Origin: Candidatus Poribacteria bacterium
Lineage (GTDB): Bacteria > Poribacteria > WGA-4E > WGA-3G
Direction of reading: 5' to 3'
NCBI GenBank assembly: GCA_963663765.2
Contig: CAXXUA010000005.1
Span: forward strand, 864,001 to 928,000
Length of the DNA stretch: 64,000 nt
Shown: positions 1-64,000 of the stretch, in pieces
How positions within the stretch are numbered: position 1 is the stretch's first letter
Layout of the letters: each line of letters starts with the position of its first letter
The notes under the pieces: model-generated
The model's database searches: none
Seen by the model: only the letters and a program-made list of their open reading frames with translations
What the model was told of the DNA's origin: nothing
Position numbers and translations under genes: made by a program

Positions 1-37
1 TCGGATTCAATGTAATCTTGTGTGTTTTGTAGGGCAT
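1..37 (-). CDS. N-terminal fragment of a probable TnpB (IS200/IS605/IS607 RNA-guided nuclease), running off the window
   Basis: The minus strand reads AGGAG-N6-ATG then MPYKTHKITLNP, resembling TnpB N-termini (HKIxLxP). TTGACA-18-TATCCT lies upstream (147-118) and a hairpin at 155-183. Only 12 codons are visible. Confidence 0.45.
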   Translation of the reverse strand, partial: MPYKTHKITLNP

Positions 38-154
38 ACCTGACTCCTGTAGGGTGCCGACTTCCATTGACGTGGTGTGATAGGTGCGTCAACACCAATC
101 ACTGGGTCAGTCCTATAAGGATACCATAGAAGACATATAAATGTCAACGTTTTT

Positions 155-183
155 TGACCCAAGCATAAATGCTTGGGATTGTC
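155..183. other. Hairpin, possible IS200/IS605-type left-end structure or terminator
   Basis: CCCAAGCAT-A-AATGCTTGGG stem between the TPR gene remnant and the putative tnpB promoter. Confidence 0.35.
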
Positions 184-329
184 AGTTAATTCCCTTCATC
201 AGAACCGTTAAAATAGTCCGAGAACTGATCATGTATTCACATGGATGATGCCGGTTTGTCGCATCATTACCATTGCTTTATCAAGCATGTTATTTTGACT
301 GTAGGCTTCAGACAAGTTGAGGTTGACAT

Positions 330-3300
330 TTATTCGGTAGACATTTGCACAGAACTCGCATAGTCCTGTGGAATGGAATTTTTCAACGTTTCTAACATTT
401 GTTTGTAACGTGTTTTGTCATTTGAATTCTTGCTTGCATCAGCGACTTGTTTCCAAAAATAGTCCAATGAATCGTTGGCAGTGAGAATACTTAGCGCATA
501 TTTGAAATATCTAAGTGCATCGTCATAACGATCATTCGCGACATACGCACGTCCAAGTGTAAGTGGGAACCGATAACTAATTTCTTCATAGTTTTGTATC
601 GCACGTGTTGCATGTTTTAGTGTTGTTTCTGGAAAGATTCCTTTATCAAGAAGTTCTTCAGCAAACCAACGTTGGTGATTTGTATCCTGTCCGTTAACCT
701 CTTGCTTTCTCAATTTCAACCACTTAGCGTAGGCGATCTCAGCTCTATCGACATCACCTGTTTTTTTGTAGAGATCTCCTAAAAGTTCGTGCAGGACGAT
801 ACTCTCCAGCATTTTCGGTTTTACTTCCTCAAGGATAGCAATGAGTTTATCATCTTGTCCTTCATCAGTGTAAAGTTCAGAGATAGCGCGAATTAGTGTT
901 TCATGGGTTGTTTGTCCAAAAGGTGCGTCTAATGCTCGTAGATATACAAATGCAGCATCTGATATCTGGTTCTGATCCATATATAATTTTGCTAACCGAT
1001 CATAATACTGGTATATAGTCGGTCTGAGTTCAATCGCTTTTTCATAATAGAATGCAGCCTTTGTCACGTTATCAGCCTTTAAACTTGCTAAAATTGTACG
1101 GTTGTAAGGTTCAAGTTTAGCATTTCCAACAAGTTTACCATCATTTTTATTGAGTGAACTATCAAAAACGCGTCCTTCAGTTTCTACATCAAATTTCCAA
1201 TATCCTACTAAACCGGCTTCATCTCCTTTCAGCTGCTTATACATATCGGAACGAATTTGATTTTCAGTACGCGCAATGTTCCAAACCCGCACTTCATCAA
1301 TGAGTCCAGCAAATGATGCGTGCTCAGATATTTCTTCTTCATGTGAACAACCTATACGCAATGGCAGTGTGGTCTTAGTCAAATTGCTCTGCCCCTTAAA
1401 ATTACTTCTTCTGACTTCAGCACCGTTTAGATATAACTTGATGCTGTCATTCCTTGCATCAATGGTTGCGGAAACGTGGTACCATTCATTTCTTTGGATA
1501 GTTTCACTTGCAGAGGCAATCCATCTTATAAAAAGTCCGTCAGGGGATGCATCAAAATAAACACAACCTTCATCAAATAACCAGAGCGCGAATTGACGAT
1601 GAGAATGATTAGGTATTCGTTTGTTGCCTTTGAAAAGTATCGTCGTACAGGTGTTTGGAAAATCTGTTGGTTTGATCCATGCAGAAATTGTAACTTGTTC
1701 GGAGATATTGTTAATAATCTCACTATCCACAATTTCTACGTAACTCCCGTCTCCATCTAAGCTAAGGGCATTACTTTCTATTACTTCGTCAATCTCAAGA
1801 TCCACTTTTTGATACAGATCCCCCAACTTTCTGTAGACGTAGTTTCTTTCAGGTTCCAGTTCCGCAAGTTTTTCATACTGCTCAATTGCTTCTTTGATTC
1901 TATCTATGGCTTCATAACTTTCAGCAAGTTCCAAGATCAACTCTGGATTATGAGGGTTTTTCTCAACACTCTTCAGTTGTTCCGGTATCAATTTTTCATA
2001 GAGTTTTCCTTCTTTGGTGATTTCAGTGATCGCGTTATTTGCCCTATTTCGTATGCTGTTATTGCTGTCTTCGCTTGCCATTCGCTGATATATGTCAAGA
2101 GCTTCTTCGTACTGTTTTGTCTCACGGTAACTTTTCGCAAGTATTTCATGCAAAGTATCCAGCATCCTACTATTTCCTTCGTTGTCACTCTTATCAATCG
2201 CAGCTTTGGATAGTTCAATTGCCGGCTCAAACATCCTATTTTCAATGCAGATTGTTGCGAGTGTGCCAAGAAACCACACATCATCTTTTTCACTACAGGC
2301 AGCAAGTGCCTGTTCAGCTTGGTTGAGCATCTCTTTGGCTAAATCAGCTTGTTTGTTTCTTTTCAACGCAGCTGCAGCATAATAGAAATAACGGACATCG
2401 TTAGATTCTGCTTTGCCAAGTGCTTCATACATTTCAGCAGCTTTTTGATAATCCCTTTCATCCCAATATATTCTTGCTAATATTGTTTGTGCTACAGGAT
2501 TCTCTTTACGTTCTCTAAGTTTACCTTCATAATGTGTTTTTAACACTTCCAGTTTATCTTGGCTCTTGAAAGCATCAATCAATGAATTACGTGCAGACTC
2601 AAATTCGTATATCGCTGCAATTCTTGCAGATGTCACTGTAATTCTTTCCGAAGTGTAGAGCCATATATTGCTGTTTATATACGAATTCACCTCATTTTCA
2701 TAAGGTTTTACTACTGAGTCCATATCACCGAGTTGAATATATACCTTGAACAATTCAGCAGAGATTCTAACATTCTCAGAAAAACTGGTTGTCATGTCGA
2801 GTGCATGCCTATAGGCATTAGCAGCTTTTTCCAATTCACCAATTTTGTGATAGTACTCAGCAAGTGCTTTCTGCATCTCGAATGTGATTGTCCCATCATT
2901 TTTAGCTTGTTGTAACTTCTCTTTTAAATTCCCATAATAGCGATAGAAACTGATCAATTGCAGTTCAACATTCTGCCGCTCCGATGCTGATGTGGCTGAT
3001 AGAATTGCATTCTTCAATGCAATTTCAGCTGCATCTATGTCCTTATTGAGAATACAAAGTTTTGCGAGCCTAAGATACGTTTGTTTATCACCAGGTGCCA
3101 ATTCAATTGATTTGTTATAGTTAGCGATGGCAGCATGTTCATTACCCTCAACTTCATATAACCTTGCGAGTCGTGCGTAATGTTCGCCTACTGTTGGATT
3201 TGTTTGGATGTATGCCTGCGCGATTTCAAATGCCTCGTTGCGTTTGCCAGCAGCTTGCAAACTATAGGTGAGTCCGTCTTGATATTTAATGTTTTCTGGA

Positions 3301-3602
3301 TCATCTTCAAGCAGTTTGCTGTAGGTTTTCGCAGCTTTTTCGTGCTGATTTGTACGGGTGTAAAGTGTTGCAAGTTGCACGCGAGATTCAAAATCTTCAG
3401 GTGCTCCCTTCACAATTCGTTCGTAGTATTCTATTGCTTCCTCAAATTGGTTCTGCCGCACTAACGTTTGTGCTATATTGATGAATTCTTGTAGAGGGAC
3501 ATTATTTTCTTCGACGTCTTGTGGTTCAAGTTCTGCAATTAAAGCACCTACTGTGATAAACAAAAGTATGACGAAGAAGAAAGACATTTTCGAGTGTGTC
3601 AT
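330..3602 (-). CDS. Secreted TPR-repeat protein with an inserted LamG/concanavalin A-like lectin domain; C-terminus probably truncated by a frameshift
   Basis: Signal peptide, many TPR helices and LamG motifs (ALSLDGDGSYVEI, WYHVSAT, FAGLIDEVRVWNIART). A shifted frame continues past the stop (NVNLNLSEAY...TGIIHVNT*SVLGLF). Confidence 0.85.
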   Translation of the reverse strand: MTHSKMSFFFVILLFITVGALIAELEPQDVEENNVPLQEFINIAQTLVRQNQFEEAIEYYERIVKGAPEDFESRVQLATLYTRTNQHEKAAKTYSKLLEDDPENIKYQDGLTYSLQAAGKRNEAFEIAQAYIQTNPTVGEHYARLARLYEVEGNEHAAIANYNKSIELAPGDKQTYLRLAKLCILNKDIDAAEIALKNAILSATSASERQNVELQLISFYRYYGNLKEKLQQAKNDGTITFEMQKALAEYYHKIGELEKAANAYRHALDMTTSFSENVRISAELFKVYIQLGDMDSVVKPYENEVNSYINSNIWLYTSERITVTSARIAAIYEFESARNSLIDAFKSQDKLEVLKTHYEGKLRERKENPVAQTILARIYWDERDYQKAAEMYEALGKAESNDVRYFYYAAAALKRNKQADLAKEMLNQAEQALAACSEKDDVWFLGTLATICIENRMFEPAIELSKAAIDKSDNEGNSRMLDTLHEILAKSYRETKQYEEALDIYQRMASEDSNNSIRNRANNAITEITKEGKLYEKLIPEQLKSVEKNPHNPELILELAESYEAIDRIKEAIEQYEKLAELEPERNYVYRKLGDLYQKVDLEIDEVIESNALSLDGDGSYVEIVDSEIINNISEQVTISAWIKPTDFPNTCTTILFKGNKRIPNHSHRQFALWLFDEGCVYFDASPDGLFIRWIASASETIQRNEWYHVSATIDARNDSIKLYLNGAEVRRSNFKGQSNLTKTTLPLRIGCSHEEEISEHASFAGLIDEVRVWNIARTENQIRSDMYKQLKGDEAGLVGYWKFDVETEGRVFDSSLNKNDGKLVGNAKLEPYNRTILASLKADNVTKAAFYYEKAIELRPTIYQYYDRLAKLYMDQNQISDAAFVYLRALDAPFGQTTHETLIRAISELYTDEGQDDKLIAILEEVKPKMLESIVLHELLGDLYKKTGDVDRAEIAYAKWLKLRKQEVNGQDTNHQRWFAEELLDKGIFPETTLKHATRAIQNYEEISYRFPLTLGRAYVANDRYDDALRYFKYALSILTANDSLDYFWKQVADASKNSNDKTRYKQMLETLKNSIPQDYASSVQMSTE

Positions 3603-3649
3603 TGAAAGATTTCTCCTTTTGGAGTTAGCAGTTATCTACGTTTACTTTA

Positions 3650-3803
3650 TACCAATTCAAATAAATCTTGTCTCATTAAGGAATTCTACTGTTTACTGGC
3701 AGGGGGTTACTCTCTTCGGTAGGAGCGACCTCCAGGTCGCGACAGTGAGATCGCACCTACCAGTTTTCATGTGATAATGAGACATTATCACATGAAAATG
3801 GTA
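3650..3803. mobile_element. MITE, TACCA...TGGTA family, with one REP pair
   Basis: Ends nearly identical to those of 7345-7851. Contains the GTAGGAGCGACC-TCCA-GGTCGC hairpin. Flanks TTA/TAA. Confidence 0.8.
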
Positions 3804-3870
3804 TAATGTTGAAAATTACATCATTTTCATCACAATTCTTGATTAAATCATGAAAACTGCGTAAGTCCTG
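3804..3870 (-). mobile_element. Truncated MITE of the CAGGACTTACGCA-end family
   Basis: Reverse complement of the first ~67 bp of the 25262 and 38631 elements; ends TGCGTAAGTCCTG. Confidence 0.75.
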
Positions 3871-3977
3871 ACAAATTAAGGTGGTTTAACGAGTTGTGCT
3901 AAATAACTATATGTTAATCATTGTTTCACATAAGCATGACGTTTTGCAGGTGTCCTTCATAGTTTGAAACGATCTTC

Positions 3978-4187
3978 AGTCCCGACAAATGCCATACGGG
4001 GAATGCCTTAATGGCATTCATACCGTTGATTTGGCGCATTTGGCGTTGATTTGGTAGGGACGATAGGTTTATAGAAAAACGTCATAGTACATCCTCTTTA
4101 GTCCCGACAAATGCCATACGGGGAATGCCTTAATGGCATTCATACCGTTGATTTGGCGCATTTGGCGTTGATTTGGTAGGGACGATA
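3978..4187. repeat. 122-bp-period duplication of an interrupted GTCCCGTAGGGAC REP carrying the ~34-bp hairpin unit
   Basis: Identical ~88-bp blocks start at 3979 and 4101. Confidence 0.85.
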
Positions 4188-4411
4188 TGTGTGCATTATA
4201 AACCTAATATATGTAAAAACTTGGAAAACAATGGGTTAACTGGTACAAGTCGTTGGTTTAACAAAGAAATATACAAAGACCGATATAAAGTGAGAGTAGA
4301 TTTTTGGTTGGCAAGATACTTATGCGTAACTCTTTATGAGTTCAACAATATATTTTATGCGGGTATTCAGTTATTGATAATCCACTACTGGGGATAAGTC
4401 ACAACTATTCC

Positions 4412-5917
4412 TCAGAAACGTCTATACCTTTGCGTATATTGATTTTGTTGTGGTAGTAGTTCTATGTTTTTATCCATCCACTGCAGTCGAGTTTGAAGCC
4501 AAGATTTCATATCGTCTACTTCCCCTTGGTATGTTAAACGTCCAGGTCCCGGGTTCCCAAAAAGAGAACTACCCAACACACGCCAACGTTGAAAGTTCCG
4601 TTTTTGTGCTTCGGACAGAAATTCAGTTGTTTGATCTATTTCATCAAGGATTTTAGTCGTAGCAAGTTCACTTTTGCGTAACGTCTTCCATCTCTTGACC
4701 AGTTTTGCTTTGAAACTTTTGTCTGTGAGCAACCGATGCCACCAGAAAGGAACAGGATTTGTATACACTAACCAACTATCGGTTTCCCAACCGTCATGGA
4801 AAACTGTATTCCCTGATGATAGGTTGAAATCCCATACCGGTCCAGCCATTAACTTGCCGCCTCGATCTTTGTACATATATGCACTGAACCGAAACCCATC
4901 CGTGTTTTTAAATAGTTCATTGATGATGAAATGATCTATAAAAGAATCTATATCAATATATTTTGCATATCCCTGCTTTAGGTCACTGAATTTAGAACTT
5001 GATAAGGATGCTTCAAATTTGTTTATATAGTTTCTTATCCACAATCTTTGTTCAGCAGACATTTCGCGTCCTTTTGGATATACATGCGCAAGATGAGTAC
5101 CACGTTGTGTATAGAAAAAAGTTTCATTTGAATCCATCTTATCAATTTTTATGATATACCCACCAGTTATTTCGGGAGAATCGGTTTGATTGGGATTTAG
5201 CGATTCTATAGCAACGCGATCTTTTCCACGCTTAATCTTCTCAATAAGTAGATAGACACCAACATAATGTCCTGATAGAATTGTCTTGTCACCTCTATTA
5301 TTGAGAAACACCTCAACAAACTTGGTTCTACTTGCATATCTGCCAATTCGGTTGCTGAACTCAAAAGCCAAGTAGTTTCGCATTAAAGTCTTGTCCGAGT
5401 AGGGTCCATTCAGCACCCAGTCCGATTCAGCCGGTAAGTTGAATATAGACACATCTTTGTCATTGCCTTGCGTATCCCGAAACTCAAATCCGTACTGTTT
5501 TTTCGGAAACATTTGTGAGGTCTGTCCTCTAACTTCTATTCCTATTTTACCTTCAAAATGAATATTGGAACTATCCAAACTATTCTTACCACCCGATTCA
5601 TCATAAATAATTTTCATGTTTGCAGGTATTTTAGGTTCATTAGGTACCCATCGTCCATGCGTATCAATTATAACAAGTGGTAGATTTGATTGGTGAGTCC
5701 ATGGTCGGTTATCCGTATAAGTTGAACGGTTTGCATAATTTTGACGGTTCCACTTATTTCTACGGTTAGGAGTATACCGACGGTTAGGGACATTTCGACG
5801 CTCAACCAATTTATCAGATTGAGCAAATTGATGTCTGTTATCAGTTAGGAAACTTATAATTGTAAATAAGATGACACTACCCAGAAGCAGAAGTATTGTT
5901 TTTTTTGTAGGAAACAT
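4412..5917 (-). CDS. CotH kinase family protein
   Basis: Motifs RGQTSQ..PKKQY, DWVLNGPYSDKTLMRN, YVGVYLLIEKIK, NTDGF and GPVWDFNLS; N-terminal TM/signal. Confidence 0.92.
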   Translation of the reverse strand: MFPTKKTILLLLGSVILFTIISFLTDNRHQFAQSDKLVERRNVPNRRYTPNRRNKWNRQNYANRSTYTDNRPWTHQSNLPLVIIDTHGRWVPNEPKIPANMKIIYDESGGKNSLDSSNIHFEGKIGIEVRGQTSQMFPKKQYGFEFRDTQGNDKDVSIFNLPAESDWVLNGPYSDKTLMRNYLAFEFSNRIGRYASRTKFVEVFLNNRGDKTILSGHYVGVYLLIEKIKRGKDRVAIESLNPNQTDSPEITGGYIIKIDKMDSNETFFYTQRGTHLAHVYPKGREMSAEQRLWIRNYINKFEASLSSSKFSDLKQGYAKYIDIDSFIDHFIINELFKNTDGFRFSAYMYKDRGGKLMAGPVWDFNLSSGNTVFHDGWETDSWLVYTNPVPFWWHRLLTDKSFKAKLVKRWKTLRKSELATTKILDEIDQTTEFLSEAQKRNFQRWRVLGSSLFGNPGPGRLTYQGEVDDMKSWLQTRLQWMDKNIELLPQQNQYTQRYRRF

Positions 5918-6006
5918 TGTTGGTACTTACCTTCAGATTAAGATTGAATCCCCAACTACAAAACGGTGTCGTAACAAATTACACATAACAACAATGACAA
6001 TATATC

Positions 6007-6864
6007 CTACCACATCTCAAGCCATTGTTGTAACGTTGTCACTGGTTGTGTTTGGCTGCGAATCACCCACTTAAATTCAGGATCCTTCCAGTAAATACTA
6101 CCCGGATGATCACCATCCCGAAGGTACCGAATATCAATCGCCCATCGGATTATCTCGCTTGTCGTATGCTGTAGAGATCGGTGAAGCGTTAAGTTGTGAA
6201 ACACCAACGCATCTCCTACATCCATCGGACAAGTCACAATACGAGAGTCCTCCACAAGTTCGTCCATCACTTCAAGAAATCTACCTTCCCGATTTTCTGT
6301 CCGATGGTCAATCACACCTAACCGATGTGACCCAGCAACTACCTGCATACATCCATTGGTATCATCTACAGGCACAAGCGGTATCCATGCAGTCGGAATA
6401 AGCGATTCCTCACTGACTTTGCCAAAATAGCCGCTATCTTGATGCCATGGAACTACTGTCAATTGCTGACCGGGTAGTTTAGGACGTGCATTGAAAACTG
6501 GGTGTCCAATAACGTCGGTGCCTGTCAGTTGACTGATAGCATCTACGAGGGGACCAGCGTAATGCAGATCGAAGATTTCAGATGTCGCTATCTGTCCACG
6601 CCAAGACCGACCAAAACGGTTCGCATGGTCACCAGCAACTTGCCAGTAACGTTTTTCAAATGGAAGTTTGGCACCGTCATCTTCAACAACACCTTGATCC
6701 TTCAGTTGCCGGATGATACCATCTACAACATCCGCAAACCTGTCGCGCACACCGTTAATAAGAGGTTTTGGAACTACATCTTTAAGTAACAAATATCCAT
6801 CATTTTCCCATTGATGCATCTGTTCGGATGAAAGCGGGGTTGGTTGTTTTTGATCTGTTGTCAT
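6007..6864 (-). CDS. Phytanoyl-CoA dioxygenase (PhyH) family Fe(II)/2OG oxygenase
   Basis: WHQD, AWIPL, NGCMQVVAGSH, LHRS and RWAIDIRY motifs. Confidence 0.93.
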   Translation of the reverse strand: MTTDQKQPTPLSSEQMHQWENDGYLLLKDVVPKPLINGVRDRFADVVDGIIRQLKDQGVVEDDGAKLPFEKRYWQVAGDHANRFGRSWRGQIATSEIFDLHYAGPLVDAISQLTGTDVIGHPVFNARPKLPGQQLTVVPWHQDSGYFGKVSEESLIPTAWIPLVPVDDTNGCMQVVAGSHRLGVIDHRTENREGRFLEVMDELVEDSRIVTCPMDVGDALVFHNLTLHRSLQHTTSEIIRWAIDIRYLRDGDHPGSIYWKDPEFKWVIRSQTQPVTTLQQWLEMW

Positions 6865-6905
6865 TTTTTCTCACTTCTGTCTCAGTATTTTCTTAAGTTA
6901 ATGAT

Positions 6906-7146
6906 TTACCTATGGGTCTCCATATACTGCCGGAGTACAGTATTTACAAGCGTATGGTAATTTTGTCCCTGCTCATTGAACCATTCTATTATCTCAGGTT
7001 CAATTTGGAGGTAATTCTCAGGAACAATCATATCGGCATTTTCCCAAAAATCTTCATCCAGTTCGGGAATTTCTGATGTGTCAATAGCGTCTTCAGGGGG
7101 TCTCGCTATTTCAGAGAGGCGTGTCTTTGATAACTGATAGCTTCAT
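6906..7146 (-). pseudogene. BrnA-type antitoxin, frameshifted near its start
   Basis: Manual translation IDTSEIPELDEDFWENA...IIEWFNEQGQNYHTLVNTVLRQYM. The ATG at 7146 is out of frame with the body (241 bp). Confidence 0.75.
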
Positions 7147-7344
7147 TGTACCTTCTCCTTTCTTTAGTGGTTGCTTTTCTTGCAGAGATAATTCGCTTTT
7201 TCCTATTCCGATGCGTGTGACAAACTACCAATACTGTTCCACCGCCAAATGTCCCAACAGTAATCCCTCGTATCTCTATTTGACCTTGTTCGTCATAATA
7301 GTCTCTGGGATCAACCTTTGTAAAATGAATATTTGCAAATATAA

Positions 7345-7851
7345 TACCAATTCAAATAAATCTTGTCTCATTAAGGAATTCTACTGTTTACTGGCAGGGG
7401 GTTACTCTCTTCGGTAGGAGCGACCTCCAGGTCGCGAACGTCAACCCAAACCTACAACTCTTCGGTAGGAGCGACCTCCAGGTCGCGAACGTCAGCCCAA
7501 ACCTACAACTCCTGGTAGGAGCGACCTCCAGGTCGCGACCGTCAACCCAAACCTACAACTCTTGGTAGGAGCGACCTCACGGTCGCGAACGTCAGCCCAA
7601 ACCTACAACTCTTCGGTAGGAGCGACCTCCCGGTCGCGACCGTCAGCCCAAACCTACAACTCTTGGTAGGAGCGACCTCACGGTCGCGAACGTCAGCCCA
7701 AACCTACAACTCTTCGGTAGGAGCGACCTCCCGGTCGCGAACGTCAACCCAAACCTACAACTCTTGGTAGGAGCGACCTCCCGGTCGCGACCGTGAGGTC
7801 GCTCCTACCAAATTTCCGCTGCTAATGAGACATTATCACATGAAAATGGTA
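7345..7851. mobile_element. MITE, TACCA...TGGTA family, with 3-bp TAA target duplication and an internal REP array
   Basis: TAA at 7342-7344 and 7852-7854; imperfect TIR; interrupts the BrnT gene. Confidence 0.88.
7413..7809 (+). repeat. Eight tandem 50-51-bp GTAG-REP units closed by an inverted REP
   Basis: GGTAGGAGCGACC-tcNN-GGTCGCGA at 7413, 7464, 7514, 7564, 7615, 7665, 7716 and 7766. Confidence 0.93.
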
Positions 7852-8042
7852 TAAGTATAGCTTCCTCAAAGCGCACCCCATGCTTTTTATAGTTTGATCA
7901 GTTTTTGTTTTCATCCCATTCGAATTTCATAACACCACATCGGTTTATTTCAAATAACGATTCTCAATGAGAATTATACCATTTTTTCAAAAAAATGACG
8001 AATCTTTTCAAGCCAAAGTTATAATGTTAAGAACAATCATAC

Positions 8043-8060
8043 GGGTGTGTAAAGTTTTTT
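8043..8060 (+). mobile_element. Solo GGGTGTGTAAAGTTTTT IS end (same family as the 8340 IS)
   Basis: Matches the TIR at 8340. Confidence 0.6.
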
Positions 8061-8157
8061 TCACCCTTTTTGTCAGAATCACGAATTTCGCAGATAAGAC
8101 CTCTGCAACTAAATGTATTGCTTAGAGAAAACTTATCCGCTGCCATACGATTTCATG

Positions 8158-8301
8158 CTAGTGTTGAGTCAACATACTATTGTAGGTTGAGAATCGGAGA
8201 TCGCTCCTACAGAAGTCTTGTGTATTGTGTGTATTGTAGGAGGGAACTCCGATTCCCGACTTCTTTTTAGACCCATCATTAAGCACGTGACTAAGCACTA
8301 G
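8158..8301. mobile_element. Small MITE bounded by CTAG, carrying REP hairpins
   Basis: CTAG-TGTTGAGTCA ... TGACTAAGCA-CTAG. The internal GTAGGAGGGAACTCCGATTCCCGAC also occurs at 42151. Confidence 0.55.
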
Positions 8302-8366
8302 TATCTTATCCGCTAACTCCGTGAAATCCGCGAAATCCGGGGTGTGTAAAGTTTTTGGCATGGACA

Positions 8367-9500
8367 TCATGCTGCTTTTGTGTTTGGATACCAATATCTG
8401 TCCCAAGCCTTATTCTTTGACAAACATCTCCACTTTAGCACAGCATTGATGCCCGGTTGCTCCCATCTCATAGCTGCTTGTTTACACCTTTCTCCGACAA
8501 CATGTTTACATGCACTTTCAATCACACCACTTCCAATCATATACCCTTTTTCTCTAAACGCTTTATACTGCATGCGGTTTGCATGTTTTTCAAAATATCT
8601 TGCTTCTCTTTCTAAACTCTCTGACACCTCTGCGTGCTGTGTGGCTAAGGCACGAATGCTTGAGGCAACTTCTGCGATGTTCCCATCATGCAGAAAACAT
8701 TCTGTTTCTTTTATCCACGCTTCAAACAGCTCCGTTTCTGTCTCTTCAAACACAAGTTTCGCAACATCATACAGATGAGACACGGCGTGTGGATAATCCA
8801 CAATCTGAACAGCATTCGGAAAGTATTCTTTACAAAGGTTCCAAATCCACGCAGCACCATCTCCGATAAATACAATCTCTTGTGTATTTATATCTTTTTG
8901 ATAGATGCCACTTTGTAGTGCTAACGCATACAACTTTTTACCAAATGCGGCGGCATTTTGACGACCCGCAACATACCGAATACTTTCTGTTCTCACACTC
9001 GGGGTCCCACCCGAAACAGGTTGTGGATAATCTCTGTAAATACACCCCACTTTCACCTCTTTCCACCCATCCGGAGAGTTCGTGTGGCACCCATCGCAAC
9101 TCACATACCAACGCTGATTTTCCGCAAGTTCTTGAGCCTCTACTTGTTCACATACATCCAAATCTTCTGCCAACTTACACACACTTTGATGAAGTGTCGT
9201 GTGACTCACTTCTATCCCTTGATGAGACAACTCCTCTGATGCTTCCCTATAGTCAAGCCGCGCAGACAAACGACACATCGCTTCAACAACACGATGCGTG
9301 TATTGATCCGATAACTTCTGTTTGACTTCCCACGGGGCATGCCTATGTCCGTGTTCACAACAATACACCCAACGCCTTGGACTTATTTTGCCACAAAGAG
9401 TTGTTAGATGTTTCGCACGCTTGCGTAATGGACGACAAGGTGCTTGACACTCTGGACATTCAACAGGTTCACTCTCTTTCTTACCTGCCTTTTTAGACAC
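8367..9500 (-). CDS. ISKra4/UPF0236-family DDE transposase (main part)
   Basis: CPEC zinc finger; SCDG, IGDGAAWIW, DYPHA and IGSGVIESACKHVV motifs. Confidence 0.9.
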   Translation of the reverse strand: MSKKAGKKESEPVECPECQAPCRPLRKRAKHLTTLCGKISPRRWVYCCEHGHRHAPWEVKQKLSDQYTHRVVEAMCRLSARLDYREASEELSHQGIEVSHTTLHQSVCKLAEDLDVCEQVEAQELAENQRWYVSCDGCHTNSPDGWKEVKVGCIYRDYPQPVSGGTPSVRTESIRYVAGRQNAAAFGKKLYALALQSGIYQKDINTQEIVFIGDGAAWIWNLCKEYFPNAVQIVDYPHAVSHLYDVAKLVFEETETELFEAWIKETECFLHDGNIAEVASSIRALATQHAEVSESLEREARYFEKHANRMQYKAFREKGYMIGSGVIESACKHVVGERCKQAAMRWEQPGINAVLKWRCLSKNKAWDRYWYPNTKAA

Positions 9501-9684
9501 ACACTTCTAAAAACTTTTGTTCAAGAGAACGAAATGCTTCGGAAACACGAACTTCAACATCATCTAAAGATAAACTCTCGTCAGCATCAATGTCTCCATA
9601 GAGATCGGTTACTTCTTTGACAATCTTTCTAAAATCATCTTCCCAATCATTGCTTTCATGAACACTTAATGATATACTTGACAT
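9493..9684 (-). CDS. Probable N-terminal part of the same transposase, separated by a frameshift at (GT)4
   Basis: AGGAGAGGA RBS upstream; overlaps the main ORF by 8 bp; one extra GT unit would fuse the frames. Confidence 0.65.
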   Translation of the reverse strand: MSSISLSVHESNDWEDDFRKIVKEVTDLYGDIDADESLSLDDVEVRVSEAFRSLEQKFLEVCV

Positions 9685-9807
9685 TGGTATCCTCTCCTAA
9701 AATTGAAATTTATTAGGTTAGGATACCATGTGTATACATTCTGAGCAAGAACTCCATTCAAGGCATTTTCATGCCAAAAACTTTACACACCCACCCTGCT
9801 TAAACAT

Positions 9808-9837
9808 TTGACTTCAACAAAAGATATGTGATACAAT
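9808..9837 (+). promoter_or_regulatory. Sigma70-like promoter
   Basis: TTGACT-18-TACAAT upstream of 9961. Confidence 0.45.
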
Positions 9838-9960
9838 TAGATATAGAAAAACCTTTTTATAAAAAACGAACCTTTTACATTTTCATTCGTCTAACCTGAC
9901 AAGAACACATTATCAGATATTTATTTTCATTTCACTTGCACTGAGTATAAGGAGAAAACA

Positions 9961-10809
9961 GTGAAATTTTCAAGAGTCCTCAGTATATTGGGAATAGTTT
10001 GTGTATTAGGTTTATTGCTTATTTTTGGAATACATCTGCAGGCACAGAATGAAGCCAAGGAAAAACTGATTGCGACAGAAAGCAATCAGCAAATGCAACG
10101 TTCCGCGCAGTTTCGCAACCGCCAACAAGGTTCAAACAAGAGCGGAGAAGGACGACAGCAGAATTGGGGTGGACAACAACGCCAACAGAACTGGGGTGGA
10201 CAACAACGTTCAAATGAGTCTAACTCCTCAGGTAGCACTGATTATTACCGCGTAATAGTGGACAACAATATATTTCGCCCTCTCGGTTGGAGACCCCCGA
10301 AAAGTGAACCTGAATATACTTTCATTGGCACATCTACCTCCGCTGACGGTTCTAAAGTGGAAGGATACATCTTGGAGAGACGTTCAAATAAGTTTTATAC
10401 CGCAGTGATCGGCGATAAAATCGGAGACGCAGTTGTTACAGACATCAAACAGAAGCAGATCTTATTAGACAAAGATGGAGAGGTGATTACCCTAAAAGCC
10501 GGAAATATGCAGTTTCTACAAGGCAGTAACTCTCGCGGCAGTTCATCCAGAGGAAACAACAGTAGAGATAACAACAGAGATGAAGATAGGAGAGCTTCCG
10601 AATCAAGTTCTTCTGATAGAAATAAAGCAGCTGCAGAAGCAAAAGCCAAAGAAGAAGCTGAACGGAGAGCCAGAGAAGAAATGAGGCGTAGATGGCAAGA
10701 AGGTATGAATAGATTCCGAAGTGCTTCTACTGAGCAACGTGAACGCATGATGCGTGAATACCGTGAACGTTCCAGAGGTGGTGATCGCCGCGGCGGTAGA
10801 GATCGTTAA
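9961..10809 (+). CDS. Membrane-anchored protein with a GspC/PilP-like beta domain and an Arg-rich helical tail
   Basis: N-terminal TM; NNIFRPLGW..YTFIGT..FYTAVIGDKIGDAVVTDIKQKQILL pattern; strong RBS TAAGGAG. Confidence 0.6.
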   Translation: MKFSRVLSILGIVCVLGLLLIFGIHLQAQNEAKEKLIATESNQQMQRSAQFRNRQQGSNKSGEGRQQNWGGQQRQQNWGGQQRSNESNSSGSTDYYRVIVDNNIFRPLGWRPPKSEPEYTFIGTSTSADGSKVEGYILERRSNKFYTAVIGDKIGDAVVTDIKQKQILLDKDGEVITLKAGNMQFLQGSNSRGSSSRGNNSRDNNRDEDRRASESSSSDRNKAAAEAKAKEEAERRAREEMRRRWQEGMNRFRSASTEQRERMMREYRERSRGGDRRGGRDR

Positions 10810-11009
10810 TATAACGTTACTATCATAATCTCCTTTTGTATTTAATCTAAAACAACCCTAACCCTATAAGTGACGTATGTCCTTATAGGGTTTGTTGTTA
10901 TTTTCCTATTTTGGACGTAAATAATATAAACATTATTAAAACGTTTGCGTCTATAGTAATTGATTTTTCGTGTTGAAAGTTCGTGTTGATAGATTGAAAG
11001 GAGAATAAT

Positions 11010-11807
11010 GTGAAAATTTCGAAGATTATAGTTTTTTTGGGAATCGGTTGCATCATAGGTCTGTTCCTTGTTTTTGGAGTTGGACTTCACGCAAAATATT
11101 CAGACAAAAAGGGAAGTACACAGGTAAAAGCAGAAGAACTGAAATCAGAAGCCATGTCTCATAATGGACAGTCTTCAACCCATCAACAAACATCCTATTG
11201 GAGTTCAAAGGAACCTTCAGAAAACATAGAATCCGATGATAACTCGGATTATTATCAGGTGATTGTTGACAATAACCTATTTCGACCACTTGGTTGGAAA
11301 CCACCACATGAAGAAACCGCATATACATTGATCGGTACTGCTATTGATCCGAATGGTAATCAATCGGAAGCATTTGTGTTGGAAAAAAGCAGTAATCAAT
11401 TCTATGTTGTCGGAATTGGTGAAACAGTCGGTGATATGGTCGTCACGGATATTGATCAGAAAGAGGTTAGTTTGGTTAGTTTGAACAATGATGGTGAAAC
11501 GATCACCCTTAGCAGTGGCAATGTGCAGTTCCTCAGCAATGATGGTGAACGCGGTTCACGTGATTCCAACCGCTCAGAGTCTTATCAGCGGAACGAAAGT
11601 AACAACGAAAAGTCCAGAAGATCGGCTGAAATCGCAGCTGAAAGGAAAAAGATACAACAAGTCTTGAATGAAAGAAAAAATCGGATAAAAGATATGTGGA
11701 GAAATGCTTCACGAGAGAAAAGAGAATCTTCTCGTTTCAGACGTGTAATTGAGAATGAAAAGAAAAAATATCAAGCACTTGAACGTAAATTAGAATCCAT
11801 TAAGTGA
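11010..11807 (+). CDS. Paralog of 9961..10809 (GspC/PilP-like domain)
   Basis: Shares YYxVIVDNNxFRPLGWxPP...GxVQFL; RBS AAGGAG. Confidence 0.6.
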   Translation: MKISKIIVFLGIGCIIGLFLVFGVGLHAKYSDKKGSTQVKAEELKSEAMSHNGQSSTHQQTSYWSSKEPSENIESDDNSDYYQVIVDNNLFRPLGWKPPHEETAYTLIGTAIDPNGNQSEAFVLEKSSNQFYVVGIGETVGDMVVTDIDQKEVSLVSLNNDGETITLSSGNVQFLSNDGERGSRDSNRSESYQRNESNNEKSRRSAEIAAERKKIQQVLNERKNRIKDMWRNASREKRESSRFRRVIENEKKKYQALERKLESIK

Positions 11808-11983
11808 TAAGTAAGTGCTACAAGGTTGATTCTGAAACATTTTTAGTTGATGTCGACAATCATCGGTAGATGCGATTAGAAACCGCATCTACCGATGATT
11901 GTTTTATTACCTCACAAGAGATAATAAAATCCTTGTGAGGTATTTTTATGCTGTAGGTTGTGTGACGGCTTCTAATCTGAGTG

Positions 11984-12802
11984 CTATGCGACGTTTTGCA
12001 CGTTTTCTGGCATGTTTTCCAGACGGGACAACCAATAACCGACATCATAGGACTCATCACCGATGAGGAAACGCCATAGTTTTATTCGGTTCACAATTTC
12101 AAGTCGCACATCATTTCCGTACCATCTGTGATTCCTGCTTAAAATGCCGCGGACGCCAGTAGTATCCAAGTCATCTGTATTCCAAAGTTTAAGTTGGCGT
12201 ACAGTTGGGTTTAGACGTAATTTGAACATATACCGTGTTTGGTCGGTAAGGTTCGGTTGTGCGCAGTGCCACATCCCGTGATGGACGACAAGGAGTGTGC
12301 CGGCATTACAAACGACTGCATGTTGACTGAGGAAGTTTTGATAGCGTGCGATGTCAGTCTCACAGACACGTCTGAAATGGCTGCCGGGTAAGATCATAGT
12401 GCCGCCCATTTCTCGGGGTGTGTCGTGTGAAAAATAGAAGAACTGAATATCAAAGTGCATGCGTAAGTCAATGATTGCATCCGCGTGCCATATTTGTCCG
12501 ATGTCACTATTTGGACGGACGATGTGCACAGCATGATGGTCGTATAAGGGTTTTTCACCGACAAGACTTTGGATAATGCCTTGTACTTTTGGTAATCGGA
12601 AAACATTTCCGACTGCGGACTCTTCTCCCCACACATCATCTAAGACGGTTCCACCGCCACCGCGCGTTGACACCCCTGAAGCCATTTCCTCATGTGCGGC
12701 TTTATTGTGTTCATCAGGGATAAAGTCATCAAAGCGAAGGTAGCCATCAGCTACGAAACTCGCCATCTGTTCTGTTGTTAGGAGATGTTGTTTATCAACC
12801 AT
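11984..12802 (-). CDS. Phytanoyl-CoA dioxygenase (PhyH) family protein
   Basis: WHAD, MGGTMILPGSH, MWHCA and RYMFKLR motifs. Confidence 0.9.
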   Translation of the reverse strand: MVDKQHLLTTEQMASFVADGYLRFDDFIPDEHNKAAHEEMASGVSTRGGGGTVLDDVWGEESAVGNVFRLPKVQGIIQSLVGEKPLYDHHAVHIVRPNSDIGQIWHADAIIDLRMHFDIQFFYFSHDTPREMGGTMILPGSHFRRVCETDIARYQNFLSQHAVVCNAGTLLVVHHGMWHCAQPNLTDQTRYMFKLRLNPTVRQLKLWNTDDLDTTGVRGILSRNHRWYGNDVRLEIVNRIKLWRFLIGDESYDVGYWLSRLENMPENVQNVA

Positions 12803-13077
12803 TAGATTTCCTCCATTTTCTCTAAGATATATTCAAATCTTAGATATGAAGTGTGATACTCCATACCGGGAAAAGCGGGGAATTGTTGTGGAAATTGTAT
12901 AACCCGCCACCCATCCTGCATTGCTTCCACAACGGAGTTATAGGGTGGGGCATCACTATCCCCAGTGGTATAACGTTTATTGCCAGTGCCGTCGTACATT
13001 GCCCATGCGACGACGTGGCTGTTTAGGTCTGGTGTGTGTAAATGTAACACCAGAAGTTGCTGTCTTAATTCAGCCAT
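12802..13077 (-). CDS. Small hypothetical protein translationally coupled to the PhyH gene
   Basis: TAATG stop-start overlap with GGAGG RBS for the downstream gene; globular 91-aa sequence. Confidence 0.75.
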   Translation of the reverse strand: MAELRQQLLVLHLHTPDLNSHVVAWAMYDGTGNKRYTTGDSDAPPYNSVVEAMQDGWRVIQFPQQFPAFPGMEYHTSYLRFEYILEKMEEI

Positions 13078-13134
13078 ATAGTGTATCTGCCTTTCTGTTA
13101 TAAAAGCAGTGATGTTGTAAAATATTTATTAGGA

Positions 13135-13246
13135 CAAGACTTATGTATTTCCTCTTAAAGTCACTTTGATAAGAGGAGGTTAAATAACTAATATAACGAT
13201 TTGTTAACCCCCTACCCCTTTATCAAGGAGGAATGCGTAAGTCATG
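13135..13246. mobile_element. MITE, CAGGACTTACGCA-end family (degenerate), 5-bp TSD TAGGA
   Basis: TAGGA-CAAGACTTATGTA ... TGCGTAAGTCATG-TAGGA. Confidence 0.7.
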
Positions 13247-13252
13247 TAGGAA

Positions 13253-14545
13253 TTAGATCACTGTATCGGGAGGGATTGTAGCGTCTTTTGGTACGATAAC
13301 GATCCCGTCCCGAATATAATAGTTGTCTGCATCATAATTGTCAAGGTTTTTTGTATTTGCGATGACGGCATTATCCCCGATTCGTGCGTTTTTGTCAATA
13401 ATTGCGTTTTGAATGAGGCATTTATTTCCGATGCCGACATTTGGTATACCGTTTAGTTTGTTCTCTGCACGTAGTGTATCGGACTCATAGAAATCAGCGC
13501 CCATGAGGACAGATTGGTAAATACGACTTCCGTTTGCGATGCTGCTGCGTATGCCGACGATAGTTCTGTCGATTTCCGAGTCGTCAATGATGGATCCTTC
13601 TGCGAGGATAGAAGAGCGTATACTACTGCTGTTGACTTTTGTGCTGGGTAAATGCCTTCTGTTTGTGTATATTGGTGCTTGCTCATTGTAAAAGTTGAAT
13701 TCTGGTGAGACATCGGTAAGTGCGATGTTAGCAGCGTAAAAAGCTCGGATGGTACCTATGTCTTCCCAGTATCCATCAAAGAAGTATGCGGAGACTTTGC
13801 ATGCTTTAATGCACTTTGGTAGAATATCTCTGCCGAAGTCCACATTGGTATCATCTTGTAAGACATCCTTTAAGATTTTCCTGTTGAAGATATAGATTCC
13901 CATAGAAGCGATATATTCTCTCTGTTTTGGGTCAATCCCACGTGAAATAAACACCTCGGGTTCAACCCGTAGTTGTTGTAATTCTTCCTCAGTCTGCGGT
14001 TTTTCAATAAAATCTGTGATTTGTCCGTTTGCATCAGTTTGGAGTATTCCGAGTCCGTTTGTAGCTTCTTTGTTGACAGGAATGACAGAAACGGTGATGT
14101 CTGCGTTGGTTTCGGTGTGAACGGCAAGCATTTTTTGATAATCCATCCGATAGAGATGGTCGCCAGCGAGGATAAGTACGTATTCGTCTGAGAACCGTGG
14201 ATTTAGGATATATGGTTGATTGTGTTTGACTGCGTCTGCGGTTCCTTGATACCATTCATCACCCATTAGTGTTTGTTGTGCTGCCAAGATCTGCACGAAC
14301 CCGCTGCGGTAGCTATCAAATCGGTAAGCTTGTGCGATGTGTCTGTTTAGCGATACGGAGTTAAATTGCGTGAGCACATATATTTTATCCAATCCTGAGT
14401 GTAGGCAGTTGCTAATGGGTATGTCTACGAGTCTGAATTTTCCTGCGATTGGAACACTGGGTTTTGCGCGGTCGCGTGTGAGTGGAAATAGACGTGTGCC
14501 GCGACCACCTCCGAGTATAACAGCGATGACGTTTCCTGTGCTCAT
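13253..14545 (-). CDS. glgC: Glucose-1-phosphate adenylyltransferase
   Basis: ILGGGRGTRLFPLT..RAKPSVP, WYQGTADAV and YWEDIGTI motifs. Confidence 0.97.
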   Translation of the reverse strand: MSTGNVIAVILGGGRGTRLFPLTRDRAKPSVPIAGKFRLVDIPISNCLHSGLDKIYVLTQFNSVSLNRHIAQAYRFDSYRSGFVQILAAQQTLMGDEWYQGTADAVKHNQPYILNPRFSDEYVLILAGDHLYRMDYQKMLAVHTETNADITVSVIPVNKEATNGLGILQTDANGQITDFIEKPQTEEELQQLRVEPEVFISRGIDPKQREYIASMGIYIFNRKILKDVLQDDTNVDFGRDILPKCIKACKVSAYFFDGYWEDIGTIRAFYAANIALTDVSPEFNFYNEQAPIYTNRRHLPSTKVNSSSIRSSILAEGSIIDDSEIDRTIVGIRSSIANGSRIYQSVLMGADFYESDTLRAENKLNGIPNVGIGNKCLIQNAIIDKNARIGDNAVIANTKNLDNYDADNYYIRDGIVIVPKDATIPPDTVI

Positions 14546-14642
14546 TTAGTTCTCCTATGTTGTGAATTCGGTTTTTTATGAGGTGTGTATTGGACTTAAG
14601 GCGTTTTTTGAACTCAAATAATTAGATGAAATATTTTATACA

Positions 14643-14830
14643 CATATCGTTCCTACGGAACTCAAGAGAAAGGCGAAGATAGGTATTTCTATAAACATAT
14701 CGTCCCTACGGGACTACGAGTTCAAATTAACGTTGAATGTATATATAATAGCATTCAGTGGGTTGAAAACCCCTCAAACAAGAGGAAGTAGATGTCAAAA
14801 ATCGGGGTTACAAATCCCTTCCACAAGAGG
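14643..14830. repeat. Cluster of REP hairpins
   Basis: CATATCGTTCCTACGGAAC, CATATCGTCCCTACGGGAC and GGGTTGAAAACCCCTC copies, also seen at 18.6k, 42.4k and 47k. Confidence 0.7.
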
Positions 14831-14865
14831 TAAATCAGCTGATCATGGTTTGTGAGTTCGGTATT

Positions 14866-15486
14866 CTATAAACTTCCTTTGGTTGATTGGACACCTGTGA
14901 TGCGATTGTCCGTTTGTGTTGCGATGTCTAATGCTTTTGCGACTGCCTTAAAGATTGCTTCAATGATGTGATGCTGGTTTGTGCCATAGGGAACATTTAT
15001 GTGTAATGTTGTACCGCTGTGGTTGACGAATCCATGGAAGAATTCCTCTGTAAGTTCAATGTCAAATTCCCCGACTTTGCCGAATTCAAGTGGTGTTTTA
15101 TAGTGTAGAAAGGGTCGTCCGCAGATGTCCAGATCAACTTTTGCGAGTGCTTCGTACATAGAGACGGTGAAACTTCCGAAGCGGACCATTCCAGTTTTGT
15201 CACCGACTGCTTGATGGAATGCTTGTCCTAAACAGATTCCGACATCTTCGGTTGTGTGATGTGCGTCAACATGTAGGTCTCCTTTTGCTTGTACTTCCAG
15301 GTCGAAGAACCCGTGTTTTGCGAAGAGTTCTAACATGTGGTCTAAGAATCCAACACCTGTGTCAATTTTGGAATTTCCGTTTCCATCAAGGTTTAGACTG
15401 AGTTGTATTTGAGTTTCTTTTGTTTCTCTTGAGATTTGTGCTTTTCTTTTCATTTGAGTTTTTGCCATTTGAGTCTTGGCGTCCAA
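14866..15486 (-). CDS. hisB: Imidazoleglycerol-phosphate dehydratase (true start probably an internal Met, 15468 or 15453)
   Basis: [23 protein letters not shown] and [12 protein letters not shown] motifs; ends STKGSL. Confidence 0.97.
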
Positions 15487-15608
15487 TCTATTGGGTTTAA
15501 ATCAGTTGTTTCCGTTTAAGTGATTTCAATTTGGTTTCAATCTAATCAATTATACGTTGTAATAGTTGTTTTCGTAACGACATAGTATAAATCTGGCACA
15601 TTATTTGA

Positions 15609-18221
15609 TTATGCCCAGGTGATGAGTCCGAGATCGTAGATAGATTGTAAGTCCTCGTGGTGTGGTAATACACGTAGTGTGTATCCGTGCAGTCCCGTTT
15701 GATTTAGTGTGAGTTGTGCTTCGAAGAGGAATTTTCCATTAGCGATGTTTTCTTTGTATTCCATTTGTGTTACGTTTCCGTTTTGGATTTCCCCTGTTGC
15801 TTGCACTACACCGTGATAGATTTGGACCGCGAGTTCGTTTGGGAAAAACGTATCGGTATGAACAACCGCTTGGATTGTAATTGATTCACCGACAGCGTGT
15901 GCGTGAACATTTTTTTGTGATGTCTCTGTTTTTTCGTTAGTTGTTCGTTCGTCAATTTTTAAGTTATTCCAATGTTTTTGTATGTTTGCTTTCCAGTTTG
16001 CGAGAGCGATGCTGCGTTGTGCGTTATCGTTGTTTAGTTTTGTCCATCTTTTGTGTGCGGGAAAATAGAGGCGTTCAGCATATTCTGCGACCATTCGTTT
16101 TGTGTTGAAGACGGGTGCGAGTAGTTGCATTGCGAATTTCATCTTTGCGACCCAACCGTAGGGTATATCATCAACTGGGTGTCGGTCATAGAACAGGGGT
16201 ACAACTTCGTTTTCGAGCAGGTCATAGATAGCGTTTGCGTGTGCTTTATTAATCGCTTTTTGGTCTTCAGCTTCTGGAGTTGCGTCAATAGTCCATCCAC
16301 CGCCGAGTTTTTCGGCTTCAGCCCACCACCCATCAGACATACTGAGATTGAGTGCGCCGTTTGCGGCTGCTTTCATTCCGCTTGTGCCACTTGCTTCGTT
16401 GGGAGGCATAGGTGTGTTTAGCCATACATCAACGCCTTCAACGAGGTAGCGTCCGACACAGATGTCATAATTTTCTATGAATAGGATTTTATGACGGAAG
16501 CGTGATTCTGCGGCGATGCGGTGTATATGTTGAATTAGGACTTTACCTTCATAATCGTGAGGGTGTGCTTTACCTGCGAAGATGAGTTGCACGGGTCTCT
16601 CTGTGTCGTTGAGAATTTTTTCGAGTCGGTCAAGGTCGTTGAAGAGGAGTGTTGCGCGTTTATATGTTGCGAATCTTCGTGCAAAACCGATTGTGAGAGC
16701 TTCGGGATTTAGTATTTTTGCAGTTGCCCCTGTTTCTTGATGTGTTTCCTGTTTTGTGAGGCTATGCTCTGCCTGTTTTCGGCGTTTTTGGCTTTGTCGG
16801 TGTAATGCGAAAGCGATGAGTCGTTCGCGTCGGCGTTCATGCGTTCTCCACAGTTCTGTATCTGGAATATGTGATATTTGTGTCCAGACATCTTGGTTTG
16901 TGAGGTCAACGATCCATTTTGGACCGAGGTATCTGTTGAATAGGCTTTGCATATCTTCAGACACCCAGGAACGTGTATGTATTCCGTTTGTGATTGCTTT
17001 GATTGGGACTTCATGGATGGGAAGATTGTTCCAGAGTGCGTTCCACATTTTTCGTGAGACTTGTCCGTGTAATTGGCTGACTGCGTTTGACATTGTTGAG
17101 AGTCGTAGTGCGACTAATGCGGGACTGAATTCGCTGGTGTTATCGTTAGGATTTTTTCTTCCTAATCCGAGGAATTTTTCTTCAGAGATTGCGAGTCCGC
17201 TCAAGTAATTTTTAAAATAATGCATGACTAAATCGGGTGGAAACCAATCAATGCCTGCGGGGACTGGTGTGTGTGTAGTGAAGATATTGCCTGCGGTTGT
17301 TGCTTCTCGTGCCTCGTCGAACGTTATGTCAGTATCATCCATCAGTTGTCGTATTCGTTCAAGAGCTAAGAATGCTGCGTGTCCTTCGTTCATGTGGCAG
17401 ACGGTGGGTTTAATTCCGATTTCGGACAAAACCTTGTATCCGCCGATTCCGAGTAGTATTTCTTGTTTGATTCGCATGCGTTCGTCGCCGCCGTAGAGGT
17501 AATCTGTGATGTCGCGTAGTCCGGTATTCTGGTTTTCAGGAATATTTGTGTCCAATAGGTATAGTGAGGTGCGTCCGACTTGTGCGCGCCAGACTTTTGC
17601 GATTGCTTTTCCTTCAGGGTACTCAACTTCAATCAGAAGTTGGCTACCATCTGGTTTCAGTTCAGGTTTAATTGGCATGTTGTAAAAGTCATTTGTTGGG
17701 TAATCAGCCATTTGCCATCCGTCTGATGTTAGCGTTTGGCGGAAGTATCCGTGTTGATAGAGTAGACCGACACCGACAAAGGGCAGTCCGAGGTAGCTGG
17801 TGGATTTTAGGTGGTCACCTGCTAAGACGCCGAGTCCGCCTGAGTAGAGTGGCATGCATTCAGTCAATCCGAATTCCATTGAAAAGTATGCGATTTTTAT
17901 ATTCTCCAGAGATTTTTCTTGAGCATAATTTTCGAACCACGATGGTGAAGTTAGGTATGCTTTAAACTTGTTGTGTATGACATCAAGGTGTGCTAAAAAG
18001 ACTTCGTTTTGTGCGGCGGTTTGTAGTTTTTCCTGTGAGATTTTTCCGAGCATTGCGATGGGATTGTGGTATGTTTCTTCCCAGAGTTCAGCGTCGAGGT
18101 GTCGAAAGAGGCTGAGTGCGTCGTTGTCCCATGTCCACCACAAGTTTAATGCCAATTCCCGCAAGGGTTCAAGATTTTTTGGGAGTGTTGGCACTACGGA
18201 TAATTGGCGAATTGGCTTCAT
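15609..18221 (-). CDS. glgP: Alpha-glucan (glycogen) phosphorylase
   Basis: YSGGLGVLAGD, HMNEGH, GFARRFATYKRA and EASGTSGMKAA motifs. Confidence 0.96.
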   Translation of the reverse strand: MKPIRQLSVVPTLPKNLEPLRELALNLWWTWDNDALSLFRHLDAELWEETYHNPIAMLGKISQEKLQTAAQNEVFLAHLDVIHNKFKAYLTSPSWFENYAQEKSLENIKIAYFSMEFGLTECMPLYSGGLGVLAGDHLKSTSYLGLPFVGVGLLYQHGYFRQTLTSDGWQMADYPTNDFYNMPIKPELKPDGSQLLIEVEYPEGKAIAKVWRAQVGRTSLYLLDTNIPENQNTGLRDITDYLYGGDERMRIKQEILLGIGGYKVLSEIGIKPTVCHMNEGHAAFLALERIRQLMDDTDITFDEAREATTAGNIFTTHTPVPAGIDWFPPDLVMHYFKNYLSGLAISEEKFLGLGRKNPNDNTSEFSPALVALRLSTMSNAVSQLHGQVSRKMWNALWNNLPIHEVPIKAITNGIHTRSWVSEDMQSLFNRYLGPKWIVDLTNQDVWTQISHIPDTELWRTHERRRERLIAFALHRQSQKRRKQAEHSLTKQETHQETGATAKILNPEALTIGFARRFATYKRATLLFNDLDRLEKILNDTERPVQLIFAGKAHPHDYEGKVLIQHIHRIAAESRFRHKILFIENYDICVGRYLVEGVDVWLNTPMPPNEASGTSGMKAAANGALNLSMSDGWWAEAEKLGGGWTIDATPEAEDQKAINKAHANAIYDLLENEVVPLFYDRHPVDDIPYGWVAKMKFAMQLLAPVFNTKRMVAEYAERLYFPAHKRWTKLNNDNAQRSIALANWKANIQKHWNNLKIDERTTNEKTETSQKNVHAHAVGESITIQAVVHTDTFFPNELAVQIYHGVVQATGEIQNGNVTQMEYKENIANGKFLFEAQLTLNQTGLHGYTLRVLPHHEDLQSIYDLGLITWA

Positions 18222-18454
18222 TCTGCGGCGTTCTCCCAGTTTGTGATTGTTGCGATCTTATTTAGCATGAAATATGTTGCTCTTTTTCGTTTTTCTATGT
18301 TGAGTTTTCCTTCTCGTGCTAACCATCCGATGCCGAGGAGGACCATTCGTTCGGTTTTCCTCAGTTCTTTTGTTAGTTTTCCGATTGATGCTTCGTCATT
18401 TTTTTCAAGGTACTTCCAGATTTCACCTGCTGTTTTTCCGATTTCGTCAAACAT
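18218..18454 (-). CDS. Winged helix-turn-helix protein (DUF2582-like)
   Basis: IGKTAGEIWKYL...LGIGWLAREGK; GGAGGG RBS; ATGA overlap with glgP. Confidence 0.85.
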   Translation of the reverse strand: MFDEIGKTAGEIWKYLEKNDEASIGKLTKELRKTERMVLLGIGWLAREGKLNIEKRKRATYFMLNKIATITNWENAAE

Positions 18455-18539
18455 TTTTCCCTCCAGTTGAAGTGTGATTTTTGTGCATGTTTCTATTGTA
18501 ATTATACTTTTATTTAGATGTTGTGTCAAAGATTTATAG

Positions 18540-18947
18540 CAAGGTTATTTAGTTTTCTATATTTTTCATAGTATTTTGTTATACCGTTAATATTTTGTAA
18601 TACCATCTTGTCCATGTCTTTAGTTCCGTAGGAACGATATGTTTATAGAAAATGTTTTCAACACCAATAGAGTTCCGTAGGAACGATATGTTTATAGAAA
18701 ATGTTTTCAACACCAATAGAGTTCCGTAGGAACGACATAGAAGAATACACATATCGTCCTTATGGGACTAAAGACATGGGGAGGGTAATCGTTATCTATA
18801 AGCATATCGTCCTTACGGGACTAAAGAGCGATATTCAGTTTTCAATAAATTAATATTGATGCGTAAAATTCGGTTAGGAAACCGAACCTGGGTATTAACT
18901 TTCAGTAAATCTCAAGAACAGAAAACTCTTAAAACTGAATAACCCTG
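18540..18947. mobile_element. MITE with CAGGGTTATT ends (ISAs1-like), carrying REPs
   Basis: TIR CA(A/G)GGTTATT(T/C)AGTTTT; flanks GATTTATAG/AATTTATAG; inverted homolog of 46744-47209; internal 49-bp tandem at 18622, 18671 and 18720. Confidence 0.82.
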
Positions 18948-18994
18948 AATTTATAGGTGTGTCATAGTTTTTTGTTTGGTTCTCGTGTTTTTTG

Positions 18995-19560
18995 CGGAAT
19001 CGCAGATTACGCGGATAAGATATTTGCATTAGGTTTTTTGGCTAGTTTTTTTATCTGAACCAGGATTTCCAGGATTTACAGATTTTCAGGATAAGACCTC
19101 TGTATTAGGTTTTTTTGCTTGTTTTTTACTCTGAACCAGGATTTACAAATCAACGGCATGAATGCTATAAAGCATTCCCAGGTATTTACAGATTTTCAGG
19201 ATAAGACCTCTGCATTAGGTTTTTTTGCTTGTTTTTTGTCTGAACCAGGATTTACAGGATTTACAGGATTTACAGATTTTCAGGATAAGACATTTGCATT
19301 AGGTTTTTTTGCATAGAATAAGCATTTTCTTATACCATTTTCATGTGATAATGTCTCATTATCACATGAAAATGGTATTATAATTGGTGTGGGGTGCGGA
19401 TGGGAGATTATGTGGGGATGAGGACAAGGGTTTTCTAATAGATATACATTGGATTTGGGGGATTGTCTGAATCTGGATTGCGGATTCTGTCTGAACCGGG
19501 ATTTACAGGATTTACAGGATTTACAGATTTTCAGGATTTACTTCATCAAGGATTTTTGAT
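18995..19560 (+). repeat. Degenerate repeats built on TCTGAACCAGGATTTA and 9-bp CAGGATTTA units
   Basis: Blocks at about 19054, 19130, 19239 and 19490. Confidence 0.75.
19333..19377. mobile_element. 45-bp perfect-hairpin mini-element of the TACCA family with TTA duplication
   Basis: 21-bp arms TACCATTTTCATGTGATAATG, 3-nt loop, TTA on both sides. Confidence 0.75.
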
Positions 19561-19588
19561 GTGTGCATTTCGCGTCATACATGATTCA

Positions 19589-19647
19589 GAAATCGGGGTT
19601 GAAAACCCCTCCCACAAGAGGTCAATATCCTTAGATTGACGTTTATG
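19589..19647. mobile_element. Partial copy (one end) of the 142-bp CATA...TATG element next to a REP
   Basis: AATCGGGGTTGAAAACCCCTCCCACAAGAGGTCAATATCCTTAGATTGACGTTTATG matches about 45503-45558. Confidence 0.7.
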
Positions 19648-19815
19648 GTGGGGTTAGGAAACCGTACCTACCTTTGAAAAAAGATAAAATTCCGTTAATT
19701 GGTATAAATCCTGTTCAGGAAAATCCCAAAGTAATAGGACGGTTGAATTTTCTAACCGAGTCAGACCATCGTTTAGAAGATTGATTGAGATTGTTGGGAA
19801 GATGGAACGAAACTA

Positions 19816-20757
19816 TCAGGATTCATCGTCATCTCTTGTATTGGTTAGCGTCTCACAGAATTCACGAGCTTCTTTGACTGCTTCCGCATCTCCGTGACAT
19901 ATTTCTATAACTTTCAGGATGTCTGATGGGAGTTGTGTTAACAACAGCTTCCATGTGATGTCACCTGTACCTGGCGGATGGTATGGATCAAGTTCTTGTA
20001 GATCATACAGTGTAGCACCAATGGTGTGTTCACTGTAAGCATCAATCCATTCATGTGACCAACAGAGACCGAGTTTTTCCTGTAGTGCAGCATGTCCGAC
20101 ATTGTGCCAATAATGCATTGGACTGCCGTAGAATTCATTGATAAATAGTTCTACTTCATCAAAATTAGGGATTTGGTAATAGTGCGGTTGATTTTCAATA
20201 GCGATGCGGAGTTCCATTTTTAAGGCGCGTTCATTTAGTTCGTCGAGGCTTCTCAAGACTGCATCGCGATGTTTTTCTTCTTTGCGTTTTCGCCACTCAG
20301 TTGCTTCAGTCACCTTTTTACTGAAAGCTTCAAATTCGCGTTCTCCGTAGTCGTAAAGGTCGGTCATCAGTGACGATCTGTCGTTAGTATCAACTTTTCC
20401 AAGTCGTAGCAACACTGTTGTTACTTCCATTTCAACCGCAAGTTCCATTGTCTGACTAGTTCTACGAATTGCCTCTTTGCGTTCATCGTTATCAAGACTG
20501 GATAGGAGGATGATGTCATTTTCGGCTTCAACTATTGGGTTTCTGGGTAGGACTGGACAGAAATTCTGTATAACACAAGGTGGTATTTGTCCAATTTGAC
20601 GAAACAACGGATTGAGTTGTTGGATCTGTTCAAGCGTGAGATGACGACTGAGTGCGATGGCTTCAAAACCGAGGTCCTTCAATTCATCAAACAGTGATGC
20701 GCCGTCCGGTTGCTTCAAAGCGTTCCACATTGTAGAGATTGCTAACATTGTTTTCAA
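19816..20757 (-). CDS. Sugar phosphate isomerase/epimerase family TIM-barrel protein with degenerate metal ligands
   Basis: LAISTMW, IAIEN..YYQIP, YWHNVGHA and HPPGTGDI motifs. Confidence 0.8.
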   Translation of the reverse strand: MKTMLAISTMWNALKQPDGASLFDELKDLGFEAIALSRHLTLEQIQQLNPLFRQIGQIPPCVIQNFCPVLPRNPIVEAENDIILLSSLDNDERKEAIRRTSQTMELAVEMEVTTVLLRLGKVDTNDRSSLMTDLYDYGEREFEAFSKKVTEATEWRKRKEEKHRDAVLRSLDELNERALKMELRIAIENQPHYYQIPNFDEVELFINEFYGSPMHYWHNVGHAALQEKLGLCWSHEWIDAYSEHTIGATLYDLQELDPYHPPGTGDITWKLLLTQLPSDILKVIEICHGDAEAVKEAREFCETLTNTRDDDES

Positions 20758-20811
20758 TAGTTTTCGGGGTAAATATAGCGTTTGTGTTGAAAAAAGGTTT
20801 TGGTATTACAA

Positions 20812-21438
20812 TTACTCTGTTGTGTTGTTTTTACCAGTTATTTTGATTACATTTCGTCCTTTAACTTTGATTTTGCCTTGTGCGTATTGTTTGATAACTT
20901 TTGGGTAGAGTTTATGTTCCTCAATTTGAATTCGTTTGTGTAGACTTTCTTCGTCGTCTATATCGTAGACTGGGACAACCACTTGTTCAATAATAGGTCC
21001 AGAATCGACACCTTCGTCAACAAAGTGGACGGTGACTCCTGTAACTTTTGCTCCGTAAGCCAAAGTATCATCAACGGGTGTTGCCCCTGGAAACGCTGGG
21101 AGTAGACTGGGGTGTACGTTAATAATCTGATTGTGATATTTGCGTACGAATGGGGGTTGGAATATCCTCATAAATCCAGCGAGGACAATTAACTCAACTG
21201 CGTAGTTATCAATATGTTCTGATATTGCCTCATCAAACGCTATTCGTGTATCAAAATCGTTTGTTTTGACAATTTGTGTTGGTATTCCAACGTGCTTTGC
21301 GCGTGTTAAGGCATAAGCTTCCTGTCGGTCACTAATTACGACTGCGATTTCAATGTCGCTGGTTTCGTCTTGGTGTAGCTGCTCAATGAGGGTTTGCAGA
21401 TTAGTACCGCTGCCTGAAACGAGTACCGCAATATTCAC
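20812..21438 (-). CDS. purN: Phosphoribosylglycinamide formyltransferase
   Basis: VLVSGSGTNLQ, LAGFMRI, NVHPSLLPAFPG and DSGPII motifs. Confidence 0.97.
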   Translation of the reverse strand: MNIAVLVSGSGTNLQTLIEQLHQDETSDIEIAVVISDRQEAYALTRAKHVGIPTQIVKTNDFDTRIAFDEAISEHIDNYAVELIVLAGFMRIFQPPFVRKYHNQIINVHPSLLPAFPGATPVDDTLAYGAKVTGVTVHFVDEGVDSGPIIEQVVVPVYDIDDEESLHKRIQIEEHKLYPKVIKQYAQGKIKVKGRNVIKITGKNNTTE

Positions 21439-21479
21439 TGTTTATCTCTTTCTATGTCACAGAACATGTAGTAACACCA

Positions 21480-23264
21480 TTACCAGTTGGTGTTGTTAGT
21501 TATGTGTCCTTCTGGGATCGGGACCCACATGCCCCCAGTTTTATTTGCCGCTTCTACCTGAAATTTACCATAAGTTCCGATGACACTGACGACGATATGT
21601 TTATCCATCAAATATTGTAGCGTCCCTGAAGTTTGGATGTTTTCATCTAAAGGTTCATCGGTAACGAGGATGAGATGCGTTTGCGCCTTCTGACGTAATT
21701 TTATTCTCCGTAATCCTTCAGGAATAGCATGTAAGAGGTTTTCATTGTCTTGGCAAGGTAACGCAACGATCTTTCGTATCTGTTCAAGTGTCTGTGGTGG
21801 ATTGAAGGCGTTCACGATGTTCATGGAGGTGCGTGTCCGGAACCTAACGACACCTATCTGATAGTCAATGAGTGCGTTATCCCAGTCTCGAACCCAAACA
21901 TCCAGTTGGTTTAGGAATTTAGGTAATTTATCTTCCATGCTTTTACTTCCATCAATAAACAAAACAATATCCACAGGGGATTGTGCGTGTTTTTGTAGTA
22001 CGGATTTACCGATTTTTTGAGCATCTTTCCATTGTGCCTTTCTAAGCGATTTTCCTTGACCCTGTGGTGTTTTTTGTAGTGTAAATCGAGCTTGTTGTTT
22101 CCTTGGGTCTTGTGGAATTGCGTGCCATTTTCCATCAGTTGCTGCTGCGAGGTTTTTGTGTTCTTGGCTTGGGAGTCCGAGCACATTGACATAGACTCCA
22201 TATTCATTACACAACCCTATTATATCGCTATTTTTCAACCCTTCAAAACTGGTGAATGGTTCATCTGTGACAATTATAAGATGTTTCTTAGACGTTGCTC
22301 GGAACTTCATTTCATTGACAGTTTTTGCGATAGCATCTAAGGCATTTTCGTCACCTCGCACTTGAATAGCGAGGATACTGCGTTTGAATTCGGATGCGCT
22401 TTGTGTCAATTGTAGCACTTCAATATCGTTTTTCTTCTGACGTGCGGCAAATTCTGTTAGACCGAGTGCGTAGTCAATACCAGAAGATTTATAGATATCA
22501 ACCATGTCTACGAGATGCTCTGCGACAGATTTGATATTATCTCCCATACTTCCACTTGCATCAATGACAAAAACGACATCAATAGGGCCACCTTCAGCGG
22601 TTTCAACGATTTGATGTCCGAGTTGCTGCATGACAGTCCCGAAAGGCACATAAGGTACTGAGGGTAAGTCACCTTGTGTGTTTCCTAAATTGAGTTTAAC
22701 ATCGTCATCACCGTAGGATGCGTCCGGTACATCAAGGGAAGAACGGATAGGTCTGCGTTGAACGCCTGGTGCGCCTGAACGTTTTGTGCCGAAAGAACTG
22801 CCGACTGCGGGTTCAGAAGTTTCAGTTCTTGATAATCCATTTTCCACATCAAGTAGTGTGTCACGTGCGGTGCTAATATCCGTTTGTATCTCTGGAGTTG
22901 TATTGGTTTCTTTGAATCTTGCATCTTCTGTAATTACATCTACGATAGGAGTATTCGTGGGTTTGAACTGAATTTGTGGCGTAATCGCTTCCACTTGAGC
23001 GAGAGGTTTTTGTGCGGGTTCAAATATATTTGTTTTTCGCTGTTGTAAGATTGGTGGTTTATCTGGTTTTGTTGTCAGTGGTGGTTTCGGTGCGATAGTA
23101 AGTGCCACATCCAGTTTATCCTGAAAAGATAATAGGGGTTGGTTACGCACTGAAAAATAAAATAACATAGTTAGAAGGATGACGTGCAGTATCATTGATA
23201 TCAACAATGCGTGGCGCGTTATAGATTTCACAGCACGATGTGTCATAAATTTCATGGTGTACAC
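21480..23264 (-). CDS. Membrane-anchored protein with a Pro-rich linker and two vWA domains
   Basis: TM with ILHVILL; MIDAS motifs DASGSM and DGSKSM; two VTDEP motifs. Confidence 0.85.
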   Translation of the reverse strand: MYTMKFMTHRAVKSITRHALLISMILHVILLTMLFYFSVRNQPLLSFQDKLDVALTIAPKPPLTTKPDKPPILQQRKTNIFEPAQKPLAQVEAITPQIQFKPTNTPIVDVITEDARFKETNTTPEIQTDISTARDTLLDVENGLSRTETSEPAVGSSFGTKRSGAPGVQRRPIRSSLDVPDASYGDDDVKLNLGNTQGDLPSVPYVPFGTVMQQLGHQIVETAEGGPIDVVFVIDASGSMGDNIKSVAEHLVDMVDIYKSSGIDYALGLTEFAARQKKNDIEVLQLTQSASEFKRSILAIQVRGDENALDAIAKTVNEMKFRATSKKHLIIVTDEPFTSFEGLKNSDIIGLCNEYGVYVNVLGLPSQEHKNLAAATDGKWHAIPQDPRKQQARFTLQKTPQGQGKSLRKAQWKDAQKIGKSVLQKHAQSPVDIVLFIDGSKSMEDKLPKFLNQLDVWVRDWDNALIDYQIGVVRFRTRTSMNIVNAFNPPQTLEQIRKIVALPCQDNENLLHAIPEGLRRIKLRQKAQTHLILVTDEPLDENIQTSGTLQYLMDKHIVVSVIGTYGKFQVEAANKTGGMWVPIPEGHITNNTNW

Positions 23265-23410
23265 CGATTATTTTATCTATACATTTCCAGAGGACACTAT
23301 GTGTATCTGTTCCTGCATAGTTTGCAAGTTGCTTATATTTAGCAACCGAGGTTATTTCTCAAGCATGTGTAAATACCTACGTATCGTTGAACGTCTTTGA
23401 ATTCAGTTTC

Positions 23411-23938
23411 TCAACGGATCTTTAGGAAACGTTTAGGTTGATCTTGTGGAATGACTTCAAATGAAATAAGTTTTTCGTCGTTAACTTCTGATGCTTCAGC
23501 ATTGGACTGGTTAAACGGATTTAGTTTTTCAATTTTGGGTGAATAGAGCGTTACACCTACCATCATTACTACGCCGAATACAAAGCCTGTCATATAAAGT
23601 GGATTATATGCACGAATGTTACCACGTATCCAGGATTTCATATTCTCAACTGCAGAACCTATACGGTTAATCACTGATCGTTGAGCATTTTCATAAGTTT
23701 GCATCGTCTTTACACGCGACATGACGTTTGACAGAAAATATTCAGAGGTATTGACAGGTTCTAAATAGTTGAGAAGTTTATCTGTTTGTTGAATTGTAGC
23801 GTATCGGTCGGTACAATTCGCACACCGTTTTAGATGCCAACGGATAATATGCCGTTTCCATGTTGGCAGTTCGTTGTCAAAGTAGGCTGAGAGTTGTGAT
23901 TGATAGTTTTGGCAGTTGTTTATTTTAGATTTGGGCAT
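23411..23938 (-). CDS. Zinc-finger (zf-HC2) transmembrane anti-sigma factor
   Basis: LSAYFDNEL..HLKRCANC; TM helix; overlaps the sigma gene. Confidence 0.9.
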   Translation of the reverse strand: MPKSKINNCQNYQSQLSAYFDNELPTWKRHIIRWHLKRCANCTDRYATIQQTDKLLNYLEPVNTSEYFLSNVMSRVKTMQTYENAQRSVINRIGSAVENMKSWIRGNIRAYNPLYMTGFVFGVVMMVGVTLYSPKIEKLNPFNQSNAEASEVNDEKLISFEVIPQDQPKRFLKIR

Positions 23939-24524
23939 TTACACTTTCTCCTATTCCAACCTTGATAAGCAATTTTTTCATGTTTTGTCGTGCTCGGTGG
24001 ATTAGTGATTTTACTGCTCCGACAGAACAGTTTAGTATTTCAGATATTTCTTCATAACTAAGTTCTTGGTATGTTACCAGCGTCAATGCTAAACGTTGAT
24101 TTTCAGGGAGTTGTTTCAGCGTTTTTCTGATAAGTTGTTGCCGTTCTTTTTTTTCATATAGGATGTCGGGTTGAAAACGTGTATCTACCATATATTGAGA
24201 ATGATAAACATCCTCATTTTCGTCAACCATATCTTCCAGATAGTAGGTTTTTCGTCGTGCGCGATTTCGGATTTCATTTCGGGACAAATTGGTTGCGATC
24301 GTGTAAAGCCAACTTTTAAAGGAGGCTCTTGGTTCATAACGACTTGCGCTTTTGTAAACCCGTAGAAACGTCTCTTGTGCTAAGTCTTCAGCGCGATGAA
24401 AGTCGCTGATAATATAATAGATATAGTTTACAAGTGCATCTTGATACCTTCTGACAAGCAGCTCAAACGCACTCATATCACCTTTACGACATTCTAACAT
24501 TAAATCTTCATCAGAAACAATCAT
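23925..24524 (-). CDS. ECF RNA polymerase sigma factor
   Basis: AEDLAQETFLRVY, FKSWLYTIATN and LSYEEISEIL..VKSLIHRAR motifs. Confidence 0.95.
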   Translation of the reverse strand: MIVSDEDLMLECRKGDMSAFELLVRRYQDALVNYIYYIISDFHRAEDLAQETFLRVYKSASRYEPRASFKSWLYTIATNLSRNEIRNRARRKTYYLEDMVDENEDVYHSQYMVDTRFQPDILYEKKERQQLIRKTLKQLPENQRLALTLVTYQELSYEEISEILNCSVGAVKSLIHRARQNMKKLLIKVGIGESVNAQI

Positions 24525-24578
24525 AATGTTCTCCTGTCAATGCAGAGATGTGTTTAGCACTCTCATAGGGTGTCTGAT

Positions 24579-25202
24579 TTATTCTTCTTCCGTGCTTGCT
24601 TTTTTTGTTGACTGGTGATCTCTTGTAGGTGTAAACTTCAGACGCATTGCTGTTTTAAAGGCTGTGATCGCTTTTCGTCGCTTTCCCTGAATTGAGTAAA
24701 CGGCTCCGAGTTCAGAATGCAATTCTGGGTGATTCGGAATAAATTGGATTGCTCGTTCATAGACGTCAATAGCCTCATCGTAACGCTTCAACATTCTATA
24801 GATCGATGCAAGATTGATATACACAGTGATTTCAGTTGGTTCACATGTAATTGCTTTCTTGTAAGCATCTATTGCTTTCTCATAGTTGTCTAACATGAAG
24901 TATGCTAAACCGAGATGAAAATGTGCTTCAGCGGATTCACGATTATGTTGAATGACGAGAAGGAATTCTTCAATTGCTTTTTTGTAGTCACGAGCATTTA
25001 GGGCATCCGCTCCCTGTTTTAGATGCTTTTCTGCGGTTTGGTGGTGATGAATATCCAATCTGCCACTTTGTATAAACTTGTTTTGCAATCTTTCAGAAGA
25101 GATAGTTGAATCATCACGTCGTAGGGAGGAGTTCACGGTTTGAATTTTATCTGCTGCATTGCTTTTTTTGTTTCTCATCTGTAAACTCCGTTCTCCATTC
25201 AC
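24579..25202 (-). CDS. TPR-repeat protein
   Basis: Four TPRs (AHFHLGLAY, YINLASIY, HSELGAVY). Confidence 0.9.
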   Translation of the reverse strand: MNGERSLQMRNKKSNAADKIQTVNSSLRRDDSTISSERLQNKFIQSGRLDIHHHQTAEKHLKQGADALNARDYKKAIEEFLLVIQHNRESAEAHFHLGLAYFMLDNYEKAIDAYKKAITCEPTEITVYINLASIYRMLKRYDEAIDVYERAIQFIPNHPELHSELGAVYSIQGKRRKAITAFKTAMRLKFTPTRDHQSTKKASTEEE

Positions 25203-25261
25203 TGAGCAACTATTATAACATTAACACCTATGTTCCAAAAAAGTGGCATTTTATTAACAAC

Positions 25262-25443
25262 CAGAACTTACGCAGTTTTCATGATTTAATCAAGAAATGT
25301 GCTGAAAATGATGTAATTTTCAGCATTATTTATGTTTCCAGTGCGCTTACAAAGCACCAAATCAACGGTATGAATCATGGAGCATGCCATACGCGCATGC
25401 TTCTTTAGGCATTCCCCGTCTACCGCTGGGTGCATAAGTCCTG
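25262..25443. mobile_element. MITE, CAGGACTTACGCA-end family
   Basis: CAGAACTTACGCA ... TGCATAAGTCCTG; homologous to 38631-38766. Confidence 0.82.
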
Positions 25444-25475
25444 AAAAACTTTTCTTCGTTGTACGGGAACATACA

Positions 25476-26540
25476 TCAATGTGCAATTCTAAACCCTATG
25501 ACAAATTCTGCGTAGTTTGCACTAAAAAAATCAAAACTGGTACAGGTACTATAGTCATGGTTGTAATACCATGCACCCCCGCAAGCCACACGGAAGTTTT
25601 CCTCATTGTCATAAGGGGTATTTGTCCATTCCCAAACATTACCTATCATATCAAAGCATCCGAATGGACTGGTACCGTCCTTAAATGCTACGACAGGCGT
25701 AGTGTCTTCCGCTCCCAACTCGGCAGTATTGCACCGTGGTTTATCTATTTCGTTCCCCCATGGAAAAAGTCTATTATCTGTGCCGCGCGCTGCGTACTGC
25801 CATTCCGCAAACGATGGCAATCTACCTCCGTAATATTCCGCATAAGCTTCTGCATCTTCGCAACTTACCCACACAACAGGATGGTCACCTTTTAGTCCGT
25901 ATATTTCATAATTTTGTTTTGGTTTCTCCATCCAATCTTTTGGCATCTTATGTCCAGTTTCCTGAATGAATCGTTGATATTGAGCATTGGTTACGGGGTA
26001 GACACCTATTTCAAATGCGTCAATTTCCAGCGGGTGACATTCTTCACCGATGCGTGCCGTTCCTGTAGGAATAGATATAGTAACATCTAAGATTTTGAGT
26101 GCTGCCTTGCGCACTTCCTGTTCAGTATCAGCGAGTGCATATCCTAATTGTGAAATAGTCTCTCCGACAGGTGGTGTTGTAAGTTGTAGTGCTTTCTCCC
26201 ATCCTAAATCGGTGTTTAACAACAATTTGACAGCATCGTAGAGTGAGTCGTTGTAATGCCAAGTCCAGTAATCTTGAAGCAGTTGTTGAAATGCCTCTGG
26301 GTTATCACTTTCAATAAGTGCAATTCGGGATGCTTTCGGCTTTTTGACATCTAATAATATATTCTTCAATTCCAACACCGTCTGACTTTTTCTTGGTTTG
26401 AGATTAACTTTATATTCCACATCGTGAGTTTCATCCCAATAATCAGCAAGACTATGTGTATCCCAAAATTCACCAATTTCCTCTGGTGTGGCATCAGGTG
26501 AAGGCATTGGGTCTCGTTTTTTATCTTTTTCTCCCATCAT
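25476..26540 (-). CDS. FGE-sulfatase (SUMF1-like) domain protein fused to an N-terminal CopG/BrnA-like antitoxin segment
   Basis: N-terminal EEIGEFWDTHSLADYWDE; C-terminal PVTNAQY, HPVVWVS, RLPSFAEW, DMIGNVWEW and GFR. Confidence 0.85.
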   Translation of the reverse strand: MMGEKDKKRDPMPSPDATPEEIGEFWDTHSLADYWDETHDVEYKVNLKPRKSQTVLELKNILLDVKKPKASRIALIESDNPEAFQQLLQDYWTWHYNDSLYDAVKLLLNTDLGWEKALQLTTPPVGETISQLGYALADTEQEVRKAALKILDVTISIPTGTARIGEECHPLEIDAFEIGVYPVTNAQYQRFIQETGHKMPKDWMEKPKQNYEIYGLKGDHPVVWVSCEDAEAYAEYYGGRLPSFAEWQYAARGTDNRLFPWGNEIDKPRCNTAELGAEDTTPVVAFKDGTSPFGCFDMIGNVWEWTNTPYDNEENFRVACGGAWYYNHDYSTCTSFDFFSANYAEFVIGFRIAH

Positions 26541-26685
26541 ATCTCAGTCAGTTCGCTTGCCTTTGGAAACAAAACGGAAGTAAGGACGATTAGCTAAGAC
26601 TGCTTCAACTTCCGTTGTTTTTACACCGTGTTTGATTGTTAATTTCTCAACAAATTGCGGTAGTCATCACCTCATCAATCTGCAA
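26519..26685 (-). pseudogene. Remnant of a BrnT-like toxin
   Basis: Manual translation (L/M)QIDEV / LPQFVEKLTIKHGVKTTEVEAVLANRPYFRFVSKGKRTD* with a frameshift and an apparent internal deletion, directly upstream of the antitoxin-like start. Confidence 0.65.
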
Positions 26686-27314
26686 GTTTTTTCCTATTTT
26701 ATCTAAAATTAGATTAACGTTGGACAAGATATTAAAAATTAATTTGAATGTCTTGTTTTTACAGTATTATACCACATTTTCTGGGAAGATGCTATATCTT
26801 GTAAAATCGTTATTCTGTCATACTATGGTAAAATTTTAAAATAAGGTTACATTTCTAAAATTTACCATATTAACTGTTATGTAAGTATTCTATTCTTATA
26901 GGTAGGCATTCCCAGGGTCGCTCCTACCAATGCGGGGAACGGTCACGACCAGGAGGTCGCTCCTAGCTGTGCAAGTTTGTAAGCGCACTAGCACATCAAG
27001 TCCCAACAGAGCGCTTACAAGCACGCCTACCGAGTGAGAAATATTTATTACCGAATTAATAAATTAATCTTCATACGGGACTAAAGAACGTACCAACTAA
27101 TGAAGGATACTCACATAAATCTTTGTTTATGTGAAGCAATTGGTTACTAAAAGTTATTTAGCTCAACTCGTAAAATAAATCTTCATATAGTTTGTGTTAT
27201 TGTAAACCGCCTTTCATAATAACGATTAATACGACATTAATGTTTATAAATGGTATAGAACTTGTGGCCATTGTGATTGATGGTAAACTGTGCAATTATA
27301 CAGACTCAAAATAG

Positions 27315-29861
27315 TTATGAACCAAATGCGTTGGCGACTGCTACGAGATCGAGGATATTTACATTGCCGTCGTTGTTTACATCTGCTGTGTCGTTCTCTG
27401 TTCCGAAGACGTTAGAGACGACGACGAGATCAAGGATGTTTATTTCACCGTCTTGATTTACATCTAAGTTTGTGGTCGCGGATACGTCTTCTACTTCAAA
27501 TCTGACGATTTCGGTGAAGTCTGCGGTAAGGCGGTTATATGCCCGATCAGCTACTATCATTTGCGCAAGTCCCCACGTTCCTGGGACGCTGCCAACTGGT
27601 AATAGGATTGTCTTGTCGTATGTCTGAAAGATTGTGGGGTCGCCTTGAAAATAGAGTTTATGCGGATATGGAGCCGAATGCCCGAATTTGTATACGACAC
27701 CTTGCGGGTCTCGCAACAATATATCTGCATTTTTATATCCACTAATATTGTCTTTTATCTTGAAAGTGATAAAAACGTGTGTCTCACCGTTGGGATCATC
27801 GGGTCGCGTGGGTTCTGCGGTTATGGTAATGTTGTTTAGGTCGAGTTCGGGTGGTGTGAAGTCGGGGTTTTTGGTTTGAATATCAATGGTTGCGGGTGGT
27901 TCGTCATTTAGTATTTTGACGTGTGGCACCCATGCTTCTGTGTAATATGGATGTGTGAAAAACACGTCGCGGATATTGCCTGCAACATCTACCATACAGA
28001 TCCGATTCAACTGATATGTCCCGGTAGGCATATAATCAGCAATTTTTATTTCAACGCTGGCGTTGCCGGTATCATTGTCAAATACGCCGTAATCAAAACG
28101 ACTGTAAGTTTCGGTGTGTTCGTCGTTCATGCCCGCACAAACGCTTTTTACGCCGGTGTCTTCAATATATTCCCATTGGGCAGTTACGACTTGATAGGGT
28201 CTCCCGTCTTCATCTGCTTGTGATAAAGATAGTGTCATAGAGTTTTTGACATATTCTGGTGGATTACAATCTGCAAGTGGATTATCAACATAGAGTACCC
28301 ATCCGAAATCTGCAAGTCCGTTATGGCGTTGGTTCTCGTTGGCATCTTTTAAAGTGATTGTGGCGGGTGTCCAGTATGCGTTTGCAGCGTATTTTGATAA
28401 CGTGACAGGATAGCTGCGTAAAATGTGTCCTGCGGTAATGCGATTTCCGTTTTCGTCTACCGGATAGAAGCCGATGTCAAAATAAGTGCTTTTCTCGCTG
28501 TAGACTCTGGCATTTGCGCTGTGTGCTGTGTCAAGATCGCTCTCACTATGGATTTCTATTTCTACTGTTATCTGCTTGTCTTGTTCAGGTTCACCTGTGA
28601 CGTTTATGTCTAGGCGGACGATTCGCCCTGGATACACATAATCTGGATATAGATTGTATACCTCAAAAGTGAGATCCTCGCGTATTTCTGAGATGTATCG
28701 TGTGCCGTGCATGATCCTGTTCTGTATAAACTCGTATTTTGCGGGTGAACGGGATCGGAGCTTGTCGGGACGGATAATGTAAAAACTGATACTCTCAGCC
28801 ATATCTTCATTTGGTGAATGTGCGTGCGCATAGGCTGATACAAATTCTGTCTGTTTAGTGGTGAGCCATTTATCAGGATCGTCTGGATTTTTATACCAGC
28901 CGCCTAATTCTATCCAGTCTTGTTTCAACTGTTCATCAAAGAGATGTGCCCACAAAAAGTGTGCTTTTTCGTGTAGAATTAGGCGATGTGTGTAGTCAAG
29001 ATTCCCGGCTTCAAATGCGCTATCCATAAATTCGATATATCCGGAGCCTGTCCACGCAACTGCGGCTGCTCCTGGATATACTGGGTTGTGTATACCGTCT
29101 AAACGTCTAACGAGATATTTAAGACCTTGTATTTTGTGCATGCCGGCTGGCATTTCCTCAAACATTGATATTATAGCGATTAATTCTCTGTTCTTGAATT
29201 CTGAGAAACGACCAGCATGTTCAGCTGTTGTGTATCTCGTGAGTTCGACGTAGTCTGGCACGTCTATGCTCACTGAAAACCTTTCCCGCAGTATACGTCT
29301 GATTGCGTTTCTGTCTGCACCGTGATCAGTTATAAATCGCACGACAGCATGATGTAGTCGTTTTGAGAAGTATCTACCGCGCACGCCTTCAATTTCTGCT
29401 AATAGGGGTGTTGCGTGGACGAATGCGTCTGCGGCAATGGTTACGAGTCGGACTTCGCCGTGAAATTGTATGTTGATGTCATCTTGAATATGTTGGTTAG
29501 TAAGTGTCCACATGGAAGCGGGCACTTTTGGCTCGGCGTCGGCTAAATTATTTGGGATTTGTGGTATTGTTTCGAATGTCTCAAGTAGCCTGTATGCGTG
29601 TGCTGGACTCCAATCATCTGTGAGATGGACGGAGTATTTTTTCATGAGCTGTATGGCTGCACTGTGGGGTGGGATTTCTACCTGTTCGTCTAATATTTCG
29701 ACGTGGATGAGTTTGACGATTGTAGAGATGTCTTGTCCCTCTGGAGTTTCGTCAAGTTCCCAGTGGTAGGTGTAGGCGAGGCATTTGGTGACAAGAGAGC
29801 TGAGGATTGTGAATGTTAAGACAAGAAATAGGTTTTTTATGTGTGTTGTTTTGTGGGTCAT
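27315..29861 (-). CDS. Secreted zincin-like metallopeptidase-domain protein with a C-terminal dockerin-like domain
   Basis: Signal peptide; HEKAH and NEDMAES; two DVNxDGxINILDLV repeats. Confidence 0.75.
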   Translation of the reverse strand: MTHKTTHIKNLFLVLTFTILSSLVTKCLAYTYHWELDETPEGQDISTIVKLIHVEILDEQVEIPPHSAAIQLMKKYSVHLTDDWSPAHAYRLLETFETIPQIPNNLADAEPKVPASMWTLTNQHIQDDINIQFHGEVRLVTIAADAFVHATPLLAEIEGVRGRYFSKRLHHAVVRFITDHGADRNAIRRILRERFSVSIDVPDYVELTRYTTAEHAGRFSEFKNRELIAIISMFEEMPAGMHKIQGLKYLVRRLDGIHNPVYPGAAAVAWTGSGYIEFMDSAFEAGNLDYTHRLILHEKAHFLWAHLFDEQLKQDWIELGGWYKNPDDPDKWLTTKQTEFVSAYAHAHSPNEDMAESISFYIIRPDKLRSRSPAKYEFIQNRIMHGTRYISEIREDLTFEVYNLYPDYVYPGRIVRLDINVTGEPEQDKQITVEIEIHSESDLDTAHSANARVYSEKSTYFDIGFYPVDENGNRITAGHILRSYPVTLSKYAANAYWTPATITLKDANENQRHNGLADFGWVLYVDNPLADCNPPEYVKNSMTLSLSQADEDGRPYQVVTAQWEYIEDTGVKSVCAGMNDEHTETYSRFDYGVFDNDTGNASVEIKIADYMPTGTYQLNRICMVDVAGNIRDVFFTHPYYTEAWVPHVKILNDEPPATIDIQTKNPDFTPPELDLNNITITAEPTRPDDPNGETHVFITFKIKDNISGYKNADILLRDPQGVVYKFGHSAPYPHKLYFQGDPTIFQTYDKTILLPVGSVPGTWGLAQMIVADRAYNRLTADFTEIVRFEVEDVSATTNLDVNQDGEINILDLVVVSNVFGTENDTADVNNDGNVNILDLVAVANAFGS

Positions 29862-30159
29862 AAATGGATCCTTTTTTAATAATCTTTGTCATAATCTCCC
29901 TTTTATAGCATGTAGTCGTTGTGATAGTTAATAGACATTATAACTAATCTGAAAATGTCAGCTGTGTTTTTATTAGACATTATGTGAACGACTTGTGCCA
30001 GTTAACATTTTGTTTTGTTGGTCTTCACATATATTTGCATTAGTGTATCAACATAGCGTCCCTACTGGACTAAAGAAGGTGTCAATATAAGTGAAATAAC
30101 GAAAATTCATTCTACTTGTGTGAATAACATTATTACAATATGTTATTCAGCAAAACTCG

Positions 30160-31236
30160 TTAAGGTACCAACTGGACTTTGATAGAATCGTCACCTTTTT
30201 GAACCATCTCAAAGGCAGTGAGATAGTCTTCCAAAGGTAATTGATGGGTGACCATAAGGCTTACATCAATTGCACCGCTTTGAATATAATCTATTGCAAG
30301 AGGATACGCGTAGGGACCTAAATGAGAACCGTGAATATTTAGTTCTTTTGTATCACCTATGATAGTCCAATCAACAGTTACCGGTTCCCGCATGACACTG
30401 AATTCTACGAAGGTACCCGCTTTGCGGATCATGTGGAGTCCCTGTTCTACTGCCTTCGGATGTCCCGTTGCTTCAATATAGACATCACAACCGTAACCAT
30501 CCGTTAGGTCCAGGACCTGTTGAACTGCGTCCGTTTCAGAAGGGTTGATGATAGTATCTGCGCCTAATTTCTTTGCGACATTTAACCGTTGCGGGATAAG
30601 GTCAATAGAGATGAGTGTAGCTGGATTTTTCAACTTCGCCGCGCCGACCATGCCGAGACCGAGTGTGCCAGCACCTGCTACGACAACTACATCTCCGAAC
30701 TCAATGTTACCTCGTTGAACAGCGTGGATGGAACAAGCAAGCGGTTCAATCATTGCTGCATTTGCTGTCGGTATGTCAGATGGCACCTTGTAGACAAGTG
30801 AACGTGCAGGAAACTTCATATAGTCTGCCATGCCACCGTTGACAATTGGTTGAAAACCGTAGATGTTATGGACTTGACAGAGCCAGTACTTGCCTGTTTT
30901 GCAATAACGACATTCCCAACACGGTACGATCTGTTCTGCTATTGCTGTGTCTCCGAGTTGCAGTCCGTACTTTTCACCTGCACCTTCCCCGAGTTGAACG
31001 ACTTCTCCAATAAATTCATGCCCAGGGATGACAGGGGTTTCCACATAAGGTTTTCGGAGTTCATCACCCCAGAATAGAGGTGCGCCGCTATAGCATTTGA
31101 TGTCACTTGCGCACACACCACATGCATTGACCTTGATAACGACTTCACCGTGACCTGCTTGAGGTACTGGCACCTCTTCAAGTTGATAGTCCATTGGAGC
31201 ATGGCACATTATCGCACGCATCGTTTCTGACATCAA
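30160..31236 (-). CDS. Zinc-dependent polyol dehydrogenase (erythritol/L-threitol dehydrogenase-like)
   Basis: CGVCASD, GHEF, CWECRYC..C and GAGTLG motifs. Confidence 0.88.
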   Translation of the reverse strand: MMSETMRAIMCHAPMDYQLEEVPVPQAGHGEVVIKVNACGVCASDIKCYSGAPLFWGDELRKPYVETPVIPGHEFIGEVVQLGEGAGEKYGLQLGDTAIAEQIVPCWECRYCKTGKYWLCQVHNIYGFQPIVNGGMADYMKFPARSLVYKVPSDIPTANAAMIEPLACSIHAVQRGNIEFGDVVVVAGAGTLGLGMVGAAKLKNPATLISIDLIPQRLNVAKKLGADTIINPSETDAVQQVLDLTDGYGCDVYIEATGHPKAVEQGLHMIRKAGTFVEFSVMREPVTVDWTIIGDTKELNIHGSHLGPYAYPLAIDYIQSGAIDVSLMVTHQLPLEDYLTAFEMVQKGDDSIKVQLVP

Positions 31237-31256
31237 ATTCTCCGGTGATGAGTAAA

Positions 31257-32051
31257 TTATGCTGCTTTTCGCTGAATAAGTCTTCTTCTTGCACTTTCAC
31301 GTGCCAGTCCAACATCCAGTGTTATATGCCTATCTTCAGTAATGCCGAGATTGATAGCGTGTGCTGTTTCAAGGTTGAAACCCCATTCAATCCATTCAGG
31401 CATGTCTTGCTCAGGAATATCTCCTGCCACGACAACCTTCATAATACTAATGCCTTTTCCGAGTTTATATGCGCGTTGTATATATTCAAGGTGTTTATCA
31501 AGTGGTCCGCCTTCCAACATCCTACCTTCCTTGTTCGCTGTAGTGAGGATAACATCAATCTCTGGGTGATCGATGACAGCATCCATCACGTCGCCAGTAT
31601 ATATGTGTGTGGAACAGCCGATGACACGGATTTTACCGGCGGTTTTTGCTTCTCGGAATGCGTCAAACGCGCCCTCACTTTCTCTGCTTGCTAAATCGTC
31701 TGGTGAAGAAATTGCGTGCAACAACATGACATCTATGTATTCTGTTTGCAGTTCACGTAATGCTTTTTCAATGCTTGCAGCTGCGCTTTCGTGATCTTTG
31801 TTGGCAGTTTTTGTTTGGATGACGATTTCATCTCGGTTAATCTGTTGGACTGCTTCACCGACATGCGGTTGCGTTCCATAACCTTCGGCGGTATCCCAAA
31901 ATGTAATTCCTTCGTCAAGTGCTTTTAACATGAGCTTAGCACCCGCTTCATAGGTCTTGCAGGTGTTCGTGAGACGTCCTGCTCCGAAGCAGAGTCGTGA
32001 GATTTCCAATCCTGTTTTTCCATAAGTGAGATATTCCATGCCTGCCCCCAT
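31257..32051 (-). CDS. Aldo/keto reductase
   Basis: GKTGLEISRLCFG, WDTAEGYG, IQTK and YIDVMLLH motifs. Confidence 0.9.
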   Translation of the reverse strand: MGAGMEYLTYGKTGLEISRLCFGAGRLTNTCKTYEAGAKLMLKALDEGITFWDTAEGYGTQPHVGEAVQQINRDEIVIQTKTANKDHESAAASIEKALRELQTEYIDVMLLHAISSPDDLASRESEGAFDAFREAKTAGKIRVIGCSTHIYTGDVMDAVIDHPEIDVILTTANKEGRMLEGGPLDKHLEYIQRAYKLGKGISIMKVVVAGDIPEQDMPEWIEWGFNLETAHAINLGITEDRHITLDVGLARESARRRLIQRKAA

Positions 32052-32202
32052 ATTGTTAGATGTCTTCCATACACGTCAGATAGTTGGTCAAGTTAACATA
32101 CATTACATAAATTTGATAAAAAATGCAACACTTTTTTCTGGCAACAAAACGGTTGATAAGGTATTATCTCATAAACATCTGACCAGATAGCATAACATCA
32201 TT

Positions 32203-33363
32203 ATGAAACTTACTGGACGTACCATTTTTGAAAACAGACCAATTGAAATTTCGTTTGCAAATAACAGTGTTCAATCCATACAAGAGATCACATCTACTGA
32301 CAGTAATACATGCAGTAATACATGGATTGCGCCAGCATTGATAGACCTGCAAGTGAACGGTTTCGCAGGGTTTGACCTTAACGTCGCTACTGTCACAGCA
32401 GCAGACGTGTGTGCGATGGTGCGCGCACTATGGCAGGTTGGGACGGGGTTCTTATGTCCAACAGTGGTGACAGCATCTAATGTAGATACCAACAACGGTC
32501 TACGTGCAATTGTAAAAGCATGTAAGAAAAATAAAGTAATTGATCACTCTATACTTGGTATCCATCTTGAAGGTCCTTACATTTCAGCAGAAGATGGACC
32601 GCGTGGTGCACATCCGAAAGAACACGTTAGAGATCCCAATTGGAACGAATTTCAACAGTGGCAGGAGATCGCAGAAGGTGCGATCCACATCGTAACCCTT
32701 GCACCTGAAAGAAAGGGTGCGATTCCGTTTATTGAGAAGTTGGTTGCAAGTGGGGTAGTCGTAGCAATAGGACATACGAATGCTTCAGTAGAAGACATAC
32801 GTGATGCAGTTAGGGCAGGTGCTAAACTCTCTACACATCTTGGCAACGGTGCACACGCACTCATCCCGCGTCACCCTAACTATATTTGGGAACAACTTGG
32901 TGCAGATGAGCTGTGTGCAAGTCTCATAGTTGATGGACATCACCTCCCACCAGCAGTTGTCAAGTCAATGATGCGCGCTAAAACGTTGGATAGATGTGTT
33001 CTCATCAGTGATGCTACAGCGTTAGCGGGAATGCCTACCGGAGCATACCAGTTCGCTGGACAATCGGTAGAGTTGAGTGCTGATCGGTGCGTCCGTCTAA
33101 CTGGCACTGAGTATCTTGCGGGTTCTGCCATTGAGTTAGCGCGAGGTATTGAGAATAGTGTGCGATTTGCTGGTATTTCACTGACAGATGCAGTTTCATT
33201 GGCAACACGTAACCCCGCGCGTTTGCTTGGCTTGGATGAAAAACTTGACACCATCACAGAAAGTAGCACAACCGATCTGATTATATTTGAATGGGATGAT
33301 AAGACTTGCGAAATTGAGTTGATTGCAACGATTTTGGATAGACAATTGGTTTATAATTTGTAG
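32203..33363 (+). CDS. nagA: N-acetylglucosamine-6-phosphate deacetylase
   Basis: DLQVNG, HLEGPY, GAH, VTLAPE, GHT, THLGNG, DGHH and LAGS motifs. Confidence 0.88.
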   Translation: MKLTGRTIFENRPIEISFANNSVQSIQEITSTDSNTCSNTWIAPALIDLQVNGFAGFDLNVATVTAADVCAMVRALWQVGTGFLCPTVVTASNVDTNNGLRAIVKACKKNKVIDHSILGIHLEGPYISAEDGPRGAHPKEHVRDPNWNEFQQWQEIAEGAIHIVTLAPERKGAIPFIEKLVASGVVVAIGHTNASVEDIRDAVRAGAKLSTHLGNGAHALIPRHPNYIWEQLGADELCASLIVDGHHLPPAVVKSMMRAKTLDRCVLISDATALAGMPTGAYQFAGQSVELSADRCVRLTGTEYLAGSAIELARGIENSVRFAGISLTDAVSLATRNPARLLGLDEKLDTITESSTTDLIIFEWDDKTCEIELIATILDRQLVYNL

Positions 33364-33387
33364 AAAGATTATTAATTTCTCTTTTTC

Positions 33388-33416
33388 TTGATTATTTCAT
33401 CTTTTCATTATATAAT
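33388..33416 (+). promoter_or_regulatory. Sigma70-like promoter implying a leaderless rpn mRNA
   Basis: TTGATT-17-TATAAT with the ATG starting 7 nt after the -10 box; no SD. Confidence 0.55.
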
Positions 33417-33422
33417 ACATAT

Positions 33423-34382
33423 ATGGCACAAGACTACGATAATATGGCGAAAAATCTGTTAACAGATTATGCCACCGATATCTCTCAGTTTGTCCTCGGC
33501 GTGACAGACGTTGAAGTGATCGAAAACATTGATACAGAACAGCAAATAATCGTTGGACAACGCACTGATAGCACCAAACGTATTCGTGTAAATAATCAAG
33601 ACGCAATTTTACACATTGAATTGCAGCTTCGTGATAGCACGCAAAAACCGATGTGGGCACGAAACGCAGCTTATCACGGTTACCTTGTTGGTGAACATCA
33701 GTTACCTGTTTATTCTAATGTTATTTATTTTCACCCGAATGCGGGAAGAAACGACACTGGAATTTACAAATATAGTTGGCAAGGTTATGAGTATAAGTTA
33801 CAGTATAAGGTGATCAGACTTTCTAAGATAGAAGGCCAAACGATCTTGGAAAAGCAGACCCCCGGATTGCTACCGTTCCTGCCGCTTATGAAACCCAAAA
33901 CAGGAATGGATACAGAAAAGTGGGTTCAAGATTGTATTGATGCGGCAATTGCTGTCTCAACTGATCAACAGATGCAAAGCGATTTGCTCTGTGCTATATC
34001 TCTCTTTGGAAGTATAGTCCATGATGCTGAACTCTTCAAAAGACTCATATCGGAGGAAATCATGCAAGAATCTAAATATTACCAATTGCTTCGTGAACAA
34101 TTCATTGCACAAGGCATTGAACAAGGCATTGAACAAGGCATTGAAAAAGGCATTGAAAAAGGCATTGAAAAAGGCATTGAACAAGGCATTGAAAAAGGGG
34201 CAAGGAATACTACAATTAGACACATTTTAGCATTGCTTGAAAGCAAATTTTCTGAAGATGCTGTCAGAAACATATCTGCCAAAGTTGAAAGTATAGATGA
34301 TTTACAACGATTGGAAGAGCTGCTTATTACCGCATCAAAGGTGCAAAATCTTGATACTTTCCTAAATATGCTGGAAATATAA
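33423..34382 (+). CDS. Rpn family (YhgA-like) PD-(D/E)XK nuclease/putative transposase
   Basis: YDNMAKNL, RTDS..ILHIELQ, LPVYSNVIY, GLLPFLPLM, MQESKYYQ and (GIEQ/K)x7. Confidence 0.9.
   Translation: MAQDYDNMAKNLLTDYATDISQFVLGVTDVEVIENIDTEQQIIVGQRTDSTKRIRVNNQDAILHIELQLRDSTQKPMWARNAAYHGYLVGEHQLPVYSNVIYFHPNAGRNDTGIYKYSWQGYEYKLQYKVIRLSKIEGQTILEKQTPGLLPFLPLMKPKTGMDTEKWVQDCIDAAIAVSTDQQMQSDLLCAISLFGSIVHDAELFKRLISEEIMQESKYYQLLREQFIAQGIEQGIEQGIEKGIEKGIEKGIEQGIEKGARNTTIRHILALLESKFSEDAVRNISAKVESIDDLQRLEELLITASKVQNLDTFLNMLEI
34062..34382 (+). CDS. Predicted internally translated RpnS-like small protein (in frame)
   Basis: GGAGG at 34052-34056 followed by ATG at 34062 within rpn. Confidence 0.6.
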   Translation: MQESKYYQLLREQFIAQGIEQGIEQGIEKGIEKGIEKGIEQGIEKGARNTTIRHILALLESKFSEDAVRNISAKVESIDDLQRLEELLITASKVQNLDTFLNMLEI

Positions 34383-34549
34383 CAATCTGTTATAAAACTA
34401 CAGCGTATCTCATAAATGCGATTTTGTCCAAATTCACAGGATCGTGTGTCTGGTAATCGGGGTGAGGAACCCCTCCTACCATTTATGAGATAGGTTGTAT
34501 CGTTCTCAGTAAAGAACCATGAACAATCTATGTGAGCGCGCAGGAAATC

Positions 34550-34846
34550 ATGCAAGAATCTAAATATTACCAACTGCTCCGTGAACAATTCATTGCACAA
34601 GGCATTGAACAAGGCATTGAACAAGGCATTGAACAAGGCATTGCACAAGGCATTGAACAAGGGGCAAGGAATACTACAATTAGACACATTTTAGCATTGC
34701 TTGAAAGCAAATTTTCCGAAGATGCTGTCAGAAACATATCTGCCAAAGTTGAAAGTATAGATGATTTACAACGATTGGAAGAACTACACTCCGCAGCATC
34801 AAATGTACAAAATCTTGATACTTTCCTAAATATACTGGATGTGTAA
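34550..34846 (+). CDS. Stand-alone copy of the Rpn C-terminal (RpnS-like) ORF
   Basis: Near-identical to 34062-34382, with similarity starting at AGGAAATCATG; 5 rather than 7 GIEx repeats. Confidence 0.8.
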   Translation: MQESKYYQLLREQFIAQGIEQGIEQGIEQGIAQGIEQGARNTTIRHILALLESKFSEDAVRNISAKVESIDDLQRLEELHSAASNVQNLDTFLNILDV

Positions 34847-34865
34847 CACACAGAGATAATTATGC

Positions 34866-35609
34866 TTACGCCTTTTTGTGGCAGATCATTGCAGTGATCC
34901 AACAGAAACGTTTAAGTAAAGGCAACAGACGTAATAATCTTCTATCAATCCATTTGAGAAATTGGAGAGACCACCGATAGAAAACGGGAATTGGAATTAT
35001 CCTTTTCCAAAACAGCGCACCTAAAGAGAGGAGATGGAATTCACGGTGTTCCATCTCCTCAAAGTATTTGCCGATTGCTTCAATATCAGGAATGGCGAAA
35101 TAATGTAACTCGCGAGAGTATTTGAGAAAAAGTTTGCGATAGAGCCACACGATCGGATGACTCCGCATGTTTTCCATGAAAATCGCTTTCCCACCCGGTT
35201 TGAGAACACGGTTACACTCTTTCGCTGTTTTTGGATGATCGGTGAACACCATCACAGATTTTGAGATGATAAAATCAAATGTATTGTCTGGAAAAGCGAG
35301 TTGAGTGGCATCCATCAAGGAAAAGTCAACTACATCAGCAACATTGTGTTGTGCTGTTCTCTCCTTTGCTTCCTGCAGTCGAAAAGGTAACAAGTCAATA
35401 CCAACAACGGAAGCTCCCTGTTTTGCGAGCAACGTTGCAGTACCACCTGTCCCTGTTCCTAACTCTAGGACCTTTTTCCCTTCCACTATCCCCATTTGGT
35501 GTAGGACATATTCAAAGACAGGTTGATAATAGTCTTCCCACCAGAGTAATAGGTCAGTGTCAACAGTGCAGGTGCTATCTATTGGTTGCGATGCGTCAGG
35601 TTCAGGCAA
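34866..35609 (-). CDS. Class I SAM-dependent methyltransferase
   Basis: VLELGTGTG, DNTFDFI and RVLKPGG motifs. Confidence 0.92.
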   Translation of the reverse strand: MPEPDASQPIDSTCTVDTDLLLWWEDYYQPVFEYVLHQMGIVEGKKVLELGTGTGGTATLLAKQGASVVGIDLLPFRLQEAKERTAQHNVADVVDFSLMDATQLAFPDNTFDFIISKSVMVFTDHPKTAKECNRVLKPGGKAIFMENMRSHPIVWLYRKLFLKYSRELHYFAIPDIEAIGKYFEEMEHREFHLLSLGALFWKRIIPIPVFYRWSLQFLKWIDRRLLRLLPLLKRFCWITAMICHKKA

Positions 35610-35611
35610 AC

Positions 35612-36370
35612 CTATATCTTCCCCATTTTCCGTAGGTTTTCAATACATTTCTCTGCACATTCCAGTGGTGGATAAGCATAACTTTCCTGCTCAACGACGT
35701 ACCACTCGGTGCCACCGACGGTTTCGCATGCTTCAAATACATCATCCCAAGGTATATCACCTTCTCCGACAAGTGCCTTGTTGTTCGTTGCGGAGTATTC
35801 TTTCACGTGTACGAGTTTTGATCTGTTAGGGTACCGTTCAATGTATGTAACGTTATCTGCACCAGCGCGAAGCACGTGACCAGTGTCAATTTGTAGCACA
35901 ACATCTTCTCGCGTATTACTAGCGAATATATCCCATGGCACTTCTCCATCCAGAGGTTTGAATTCACCCGTATGGTTATGGTAGCCAGTGAACATGCCTT
36001 GGTCAGATATTTTTTCTGTAATTTCGTTGAAAACCTTTGCTGTGTTTCGCCATGCTTCCAGTGAGTTGCTGTACTCCCCTCCCAATCCTGGCACAATCAG
36101 ATAGGGGTTGCCGAGGATTTTGTTGAATTCCACTGTCTTGGCGAGTTGATCGCCAAGGAGTGTATTGATCCCAGTATGTGTGCCAACAACCTTTAAATCA
36201 AGGTCATCACACATACCACGTAACTCTTCTGCTGATCGGTCATAGTATCCAGCAAATTCAACGCCTTCATATCCCATCTGTGCAACTGCTTGTAGTGCAA
36301 GGGATAGGTCTTTTGCACAATCTTCTCTAATAGAATATAGTTGTAATGCTATCGGTATTCTTTCGTTCAA
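35612..36370 (-). CDS. Sugar phosphate isomerase/epimerase (IolE-like TIM barrel)
   Basis: LQLYSIR, GYEGVEFAG, YHNH, DTGH, HVKE and VEQE motifs. Confidence 0.9.
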   Translation of the reverse strand: MNERIPIALQLYSIREDCAKDLSLALQAVAQMGYEGVEFAGYYDRSAEELRGMCDDLDLKVVGTHTGINTLLGDQLAKTVEFNKILGNPYLIVPGLGGEYSNSLEAWRNTAKVFNEITEKISDQGMFTGYHNHTGEFKPLDGEVPWDIFASNTREDVVLQIDTGHVLRAGADNVTYIERYPNRSKLVHVKEYSATNNKALVGEGDIPWDDVFEACETVGGTEWYVVEQESYAYPPLECAEKCIENLRKMGKI

Positions 36371-36437
36371 TTAGGTTCTCCTTATTTGAAGTTGGTTTGC
36401 GAAAAGCTTCCAAGAAATTATATAAATAATCTTCTAT

Positions 36438-37466
36438 CTACGTCATCGGCAAGTTGACAACTTTACCACTATCTGCGGAGACTAAACCTGCTTCCAAGAT
36501 TTCTTGTGCGTCACGACTTATGTATGGGCAGCACAAACCATCTATCGGTTCTTCAGTTTCTATACAGTGAATGAAGTATTCAGCGGCATTCCGTTTACCT
36601 TCTGGAAGTGGATCGGGATCAATAACTTTCGCATCACTACCAGCAGGACTCAGGTTTACTTGGTTGCCGGTTACAGTTAATGCACCTTCTGTGCCGTAGA
36701 CCACAGGATTTGGTGTAACATAACCTGTTTTTTGTGTCCACGATGCTTCGGTGATACCGAATGCGTTGCCGTATTTCATTAGGATAACAGCATTGTCATC
36801 GGGAAGCGGATAGTCTTTGACAAAGGTGCCGCGAAAGGCAGTTACCTGCTCTGGCTTTCCCAGTAGATAAGCGCACATGTCTGCACAATAGCAGCAGTAA
36901 TCCATTAATGCACCTGCGCCGTTTTTCTCTTCATCGTACAGCCATTCGTAGAAGTAGCGAGAACAACCGATCTCTTTTGGACCGTTGTGTGCTGAACGCC
37001 ATTTGAAATAGAAGACATCACCGATTGCACCATCTTGGATAAGTTTTATGGTAGTATTCAGTGCGGGGCTCCATGCAGTGGGCCAATTGATCATAAGATA
37101 AGTGCCAGCATCCTGTGATGCCTTGAGCATTCGGTCCGCTTGCGCAAGTCGGGCTGCCATAGGTTTTTCTGAAACGACGTGCATGCCTTTTGCTGCTGCA
37201 GCTTCAACAATCTCTGCTCCCGCGTTGTTTTCTGCACATGCCTGAACGATGTCCAATTCCTCTTTTTCCAATAGTTCCTGCCATGAGTCGTAGACGGTAT
37301 CGACACCACTTGCTGCTTTGAATTGGTCGCGTAATTCCACGTTGACATCGCCTGCACCGACGATCTCAACATTTGGGTGTGCTTTCCAACGGTTCAACTC
37401 GCCCCACACATGGTCATGTACGAGTGAAGCAAAGCCAACGCGATAAGTTTTTGCCATAAGGTTCAT
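36438..37466 (-). CDS. Gfo/Idh/MocA family oxidoreductase
   Basis: HVVSEKPMA and GAGALMDY motifs. Confidence 0.92.
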   Translation of the reverse strand: MNLMAKTYRVGFASLVHDHVWGELNRWKAHPNVEIVGAGDVNVELRDQFKAASGVDTVYDSWQELLEKEELDIVQACAENNAGAEIVEAAAAKGMHVVSEKPMAARLAQADRMLKASQDAGTYLMINWPTAWSPALNTTIKLIQDGAIGDVFYFKWRSAHNGPKEIGCSRYFYEWLYDEEKNGAGALMDYCCYCADMCAYLLGKPEQVTAFRGTFVKDYPLPDDNAVILMKYGNAFGITEASWTQKTGYVTPNPVVYGTEGALTVTGNQVNLSPAGSDAKVIDPDPLPEGKRNAAEYFIHCIETEEPIDGLCCPYISRDAQEILEAGLVSADSGKVVNLPMT

Positions 37467-37492
37467 CTCCAGTATTTAAAATTTTGTTTTGT

Positions 37493-38545
37493 TTAATCTT
37501 CTGCGCGAACTGCAATTTTTATTGCTGTTTCGCCGTTCAGACGGTATCCACCGTCAAGTGCCTTAAATCCATCTTTAACTTGTGAAAGCGGTATCTGGTG
37601 GCTGACCATGTCAGCAAAAGGTAAATCACTCTTTTCAAGGAGCGGAAGTCCACGCACAAAGTGCTCGTATTGACTTCCCCAGATCGCCTCAACACGAAGG
37701 TTTTTGCGCATAAGTAGTTGGTTGATATTGAAATCAATTGACCCCATATCCACAAAGTGTCCGACTTCAACAAAAGTGCCGCTACGTCGTGTGTAACCTA
37801 AGCCTTCTGGTGTTGCGGGTAGGAAACCTGCACATTCAAAGACAACATCTGCACCGCCTTTTCGAGGTGTTTCTGCTTTCACAAGTTCTGTCCGTTCTTC
37901 TGCTGTGGTAACTTCCTCGATATCAATAGTGACATCCGCCCCGAACCGTTTTGCCAGTTCCAACCGACCAGCAGGACCACCGACCATGATGATCTTTCCG
38001 GCACCGCTCAGCTTAGCACAAGCAAGCGTTACCAAACCGATGGCACCGGACCCCTGCACAACGACGGTATCCCCGAGTTGGATCTCTCCGCGCATCACAG
38101 CGTGTACACCGACAGTAAAAGGCTCAACAAGCACAGCAATCTCCGGTGATGCATCTGTTTTCATAAAACAGGTATTCGGGTAGGTGAGGTACATATAGTC
38201 AGCAAAACCTCCACGGAAATGTGGGGCTTCATCAGGATTCCATTGAAAACCGTAGCCACCGTAGTTAGTACCAGGTGCAAAGATAATCCTATCTCCCTCT
38301 TTGACCGGCTTACCTACGTAATCTTTTTCAACACCGTCACCTATCGCTTCAACGATACCGACATTTTCATGACCTAACAGGATCTCCTTTTGGAAACCGT
38401 TTTGCCAGTTGTGAAGGTCGGTGCCGCAGATACCAGACAACTCTTGACGTAGCAGGAGTGTGTTAGGGGCGGGTTCTGGCACCGGATATTCACGAATCTC
38501 AAAGTCTTTGCCGTACGCAACGACGGCTCTCCCTGTTCGGGGCAT
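37493..38545 (-). CDS. Zinc-binding dehydrogenase
   Basis: GICGTDLH, LGHENVG and GSGAIG motifs. Confidence 0.92.
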   Translation of the reverse strand: MPRTGRAVVAYGKDFEIREYPVPEPAPNTLLLRQELSGICGTDLHNWQNGFQKEILLGHENVGIVEAIGDGVEKDYVGKPVKEGDRIIFAPGTNYGGYGFQWNPDEAPHFRGGFADYMYLTYPNTCFMKTDASPEIAVLVEPFTVGVHAVMRGEIQLGDTVVVQGSGAIGLVTLACAKLSGAGKIIMVGGPAGRLELAKRFGADVTIDIEEVTTAEERTELVKAETPRKGGADVVFECAGFLPATPEGLGYTRRSGTFVEVGHFVDMGSIDFNINQLLMRKNLRVEAIWGSQYEHFVRGLPLLEKSDLPFADMVSHQIPLSQVKDGFKALDGGYRLNGETAIKIAVRAED

Positions 38546-38630
38546 AGTTCACTCCTATATTAGTGTGAGGTAACAGCTGACATGTCAACCACGTCCTCAC
38601 ATATTTTATTCAGGACTTACGCAGTTTTCA

Positions 38631-38766
38631 TGATTTGATGAAGAATTATGACGAAAATGGTGTAATATTCAGCATTTTTTCGGTTTCCAGCGCCAAATCA
38701 ACGGTATGAATGCCTTTTGGCATTCCCCGACTACAAAGCGCGCCTACCGTTGGGTGCGTAAGTCCT
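38631..38766. mobile_element. MITE, CAGGACTTACGCA-end family, 5-bp TSD TTATT
   Basis: Perfect 13-bp TIR with TTATT on both sides. Confidence 0.85.
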
Positions 38767-38794
38767 GTTATTATACCAACGTAATCGGGTATTC

Positions 38795-39079
38795 CTAATA
38801 TCTTCGTTTCTTCCGCGAAAGGATTATAAATATGAGGATAATCCCGCCGATGGTAATCCACAACCAATTATTTTTGAAAAAATCAAAGAATATGTTAAAT
38901 GCGATCCAAGCACCAACTTCAATAACAACTATTAGTATCGTCTTACCCCATGGAAAATCTGCATTATGTTGTTTACGTAACCTATCAGCAAATAACCATG
39001 AAATACCTAATGTGCCAACAACCACCACAAAAAATAGCAAATGAACGATGCCTTGGATGCCGCTCAAAAGTGCGTACAT
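38795..39079 (-). CDS. Small membrane protein (three hydrophobic segments)
   Basis: AGAGGAG RBS; basic C-terminus. Confidence 0.75.
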   Translation of the reverse strand: MYALLSGIQGIVHLLFFVVVVGTLGISWLFADRLRKQHNADFPWGKTILIVVIEVGAWIAFNIFFDFFKNNWLWITIGGIILIFIILSRKKRRY

Positions 39080-39163
39080 GTTTTTTCTCCTCTTTAGGTT
39101 TTGTTATAATAGAGTCACCATATCATAAAAAGATAGTGATACGTGCTGACACTAAAAAATCAT

Positions 39164-40012
39164 CTATTGATTGTGGATACGGTCAGGATGACTATAAACC
39201 GCCATACGTTCTCCTCGCATGAAACCGACTAACGTGAGATTTCCTTCATCTGCTAAGTCAACGGCAAGTGTAGAAGCAGCAGAAACGGCGGCAATGATAG
39301 GGATCCGAGCAAATAGTGCTTTTTGCACAATTTCAAAACTTGCACGTCCACTCACCATCAGAATGTGCTTTTCAAGAGGTAACATCTCCGATAGCAATGC
39401 TTGTCCGATAACCTTATCAACAGCATTATGCCTACCAATATCCTCTCTGACAATGAGAAGTTCACCATCTTCGTCAAAAAGCCCCGCTGCATGCAGTCCA
39501 CCTGTCTTTTCAAATACTGATTGTGCTGCACGTAACCGATCATTGAGTTTGTAAAACACACTTTGGTTTAATCGGAAAACAGAATTTATTGGATCGACTT
39601 GGAGTTTAACGGATTCAATTGTCATTTTACCGCAAAGTCCGCAGCTTGCATTTGCATGAAAGTTGCGCTGCCACCCTTGTTTCTCAAGGTCCAATCCGTG
39701 GACTAAACGCACATTGACGATATTTTGCATATTCGCAGAAAAATCATTCTGTTCGTTAGTTTTTGTTGTGGCATTATCATCTTCGCAATAGGCTATAATT
39801 TCAATGTCGTCTACGGATTTGATAAGACTTTCTGTATAAAGGAACCCCGCAGCAAGTTCAAAATCATGTCCAGGTGTTCGCATCACGACGATTAGACTCT
39901 GTTCTCCTACACGAATTTCAAGGGGTTCTTCAACAACTAATTCATCTTCAGCGCATGTCGGTTCTGATTGATGCCAGCGAGTCACCTGTTTTGTGCATGT
40001 TTGTTGTTGCAT
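39164..40012 (-). CDS. fdhD: Formate dehydrogenase accessory sulfurtransferase
   Basis: EEPLEI, MRTPG, SCGLCG, TGGLHAA and REDIGRHNAVDKVIG motifs. Confidence 0.95.
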   Translation of the reverse strand: MQQQTCTKQVTRWHQSEPTCAEDELVVEEPLEIRVGEQSLIVVMRTPGHDFELAAGFLYTESLIKSVDDIEIIAYCEDDNATTKTNEQNDFSANMQNIVNVRLVHGLDLEKQGWQRNFHANASCGLCGKMTIESVKLQVDPINSVFRLNQSVFYKLNDRLRAAQSVFEKTGGLHAAGLFDEDGELLIVREDIGRHNAVDKVIGQALLSEMLPLEKHILMVSGRASFEIVQKALFARIPIIAAVSAASTLAVDLADEGNLTLVGFMRGERMAVYSHPDRIHNQ

Positions 40013-40047
40013 GGTTAGCTAACTGATTTCTGATGTTGTCCAAAATG

Positions 40048-41997
40048 CTATTCTGATGCTTGTGTGACCTTCTGTTTTTCTATCGTCAACATGCCTTTTG
40101 TGGTCCCGATCCAAGCCCGATTCTTGTCAACGACAATACATTGAATTGCCAAGCCTTCTAATGCTATTTTCGGGTATCCGATAGTTCCCTGATATTCACC
40201 GGTGTGCGGATAAAAGATAGCGACATAGTCGTTCACAGCAACCCATAAAATCTGCGGTGTTTGCGCTGGTTCTCCATTTTCCTTATCATCAGGGGGTTGT
40301 GGATTCACCTTACCAACGATGCCAGTCACGTATATATCATCTGCTTCATCCTGTTCCTCAAAACCCTCTACCACAGAGTAAGACATAACACCTGATCCAT
40401 CGGAGTTAGCTCGGAAAAACCCGTTTGTCATGATTTCAGGATTGTACCAAGAAAAAAGCACTTTCTCACCAACGACATCAAATTTGACAATCTGGCTTTC
40501 TTGAGCGATACGTGTAAAGTGTTGAGACTCCCAGAGTCCTATTTTCCGATTAAAAACAGCGATATTGTCACCAGATGTACCAACCCATACGACATCGGGT
40601 GTTAGTGCAATTGTGTGAACATCATTGGGAACCGGGTCGTTTCCATGATAGTGGAACAGTTCACCGTTCTCACGCACCTGCCGAACAACACCAGCATCTG
40701 TGGCGAACCAAATTTCCTCTTTATCTATTTTTATGTCCCGAATCCACATACTGGGTAAACCGTTGTTTAGTGTGTAATTTCGCGTTTGATGCGAATTTTT
40801 ATTAAAATAGATGACCCCTTGATTTCGCGTGCCAACCCATACGCCAGAGTTATCTACTGCAATTGATTGGACATCTGGAACTTTTGGCACACTGTCGTTA
40901 ATCATCCAGGCAGCAGGTTCATTCACTTTCCATGCACCAGTACCTTCAGTTTCGATTTGTGCTATCCCTTTCGGAGTGCCTATCCAGAGAGATGTACCAT
41001 CAACTGCTATGGTTTGAATACTGGGATCGGGTAAATCTTGTATGAAGATGTTCCAAGCACTCGCTTGACGTATTTCATTTGCTTTTTCGGCTATCAAAGG
41101 ATCATCGGTATTTTGCAGGACAACGTTAGCAATGTTAACCGCAAGTCCTCTTTCACCAGCCTGTAAATAGATGATTGCCCGTTTCAGGTGAGCTTCATCA
41201 ACCCACTTGCTTTTAGGATAAATCCTGATGAACTGATGCAAGGTGTTTAGTGCCTTTTCCGTTTCGCCAGTTTCTGCTTGTAATCCCCCAATTAAGTAGA
41301 CAGCTTTCTCATGTTCAGCAACATTAGGAAATTGCGATATTGATTTTTGCAACAACTCAAGTCCCGCAGCTGTATCGTTCAAATTTTCTACCAGCATGAA
41401 TCCTGTCTGGTAGCTAAGACCTCCAGCAGATTGATGTTCAGGATAGTGTTTTAGTATCAATTGGTAGGCGTTAACGGCTTGGATAATATTCTCTGCAGCG
41501 ATCGCAGTTTCTCCAATTTCTCGTAATTTCGGCACAAGGTCATAGTTCTTTGCATCTAACAGAGCAACAGATTTAAAACGTTGCACTGCTTTCTCAATAT
41601 CTCCATCTTTCTTATATAGTAAACCGAGTTGATAATGTGCATCTACAAATTTCGGAGATTCCTCCAACGCCTTCTCGAATTGCCGTTTTGCTAATTCTGG
41701 TGCTTCTAAGTCTAACAGGTCGCGCCCATTCCGATAATTCTTCGTAGCCGCTTGGTCTGGCACATTTTCAAGATCCGAGATAAAACGGAGCGTATGCCCT
41801 TCTAATGGAAACCTTAACACCTGCTCGTTATATTCAATTTCAAAGTGTGTATCTGTAGAGTTACGCCAAAGTCCCGTGAGTCGGTCACCGTTTGGCATCT
41901 CTACGATGACGTATTGCTCACAGTTCGCCGTGCTTGTGAACAGCACAAAAAGCATAATAAGGCATATATAATAAAATCGAAGGTAAGTGTTCTGCAT
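40048..41997 (-). CDS. Secreted TPR protein with a C-terminal beta-propeller (two-component-regulator propeller-like)
   Basis: Signal peptide; TPRs; repeated LWIGT/VWVGT/IWFAT blades. Confidence 0.82.
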   Translation of the reverse strand: MQNTYLRFYYICLIMLFVLFTSTANCEQYVIVEMPNGDRLTGLWRNSTDTHFEIEYNEQVLRFPLEGHTLRFISDLENVPDQAATKNYRNGRDLLDLEAPELAKRQFEKALEESPKFVDAHYQLGLLYKKDGDIEKAVQRFKSVALLDAKNYDLVPKLREIGETAIAAENIIQAVNAYQLILKHYPEHQSAGGLSYQTGFMLVENLNDTAAGLELLQKSISQFPNVAEHEKAVYLIGGLQAETGETEKALNTLHQFIRIYPKSKWVDEAHLKRAIIYLQAGERGLAVNIANVVLQNTDDPLIAEKANEIRQASAWNIFIQDLPDPSIQTIAVDGTSLWIGTPKGIAQIETEGTGAWKVNEPAAWMINDSVPKVPDVQSIAVDNSGVWVGTRNQGVIYFNKNSHQTRNYTLNNGLPSMWIRDIKIDKEEIWFATDAGVVRQVRENGELFHYHGNDPVPNDVHTIALTPDVVWVGTSGDNIAVFNRKIGLWESQHFTRIAQESQIVKFDVVGEKVLFSWYNPEIMTNGFFRANSDGSGVMSYSVVEGFEEQDEADDIYVTGIVGKVNPQPPDDKENGEPAQTPQILWVAVNDYVAIFYPHTGEYQGTIGYPKIALEGLAIQCIVVDKNRAWIGTTKGMLTIEKQKVTQASE

Positions 41998-42115
41998 AAA
42001 TTTCTCACTAATATCATATTGATAAGTTCAAGGATATATTATCAGAAACAACGAGAAATGTCAAGAACGTTTGGTGTGTTGAGTGTGTAAAGTTTTTGTA
42101 GAAACCCTGATATTA

Positions 42116-42281
42116 TAGTAGATTTTAGAATTATTTTTACACATTCAGGTGTAGGAGGGAACTCCGATTCCCGACTATCAAGGCGTTCAGTCGCGATTCG
42201 GAGATCGAAATCAACGGTATGAATGCCTATTGGCATTCCCCGCCTACAGAACAAGTGTAAACTTAATTGTATATTTCACTA
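42116..42281. mobile_element. Nested MITE with TA duplication (IS630-like)
   Basis: The empty site reads TTTTAAAAG and the filled site TA[TAGTAG...TCACTA]TA; ends shared with 63363-63518. Confidence 0.8.
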
Positions 42282-42381
42282 TAAAAGAAGTATCTAAAGT
42301 TTCTATCAAAGCTTGCTTGACGTAAGGATTCTGTGGACATCGTAGGGGCGAGGTTTCCTCGCATGCGTAAAACCTCTGTTC

Positions 42382-43044
42382 GGGCGGGGAGACCCCGCAC
42401 CATAAGCGTCAATTTAAGGATTTTGACGTATTGTGGGAGGGGTTTTCAACCCCGAATTTATGCGCTTTTCCTCTCAAATCGGGGTTGAAAACCCCTCCAA
42501 CAAGAGAAATGACAACAATATTTTCTTAAATTGACGCCTATGGGGCGGGGAAACCCCGCACCATAAGCGTCAATTTAAGGATTTTGACGTATTGTGGGAG
42601 GGGTTTTCAACCCCGAATTTATGCGCTTTTCCTCTCAAATCGGGGTTGAAAACCCCTCCAACAAGAGAAATGACAACAATATTTTCTTAAATTGACACCT
42701 ATGGGGCGGGGAAACCCCGCACCATAAGCGTCAATTTAAGGATTTTGACGTATTGTGGGAGGGGTTTTCAACCCCGAATTTATGCGCTTTTCCTCTCAAA
42801 TCGGGGTTGAAAACCCCTCCAACAAGAGAAATGACAACAATATTTTCTTAAATTGACACTTATGGGGCGGGGAAACCCCGCACCATAAGCGTCAATTTAA
42901 GGATTTTGACGTATTGTGGGAAGGGTTTTCAACCCCGAATTTATGCGCTTTTCCTCTCAAATCGGGGTTGAAAACCCCTCCAACAAGAGAAATGACAACA
43001 ATATTTTCTTAAATTGACGCCTATGGGGCGGGGAGACCCCGCCC
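42382..43044 (+). repeat. Array of four 142-bp CATA...TATG elements alternating with five 19-bp hairpin repeats (161-bp period)
   Basis: Units start at 42401, 42562, 42723 and 42884; the repeat is GGGCGGGGA(G/A)ACCCCGC(A/C)C. Confidence 0.93.
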
Positions 43045-43092
43045 CTACGCACAGTAACCAAAACTTTACACACCCCTATACATCTGTTTGTC

Positions 43093-43121
43093 TTGACTCA
43101 TCCAACTTGACAGTATATAAT
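43093..43121 (+). promoter_or_regulatory. Sigma70-like promoter of tsaB
   Basis: TTGACT-17-TATAAT. Confidence 0.55.
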
Positions 43122-43155
43122 ATCTCTATATACGACTTATCTGACTGGCACGTAA

Positions 43156-43881
43156 ATGAAAATATTAGGCATTGACACCTCAACCCCTATCGGTAGCGTT
43201 GCACTCATAGATGCGGAGAACATAGTCGCAGAGCATACACTCAATATTGTCCAAGCACATTCTTCCAGACTGATGCCAGCGATTGACAGTGTGTTAAAAT
43301 GGGGAGAAGTTACACCGAAAGACTTAGACGGTTGTGCGGTTGGCATCGGTCCTGGGTCGTTCACAGGTGTGCGTATCGGCGTGGCAACAGCAAAATCTCT
43401 CTGCTACGCAGCTGATATACCCATCGTCGGCGTTTCCACTTTAGAAGCAATTGCTTATAACCTTCGGTGGACAGATGGACACGTCTGTCCAATTCTTGAT
43501 GCACGCAGGAGTGAAATATATGGTAACATCTTCCACGGTGGCGCAGAATGGAAACGGCTCACTGACGATCTCTGTTTGCCGATTGATTCATTCCTTGATG
43601 AACTCAAGGCACATCTATCCCATGATAACGATGTCACCTTCGTTGGAGATGGACTTTCAAGTTATGGAGATGCGATCCATGAAAAATTTGGTAGTAAAGA
43701 GATAGTCTCGGGGTTGAAAACCCCTCCGACAAGAGAAAACGCAGTGCATTTCGCGGACAATATCTTTAATGTACCGCGCGGATCAACAATCGCAAAACTC
43801 GGTGCAAAACGCTTGAAGCAAGGTGATAGTGACAGTTATTGGACTTTGGTGCCGAACTATGTTAGAATTGGATTGTATTAA
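43156..43881 (+). CDS. tsaB: tRNA threonylcarbamoyladenosine biosynthesis protein TsaB, with an in-frame repeat insertion
   Basis: ILGIDTST, HSSRLMPAI, GPGSFTGVRIG, DARRSEIY and LVPNYVR motifs. Confidence 0.95.
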   Translation: MKILGIDTSTPIGSVALIDAENIVAEHTLNIVQAHSSRLMPAIDSVLKWGEVTPKDLDGCAVGIGPGSFTGVRIGVATAKSLCYAADIPIVGVSTLEAIAYNLRWTDGHVCPILDARRSEIYGNIFHGGAEWKRLTDDLCLPIDSFLDELKAHLSHDNDVTFVGDGLSSYGDAIHEKFGSKEIVSGLKTPPTRENAVHFADNIFNVPRGSTIAKLGAKRLKQGDSDSYWTLVPNYVRIGLY

Positions 43882-43944
43882 ATACTCACAACCCAAACTG
43901 ATACCTAATTAACCCGCCCGTTTTTTAAATGTCTCTTCTATAAG

Positions 43945-45393
43945 ATGAACCGTATTTTCAAAAACACATCTACGCTGTTTAGTGCACACCTTATTGGTCG
44001 CCTCGGTTCACTGGTCCTAACGATCTGGTTGATGCCACGTTTTTTTTCGGAGAACGCATTAGGCGGCTACTTTGTTGCAATCGCATTGACAAACCTCATT
44101 GCGAGCATAACAGAACTCGGCATACATAACCCATTAATTCGGGAGATGACACTCAACCTATCCCAAACGCGCCACTACCTCGGCAATGCCCTCCTCGTCC
44201 GTCTTATCTTGTCCGTTATCGCTTATGCACTCATGATTATTAGCGCTATATTTCTCGGATATACCACAGTGATCGTGACAATGATTGTCTATTTAGGATT
44301 AGCAGAAATTGTCAACGGAATCGCACAACTCTATAGATGCGTATTTCGCGCACATGAGGAGATGAAATATGAGGCATTCACGGTGGTTGCTGAACGCGGA
44401 ACGTTCTTTCTCGTTGGTTGTGCAGCAATTCTGCTTGGGTATGATTTGGTGAACGTGTGTCAGGTGATGCTAATTGCAAGCAGTGTCAACCTCATTCTGA
44501 GCATCGGATATACACGATACCGTTTCACTTCGCTTCGTTTTGAACCGAGTCGTCAGATTATATCCATACTGATGCAACAGGCACTGCCGTTCGCAATCGG
44601 CAATCTGTTCAATCTTGTCTATTTTCGCGTAGATGCAATTATGCTGTCAAAACTGAGTCCTGATGGCATTGATGCAAATACGTGGTACGGGTTAGCATAT
44701 ACGATTGTCAATGCGTTTACAACGCTACCGGGGGCGTTCATGATGGGTGCAATGTTCCCTGTGCTATCACGTGCGTATGAAAATGAACGTGATAGATTAT
44801 CTGCAACATACACATTCGGTGTGCGGTGGATGGTAATATGTGCTGTCCCGTTAGTAGTCGGTTTGGCAACCCTCTCGCACGAAATAACAGATGCGTTGTT
44901 TCCTGCCTATCCCCCAGATACTGTGGAGAAGATCGCAATCGCATTACGATGGCTAAGCGCATCGGGGGGTATGATTTTCTTGACTACCGTTGTCCTCACA
45001 GTGATACGCGCTGCGGACAAACGTCGCGCATTCGCTGTGCTTATGGGAACAACAGCACTCTTGAATATCTGCCTAAACCTAATCCTCATTCCCCGCATGA
45101 GTCACGTTGGCGCAGCAATCGCTATGGTCATCAGCGAGGTATATCTACTCACGATTGGGTTCGGTTATATTTCAAAAAATATTACGAAACTGACCGAAAT
45201 GGGTTTTATTATTAAAGTGCTGCTGCTCTCTGCTGTGATGGGTATAGGTTTGGTTTTGTTGCGAGAAATGCTGTCTATTTGGATCTTGATTCCGTTGGCG
45301 ATGGTGTTTTATAGTGGCGGGATTGTTGTTTGGAGGGAATTTCGAACGAAACTTGCTTTTGATCAAGAATCAGAACTTACGCACAAACGGTAG
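43945..45393 (+). CDS. Oligosaccharide flippase (Wzx/MOP family)
   Basis: Many TM helices; LPFAI..YFRVDAIML and LNLILIP...GAAIA motifs. Confidence 0.9.
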   Translation: MNRIFKNTSTLFSAHLIGRLGSLVLTIWLMPRFFSENALGGYFVAIALTNLIASITELGIHNPLIREMTLNLSQTRHYLGNALLVRLILSVIAYALMIISAIFLGYTTVIVTMIVYLGLAEIVNGIAQLYRCVFRAHEEMKYEAFTVVAERGTFFLVGCAAILLGYDLVNVCQVMLIASSVNLILSIGYTRYRFTSLRFEPSRQIISILMQQALPFAIGNLFNLVYFRVDAIMLSKLSPDGIDANTWYGLAYTIVNAFTTLPGAFMMGAMFPVLSRAYENERDRLSATYTFGVRWMVICAVPLVVGLATLSHEITDALFPAYPPDTVEKIAIALRWLSASGGMIFLTTVVLTVIRAADKRRAFAVLMGTTALLNICLNLILIPRMSHVGAAIAMVISEVYLLTIGFGYISKNITKLTEMGFIIKVLLLSAVMGIGLVLLREMLSIWILIPLAMVFYSGGIVVWREFRTKLAFDQESELTHKR

Positions 45394-45603
45394 GCGGGGA
45401 ATGCCATAGGCGAATTCATAGGCGTCAATTTAAGAAAAAAGTGTTGGTGTTTCTCTTGTGGGAGGGGTTTTCAACCCCGATTTGAGAGGAAAATCGCGTA
45501 AAATCGGGGTTGAAAACCCCTCCCACAAGAGGTCAAAATCCTTAAATTGACGTCTATGGCGAAAGCTATAGGCGCATTCATACCGTTGGATGCGTAAGTC
45601 CTG
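45371..45603. mobile_element. MITE, CAGGACTTACGCA-end family, with nested elements; overlaps the flippase stop
   Basis: CAGAACTTACGCA ... TGCGTAAGTCCTG. Confidence 0.8.
45417..45558 (-). mobile_element. Single 142-bp CATA...TATG element with an imperfect 20-bp flanking direct repeat
   Basis: TIR CATAGGCGTCAATTTAAG; flanks GGGAATGCCATAGGCGAATT / GCGAAAGCTATAGGCGCATT (16/20). Confidence 0.85.
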
Positions 45604-45647
45604 CAAAATTACTGAGAATATCGCTAATATTGCGTAAATCCTGCATA

Positions 45648-46436
45648 TTATTTCCCAAAATTCTTCTTTAGTTTGCCCCATGACGTTGCTAACTTATCTT
45701 GCGGTGTGACTGCAAGCACCCCATCAATACCCAGATTCATCAACTGCTGAATTTCTTTCTGTGTACGAGCTACATTGGAAATTCGCACTTCGTCTATTTT
45801 ACCATCTAAAAACGGACTTGCCCCACGTCCAAGCCAAAGCTCACGATCATTCGGAACAATATCACCACCGATGGTTTCTTCGGCATCCAATTCCCCATCA
45901 ATGTAAATCTTGCCAACACCAGATGTGGCATCGTAAGATGCAGCAGTATGTACCCATGTGTTCAGTTGTACTGTATTCTCACTGAAAACTACCGCAGCAC
46001 CCCAAGCTACAGTGGAAGTTACCATACGAAAAAGCACTTTCTGATCGTTTCTCGGACCAAATTTATAGGTACCCTCTTTTGTCGCACCGGTTCCACCTGC
46101 TGTTGGTGCAGTATTTAGGTAAACCCACATCTCAGTGGTGAGTCCCGTTTCCACGTCAAGACTTTCACTGTCAGGAATTTCCACAAAATCTCTTGGCGCA
46201 TTACCACCCAAAACAAGTCCGTTCCCAAATTTTCCTTCACCCCATTCCGGAGTTCCCATGAGAGTACCATCGTTACCATAGCCAGAAAGGTCTTTTGCAT
46301 CATCACCACTACCTGATTCAAATGTAATAAGTAACACAGTGTTATCATCTTGGGCATAACTCGTCTGAATCAATACACATCCCAAAATGAAAACCAAAAA
46401 TAAAAAGACACGCAAACTTGTAAAGTTTAACATCAT
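45648..46436 (-). CDS. Secreted LamG-like jellyroll domain protein
   Basis: Signal peptide; GKFGNGL, WVHTAASYD and GKIDEVRISNVART motifs; C-terminal KLATSWGKLK. Confidence 0.92.
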   Translation of the reverse strand: MMLNFTSLRVFLFLVFILGCVLIQTSYAQDDNTVLLITFESGSGDDAKDLSGYGNDGTLMGTPEWGEGKFGNGLVLGGNAPRDFVEIPDSESLDVETGLTTEMWVYLNTAPTAGGTGATKEGTYKFGPRNDQKVLFRMVTSTVAWGAAVVFSENTVQLNTWVHTAASYDATSGVGKIYIDGELDAEETIGGDIVPNDRELWLGRGASPFLDGKIDEVRISNVARTQKEIQQLMNLGIDGVLAVTPQDKLATSWGKLKKNFGK

Positions 46437-46743
46437 GCTACCTCCTTTCAGTTCCATAATTAAGACATTACTTTGACATCATCATAACAGATATTCAGAT
46501 ATGAAAAAAGCAGAAAATACAACCATAGGGCAACTATAGTCAAATACCGAAATATATTGGATATTTATTGTTCCACATCACATATAAATTAGAAACAACT
46601 ACACACAATCAATACCTTCGCCATTTTTGAGTGCTTCAGTTGAATGAGTATATAGTGTTGATCTACCATTGCTCTGTGATATTGTTAGGATTATATAAAT
46701 AAAAATAACTTCAGGTTTTCGTTGAAGTATTTTTTTATCATAG

Positions 46744-47209
46744 CAGGGTTATTTAGTTTTAAGAGTTTTCTGTTATTGAGATTTACTGAAAGTTAATACC
46801 CAGGTTTGGTTTCCTAACCGAACTTTCTGCATCAGTTTTAGATTATTGAAAAATGAATATCGCTCTTTAGTCCCGTAGGGACGATATGTTTATAGAAAAC
46901 GAATACCCTCCCCAGTTCTTTAGTCCCGTAGGGACGATATGTTTATAGAAAACGAATACCCTCCCCAGTTCTTTAGTCCCGTAGGGACGATATGTTTATA
47001 GAAAACGAATACCCTCCCCAGTTCTTTAGTCCCGTAGGGACGATATGTTTATTTTTCTATGTCGTTCCTACGGAACTCAAGAGGGATAGATAACATGTTT
47101 CTATAAACATATCGTCCCTACGGGACTAAAGACATGGACAAGATGGCAACACATAAAATTAACGACATAGCAAAATATTATCAATAATATTGAAAACTGA
47201 ATAACCCTG
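46744..47209. mobile_element. MITE with CAGGGTTATT ends (ISAs1-like) and a 53-bp REP tandem
   Basis: TIR CAGGGTTATT(T/C)AGTTTT; tandem units at 46865, 46918, 46971 and 47024. Confidence 0.85.
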
Positions 47210-47407
47210 TTATCACATCCTCTAATTTGACAATAGAAATGACTATATCAGCAATCTGACAGAATAATTTATAGGCACAATCTGGCAGAATGTGCTACAA
47301 CTGCCCGCACAATCTGGAAGAATGTCTATTATTGGCGAAGGTATTGCACAATGCACTATAGTTAAAAGACAATAAAACAAAAAACTTTACATTTTACCCA
47401 AAATAAC

Positions 47408-47436
47408 TTGACAAACACTATTATTTGTGTTACAAT
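47408..47436 (+). promoter_or_regulatory. Near-consensus sigma70 promoter in an AT-rich intergenic region
   Basis: TTGACA-17-TACAAT. Confidence 0.5.
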
Positions 47437-47736
47437 ATATATTACATATCAGATATATAACATAATATATAAAATGACTTACATAAATGATAAATTTAGA
47501 AATGTTACACTTCTCCGAAAATATTATTTTTAAAATCCCGAAATTCACAATAAAAACACCTATATACCCTTACTACTACTGAATTTACAGCAAAACATAA
47601 AAAGTTACAAAAAACGAAGAAAGTGTCCATTTAGTAACTTTTGAAGGACGAATCACCCAAACAAAAACGCAAAATAAACAACATCATCTCGGACCAAACC
47701 CTTGCATTTAATGTCCAAACCCTATACAATAAAAAT

Positions 47737-50700
47737 ATGAATTTTCAAAAACACTATAACCAATATATACAAGAAATAAACCAAACACGATCCGACCCGA
47801 ATGCAACCCCCGAACTCTCTTTGCATCCACATCTCAAAACGTTCATGGAAGATGTTACTGCGGACCCAGACTGTTTTGACATTCCCAACATAATATTCAC
47901 ACTGGAACCGAGAAACATCAACCAAATCGGACGACCCGACTTCATCGCTACAAATGGATTGCTACCTATCGGTTATATTGAAGCAGAAACTTATGGGGCA
48001 GACCTAACCAACCTATCAGGACACGCCAAACAACAAAACAAACGGTTCAAGGAAAACCTTGATAACTTCGTACTCACCAATTTCATAGATTTTGAGTTGT
48101 GGATAGATGGACAATGCAACACAACAGCACGCATTACAGACAACATAGACGATTTAGCGATATTATTAGAGCGATTCCTGAAGACATCTGTCCAAATCGG
48201 CACACCGGAAGCACTCGCAAAATACCTTGCAAGACGGACACGCGAACTCCAAACACAGATCGCAACGACACTCACCGATGAGGAAAGTGAAACCTTCCGC
48301 ATGTTTACCGCGTTCAAGGAAACGTTGCTCGCGACACTAACCCCAGACGAATTTGCGGATATGTACGCGCAAACTCTTACGTATGGATTGTTCGCCGCAC
48401 GCTGCACACAGCCGAATGCAACTAATTTTTCACGGTACACCGCTGTCGGTACACTGCCGAAATCAAACCCATTCCTCATAAAACTCTTTTATCATGTCGT
48501 ATCACCACAACTTGAGACAAATGTTACCTACATTCTGGATGATATTGCAACGCTGCTCCAAAACGTTCCGACAGACATGCTCCGCACAGCGTTTACTGCC
48601 AGAAATCCTCTTGAAGACCCGGTTATACATTTTTACGAGACATTCCTAAAAGAATATAATCCGAAACTCCGCTTTGATCGCGGGGTATTTTACACACCGC
48701 CACAGGTTATCTCCTACATTGTTCGCTCAGTAGATGTCCTGCTCAAAACAGAACTCAATAAACCCGATGGACTTGCCGATGACGACACAATTATCCTCGA
48801 TCCTGCCACAGGCACAGGTGGATTTCTGCTGTCCGTGCTTAACCACATCCGCGAACATGTTACAACCTATTATGGCACCGGTGATTGGAATCAGTATGTC
48901 AACGCACAACTCGTCAAACGGATTTTCGGGTTTGAACTGCTGGTCGCGCCATATACGATTGCACATCTGAAGTTGAGTCTGTTTCTGCAAACACAAGGAT
49001 GGCGCGCTGATGAACGACTCGGTATCTATCTTACCAATGCTTTGGAACAACCGGATGAGATGCAGCCTCCGTTGCCTTTTGCTGCGTTCATATCTGACGA
49101 AGCGAACGCGGCACTCTCTGTGAAACGGGACGAACCGTTACTTGTCATTCTCGGTAATCCACCTTATAAGCGTCATTCTGTTAACCCAAGTCGTGTGGGC
49201 AGAAACTTAACCTTTATTGGTGAACTCATTGAGGATTATAAACAGGTAGATGGAAAACCACTTGATGAAGCAACCTCAAAAGCACTCCAAGATGACTATG
49301 TGAAGTTTATTCGGTGGGCACAGTGGCGAATTGATAAAAACGGTGAGGGAGTTATTGGTTATATTGTTAATAATAATTTCCTTGATGCACCTACTACTCG
49401 CGGCATGCGGCAAAATTTGTTAGACAGTTTCAATGCTATCTATGTGCTCAATTTGCACGGTAGTAACAGGAAAACAGAAGCGGTGCCAACAAGTCAGGGA
49501 GATGAAAACGTCTTTGATATCTCACAAGGAGTCTCCATTCTTTTATGTATAAAACAACGCGATAATCTTGATGCTACAAAGGTCTATCACGCTGATATGT
49601 GGGGATCCCGAGAAGAGAGATATAGGACACTTTCAGAAACCGATGTCCAATCTACGACGTGGTGTGAACTACAACCGAAATCACCTTATTACCTTTTTGT
49701 ACCGCAAGAAATGGACTACAGTGCTGAATATGAAAGCGGATGGAAAATTACAGACATCTTCCAAACGAGTTCTATTGGAATTGTCACCGCGCGAGATAAT
49801 TTGACAATTCATCGGACTCCTGAAGCGATTCGTGAAACGGTGACGGGTTTTGTTTCACTCTCTGTAGACGAGGCGCGAGAGCAGTACAGGTTGCCAAGGG
49901 ACACTCGAGATTGGAAAGTGCCTCTTGCCCAAGCGGATCTCCGTAACCATCCTGATGCAGAACAACACATCCAACCTATTTACTATCGTCCATGTGATAC
50001 ACGTTGGACGTACTACACAGGAAGATCGCGTGGATTTCACTGTATGCCTCGTCCTAAAAATATGCCTCATCTCCTCAAGGAAAATCTTGCCCTATGTGTT
50101 TGTCGTGTTGTTGCAAACATCAAGTGGCAACACGCCTTGGCAACTGACAAAATAACAGAAAATCGTTATGTCTCAAACAAAGGAAGTGAATCCGGACATG
50201 TGTTTCCGCTCTACTTGTATCCAGATTCAGAAGGACTATTAGGCTCAACAGAACCTGAACTCAATTTCAAACCCGAATTTCTCACTGCTCTCTCGGAGAC
50301 GTTGCAACTTCCACAAACCCCACCGTTTCAACTCCCCGAAGGCATTGCACCAGAGCAGATCCTCGCCTATATCTACGCCGTGCTTTATAGTCCAACCTAT
50401 CGAAAACGTTATTATGAGTTTCTAAAATACGACTTCCCGCGTATCCCTTTACAACAAGATATTGACGAATTCTGCTTACTTGCAGAGTATGGACAAGAAT
50501 TAATTGATCTGCATCTCTTAAAGGATAAGAATATACCCCATCGCCATTTATTTGAGGGAGAAGGAGATGGCGTAGTCTCAAAACTTCGTTATGAAGATGG
50601 CAATGTCTGGATCAACAACGCACAGTATTTCACGAATGTCCCTCCAGAAGTATGGGAATATGAGGTCGGAGCGTATCAGGTGTGTGAAAAATGGCTAAAA

Positions 50701-50817
50701 GATCGGAAAGGAGAAACGTTAAGTCATGAGGAGATCCGTCTATATCCTATGATTGTGGTTTCCATCACAGAAACACTACGGATGATGGAGGCAATAGAAT
50801 GGGTGCTTGAGTTTTAA
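47737..50817 (+). CDS. Single-chain type IIG / type ISP-like restriction-modification enzyme (N6-adenine MTase, nuclease, C-terminal specificity domain)
   Basis: RPDF..YIEAE nuclease motif; GVFYTP, ILDPATGTGGF, GNPPY, DDYVKFIR, FPRIP and GAYQVCEKWLKDRK. Start placed at ATG 47737, which follows TTGCAT-17-TACAAT. Confidence 0.92.
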   Translation: MNFQKHYNQYIQEINQTRSDPNATPELSLHPHLKTFMEDVTADPDCFDIPNIIFTLEPRNINQIGRPDFIATNGLLPIGYIEAETYGADLTNLSGHAKQQNKRFKENLDNFVLTNFIDFELWIDGQCNTTARITDNIDDLAILLERFLKTSVQIGTPEALAKYLARRTRELQTQIATTLTDEESETFRMFTAFKETLLATLTPDEFADMYAQTLTYGLFAARCTQPNATNFSRYTAVGTLPKSNPFLIKLFYHVVSPQLETNVTYILDDIATLLQNVPTDMLRTAFTARNPLEDPVIHFYETFLKEYNPKLRFDRGVFYTPPQVISYIVRSVDVLLKTELNKPDGLADDDTIILDPATGTGGFLLSVLNHIREHVTTYYGTGDWNQYVNAQLVKRIFGFELLVAPYTIAHLKLSLFLQTQGWRADERLGIYLTNALEQPDEMQPPLPFAAFISDEANAALSVKRDEPLLVILGNPPYKRHSVNPSRVGRNLTFIGELIEDYKQVDGKPLDEATSKALQDDYVKFIRWAQWRIDKNGEGVIGYIVNNNFLDAPTTRGMRQNLLDSFNAIYVLNLHGSNRKTEAVPTSQGDENVFDISQGVSILLCIKQRDNLDATKVYHADMWGSREERYRTLSETDVQSTTWCELQPKSPYYLFVPQEMDYSAEYESGWKITDIFQTSSIGIVTARDNLTIHRTPEAIRETVTGFVSLSVDEAREQYRLPRDTRDWKVPLAQADLRNHPDAEQHIQPIYYRPCDTRWTYYTGRSRGFHCMPRPKNMPHLLKENLALCVCRVVANIKWQHALATDKITENRYVSNKGSESGHVFPLYLYPDSEGLLGSTEPELNFKPEFLTALSETLQLPQTPPFQLPEGIAPEQILAYIYAVLYSPTYRKRYYEFLKYDFPRIPLQQDIDEFCLLAEYGQELIDLHLLKDKNIPHRHLFEGEGDGVVSKLRYEDGNVWINNAQYFTNVPPEVWEYEVGAYQVCEKWLKDRKGETLSHEEIRLYPMIVVSITETLRMMEAIEWVLEF

Positions 50818-50939
50818 CTGTTGCAATACCACTCTAATTGACATATTATCAGTATGATGAATTTTGACGATCTGTTTTATAGAGGTTATTATGACTGAAA
50901 GACAATTATTATTTACTTTAGATAGTGATGCCTTCCAAG

Positions 50940-51185
50940 TCATCTACAGACAGTAATTGAGGTGTACGCAAGTAAATTTTCCTTCGCTAATTCCAACGCT
51001 GGTACAGCTTACGAGCGGCAAAAAGAAGGGAACTCCTCCAAAAACTCGTCTAAGTCATCACCTGCTTCCAAATAGTCAATAAGGTTTTTGATGGGAACAC
51101 GCGTATTTTTGAAAACAGGTGTACCACTCATAATCCGCGGATTGCAAGTAATGATGTCTTTAAAAAACTGTTCGTCAAATTTCAT
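50940..51185 (-). pseudogene. DUF433 antitoxin-like gene with a premature stop
   Basis: IMSGTPVFKNTRVPIKNLIDYLEAG...FPSFCRS*AVPALELAKENLLA. Confidence 0.8.
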
Positions 51186-51222
51186 GAGTACGTTTCTCTT
51201 TGAAGAAAAATCCGACAGCAAT

Positions 51223-51438
51223 TCAAGCAGATTTCCGCACCTCAAAAAGTTCATGCCGCAGCAGCATAAGTTGCGATGCTTGTAACGTCTCTAAAGCATA
51301 CGTCCGACCTTTGCGATCACAAAATTCAACTTAAAAGACATTCGATTCATATTCTTCAACAATAGTACCGATCTGTCCACGGCATAATTTGAGTGTTGGT
51401 AGGTCTTCTATGAGTGCAACCGTATCAAGTAACTTCAT
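51223..51438 (-). pseudogene. DUF4926 gene copy with an internal TAA
   Basis: MKLLDTVALIEDLPTLKLCRGQIGTIVEEYESNVF*VEFCDRKGRTYALETL; paralog of 53417-53632. Confidence 0.85.
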
Positions 51439-51493
51439 TAAGTTCTCCTGTCAAGCATCGTAGGACTTTGTACTGACCATTCAAAACGCAGAA

Positions 51494-51805
51494 TTAAGTG
51501 GCACCTTTTCTTTTCTTCTTTTCCCATTCTCTTGCATCTTCTCGCGTCGTGCGTCTTCCAACTTGGTGAACATAAACATCTTTACCGTAATCTCGTTGAA
51601 GTTCCTTTTCACGTCGGTGTAAGTCATTCGTAATTCCATTACGGATAATTTTGTCCCCTTGTTTAAGCTGGTATTTATAGGTATCCCGTTTGGGTTCTAT
51701 CTGGACTCCTCTTGCCTCAAGAACTTCCTTGACTGCTCGTTTTATTTTTGACCTTGGGATTTGTCCTCGCTTAGGAGGATATTTGACAATTCTCTGTCTT
51801 GACAT
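51494..51805 (-). CDS. Small basic protein with a minimal GIY-YIG-like nuclease domain
   Basis: TYKYQLKQGDKIIRNGITNDLHRREKE..AREWE pattern; GGAGGTG RBS. Confidence 0.6.
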   Translation of the reverse strand: MSRQRIVKYPPKRGQIPRSKIKRAVKEVLEARGVQIEPKRDTYKYQLKQGDKIIRNGITNDLHRREKELQRDYGKDVYVHQVGRRTTREDAREWEKKKRKGAT

Positions 51806-51829
51806 TTTTAATCACCTCCATAGAATAGG

Positions 51830-52462
51830 TTATAGTTTGCTATTTGATTGAAGATCTAACCACTCTGCTATAGCAAAAATATAATCATTGAAGTACTCCA
51901 GGTCTTCAACTTCTAAACGAAGTCCCTGAACGACCTGAGGTAAATCGTTCAGAAAACTTTGGTAACGTTTCCAAATAATTCCACCACCTGGAATGGTCTG
52001 TCGATCCGATACGGTGAGAAGCCAATTTCGAACAACCCTTACCACTTCCTCAGGATTATTGTTATGCACAAAAATATCTTGACCGGAAATATCTGAAATA
52101 AACTTTTGATACCGATACGGTTCTCTATCCAACACAAGGCATTTTTTTGTTTTCTGTTCTTCTATACCGAATCTCTTTGCCCCAAGAAAAATTCCCAACT
52201 CTAAGGGCATGTTAAACCGAGGAAGACCTGAAGTCTCATCTAATTCCGTTCTGGATATATCATGAATCCCATAGCGGCAATCCTCAATAATGTTATAAAT
52301 CTTATCAATCCGAACTTGACTTGTGTCTCCTGCCTCAAGCGCACAACGGGCAATAAAACCGCAATCATGCACGGCAAATATCATTGCATCAAACAAAGGT
52401 TTGTAATCTGAGTCAAACGGACAATTAATAAAAACATTGTTATTATAATGGGTTGAATTCAT
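51830..52462 (-). CDS. Hypothetical protein with a TIR/nucleoside-deoxyribosyltransferase-like fold
   Basis: VFINCPFD, IEDCRYGIHDIS, NMPLELG and FISDISG motifs. Confidence 0.65.
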   Translation of the reverse strand: MNSTHYNNNVFINCPFDSDYKPLFDAMIFAVHDCGFIARCALEAGDTSQVRIDKIYNIIEDCRYGIHDISRTELDETSGLPRFNMPLELGIFLGAKRFGIEEQKTKKCLVLDREPYRYQKFISDISGQDIFVHNNNPEEVVRVVRNWLLTVSDRQTIPGGGIIWKRYQSFLNDLPQVVQGLRLEVEDLEYFNDYIFAIAEWLDLQSNSKL

Positions 52463-52570
52463 GAATTCCTACTCGTTTTACATAAGTAGAAGTTTTTTTG
52501 AAAACAATTTAGCACATTCTTTGTAAAGTATACCATAAATTTTATGAATTTTCAATCTTTTGGAAAACCC

Positions 52571-52753
52571 GGGTGTGTAAAGTTTTGGTTACTGTGCGTA
52601 GGGGCGGGGTCTCCCCGCCCGAACAGAAGTTTTACGCGGGCGAGGAGACCTCGCCCCTACGATGTCCACAGTTCCCTAACGTCAAGTAAGCTTTAATAGA
52701 AACTGGACGGACTTCTTTTAAAATCTGGGTTTCTACAAAAACTTTACACACCC
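52571..52753. mobile_element. 183-bp MITE with GGGTGTGTAAAG ends, 8-bp TSD GAAAACCC and a REP doublet
   Basis: TIRs match the 8340 IS; TSD at 52563-52570 and 52754-52761. Confidence 0.92.
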
Positions 52754-52772
52754 GAAAACCCAAATGCACCTT

Positions 52773-53390
52773 TCAGTTTGTATCAGTTACGGATTTGAAC
52801 ACAGAATCAACTGCCCCAAAAAGCGTGGATAAATTAGCCAAGGCAAAGTCTGTTCTGTTTTGCGTAAAGGTATCTCCGATAAGTCGTCCAAACTGCCATA
52901 ATGTTCCATCGGTGACAATACCGTACACGGGTAGGGCTGCGCCATCGTTCACTTTTTCAGCATTTATTTTTTGGGCGGCGACTAACTCCACCAGACATTG
53001 CCCCCATCCCTGCTCAAAGTCGTTTTTCTTCGCCTCAACGAGCAGTATCAACGGACTTCCAACAACGGTTTTGCCTAATTCAGATTTAGTAGAGATTAAA
53101 TAATCTGGTGTTCCGCTCAAAATGTCGTCGTAAGTGATGGTTTGCTTTATCCAAAGTGCGTATCGATCGGCATAGGCTTTATAACTCTCCTTCAAAACAG
53201 GAAAGATAATCGTCTCACACCGTGATGCTTCAGACGCAAAAACGTTGATATGTTCTCGGGTAAATTCAAAGTCTTGCAGAAACGCCATCGAAGGCGTTGC
53301 CGGTTCAGCTTCAACGAAGTCATCTTCCGCATAAGTGACTCTGAACTTTTCTTGTACCTCAGAGATTGTCTTAAAATCGCTAAACGCCAT
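52773..53390 (-). CDS. PD-(D/E)XK restriction-endonuclease-like protein (HsdR N-terminal-like)
   Basis: SGTPDYL, LVEAKK, GWGQCLVEL and YGIVTDGTLWQF motifs. Confidence 0.8.
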   Translation of the reverse strand: MAFSDFKTISEVQEKFRVTYAEDDFVEAEPATPSMAFLQDFEFTREHINVFASEASRCETIIFPVLKESYKAYADRYALWIKQTITYDDILSGTPDYLISTKSELGKTVVGSPLILLVEAKKNDFEQGWGQCLVELVAAQKINAEKVNDGAALPVYGIVTDGTLWQFGRLIGDTFTQNRTDFALANLSTLFGAVDSVFKSVTDTN

Positions 53391-53416
53391 GATATTATTC
53401 TCTATTCAAGTCAGAA

Positions 53417-53632
53417 TTAAGCAGATCTCCGTTTTTCAAAAAGTTCATGCCGCAGCAGCATGAGTTGCGATACTTGTAACGTCTCTAAAGCATACGTGCG
53501 ACCTTTGAGATCGCAAAACTCAACTTCAAATACCTCCGGTTCATATACCTCAACAACAGTGCCGACCTGTCCACGGTATAATTTGAGTGTTGGTAGGTCT
53601 TCTATGAGTGCAACCGTATCAAATAGTTTCAT
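53417..53632 (-). CDS. DUF4926 domain protein
   Basis: LFDTVAL..L.RGQVGTVVEVY....FEVEF.D..GRTYA motif. Confidence 0.9.
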   Translation of the reverse strand: MKLFDTVALIEDLPTLKLYRGQVGTVVEVYEPEVFEVEFCDLKGRTYALETLQVSQLMLLRHELFEKRRSA

Positions 53633-53770
53633 TGGGTTCTCCATTACAAGTATACCTTATTCTAAACCTATCTGCAAATTATGATTGCTTATGGTGTTAC
53701 GGTACATAAGAGCGTGCCTACTACTTTTAAGTCGTGAGCTGGAGCTCACTCCTACATGAAGATGTAGTAA

Positions 53771-55042
53771 TCAAGCATATAACTTTTGCAGCACCTCAAA
53801 ATAATCAGGAAACGTCTTACTTACACAACCCGGATCATTGATCCGAATACCAGGCACCTTCAACCCGATAAGCGAAAACGCCATCGCTACACGGTGATCG
53901 TCATAAGTATCAATCGTTGCGGGTGTAATCGGAGAAGGAGAAATCTCAAGTCCATCTTGATGTTCAACCACAGACACACCCAATTTTCGCAGTTCTATCA
54001 CCATCGCGTGAATCCTGTCCGTCTCTTGCCAGCGAGTATGCTCAATGTTTCGGATAGTGACTTTGCTATCAGCAAACGGGGCAATCGCAGCAAGCGTCAA
54101 CGCAGTATCCGAAATGTCTTTCATATCAACATCAATACCTTTCAACTGATGAGGTCCCCGAACACTAATACCAGCATCAGAAGCAGAGACTTGGCACCCC
54201 ATCTGTTCTAATTTGTGGATAAATTGTACATCCCCTTGTGCAGAACTTGTGGATAAGTGCTTTACGGTTACACATCCCCCCGTAAGTGCTGCAGCAGCGA
54301 AGAAGTAGGACGCACTGGAAGCATCAGGTTCAATGTGATAAGTACGCGCTTGATATTGCTGTCCATCAGCAATGTGGAAATGTTGATAACCTGTGTGGAT
54401 AACCTGTGCATTGAATGCCTCCATTACCGACATCGTAATGTCAATATAAGGCGTTTTGAGATCGCCGACGACCTCAATCTCCATACCGTTTTTAGCACAC
54501 GGAGCAACAAGCAGCAACGCAGTTAAAAACTGGCTGCTTTTACTGGCATCAAGTTTGGTTTTTCCTCCTTCAAGTCCTTGCGCTTCAACAATCACAGGGA
54601 GATGACCATTCTCAAATTTGGACCGGACATTAACACCAAGCAATCGCAACGCATCAAGCAAATCTGACATCGGACGACTGCGCCGCATCGGTTCATCACC
54701 ATCAATCACAAACTTGCCGTGACCGAGAGAAACGAAACTGATAAGCGATCGTGTCGTCGTCCCTGAATTCCCTACATAGAGGTCAGCACCCTGAGCAGGA
54801 ATACGTCCAGCATGTCCTGACACATGAAAGGACGCTTGTTCCCTATTTTCTGTAATAGAGAACCCCAGTTTTCGGAGGGCATTGCACATATAGTGCGTAT
54901 CATCACTGAAAAGCGCACCTGTCAACGTTGACTCTCCGTGTGCAAGTGCAGCAACTAACAGTGCACGATTGGTATAACTTTTTGAACCAGGAACTTCTAT
55001 GGTAGTGTTTGGTGGGGTGTTAATCGGTTGTATTTCTATCAT
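53771..55042 (-). CDS. aroA: 3-phosphoshikimate 1-carboxyvinyltransferase
   Basis: PGSKSYTNRA, GNSGTT, SSQFLTA, EPDASSASYF, ETDRI, DDHRVAM and KTFPDYF motifs. Confidence 0.97.
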   Translation of the reverse strand: MIEIQPINTPPNTTIEVPGSKSYTNRALLVAALAHGESTLTGALFSDDTHYMCNALRKLGFSITENREQASFHVSGHAGRIPAQGADLYVGNSGTTTRSLISFVSLGHGKFVIDGDEPMRRSRPMSDLLDALRLLGVNVRSKFENGHLPVIVEAQGLEGGKTKLDASKSSQFLTALLLVAPCAKNGMEIEVVGDLKTPYIDITMSVMEAFNAQVIHTGYQHFHIADGQQYQARTYHIEPDASSASYFFAAAALTGGCVTVKHLSTSSAQGDVQFIHKLEQMGCQVSASDAGISVRGPHQLKGIDVDMKDISDTALTLAAIAPFADSKVTIRNIEHTRWQETDRIHAMVIELRKLGVSVVEHQDGLEISPSPITPATIDTYDDHRVAMAFSLIGLKVPGIRINDPGCVSKTFPDYFEVLQKLYA

Positions 55043-55049
55043 GTAACAT

Positions 55050-55964
55050 TTAGTGCAAGATACCTAAATCAGCAAGCAACGTAGTGAGTTCCGTTTTGGC
55101 AGTATCACTAACAGGCAGCAGCGGACTTGTCGTATATGCATTGCATATATCCATAATCTCCAAGCATGCCTTAATACCACTAACCCCTTGTCCATAATTA
55201 TAAAGTTTGCTAAGTTTGACGAAGAAACTTTGGAGTCTCTCAACTTCATCAATATCACGGTCTTTCGCGGCGTTGTAGAGTGCAACTGCTTCCTTTGGAG
55301 CGACATTGGAAATTGAGATGATACCACCTTCAGCACCGAATAGCACCGCTGCCCCAACAAGAAAATGCGAACCGATCATAATGGAAAAGTCCTGACGATC
55401 ACCTAAAAGTGTCGATAAATTCAAGAAGTTCACCCAATCAGCAGAACTATCTTTTATACCGACGATGTTATCACATTCTTCTGCCAACTGTGCAACCACA
55501 CGCGGTTTAATAAAGGTCTTAGCCGTAACAGGAATATTGTAAATCATTACTGGGAGATCAGTGCTTGCGGTGACCGCCTTATAGAACTGGATTATATCCG
55601 CGTCATCAACGGAGGGATAATAGTAACACGGAGTCGTAGCAACAGCATCAAACCCAAATTGTTGTGCGATTTCTATGTTTTGTATCACGCGTTGTGTGCT
55701 GGTATCCATTACACAACAGATAACTGGAACCCGTCCTGCAATAGTCTTACTCGCAATGTCCATTGCACGTTCCCGCTCTGCTTGCACCAACGTCGTGAAC
55801 TCACCAGAGGAACCCAGCAGATAAATGCCGTGAACGCCACTATCAATCAAGCGGGTAAGTTGTCTTACAAACCCAAGTTCGTCAACACGTTCTTTTTCAT
55901 CCAAGGGTGTCACCGTAGGTGCGAAAATACCTTCATATTGAATATCCATTGTTGTCCCTTTCAT
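55050..55964 (-). CDS. Dihydrodipicolinate synthase/N-acetylneuraminate lyase family aldolase
   Basis: GSSGEF, YNIP and GIKDSS motifs. Confidence 0.9.
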   Translation of the reverse strand: MKGTTMDIQYEGIFAPTVTPLDEKERVDELGFVRQLTRLIDSGVHGIYLLGSSGEFTTLVQAERERAMDIASKTIAGRVPVICCVMDTSTQRVIQNIEIAQQFGFDAVATTPCYYYPSVDDADIIQFYKAVTASTDLPVMIYNIPVTAKTFIKPRVVAQLAEECDNIVGIKDSSADWVNFLNLSTLLGDRQDFSIMIGSHFLVGAAVLFGAEGGIISISNVAPKEAVALYNAAKDRDIDEVERLQSFFVKLSKLYNYGQGVSGIKACLEIMDICNAYTTSPLLPVSDTAKTELTTLLADLGILH

Positions 55965-56080
55965 ATTTATTGGAAATATACCTTAAATGCAGTTTAACAA
56001 AGCACGAATTAAATGTCAATAACTTCCAATAATGTGCTATCATTATATTGGTATTTAGAACCTTTGCGGAATAATGACTT

Positions 56081-57871
56081 ATGAAAATCAGAACACAACT
56101 CGCACTTAGCTACATAGGTATCGTCCTTCTCGTGCTACTTGCTGTCTACTTTTTTCTTGGAGAAGCACTAAAAGGACTACTCAGCGATCGCATTACCAAT
56201 GAGTTGAAAGTGCAGGCTGCACTCACAAGAGAGTTCTTGGTTGAGGCACTCCCTAAAGAAGAGAACTTTACATATCAAGCAATTGATGGACTTGTAGACC
56301 GTCTCGGACAAACAGGAAATGTCCGTTTGACCTTTATTGGGGAAGATGGCACTGTCTGGGGGGATACAGAACGGGATGGACAATTACTACTCGAGATGGA
56401 CAACCACCTTTCACGGCCAGAAGTGCGGGAGGCTATTGAGAAAGGCAGCGGAATTCAAAACAGACGTAGTGACACAACAAACATAGAATACCGTTACTAT
56501 GTGCTGCCTACTGAACAAAATGGAAAATCTATAGGATATTGTCGGGTAGCACTGCCGATAGAAACGTTAAATACCGCTCTTGGCAACCTACAACGTTTGC
56601 TACTGTATACAATCATAGCTGGATCGGTTCTGGTAATCTTGTTCGGTATTTTTAGCACCGGTGCAATCGTCAAACCGATTAACAAATTAACGCAGATCAC
56701 ACAATCCATCGCTGCTGGAGAAAGTACTTCTCGCGTTGAAGTAATATCTGAAAACGAACTCGGACAACTCTCAAGACATTTCAATCTCATGACAGATAGA
56801 GTTCAACAACAGATTGACATGATCTCCTTAGAAAATCAACGTTTAGAAACCATCTTGAACAATATGAGCGAAGGTGTCCTGTTGGTAAATGGTGCATCAG
56901 AAATAACTTATGCGAATCCTGCCGCTGTGGTCATGTTGAACCTACCAGATGAATATATCGGCAGAGCATTGATTGAAATTAACCGCATTCCTGAACTGCA
57001 GGCTCTACTTATGGCAGCAGAACAGACTGACACCGTTGCTTTTGCCGAAATACGTCTTGCCAATCTCACTGAGTCAGAGGCGGAAGTGACAATCGTTCCC
57101 GTAGCCGCCGAGAGTGAGTATGTTATCGTCATCCATGATGTTAGCCATGTCCGAAAATTAGAACGTATCCGTGCTGATTTCGTAGCAAATGTTTCACACG
57201 AATTACGTACACCTTTGACTACAATACACGGTTATGCCGAAACACTGTTGAACAACAGTTCTATCAAAAACAAGAAACGTAAAGAGTTCATTATAAAAAT
57301 ACTAAACCATTCTTCTCGTCTAACACGATTGGTCTCTGATTTGCTGGAATTAGCACGGCTTGAATCTGGCGATGTAGAGTTGACACGGGAACTATGCCAT
57401 CTCAATGATTTCCATGAACAAATATTAGATGTATTTGAACCGGTATTAGAAGAGTCAGATTTAGTCTTGAATTGGAATATACCCGAGGACTTACCTGAAA
57501 TAAGTGTTGACAAGCAACTTTTCATGCAGGTTTTCGTCAATCTCATTGACAATGCAGTAAAATATACACCTGATGGAGGAGAAATTGACGTATCCGCAGA
57601 AAAGGGAGGAACAGATACGGACATCGCTGATGAAATCGTAGTCCATATCAAAGATGCTGGAATCGGAATCCCATTAGAATCCCAATCCCGCGTTTTTGAG
57701 CGGTTTTATCGGGTTGACAAAGGACGCGCACGCAAAATGGGGGGTACCGGTTTAGGGTTGGCAATTGCAAAACATATCTTACTGTGCCACAACGGACGGA
57801 TATGGTTGGAAAGCGAATTGGGACAAGGTACTGTCTTTCATTTTGCAATACCGCTTGGAAAACTACGTTAA
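56081..57871 (+). CDS. PhoR-like sensor histidine kinase (HAMP, PAS, HisKA, HATPase)
   Basis: DNHLSRPEV, DFVANVSHELRTPLT, NLIDNAVKY, FERFYRVDKGR and GGTGLGLAI motifs. Confidence 0.93.
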   Translation: MKIRTQLALSYIGIVLLVLLAVYFFLGEALKGLLSDRITNELKVQAALTREFLVEALPKEENFTYQAIDGLVDRLGQTGNVRLTFIGEDGTVWGDTERDGQLLLEMDNHLSRPEVREAIEKGSGIQNRRSDTTNIEYRYYVLPTEQNGKSIGYCRVALPIETLNTALGNLQRLLLYTIIAGSVLVILFGIFSTGAIVKPINKLTQITQSIAAGESTSRVEVISENELGQLSRHFNLMTDRVQQQIDMISLENQRLETILNNMSEGVLLVNGASEITYANPAAVVMLNLPDEYIGRALIEINRIPELQALLMAAEQTDTVAFAEIRLANLTESEAEVTIVPVAAESEYVIVIHDVSHVRKLERIRADFVANVSHELRTPLTTIHGYAETLLNNSSIKNKKRKEFIIKILNHSSRLTRLVSDLLELARLESGDVELTRELCHLNDFHEQILDVFEPVLEESDLVLNWNIPEDLPEISVDKQLFMQVFVNLIDNAVKYTPDGGEIDVSAEKGGTDTDIADEIVVHIKDAGIGIPLESQSRVFERFYRVDKGRARKMGGTGLGLAIAKHILLCHNGRIWLESELGQGTVFHFAIPLGKLR

Positions 57872-58545
57872 ATCTGCCATACTTGTTCTGTCCATGCCAT
57901 CTCCCAGAACAAGTATTCATAACGACTGCTCATCAGAAAATGTTGCTGAAGTCGCTCTTTTTCATCAGAACTACATTCAGTTGTAATGTCGTTTAACAAG
58001 TTGCGTAACCATTCACCTAAAGCAAGGAATTCAGCAGAAGCATACATATCTATCCATTCTTGGTAAAACGGTTCAGGAGAACCTCCTTGTTCAGCAAGTG
58101 ATGTACCGATCTCTGCATAACCCCATTGGCACGGAAGTACCCCAGCGATCACATCTGCTAAAGTGCCAACTTGTGCCACGTGGAGTATGTGCCGCGTATA
58201 CGCATGCGTTGTCGGTGCAACCGGTGCCGATTCCATCTCAGCGGGAGAAATACCGAACTTCTCACAATACCCACGATGCAAATCCATCTCCGTGTTTAAC
58301 GTCTCGTTGAGTAGTTGTGAAAAGAGTGCCATTGTTGCTTCATCATGTGCTTTGATAACGCCATAAGCAAATACACGACTATAGTCTAATAGAAACAGGT
58401 AATCCTGGATCAGATAGTATTTGAACTTTTTCTTCGGCAACGTCCCATCTGCAATGCCGCGAACAAATGGATGCCTAAGATCCGCCTGCCAGATGGGTGA
58501 CGCAAATTGCCGCAACGCATCGGTGAATTTTGTATGTTGTGTCAT
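57868..58545 (-). CDS. tenA: Thiaminase II
   Basis: HPFV, YLIQDY, AYTRH, LPCQWGY, WIDMY and EYLFWEMA motifs. Confidence 0.93.
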   Translation of the reverse strand: MTQHTKFTDALRQFASPIWQADLRHPFVRGIADGTLPKKKFKYYLIQDYLFLLDYSRVFAYGVIKAHDEATMALFSQLLNETLNTEMDLHRGYCEKFGISPAEMESAPVAPTTHAYTRHILHVAQVGTLADVIAGVLPCQWGYAEIGTSLAEQGGSPEPFYQEWIDMYASAEFLALGEWLRNLLNDITTECSSDEKERLQQHFLMSSRYEYLFWEMAWTEQVWQI

Positions 58546-58644
58546 ATCAACTCCATAGTAACATCGGAAAATGTCGTATTGAATGTGTAAAGAATATCAA
58601 TAAATACCTTGTATATCATAACTTAATACCATAAGGATGTCAAA

Positions 58645-59559
58645 ATGTTTGAAAGACTGGGGATCGTCACCAACATCTGGACAAATGAGATAGCTAACGG
58701 TGAACGATTTGATGATCTGATGCTGGAATTCGGTGAAAATGGATTTAGAGACATGGAGGTGCGCGAAGGTCAATACCTGCGAAACTCCGAATTCGGAAGA
58801 ACCATTCAAAAAATAGAAAACGCAATACCTGAATACACAAATAAAGAGTTCAAGAATATCTGCAACGACTTGTGGGGTAAGGGTTTTGATCCGAATGAGA
58901 CAAAACATTCCGCACTATTTACAGAGGTTGCAGGCTTCGTTGAAAAAGCATCGGGATTGACTTTGAGCTACGCAATGTCACATCCGTGGCTATCCAAACC
59001 TACCGATATTGATATAGACACACAAAAAATCATCGTCGCCAAGAAGTTGGCATATCTACTATGTCCTTCACGCGCAAGATTGCGTCTTGTAGATTTGGAA
59101 ACTGAAGGTGAAATTGACCACAATACAGCAATTTCCAACCTAAAACGCTATAAATCGCTATTACCGGAGTATCCGATGATTTTCGCTGTGGAAAATGCAA
59201 GGCAGGCAGCAACATTCACCATGCAACTTGCAATTGCAGGTGGCGCGAAATTGACCTATGACGAAACAAATACCTACCGTAGTGACGGCACAACTCTAAA
59301 TCCACCTGAAGCGTTTTGGAAGAATGTCAAAATGGATGACCTTACGTCTGTTCATTTCAAACAGAAAACAGAAGACGGTGTGTTATCTGAAGTAGGTAGT
59401 GGGTATGTGGATTTCAAAGCAATTGCACAACGATTGCAGACAGCAAACTATGAGGGAGACCTACTGCTTGAAAACGCACCAACCACTCATTCGTTGAAAG
59501 ATGCAATAAACAGTAGGGAATATTTTACTCACCTGTTGACTGAAATTAACCAACGATGA
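58645..59559 (+). CDS. Xylose-isomerase-like TIM-barrel protein
   Basis: AVEN, TYD, VHFK, GYVDF and LLLE motifs. Confidence 0.7.
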   Translation: MFERLGIVTNIWTNEIANGERFDDLMLEFGENGFRDMEVREGQYLRNSEFGRTIQKIENAIPEYTNKEFKNICNDLWGKGFDPNETKHSALFTEVAGFVEKASGLTLSYAMSHPWLSKPTDIDIDTQKIIVAKKLAYLLCPSRARLRLVDLETEGEIDHNTAISNLKRYKSLLPEYPMIFAVENARQAATFTMQLAIAGGAKLTYDETNTYRSDGTTLNPPEAFWKNVKMDDLTSVHFKQKTEDGVLSEVGSGYVDFKAIAQRLQTANYEGDLLLENAPTTHSLKDAINSREYFTHLLTEINQR

Positions 59560-59584
59560 CCAACTCACTTATTGTAACACAGGA

Positions 59585-59992
59585 TTATAAAACTTCTCTG
59601 ATTTTCGCGGCAATTCCACCGATTTCTTCAATATCGCCTTCACTCGGTTTCCACGGCAACCGCAAAGGGTCGTCCTCCCATCGCGGAATCAGATGCAGAT
59701 GAAAATGAAAGACTGTCTGAAAACCTGCCGCTTCATTGGATTGGAATAGGTTAAGTCCGTCTGGCTTCAACGTTTCCCGAATTGCTGTAGCAAGTGGCAC
59801 CGCAGCTTCCATAATTTTGCTGCCAACCTCCACTGGCATATCATAAATATTCCGATAATGTTGCTTCGGAATAATGAGGAGGTGTCCAGGGTTGGCAGGG
59901 GCAATGTCCATAAAAGCAAAAACATGCTCGTTTTCATACACCTTTGCAGAGGGTATCTTACCCGCAACAATCGCACAAAAAATACATTCCAT
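59585..59992 (-). CDS. HIT family protein
   Basis: CIFC, GHLLIIPK and QTVFHFHLHLIPR motifs. Confidence 0.95.
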   Translation of the reverse strand: MECIFCAIVAGKIPSAKVYENEHVFAFMDIAPANPGHLLIIPKQHYRNIYDMPVEVGSKIMEAAVPLATAIRETLKPDGLNLFQSNEAAGFQTVFHFHLHLIPRWEDDPLRLPWKPSEGDIEEIGGIAAKIREVL

Positions 59993-60249
59993 AATTTTAT
60001 AACTCCACATATATTTACAGCATGTTAGCAAATTTAGGTCTGAATTTCAACAATTTATCTGAATTCAGACAAAATAAATTTGACGTGTTTCTTACTGTAT
60101 GATACCCTTTAAAACATCCCCAAGTGGTATTCTATTTAGATCTCATAAAGATACTGATATTTCTGAAACTTATTAACATTTAGTGTCGTTTTAAATAGCG
60201 AAACTGTTACAGAATTCCTTTGACGAATATGCAAAGGAGGCATTTTGTC

Positions 60250-60867
60250 ATGGCGCGACAAGCCAAAAATGAACTCTCGGCTACAGAAGATACTTATTTG
60301 GCAACACAAGCCAAAGAAGGCAACGAAGCTGCGTTTAGCCAACTTTTTGAAAAACACTATCATTGGGTATATAGCAAAGCTTATCGCATGCTATCAGATC
60401 ACCAAGATACAGAAGAAGTTAGTCTGGATGTGTTTACAAAAGTCTGGCAAAAATTGCAGAACGATAAGTGGGACCCAAAAAAGGGAAGTTTCCAAGCCTG
60501 GTTAAATATAGTAGCCAAACATACAGTTATTGATGCAATACGTAGAAGGGATAGAATCCGTGAATCCCTACTCACACTTGAAGAGCAAGATGATAGACCA
60601 CTCAATGAGTTTGAAGATGCGCGCCCTGGCCCAGACAAACACATCATCGCCCAAGAAGCACAAGAAATCTTGGAAAATGCACTGGAACAGGTCACAAAAC
60701 CAAACCACCGTATCGCATGGATATTACGACATTTAGAAGGATGCAGTGTCGCTGAAATTTCACGAATTTTAAACAGAAAAGATGGCACCGTCAAAATATG
60801 GATATTCAGGTGCACACAAGAATTACGTCAAATTTTAGTCAATAAAGGTATCCAATGGATTCATTAG
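60250..60867 (+). CDS. ECF RNA polymerase sigma factor
   Basis: AAGGAGG RBS; DVFTKVW, FQAWL and SVAEISRIL..GTVKIWIFR motifs. Confidence 0.92.
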   Translation: MARQAKNELSATEDTYLATQAKEGNEAAFSQLFEKHYHWVYSKAYRMLSDHQDTEEVSLDVFTKVWQKLQNDKWDPKKGSFQAWLNIVAKHTVIDAIRRRDRIRESLLTLEEQDDRPLNEFEDARPGPDKHIIAQEAQEILENALEQVTKPNHRIAWILRHLEGCSVAEISRILNRKDGTVKIWIFRCTQELRQILVNKGIQWIH

Positions 60868-60894
60868 AATTACTTAACATGGAGGATTAACTTT

Positions 60895-61536
60895 ATGCGG
60901 TTTTTTAGTAAAACGCCTAAGTCCCCTCGGTATACCGATACCGATAGAAAAGAATCTGAGATATTAGAAGCATATACCTGCTGGTTGAAGAACGAAAAAC
61001 TTAGCCGAAAGCAGAAAAATCTTCTAAAGAACATACAGGAATCAACGCATTTTCACAATTTGAAAGAATTGGTTGATTTTGCACACTATCGTTTCCAGGA
61101 AACAGCAAGCATTACACCTTGTCCCGGTTCAAAGGAACGTGTCGCAGAGAAATTGATGGAAGCCATCAGAGGTGAAGCATCAGGAACTACTGCCGAATTG
61201 CCGGCAGCCCTTACCCCACAGCCCGCATACAGTCCACAAGCAATGGGTAACGTAGATACCGATGTATTCCCAACAACGAAAACACCTCCCACAGACGAGG
61301 AGTTGAACCTATGGCAAAATCTTGAAACGAGTAAAAAGGCTGATATCCGGACACTTGCACATCTGAATCTCTCCTTTGAGATACAAGATGACGAAGTTTC
61401 TATCACAGATTTAGGAAGTTCAACACCAACGTATGTTGAAGGCGTTCGCGTAAAAGATACCGCACCCATTGAAGAAGGTTCAGAGTTTAAGTGTGGAGAT
61501 ATTACATTCCAAGTAATTGATATCAAGGACTCATAA
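60895..61536 (+). CDS. Soluble protein with a C-terminal partial FHA-like domain, candidate anti-sigma factor
   Basis: GGAGG RBS; ITDLGSSTPTYVEG.RV...I..G..F.CG; no TM. Confidence 0.65.
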   Translation: MRFFSKTPKSPRYTDTDRKESEILEAYTCWLKNEKLSRKQKNLLKNIQESTHFHNLKELVDFAHYRFQETASITPCPGSKERVAEKLMEAIRGEASGTTAELPAALTPQPAYSPQAMGNVDTDVFPTTKTPPTDEELNLWQNLETSKKADIRTLAHLNLSFEIQDDEVSITDLGSSTPTYVEGVRVKDTAPIEEGSEFKCGDITFQVIDIKDS

Positions 61537-61557
61537 ATTATCTTAGGTGGAATAGGG

Positions 61558-61631
61558 GGAGGAGTTAAAGAAATTACATCACACTTACATGATGCAATGT
61601 GATGTAATCCTACTCCTCCTTTTGTTCTTTT
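61558..61631 (+). terminator. Long hairpin followed by a T-run
   Basis: GGAGGAGT..ATTACATCACA / TGTGATGTAAT..ACTCCTCC then TTTTT. Confidence 0.55.
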
Positions 61632-61655
61632 TTATCTGGTAAAATCATAGAATCT

Positions 61656-62663
61656 GTGCATAGTCTGTCTTCACTTGCCTTACCCTATTTTCAGCAAGCG
61701 GCAACTTGTTATCAAAAAGCCCAGTATGTTGAAGCAATTCAACATTACCTATCGGGCTTAAAATATGACCAAAGCCGTTACCATATTTATGCTGACCTCG
61801 CAAAAGCTTATGAGATGGTTGGCAAGTGGGAACAGTCTTTGTTCTATTTAGATATAGCGCTTCAATTATCACCCGACTCACAAACAGTCCATAGACGTAA
61901 AGCACGAATCAAAGAGGAAAAAAGATACTATCAAACACTGATATCTGATAGTAATTTATTAGAGGACGTAACAACCGATTTTGCACCAATTCTAAAAACA
62001 AAAAACGTGGCTCGTCCCCGACAGATAGTAACCTCACAGTCTTTGCAGTTGACAGTGGAACCTGCAGTTTCCCCAAAAACACTCTGTCATATCTACCAAC
62101 TCATAAAAAAAACGAACAACGAAGTCGGCACAAAACTTGGCTGCCATCCACAGCACCAAATTCACATCGCAATCATAAATACTTATGACTTACCTACGCA
62201 GACACTTATACCAAAATGGGCAAGTGGATGCTACGATGGAAAAATACAGGTGCACTACTGTGCTGACGGTGAACCGGAATTGGGTGTTTTATATACCCTC
62301 ATTCGGCATGAATGGACGCATTTACTGATTGATATGTTAACATACGGGAATTGCCCTATTTGGCTCAACGAAGGACTTGCACAAACAATATCTCGCCCCT
62401 TGTTCTCTTTTGAAAAACTAACTTTACACCACGCAAACAAAAAGGAAACTCTACCAACAATTTCAGATCTGAGTCAACCTTACTCTGAACTTCCAACCTC
62501 ACAACGCAAAATCGCCTATCTCCAATCTGCAGCAATTGTTGCTAACCTAATTGACGAAGGTGGTTTCTCTTCTATCCAACAAATCCTTCACCATTTAGGA
62601 AACGGCACGACGATTGAAACTGCAATGCAGCAAACATATCAAAAACATGTAATTCCCAATTAA
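61656..62663 (+). CDS. TPR plus peptidase MA-like metallopeptidase-domain protein
   Basis: N-terminal TPRs; PKWASG, HEWTH, PIWLNEGLA and AYLQS motifs. Confidence 0.85.
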   Translation: MHSLSSLALPYFQQAATCYQKAQYVEAIQHYLSGLKYDQSRYHIYADLAKAYEMVGKWEQSLFYLDIALQLSPDSQTVHRRKARIKEEKRYYQTLISDSNLLEDVTTDFAPILKTKNVARPRQIVTSQSLQLTVEPAVSPKTLCHIYQLIKKTNNEVGTKLGCHPQHQIHIAIINTYDLPTQTLIPKWASGCYDGKIQVHYCADGEPELGVLYTLIRHEWTHLLIDMLTYGNCPIWLNEGLAQTISRPLFSFEKLTLHHANKKETLPTISDLSQPYSELPTSQRKIAYLQSAAIVANLIDEGGFSSIQQILHHLGNGTTIETAMQQTYQKHVIPN

Positions 62664-62721
62664 CAAAACCGGACAACACAAACTTCGTTCTTTACTTTAC
62701 ATATCTCATTCTCCCTCCATC

Positions 62722-63216
62722 ATGACAAAATTAGATATCGCTATCATCATCATTGTCGGCATTGCGGGGTTTAGTTGCTACAAGGGGGGTTTTACGCGAA
62801 GTGTATGGGGTATATTTGCACTCGGCGCAGGCCTTGTCGTCGCAAGCCAATTATGGCAGCACCTCGCCATCCCCATCCAAAAACTTATCACACATGAAGA
62901 AATCGCAAAATGGATCAGTATTATTGTCCTGATTGCTATCACCTCCATAATTGTTGATACCGTTTTTGAACGGATACACCAAATTTTTGATAAGGGTATT
63001 TTGGGATGGCTAAACAGTCTACTTGGCTTAGCGGCAGGCGTTGCATCAAGTGTGCTTATTATTGCGCTGCTACTCCATTTCGTCAATCCACATCGCAGCG
63101 ATTTCCTCAAAGATGAAGTAGATAACTCCATTTTCGCTTCACGTCTGACAGAACTTGGTGAAAATGTCTGGGCATTTGGCAAAGAGAATGTCAAAAAACA
63201 CCTCGAACCTGAATGA
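62722..63216 (+). CDS. CvpA (colicin V production) family membrane protein
   Basis: LDIAII..GF.R and LNSLLGLAAG pattern; four TM helices. Confidence 0.85.
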   Translation: MTKLDIAIIIIVGIAGFSCYKGGFTRSVWGIFALGAGLVVASQLWQHLAIPIQKLITHEEIAKWISIIVLIAITSIIVDTVFERIHQIFDKGILGWLNSLLGLAAGVASSVLIIALLLHFVNPHRSDFLKDEVDNSIFASRLTELGENVWAFGKENVKKHLEPE

Positions 63217-63362
63217 TATAACAGAATAAGTAATGGATGCGGCTTGTCTACTACAGTAAAAAATCCATACAAAATATCTCAATGCATGCCTTTGTGTTAT
63301 GTGTTGTTTTACTTCCAGACTACATCTGATCCACATTCGTTAATGTCGATTAATTCGATATA

Positions 63363-63518
63363 TAGTAAAACATATAATTAATTAGACATTTTGAGCATCA
63401 AACTTTTAGTTTGTGCAGATGTGGACACAAACTAAAAGTTTGTGCTACTACACCTCTGTTAGGTTCGGTTTCCTAACCGAACCTAACAGAGGTGTCCAAG
63501 TAATTCTAAAGTCTACTA
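63363..63518. mobile_element. TA-flanked (IS630-like) MITE with two long internal hairpins
   Basis: Ends match 42116-42281 (inverted); the interior differs. Confidence 0.75.
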
Positions 63519-63684
63519 TAAACATTTTGTCAACTCGTCTTTTTGAAGCAGGGGTTGCCAATCTAAAGAACCCTGAATTTGCTGTGGTTCACTTTCGTAT
63601 CATGCAATACATCCACTGCAGTCCTGTGCGAATCAATTAGAGAAACTAATGTATCAATCGGAACAAGAATAACAACATAATATA

Positions 63685-63971
63685 ACGTGAGTTTGATAAT
63701 TAAAATTGGTAAATAGAGATCCTCTTTGTTATTATGAAGTAAACCAATATACTTACATAAGGAGTTCTCTGATGGATATCATAACACTTTTCTGTAAAAT
63801 TGACGATTTTATTCTTGCGTATCAACAATATCTAGCAAAACACCAGTTGCTGCGTTGATCGCTTATACCTATTTGAAGAAAAAACCCTCACTCAAACGCA
63901 AAGAACTCAAGGATATTAATTATCCGTTTCCAATGATATGTAACAACTAAAACTATTTATCAAACTCACGT
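63685..63971 (+). mobile_element. Internally deleted IS982-family element
   Basis: Perfect TIR ACGTGAGTTTGATAA; MDIITLFCKIDDF N-terminus joined to an LIAYTYLKKKPSL C-terminus. Confidence 0.85.
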
Positions 63972-64000
63972 TAGGTAAGGTTTAGGGTCCACAGCGTGTT

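Follow-up and report, generated by a model that had tools for sequence, protein, structure and literature searches.

A 142-bp MITE with IS231-like ends and 19-20-bp target duplications alternates with a REP hairpin in a poribacterial array

IS231A has the target consensus GGG(N)5CCC, and a symmetric target preference is also found in Tn10. MIC231 cassettes are non-autonomous derivatives of IS231 that keep only the ends of the element, as does the MITE described here. Table 1 of De Palmenaer 2008 (PMC2266710) gives CAT-------AA--TAA as the end signature of the IS231 subgroup, and the same survey reports target duplications of 10-12 bp for IS231 and of 7-13 bp for the IS4 family as a whole, a length termed 'one DNA helix turn'. 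Duplication length serves as a defining and mechanistically meaningful character of transposase families, and PMC2266710 equates IS4 with 'one helix turn'. IS1634/IS1549 are described there as IS4-related DDE elements with long duplications; these are highly variable (8-514 bp) and belong to a family without the R of the YREK motif (PMC2266710). Among small elements, the Nezha-type MITE of cyanobacteria is presented as TIR-bounded, flanked by direct repeats and sharing its ends with an IS of another genome (PMC3184786).

Here we describe an array in a stretch of poribacterial DNA of 64,000 nucleotides (hereafter the window). An earlier note, made from the letters alone, had described four 142-bp TIR-bounded units alternating with five copies of a 19-bp palindrome. 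Direct reading of 42382-43044 gives four 142-bp units with 18-bp TIRs and five 19-bp spacers in alternation (Table 1), and Tandem Repeats Finder places a single array at 42382-43042, with a period of 161, 4.1 copies, 98% matches and a score of 1280. Of the five 19-mers, however, the last alone matches the palindrome exactly; the first is one base off and the second to fourth are two bases off. The CRISPR-like architecture proposed for the array is superficial, the would-be CRISPR 'spacers' being 98-100% identical copies of one transposon.

Table 1. Features of the array, of the repeat that hosts it and of related copies in the window
Feature	Position	Strand	Remark
Target copy 1, 19 bp	42382..42400	.	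1 mismatch to palindrome
MITE unit 1, 142 bp, 18-bp TIRs	42401..42542	+	
Target copy 2	42543..42561	.	2 mismatches; same sequence as copies 3 and 4
MITE unit 2	42562..42703	+	99.3% to unit 1
Target copy 3	42704..42722	.	2 mismatches; same sequence as copies 2 and 4
MITE unit 3	42723..42864	+	98.6% to unit 1
Target copy 4	42865..42883	.	2 mismatches; same sequence as copies 2 and 3
MITE unit 4	42884..43025	+	99.3% to unit 1
Target copy 5, exact 19-bp palindrome, then CTAC	43026..43044	.	
Host repeat, older than the array and about 180 bp long when the array is left out; internal REP hairpin is the target	42254..43075	-	From alignment to sister copy; ends approximate
Sister of the host element, serving as paralogous empty site, with the 19-mer once (52602-52620)	52571..52753	+	
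Solo MITE (45417-45558) with 20-bp flanking repeat (45397-45416 / 45559-45578), 16/20	45397..45578	-	91% to unit 1
Half MITE, 58 bp, one TIR, end at 19647; 20-bp hairpin-like flank (19648-19667)	19590..19667	-	

The array lies in a 1.16-kb gap between divergent ORFs at 40048-41997 (minus strand) and 43156-43881 (plus strand), whose products, in our own reading of the sequence, are a putative TPR/propeller-like protein and a putative TsaB-like protein. The 142-bp unit is non-coding, as no ORF fits within it, and a stretch of spacer, unit and spacer folds into one long hairpin (-61 kcal/mol, z-score -12.7). A search of Rfam gave 16 matches, all far under the gathering scores, and no match to CRISPR repeat families.

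Other repeats are present in the window. The small hairpin module inside the MITE recurs as an in-frame 31-nt copy (97%) at 43708-43738, within the TsaB-like ORF, and again at 14760-14829. Tandem arrays of other, hairpin-bearing units of about 50 bp are found at 7407-7794, 18622-18735 and 46864-47052 (periods 50, 49 and 53; at most 7.7 copies, 93-100% matches).

The repeat element that hosts the array also has a paralogous empty site. In an alignment to 52560-52770, taken as reverse complement, the sequence left of the array runs up to position 150, and the last spacer with the right flank runs from position 150. The flanks thus adjoin, and the paralogue at 52571-52753 has the 19-mer once, followed by CTAC. 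This confirms the empty-site control that had been claimed: the sister element is unbroken across the insertion point. The duplication of a whole 19-bp hairpin at this site is supported as well. The two other copies in the window are also as described before, the solo unit having the 16/20 direct repeat on both sides and the partial copy adjoining a GGTT...AACC hairpin followed by CTAC.

We searched the genome (6.35 Mb in 15 contigs, 97.8% complete) and found 143 MITE copies with both TIRs. Direct repeats of 19 bp (56 copies), 20 bp (44) or 21 bp (2) flank 102 of the 143, and 61 of these repeats are perfect; pairing left and right flanks at random gives such a repeat in 95 of 2842 cases. The long duplication seen at first in a few copies of the window therefore holds genome-wide. 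The 102 flanked copies have 75 distinct repeat sequences, and 69 non-adjacent pairs of copies are at least 99.3% identical yet carry different duplications. Accordingly, the repeat belongs to the site and not to the element, which makes it an unusually long target-site duplication. For the other 41 copies no matching repeat is found, and several of them adjoin tandem arrays of the commonest REP.

The element is thus short and non-coding and has TIRs, many copies, target duplications, an empty site and ends shared with an IS (see below), as expected for a MITE. A search for its DNA was positive in 19 of 24 genomes of the same genus and in 1 of 16 genomes of the order's other families. Excision footprints, which would be exact target-target tandems of period 19-20 if cut-and-paste excision left them, are not enriched: the two periods have 3 and 1 exact tandems, none of GG...CC type, compared to 34 for a period of 18 and 24 for a period of 21.

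The REP unit with the highest copy number (around 950 near-copies of its 19-mer) forms tandem arrays that start exactly at MITE ends, for example on contigs C5 (1451065 and 1574010), C8 (102897), C2 (50379-51526), C4 (650664-651783) and C14 (3956-5433). Some of these REP arrays fill elements of 1.0-1.5 kb that are bounded by TIRs of the MITE family and by 19-20-bp duplications; such elements therefore seem to carry REP arrays along or to be where these arrays expand. We also observed an IS of about 1.1 kb (famA) in around ten copies (99.5% identical; C3:495132-496230 and 9 others), the terminal bases of which recur as a short module in some MITE variants and as one duplicated target.

The MITE had been proposed to be non-autonomous and mobilized by an enzyme encoded elsewhere, with IS4 as one of three enzyme classes named beforehand. 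Both proposals are supported by the same-genus genomes. Of 40 genomes from the genus, 16 have matches to the IS4-family profile NF033592 past its cut-off, often in many copies. At 80 of 90 loci examined in these genomes, TIRs of the MITE family lie 1.40-1.52 kb apart around a single ORF, and 68 of these 80 IS loci have duplications, of 17 (7 loci), 18 (13), 19 (23) or 20 bp (25). The partner of the MITE is thus an IS4-family DDE transposase encoded on a 1.45-kb IS in same-genus genomes, and not in the assembled genome of the window.

The partner protein scores 211 bits with NF033592 (cut-off 115) and matches DDE_Tnp_1 (PF01609) with an E value of 4e-22. Its ORF encodes 429-454 amino acids in most copies checked (around 440) and 493 in one. 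In an alignment of 11 sequences, D119, D191, E324, R320 and K331 are invariant; R320, E324 and K331 belong to the YREK motif, the Y of which is found in only 4 of the 11 proteins. The MITE and the IS share only the terminal 20-24 bp or so of each end. The link between them therefore rests on the ends and on the duplication length, not on internal sequence.

Several searches for the partner were made in the genome of the window itself. A tblastn search with two partner proteins gave no match at E 1e-3, NF033592 gave none at its cut-off, and none of the 76 DDE_Tnp_1 matches is flanked by the MITE end motif. Pairs of TIRs that have matching flanks and lie at most 12 kb from each other enclose no partner in this genome, and in relatives no transposase lies within the seven half-MITE match sites. 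Two other IS families of the genome were considered as partners and rejected, having other ends and short duplications. Another candidate, a TIR-bounded element of 1807 bp with a 416-aa ORF (C4:1180654-1182460), was rejected as a MITE that carries a nested Tn5-like IS (NF033590, Dimer_Tnp_Tn5) of about 1660 bp with its own TIRs and 9-bp duplications. This IS is unrelated to the mobility of the MITE. It has four 99.8% identical copies (also at C6:430082-431741, C6:355575-357233 and C5:1130419-1132078), 1-2 of them inside MITEs, and the copy on C4 reads frameshifted near the N-terminus. That many identical MITE copies are found despite the absent transposase may mean that the enzyme was lost, is unassembled or is missed at 97.8% completeness.

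Next, we examined the targets. Their consensus is two-fold symmetric, g|GG(G/T)-N13-14-(C/A)CC|c, with G at position -1 in 66-75% of sites, GG(G/T) at positions 1-3 in 59-94%, (C/A)CC as the last three bases and C at position +1 in 81-84%. Among the 75 distinct targets, 29 are strongly palindromic compared to 1.8% of random genomic k-mers, a share greater than the end consensus alone obviously predicts, and 42 belong to REP-like families with at least 10 genomic copies. The GTAG/CTAC-tagged REP hairpins of 19-20 bp that abound in this genome fit the symmetric target exactly.

This preference bears on the idea that hairpins, once extruded, are recognised by an integrase (structure-targeting, Cas1-like or other) that cuts at either side of the stem, so that the duplication is the hairpin. 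In many cases the target is indeed a REP hairpin, and the duplication covers exactly the stretch between its two stem bases. But 35 of the 75 have no symmetry beyond the GG...CC ends (at most 4 symmetric pairs) and 14 of the 75 are unique DNA (at most 2 genomic occurrences), and both groups show the same 19-20-bp duplication. A hairpin is therefore favoured but not needed. In IS copies of sister genomes, duplications in one REP family do follow the length of that REP, between 17 and 20 bp. Within one IS lineage, nevertheless, non-REP targets have the same duplication length as REP targets to within 1 bp. The length goes with the lineage (17-18, 18, 18-19, 19-20 or 20 bp) and varies by at most 1 bp within each. 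Such lineage tracking with 1 bp of play could also mean that the cuts are set by two half-sites rather than by a rigid ruler.

The genome does encode four Cas1 matches, at C4:134106-134975, C4:1024422-1025258, C6:209098-209934 and C6:411790-412635, the only contigs involved being C4 and C6; one of the four is in an open frame of 604 aa and may be a fusion. None is found on the contig of the window, nothing links these genes to the MITE ends and they are unrelated to the array, whereas the same ends bound DDE transposase genes at 80 loci. The IS231 relatives likewise use targets of GG...CC type, with a duplication of 11 bp. These data are explained by a DDE transposase whose stagger is long and fixed and whose target preference is symmetric, and neither a hairpin-cutting nor a Cas1-like integrase is needed. 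We consider the hairpin-cutting explanation already largely refuted and very improbable.

The same genome allowed us to ask how the array arose. We found 16 arrays of at least two units with spacers of duplication length. In six of them, neighbours are only 55-90% identical, being of unlike subfamily or length, and each is closer to copies elsewhere; in two of these six, units of opposite orientation are joined by the same spacer (C6:20521, '++--', and C13:303664, '+-'). For these, only independent insertions into the regenerated target are possible. In the remaining arrays, including the one in the window, neighbours are 97.9-100% identical and closer to each other than to outside copies. Both routes proposed in the earlier note, re-insertion and recombination across the long repeat, thus occur among the 16 arrays.

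In the window, adjacent units are 99.3, 99.3 and 97.9% identical, compared to 97.2, 96.5 and 95.8% with the best copy elsewhere. Genome-wide, all 12 adjacent pairs that are each other's closest relatives have the same orientation, with a chance of about 2^-12 if orientation is random on near-palindromic targets. Co-oriented and mutually closest neighbours are what unequal crossing-over or slippage predicts and not what re-insertion in random orientation predicts. The inner three spacers moreover share two derived changes, which fits the amplification of one 161-bp unit. We conclude that the fourfold array probably grew by unequal recombination or slippage.

Three further transpositions into the regenerated 19-bp target would be the other way to build it. 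Re-insertion is real in this genome, as the mixed arrays and their opposite orientations show, the regenerated 19-mer is a preferred site and the same spacer pattern could result. But the four units have one orientation and resemble one another more than they do the remaining 139 copies, the 12 co-oriented pairs and the two changes common to the inner spacers argue against it, and the transposase that serial transposition would use is missing from the assembly. We therefore think re-insertion unlikely for this array.

As the metagenome-assembled genome is rich in repeats, we also considered that its assembly had produced the array, or the number of units in it, artificially. Unit-specific sequences at the junctions of units 2 and 3 and of units 3 and 4 match short contigs of the public runs X6, X8 and X9 with 0 differences, and the junction of units 1 and 2 matches one contig of run X7 with 1 difference. 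Read data thus contain all three internal junctions as distinct sequences; the reads behind the assembly may be among these runs, whose contigs are short. No contig spans the whole array among the listed pieces of the four runs, and contigs that 'skip 644' exist, but the latter are expected because the host element has many paralogues in which the hairpin stands once. Together with private variants in each unit and 15 other arrays of like build in the genome, this makes an artefact extremely improbable.

To place the partner, we compared it with IS231 and with more distant relatives. The TIR of the MITE fits the IS231 signature, with CAT at 1-3, AA at 11-12 and TAA at 15-17. IS231A and IS231C, which we measured on Bacillus thuringiensis plasmids, are about 1655 bp long, have 11-bp duplications and share 13 of 18 TIR bases with the MITE; a relative in B. 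cereus also has an 11-bp duplication, of GG...CCC type. The partner is 25-29% identical in protein sequence to the Bacillus elements. Its closest plasmid-borne relatives are found in Herpetosiphon (33% identity, 20-21-bp duplications) and Chlorohelix (32%, 20 bp).

Based on a survey of 72 loci with one genome per species, ends of the family type together with duplications of 18-21 bp are found at 48 loci, two of which scored 24 bp with ends set two bases inward. One further locus has 12 bp and 23 have no ends or no repeat. The 48 loci belong to Poribacteria, Chloroflexota (Dehalococcoidia, Herpetosiphon, Ktedonobacter and Ktedonospora), Planctomycetota (Stieleria and Gemmataceae), Acidobacteriota (Blastocatellia), Methylobacter luteus and a Clostridia MAG. 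In a quick maximum-likelihood tree of 60 rows with an arbitrary root, IS231, two Clostridium elements and ISH8E are apart from all long-duplication elements, and poribacterial subclades have duplications of 20, 19 and 17-19 bp. One locus in a Planctomycetaceae MAG (L202), on a long branch, alone in the long-duplication group duplicates 12 bp, of GGG...CCC type, and may have reverted naturally to a single helical turn.

The end signature is therefore that of the IS231 subgroup, while the partner neither clusters with that subgroup in the quick tree nor shares its 10-12-bp duplications. At 17-21 bp in MITEs and IS copies, the duplications are also outside the 7-13 bp of the IS4 family. Full-text searches gave no paper on duplications of at least 17 bp for IS4-family elements; ISfinder may record the trait. 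We tentatively suggest, at somewhat less than even confidence, a large and apparently unnamed IS231-like radiation of IS4 elements in Poribacteria, Chloroflexota, Planctomycetota, Acidobacteriota and some Proteobacteria. Its members would have a two-turn stagger of 17-21 bp, specific to each lineage within 1 bp, and a symmetric GGK...MCC site of exactly that length, would pile up in arrays and would have their spread tied to the REP hairpins of the host.

Taken together, we consider it highly likely that the locus is explained by a MITE with IS231-like ends, an IS4 DDE partner with a 19-20-bp stagger, insertion into a REP hairpin and subsequent tandem amplification. The 142-bp MITE, which lacks a transposase, would keep only the 20 bp or so at each end of an IS231-like IS of the IS4 family, and its partner would be a cut-and-paste DDE transposase of Tn5/IS231 type with around 440 aa. 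This enzyme would join the element ends to target strands 19-20 bp apart, about two helical turns compared to about one in the named IS4 members, and gap repair would then duplicate the 19-20 bp.

We infer that the duplex rather than the hairpin is recognised: the enzyme would prefer the symmetric site given above and would require no hairpin. As REP hairpins fit the preferred site exactly, whole hairpins are duplicated, and as each insertion leaves two preferred sites, further insertions can land alongside. The long direct repeats would in turn invite unequal recombination or replication slippage. For the array in the window, one insertion into the REP hairpin of the older element would have been followed by tandem amplification of the 161-bp unit of MITE and target.

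If the two-turn IS4 clade is real, it provides a natural series of 11, 17, 18, 19, 20 and 21 bp for the spacing of strand transfer. With this series one could ask how the spacing of the two strand-transfer sites is gauged within a Tn5-like synaptic complex. In metagenome-assembled genomes, arrays built of a MITE plus a long duplication resemble CRISPR-like or minisatellite architecture, and annotation and assembly can be misled by them. For this lineage of sponge symbionts, REP hairpins are landing pads that a transposon duplicates. The MITE itself is ordinary; the unusual feature is that an IS4-type lineage duplicates two turns, together with the breadth of this trait. New in this study are the analysis of array origin, the measured IS231 comparators and the survey across phyla.

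Compared to CRISPR arrays and casposons, the locus has in common a short palindromic repeat that alternates with longer units and is duplicated at insertion. It differs in that the intervening units are one TIR element instead of unique spacers, in having no adjacent cas genes and in its DDE enzyme. The Nezha-type MITE, as far as it is described in PMC3184786, is likewise small, non-coding, TIR-bounded and strongly folding, and a different IS family is likely. IS1634/IS1549 vary widely in duplication length, whereas the length here is fixed within 1 bp per lineage; the IS1634 profile NF033559 gives 41 bits on the partner compared to a cut-off of 100, which places it outside that family. Tn5/IS50 and Tn10/IS10 belong to the same IS4 family and presumably use the same hairpin-mediated cut-and-paste chemistry, but they duplicate 9 bp and not 17-21 bp.

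The closest system is IS231A and its IS231 relatives in the Bacillus cereus group, which share with the family described here the end signature as tabulated in PMC2266710, 13 of 18 TIR bases, a single-ORF DDE transposase (NF033592, DDE_Tnp_1) and a GG...CC target. Unlike IS231, the family described here makes duplications of 17-21 bp instead of 10-12 bp, has only 25-29% protein identity to it and the Y of YREK in 4 of 11 proteins, and falls outside the IS231 clade in the quick tree. Its hosts are Poribacteria, Chloroflexota, Planctomycetota and others, compared to Bacillus for IS231.
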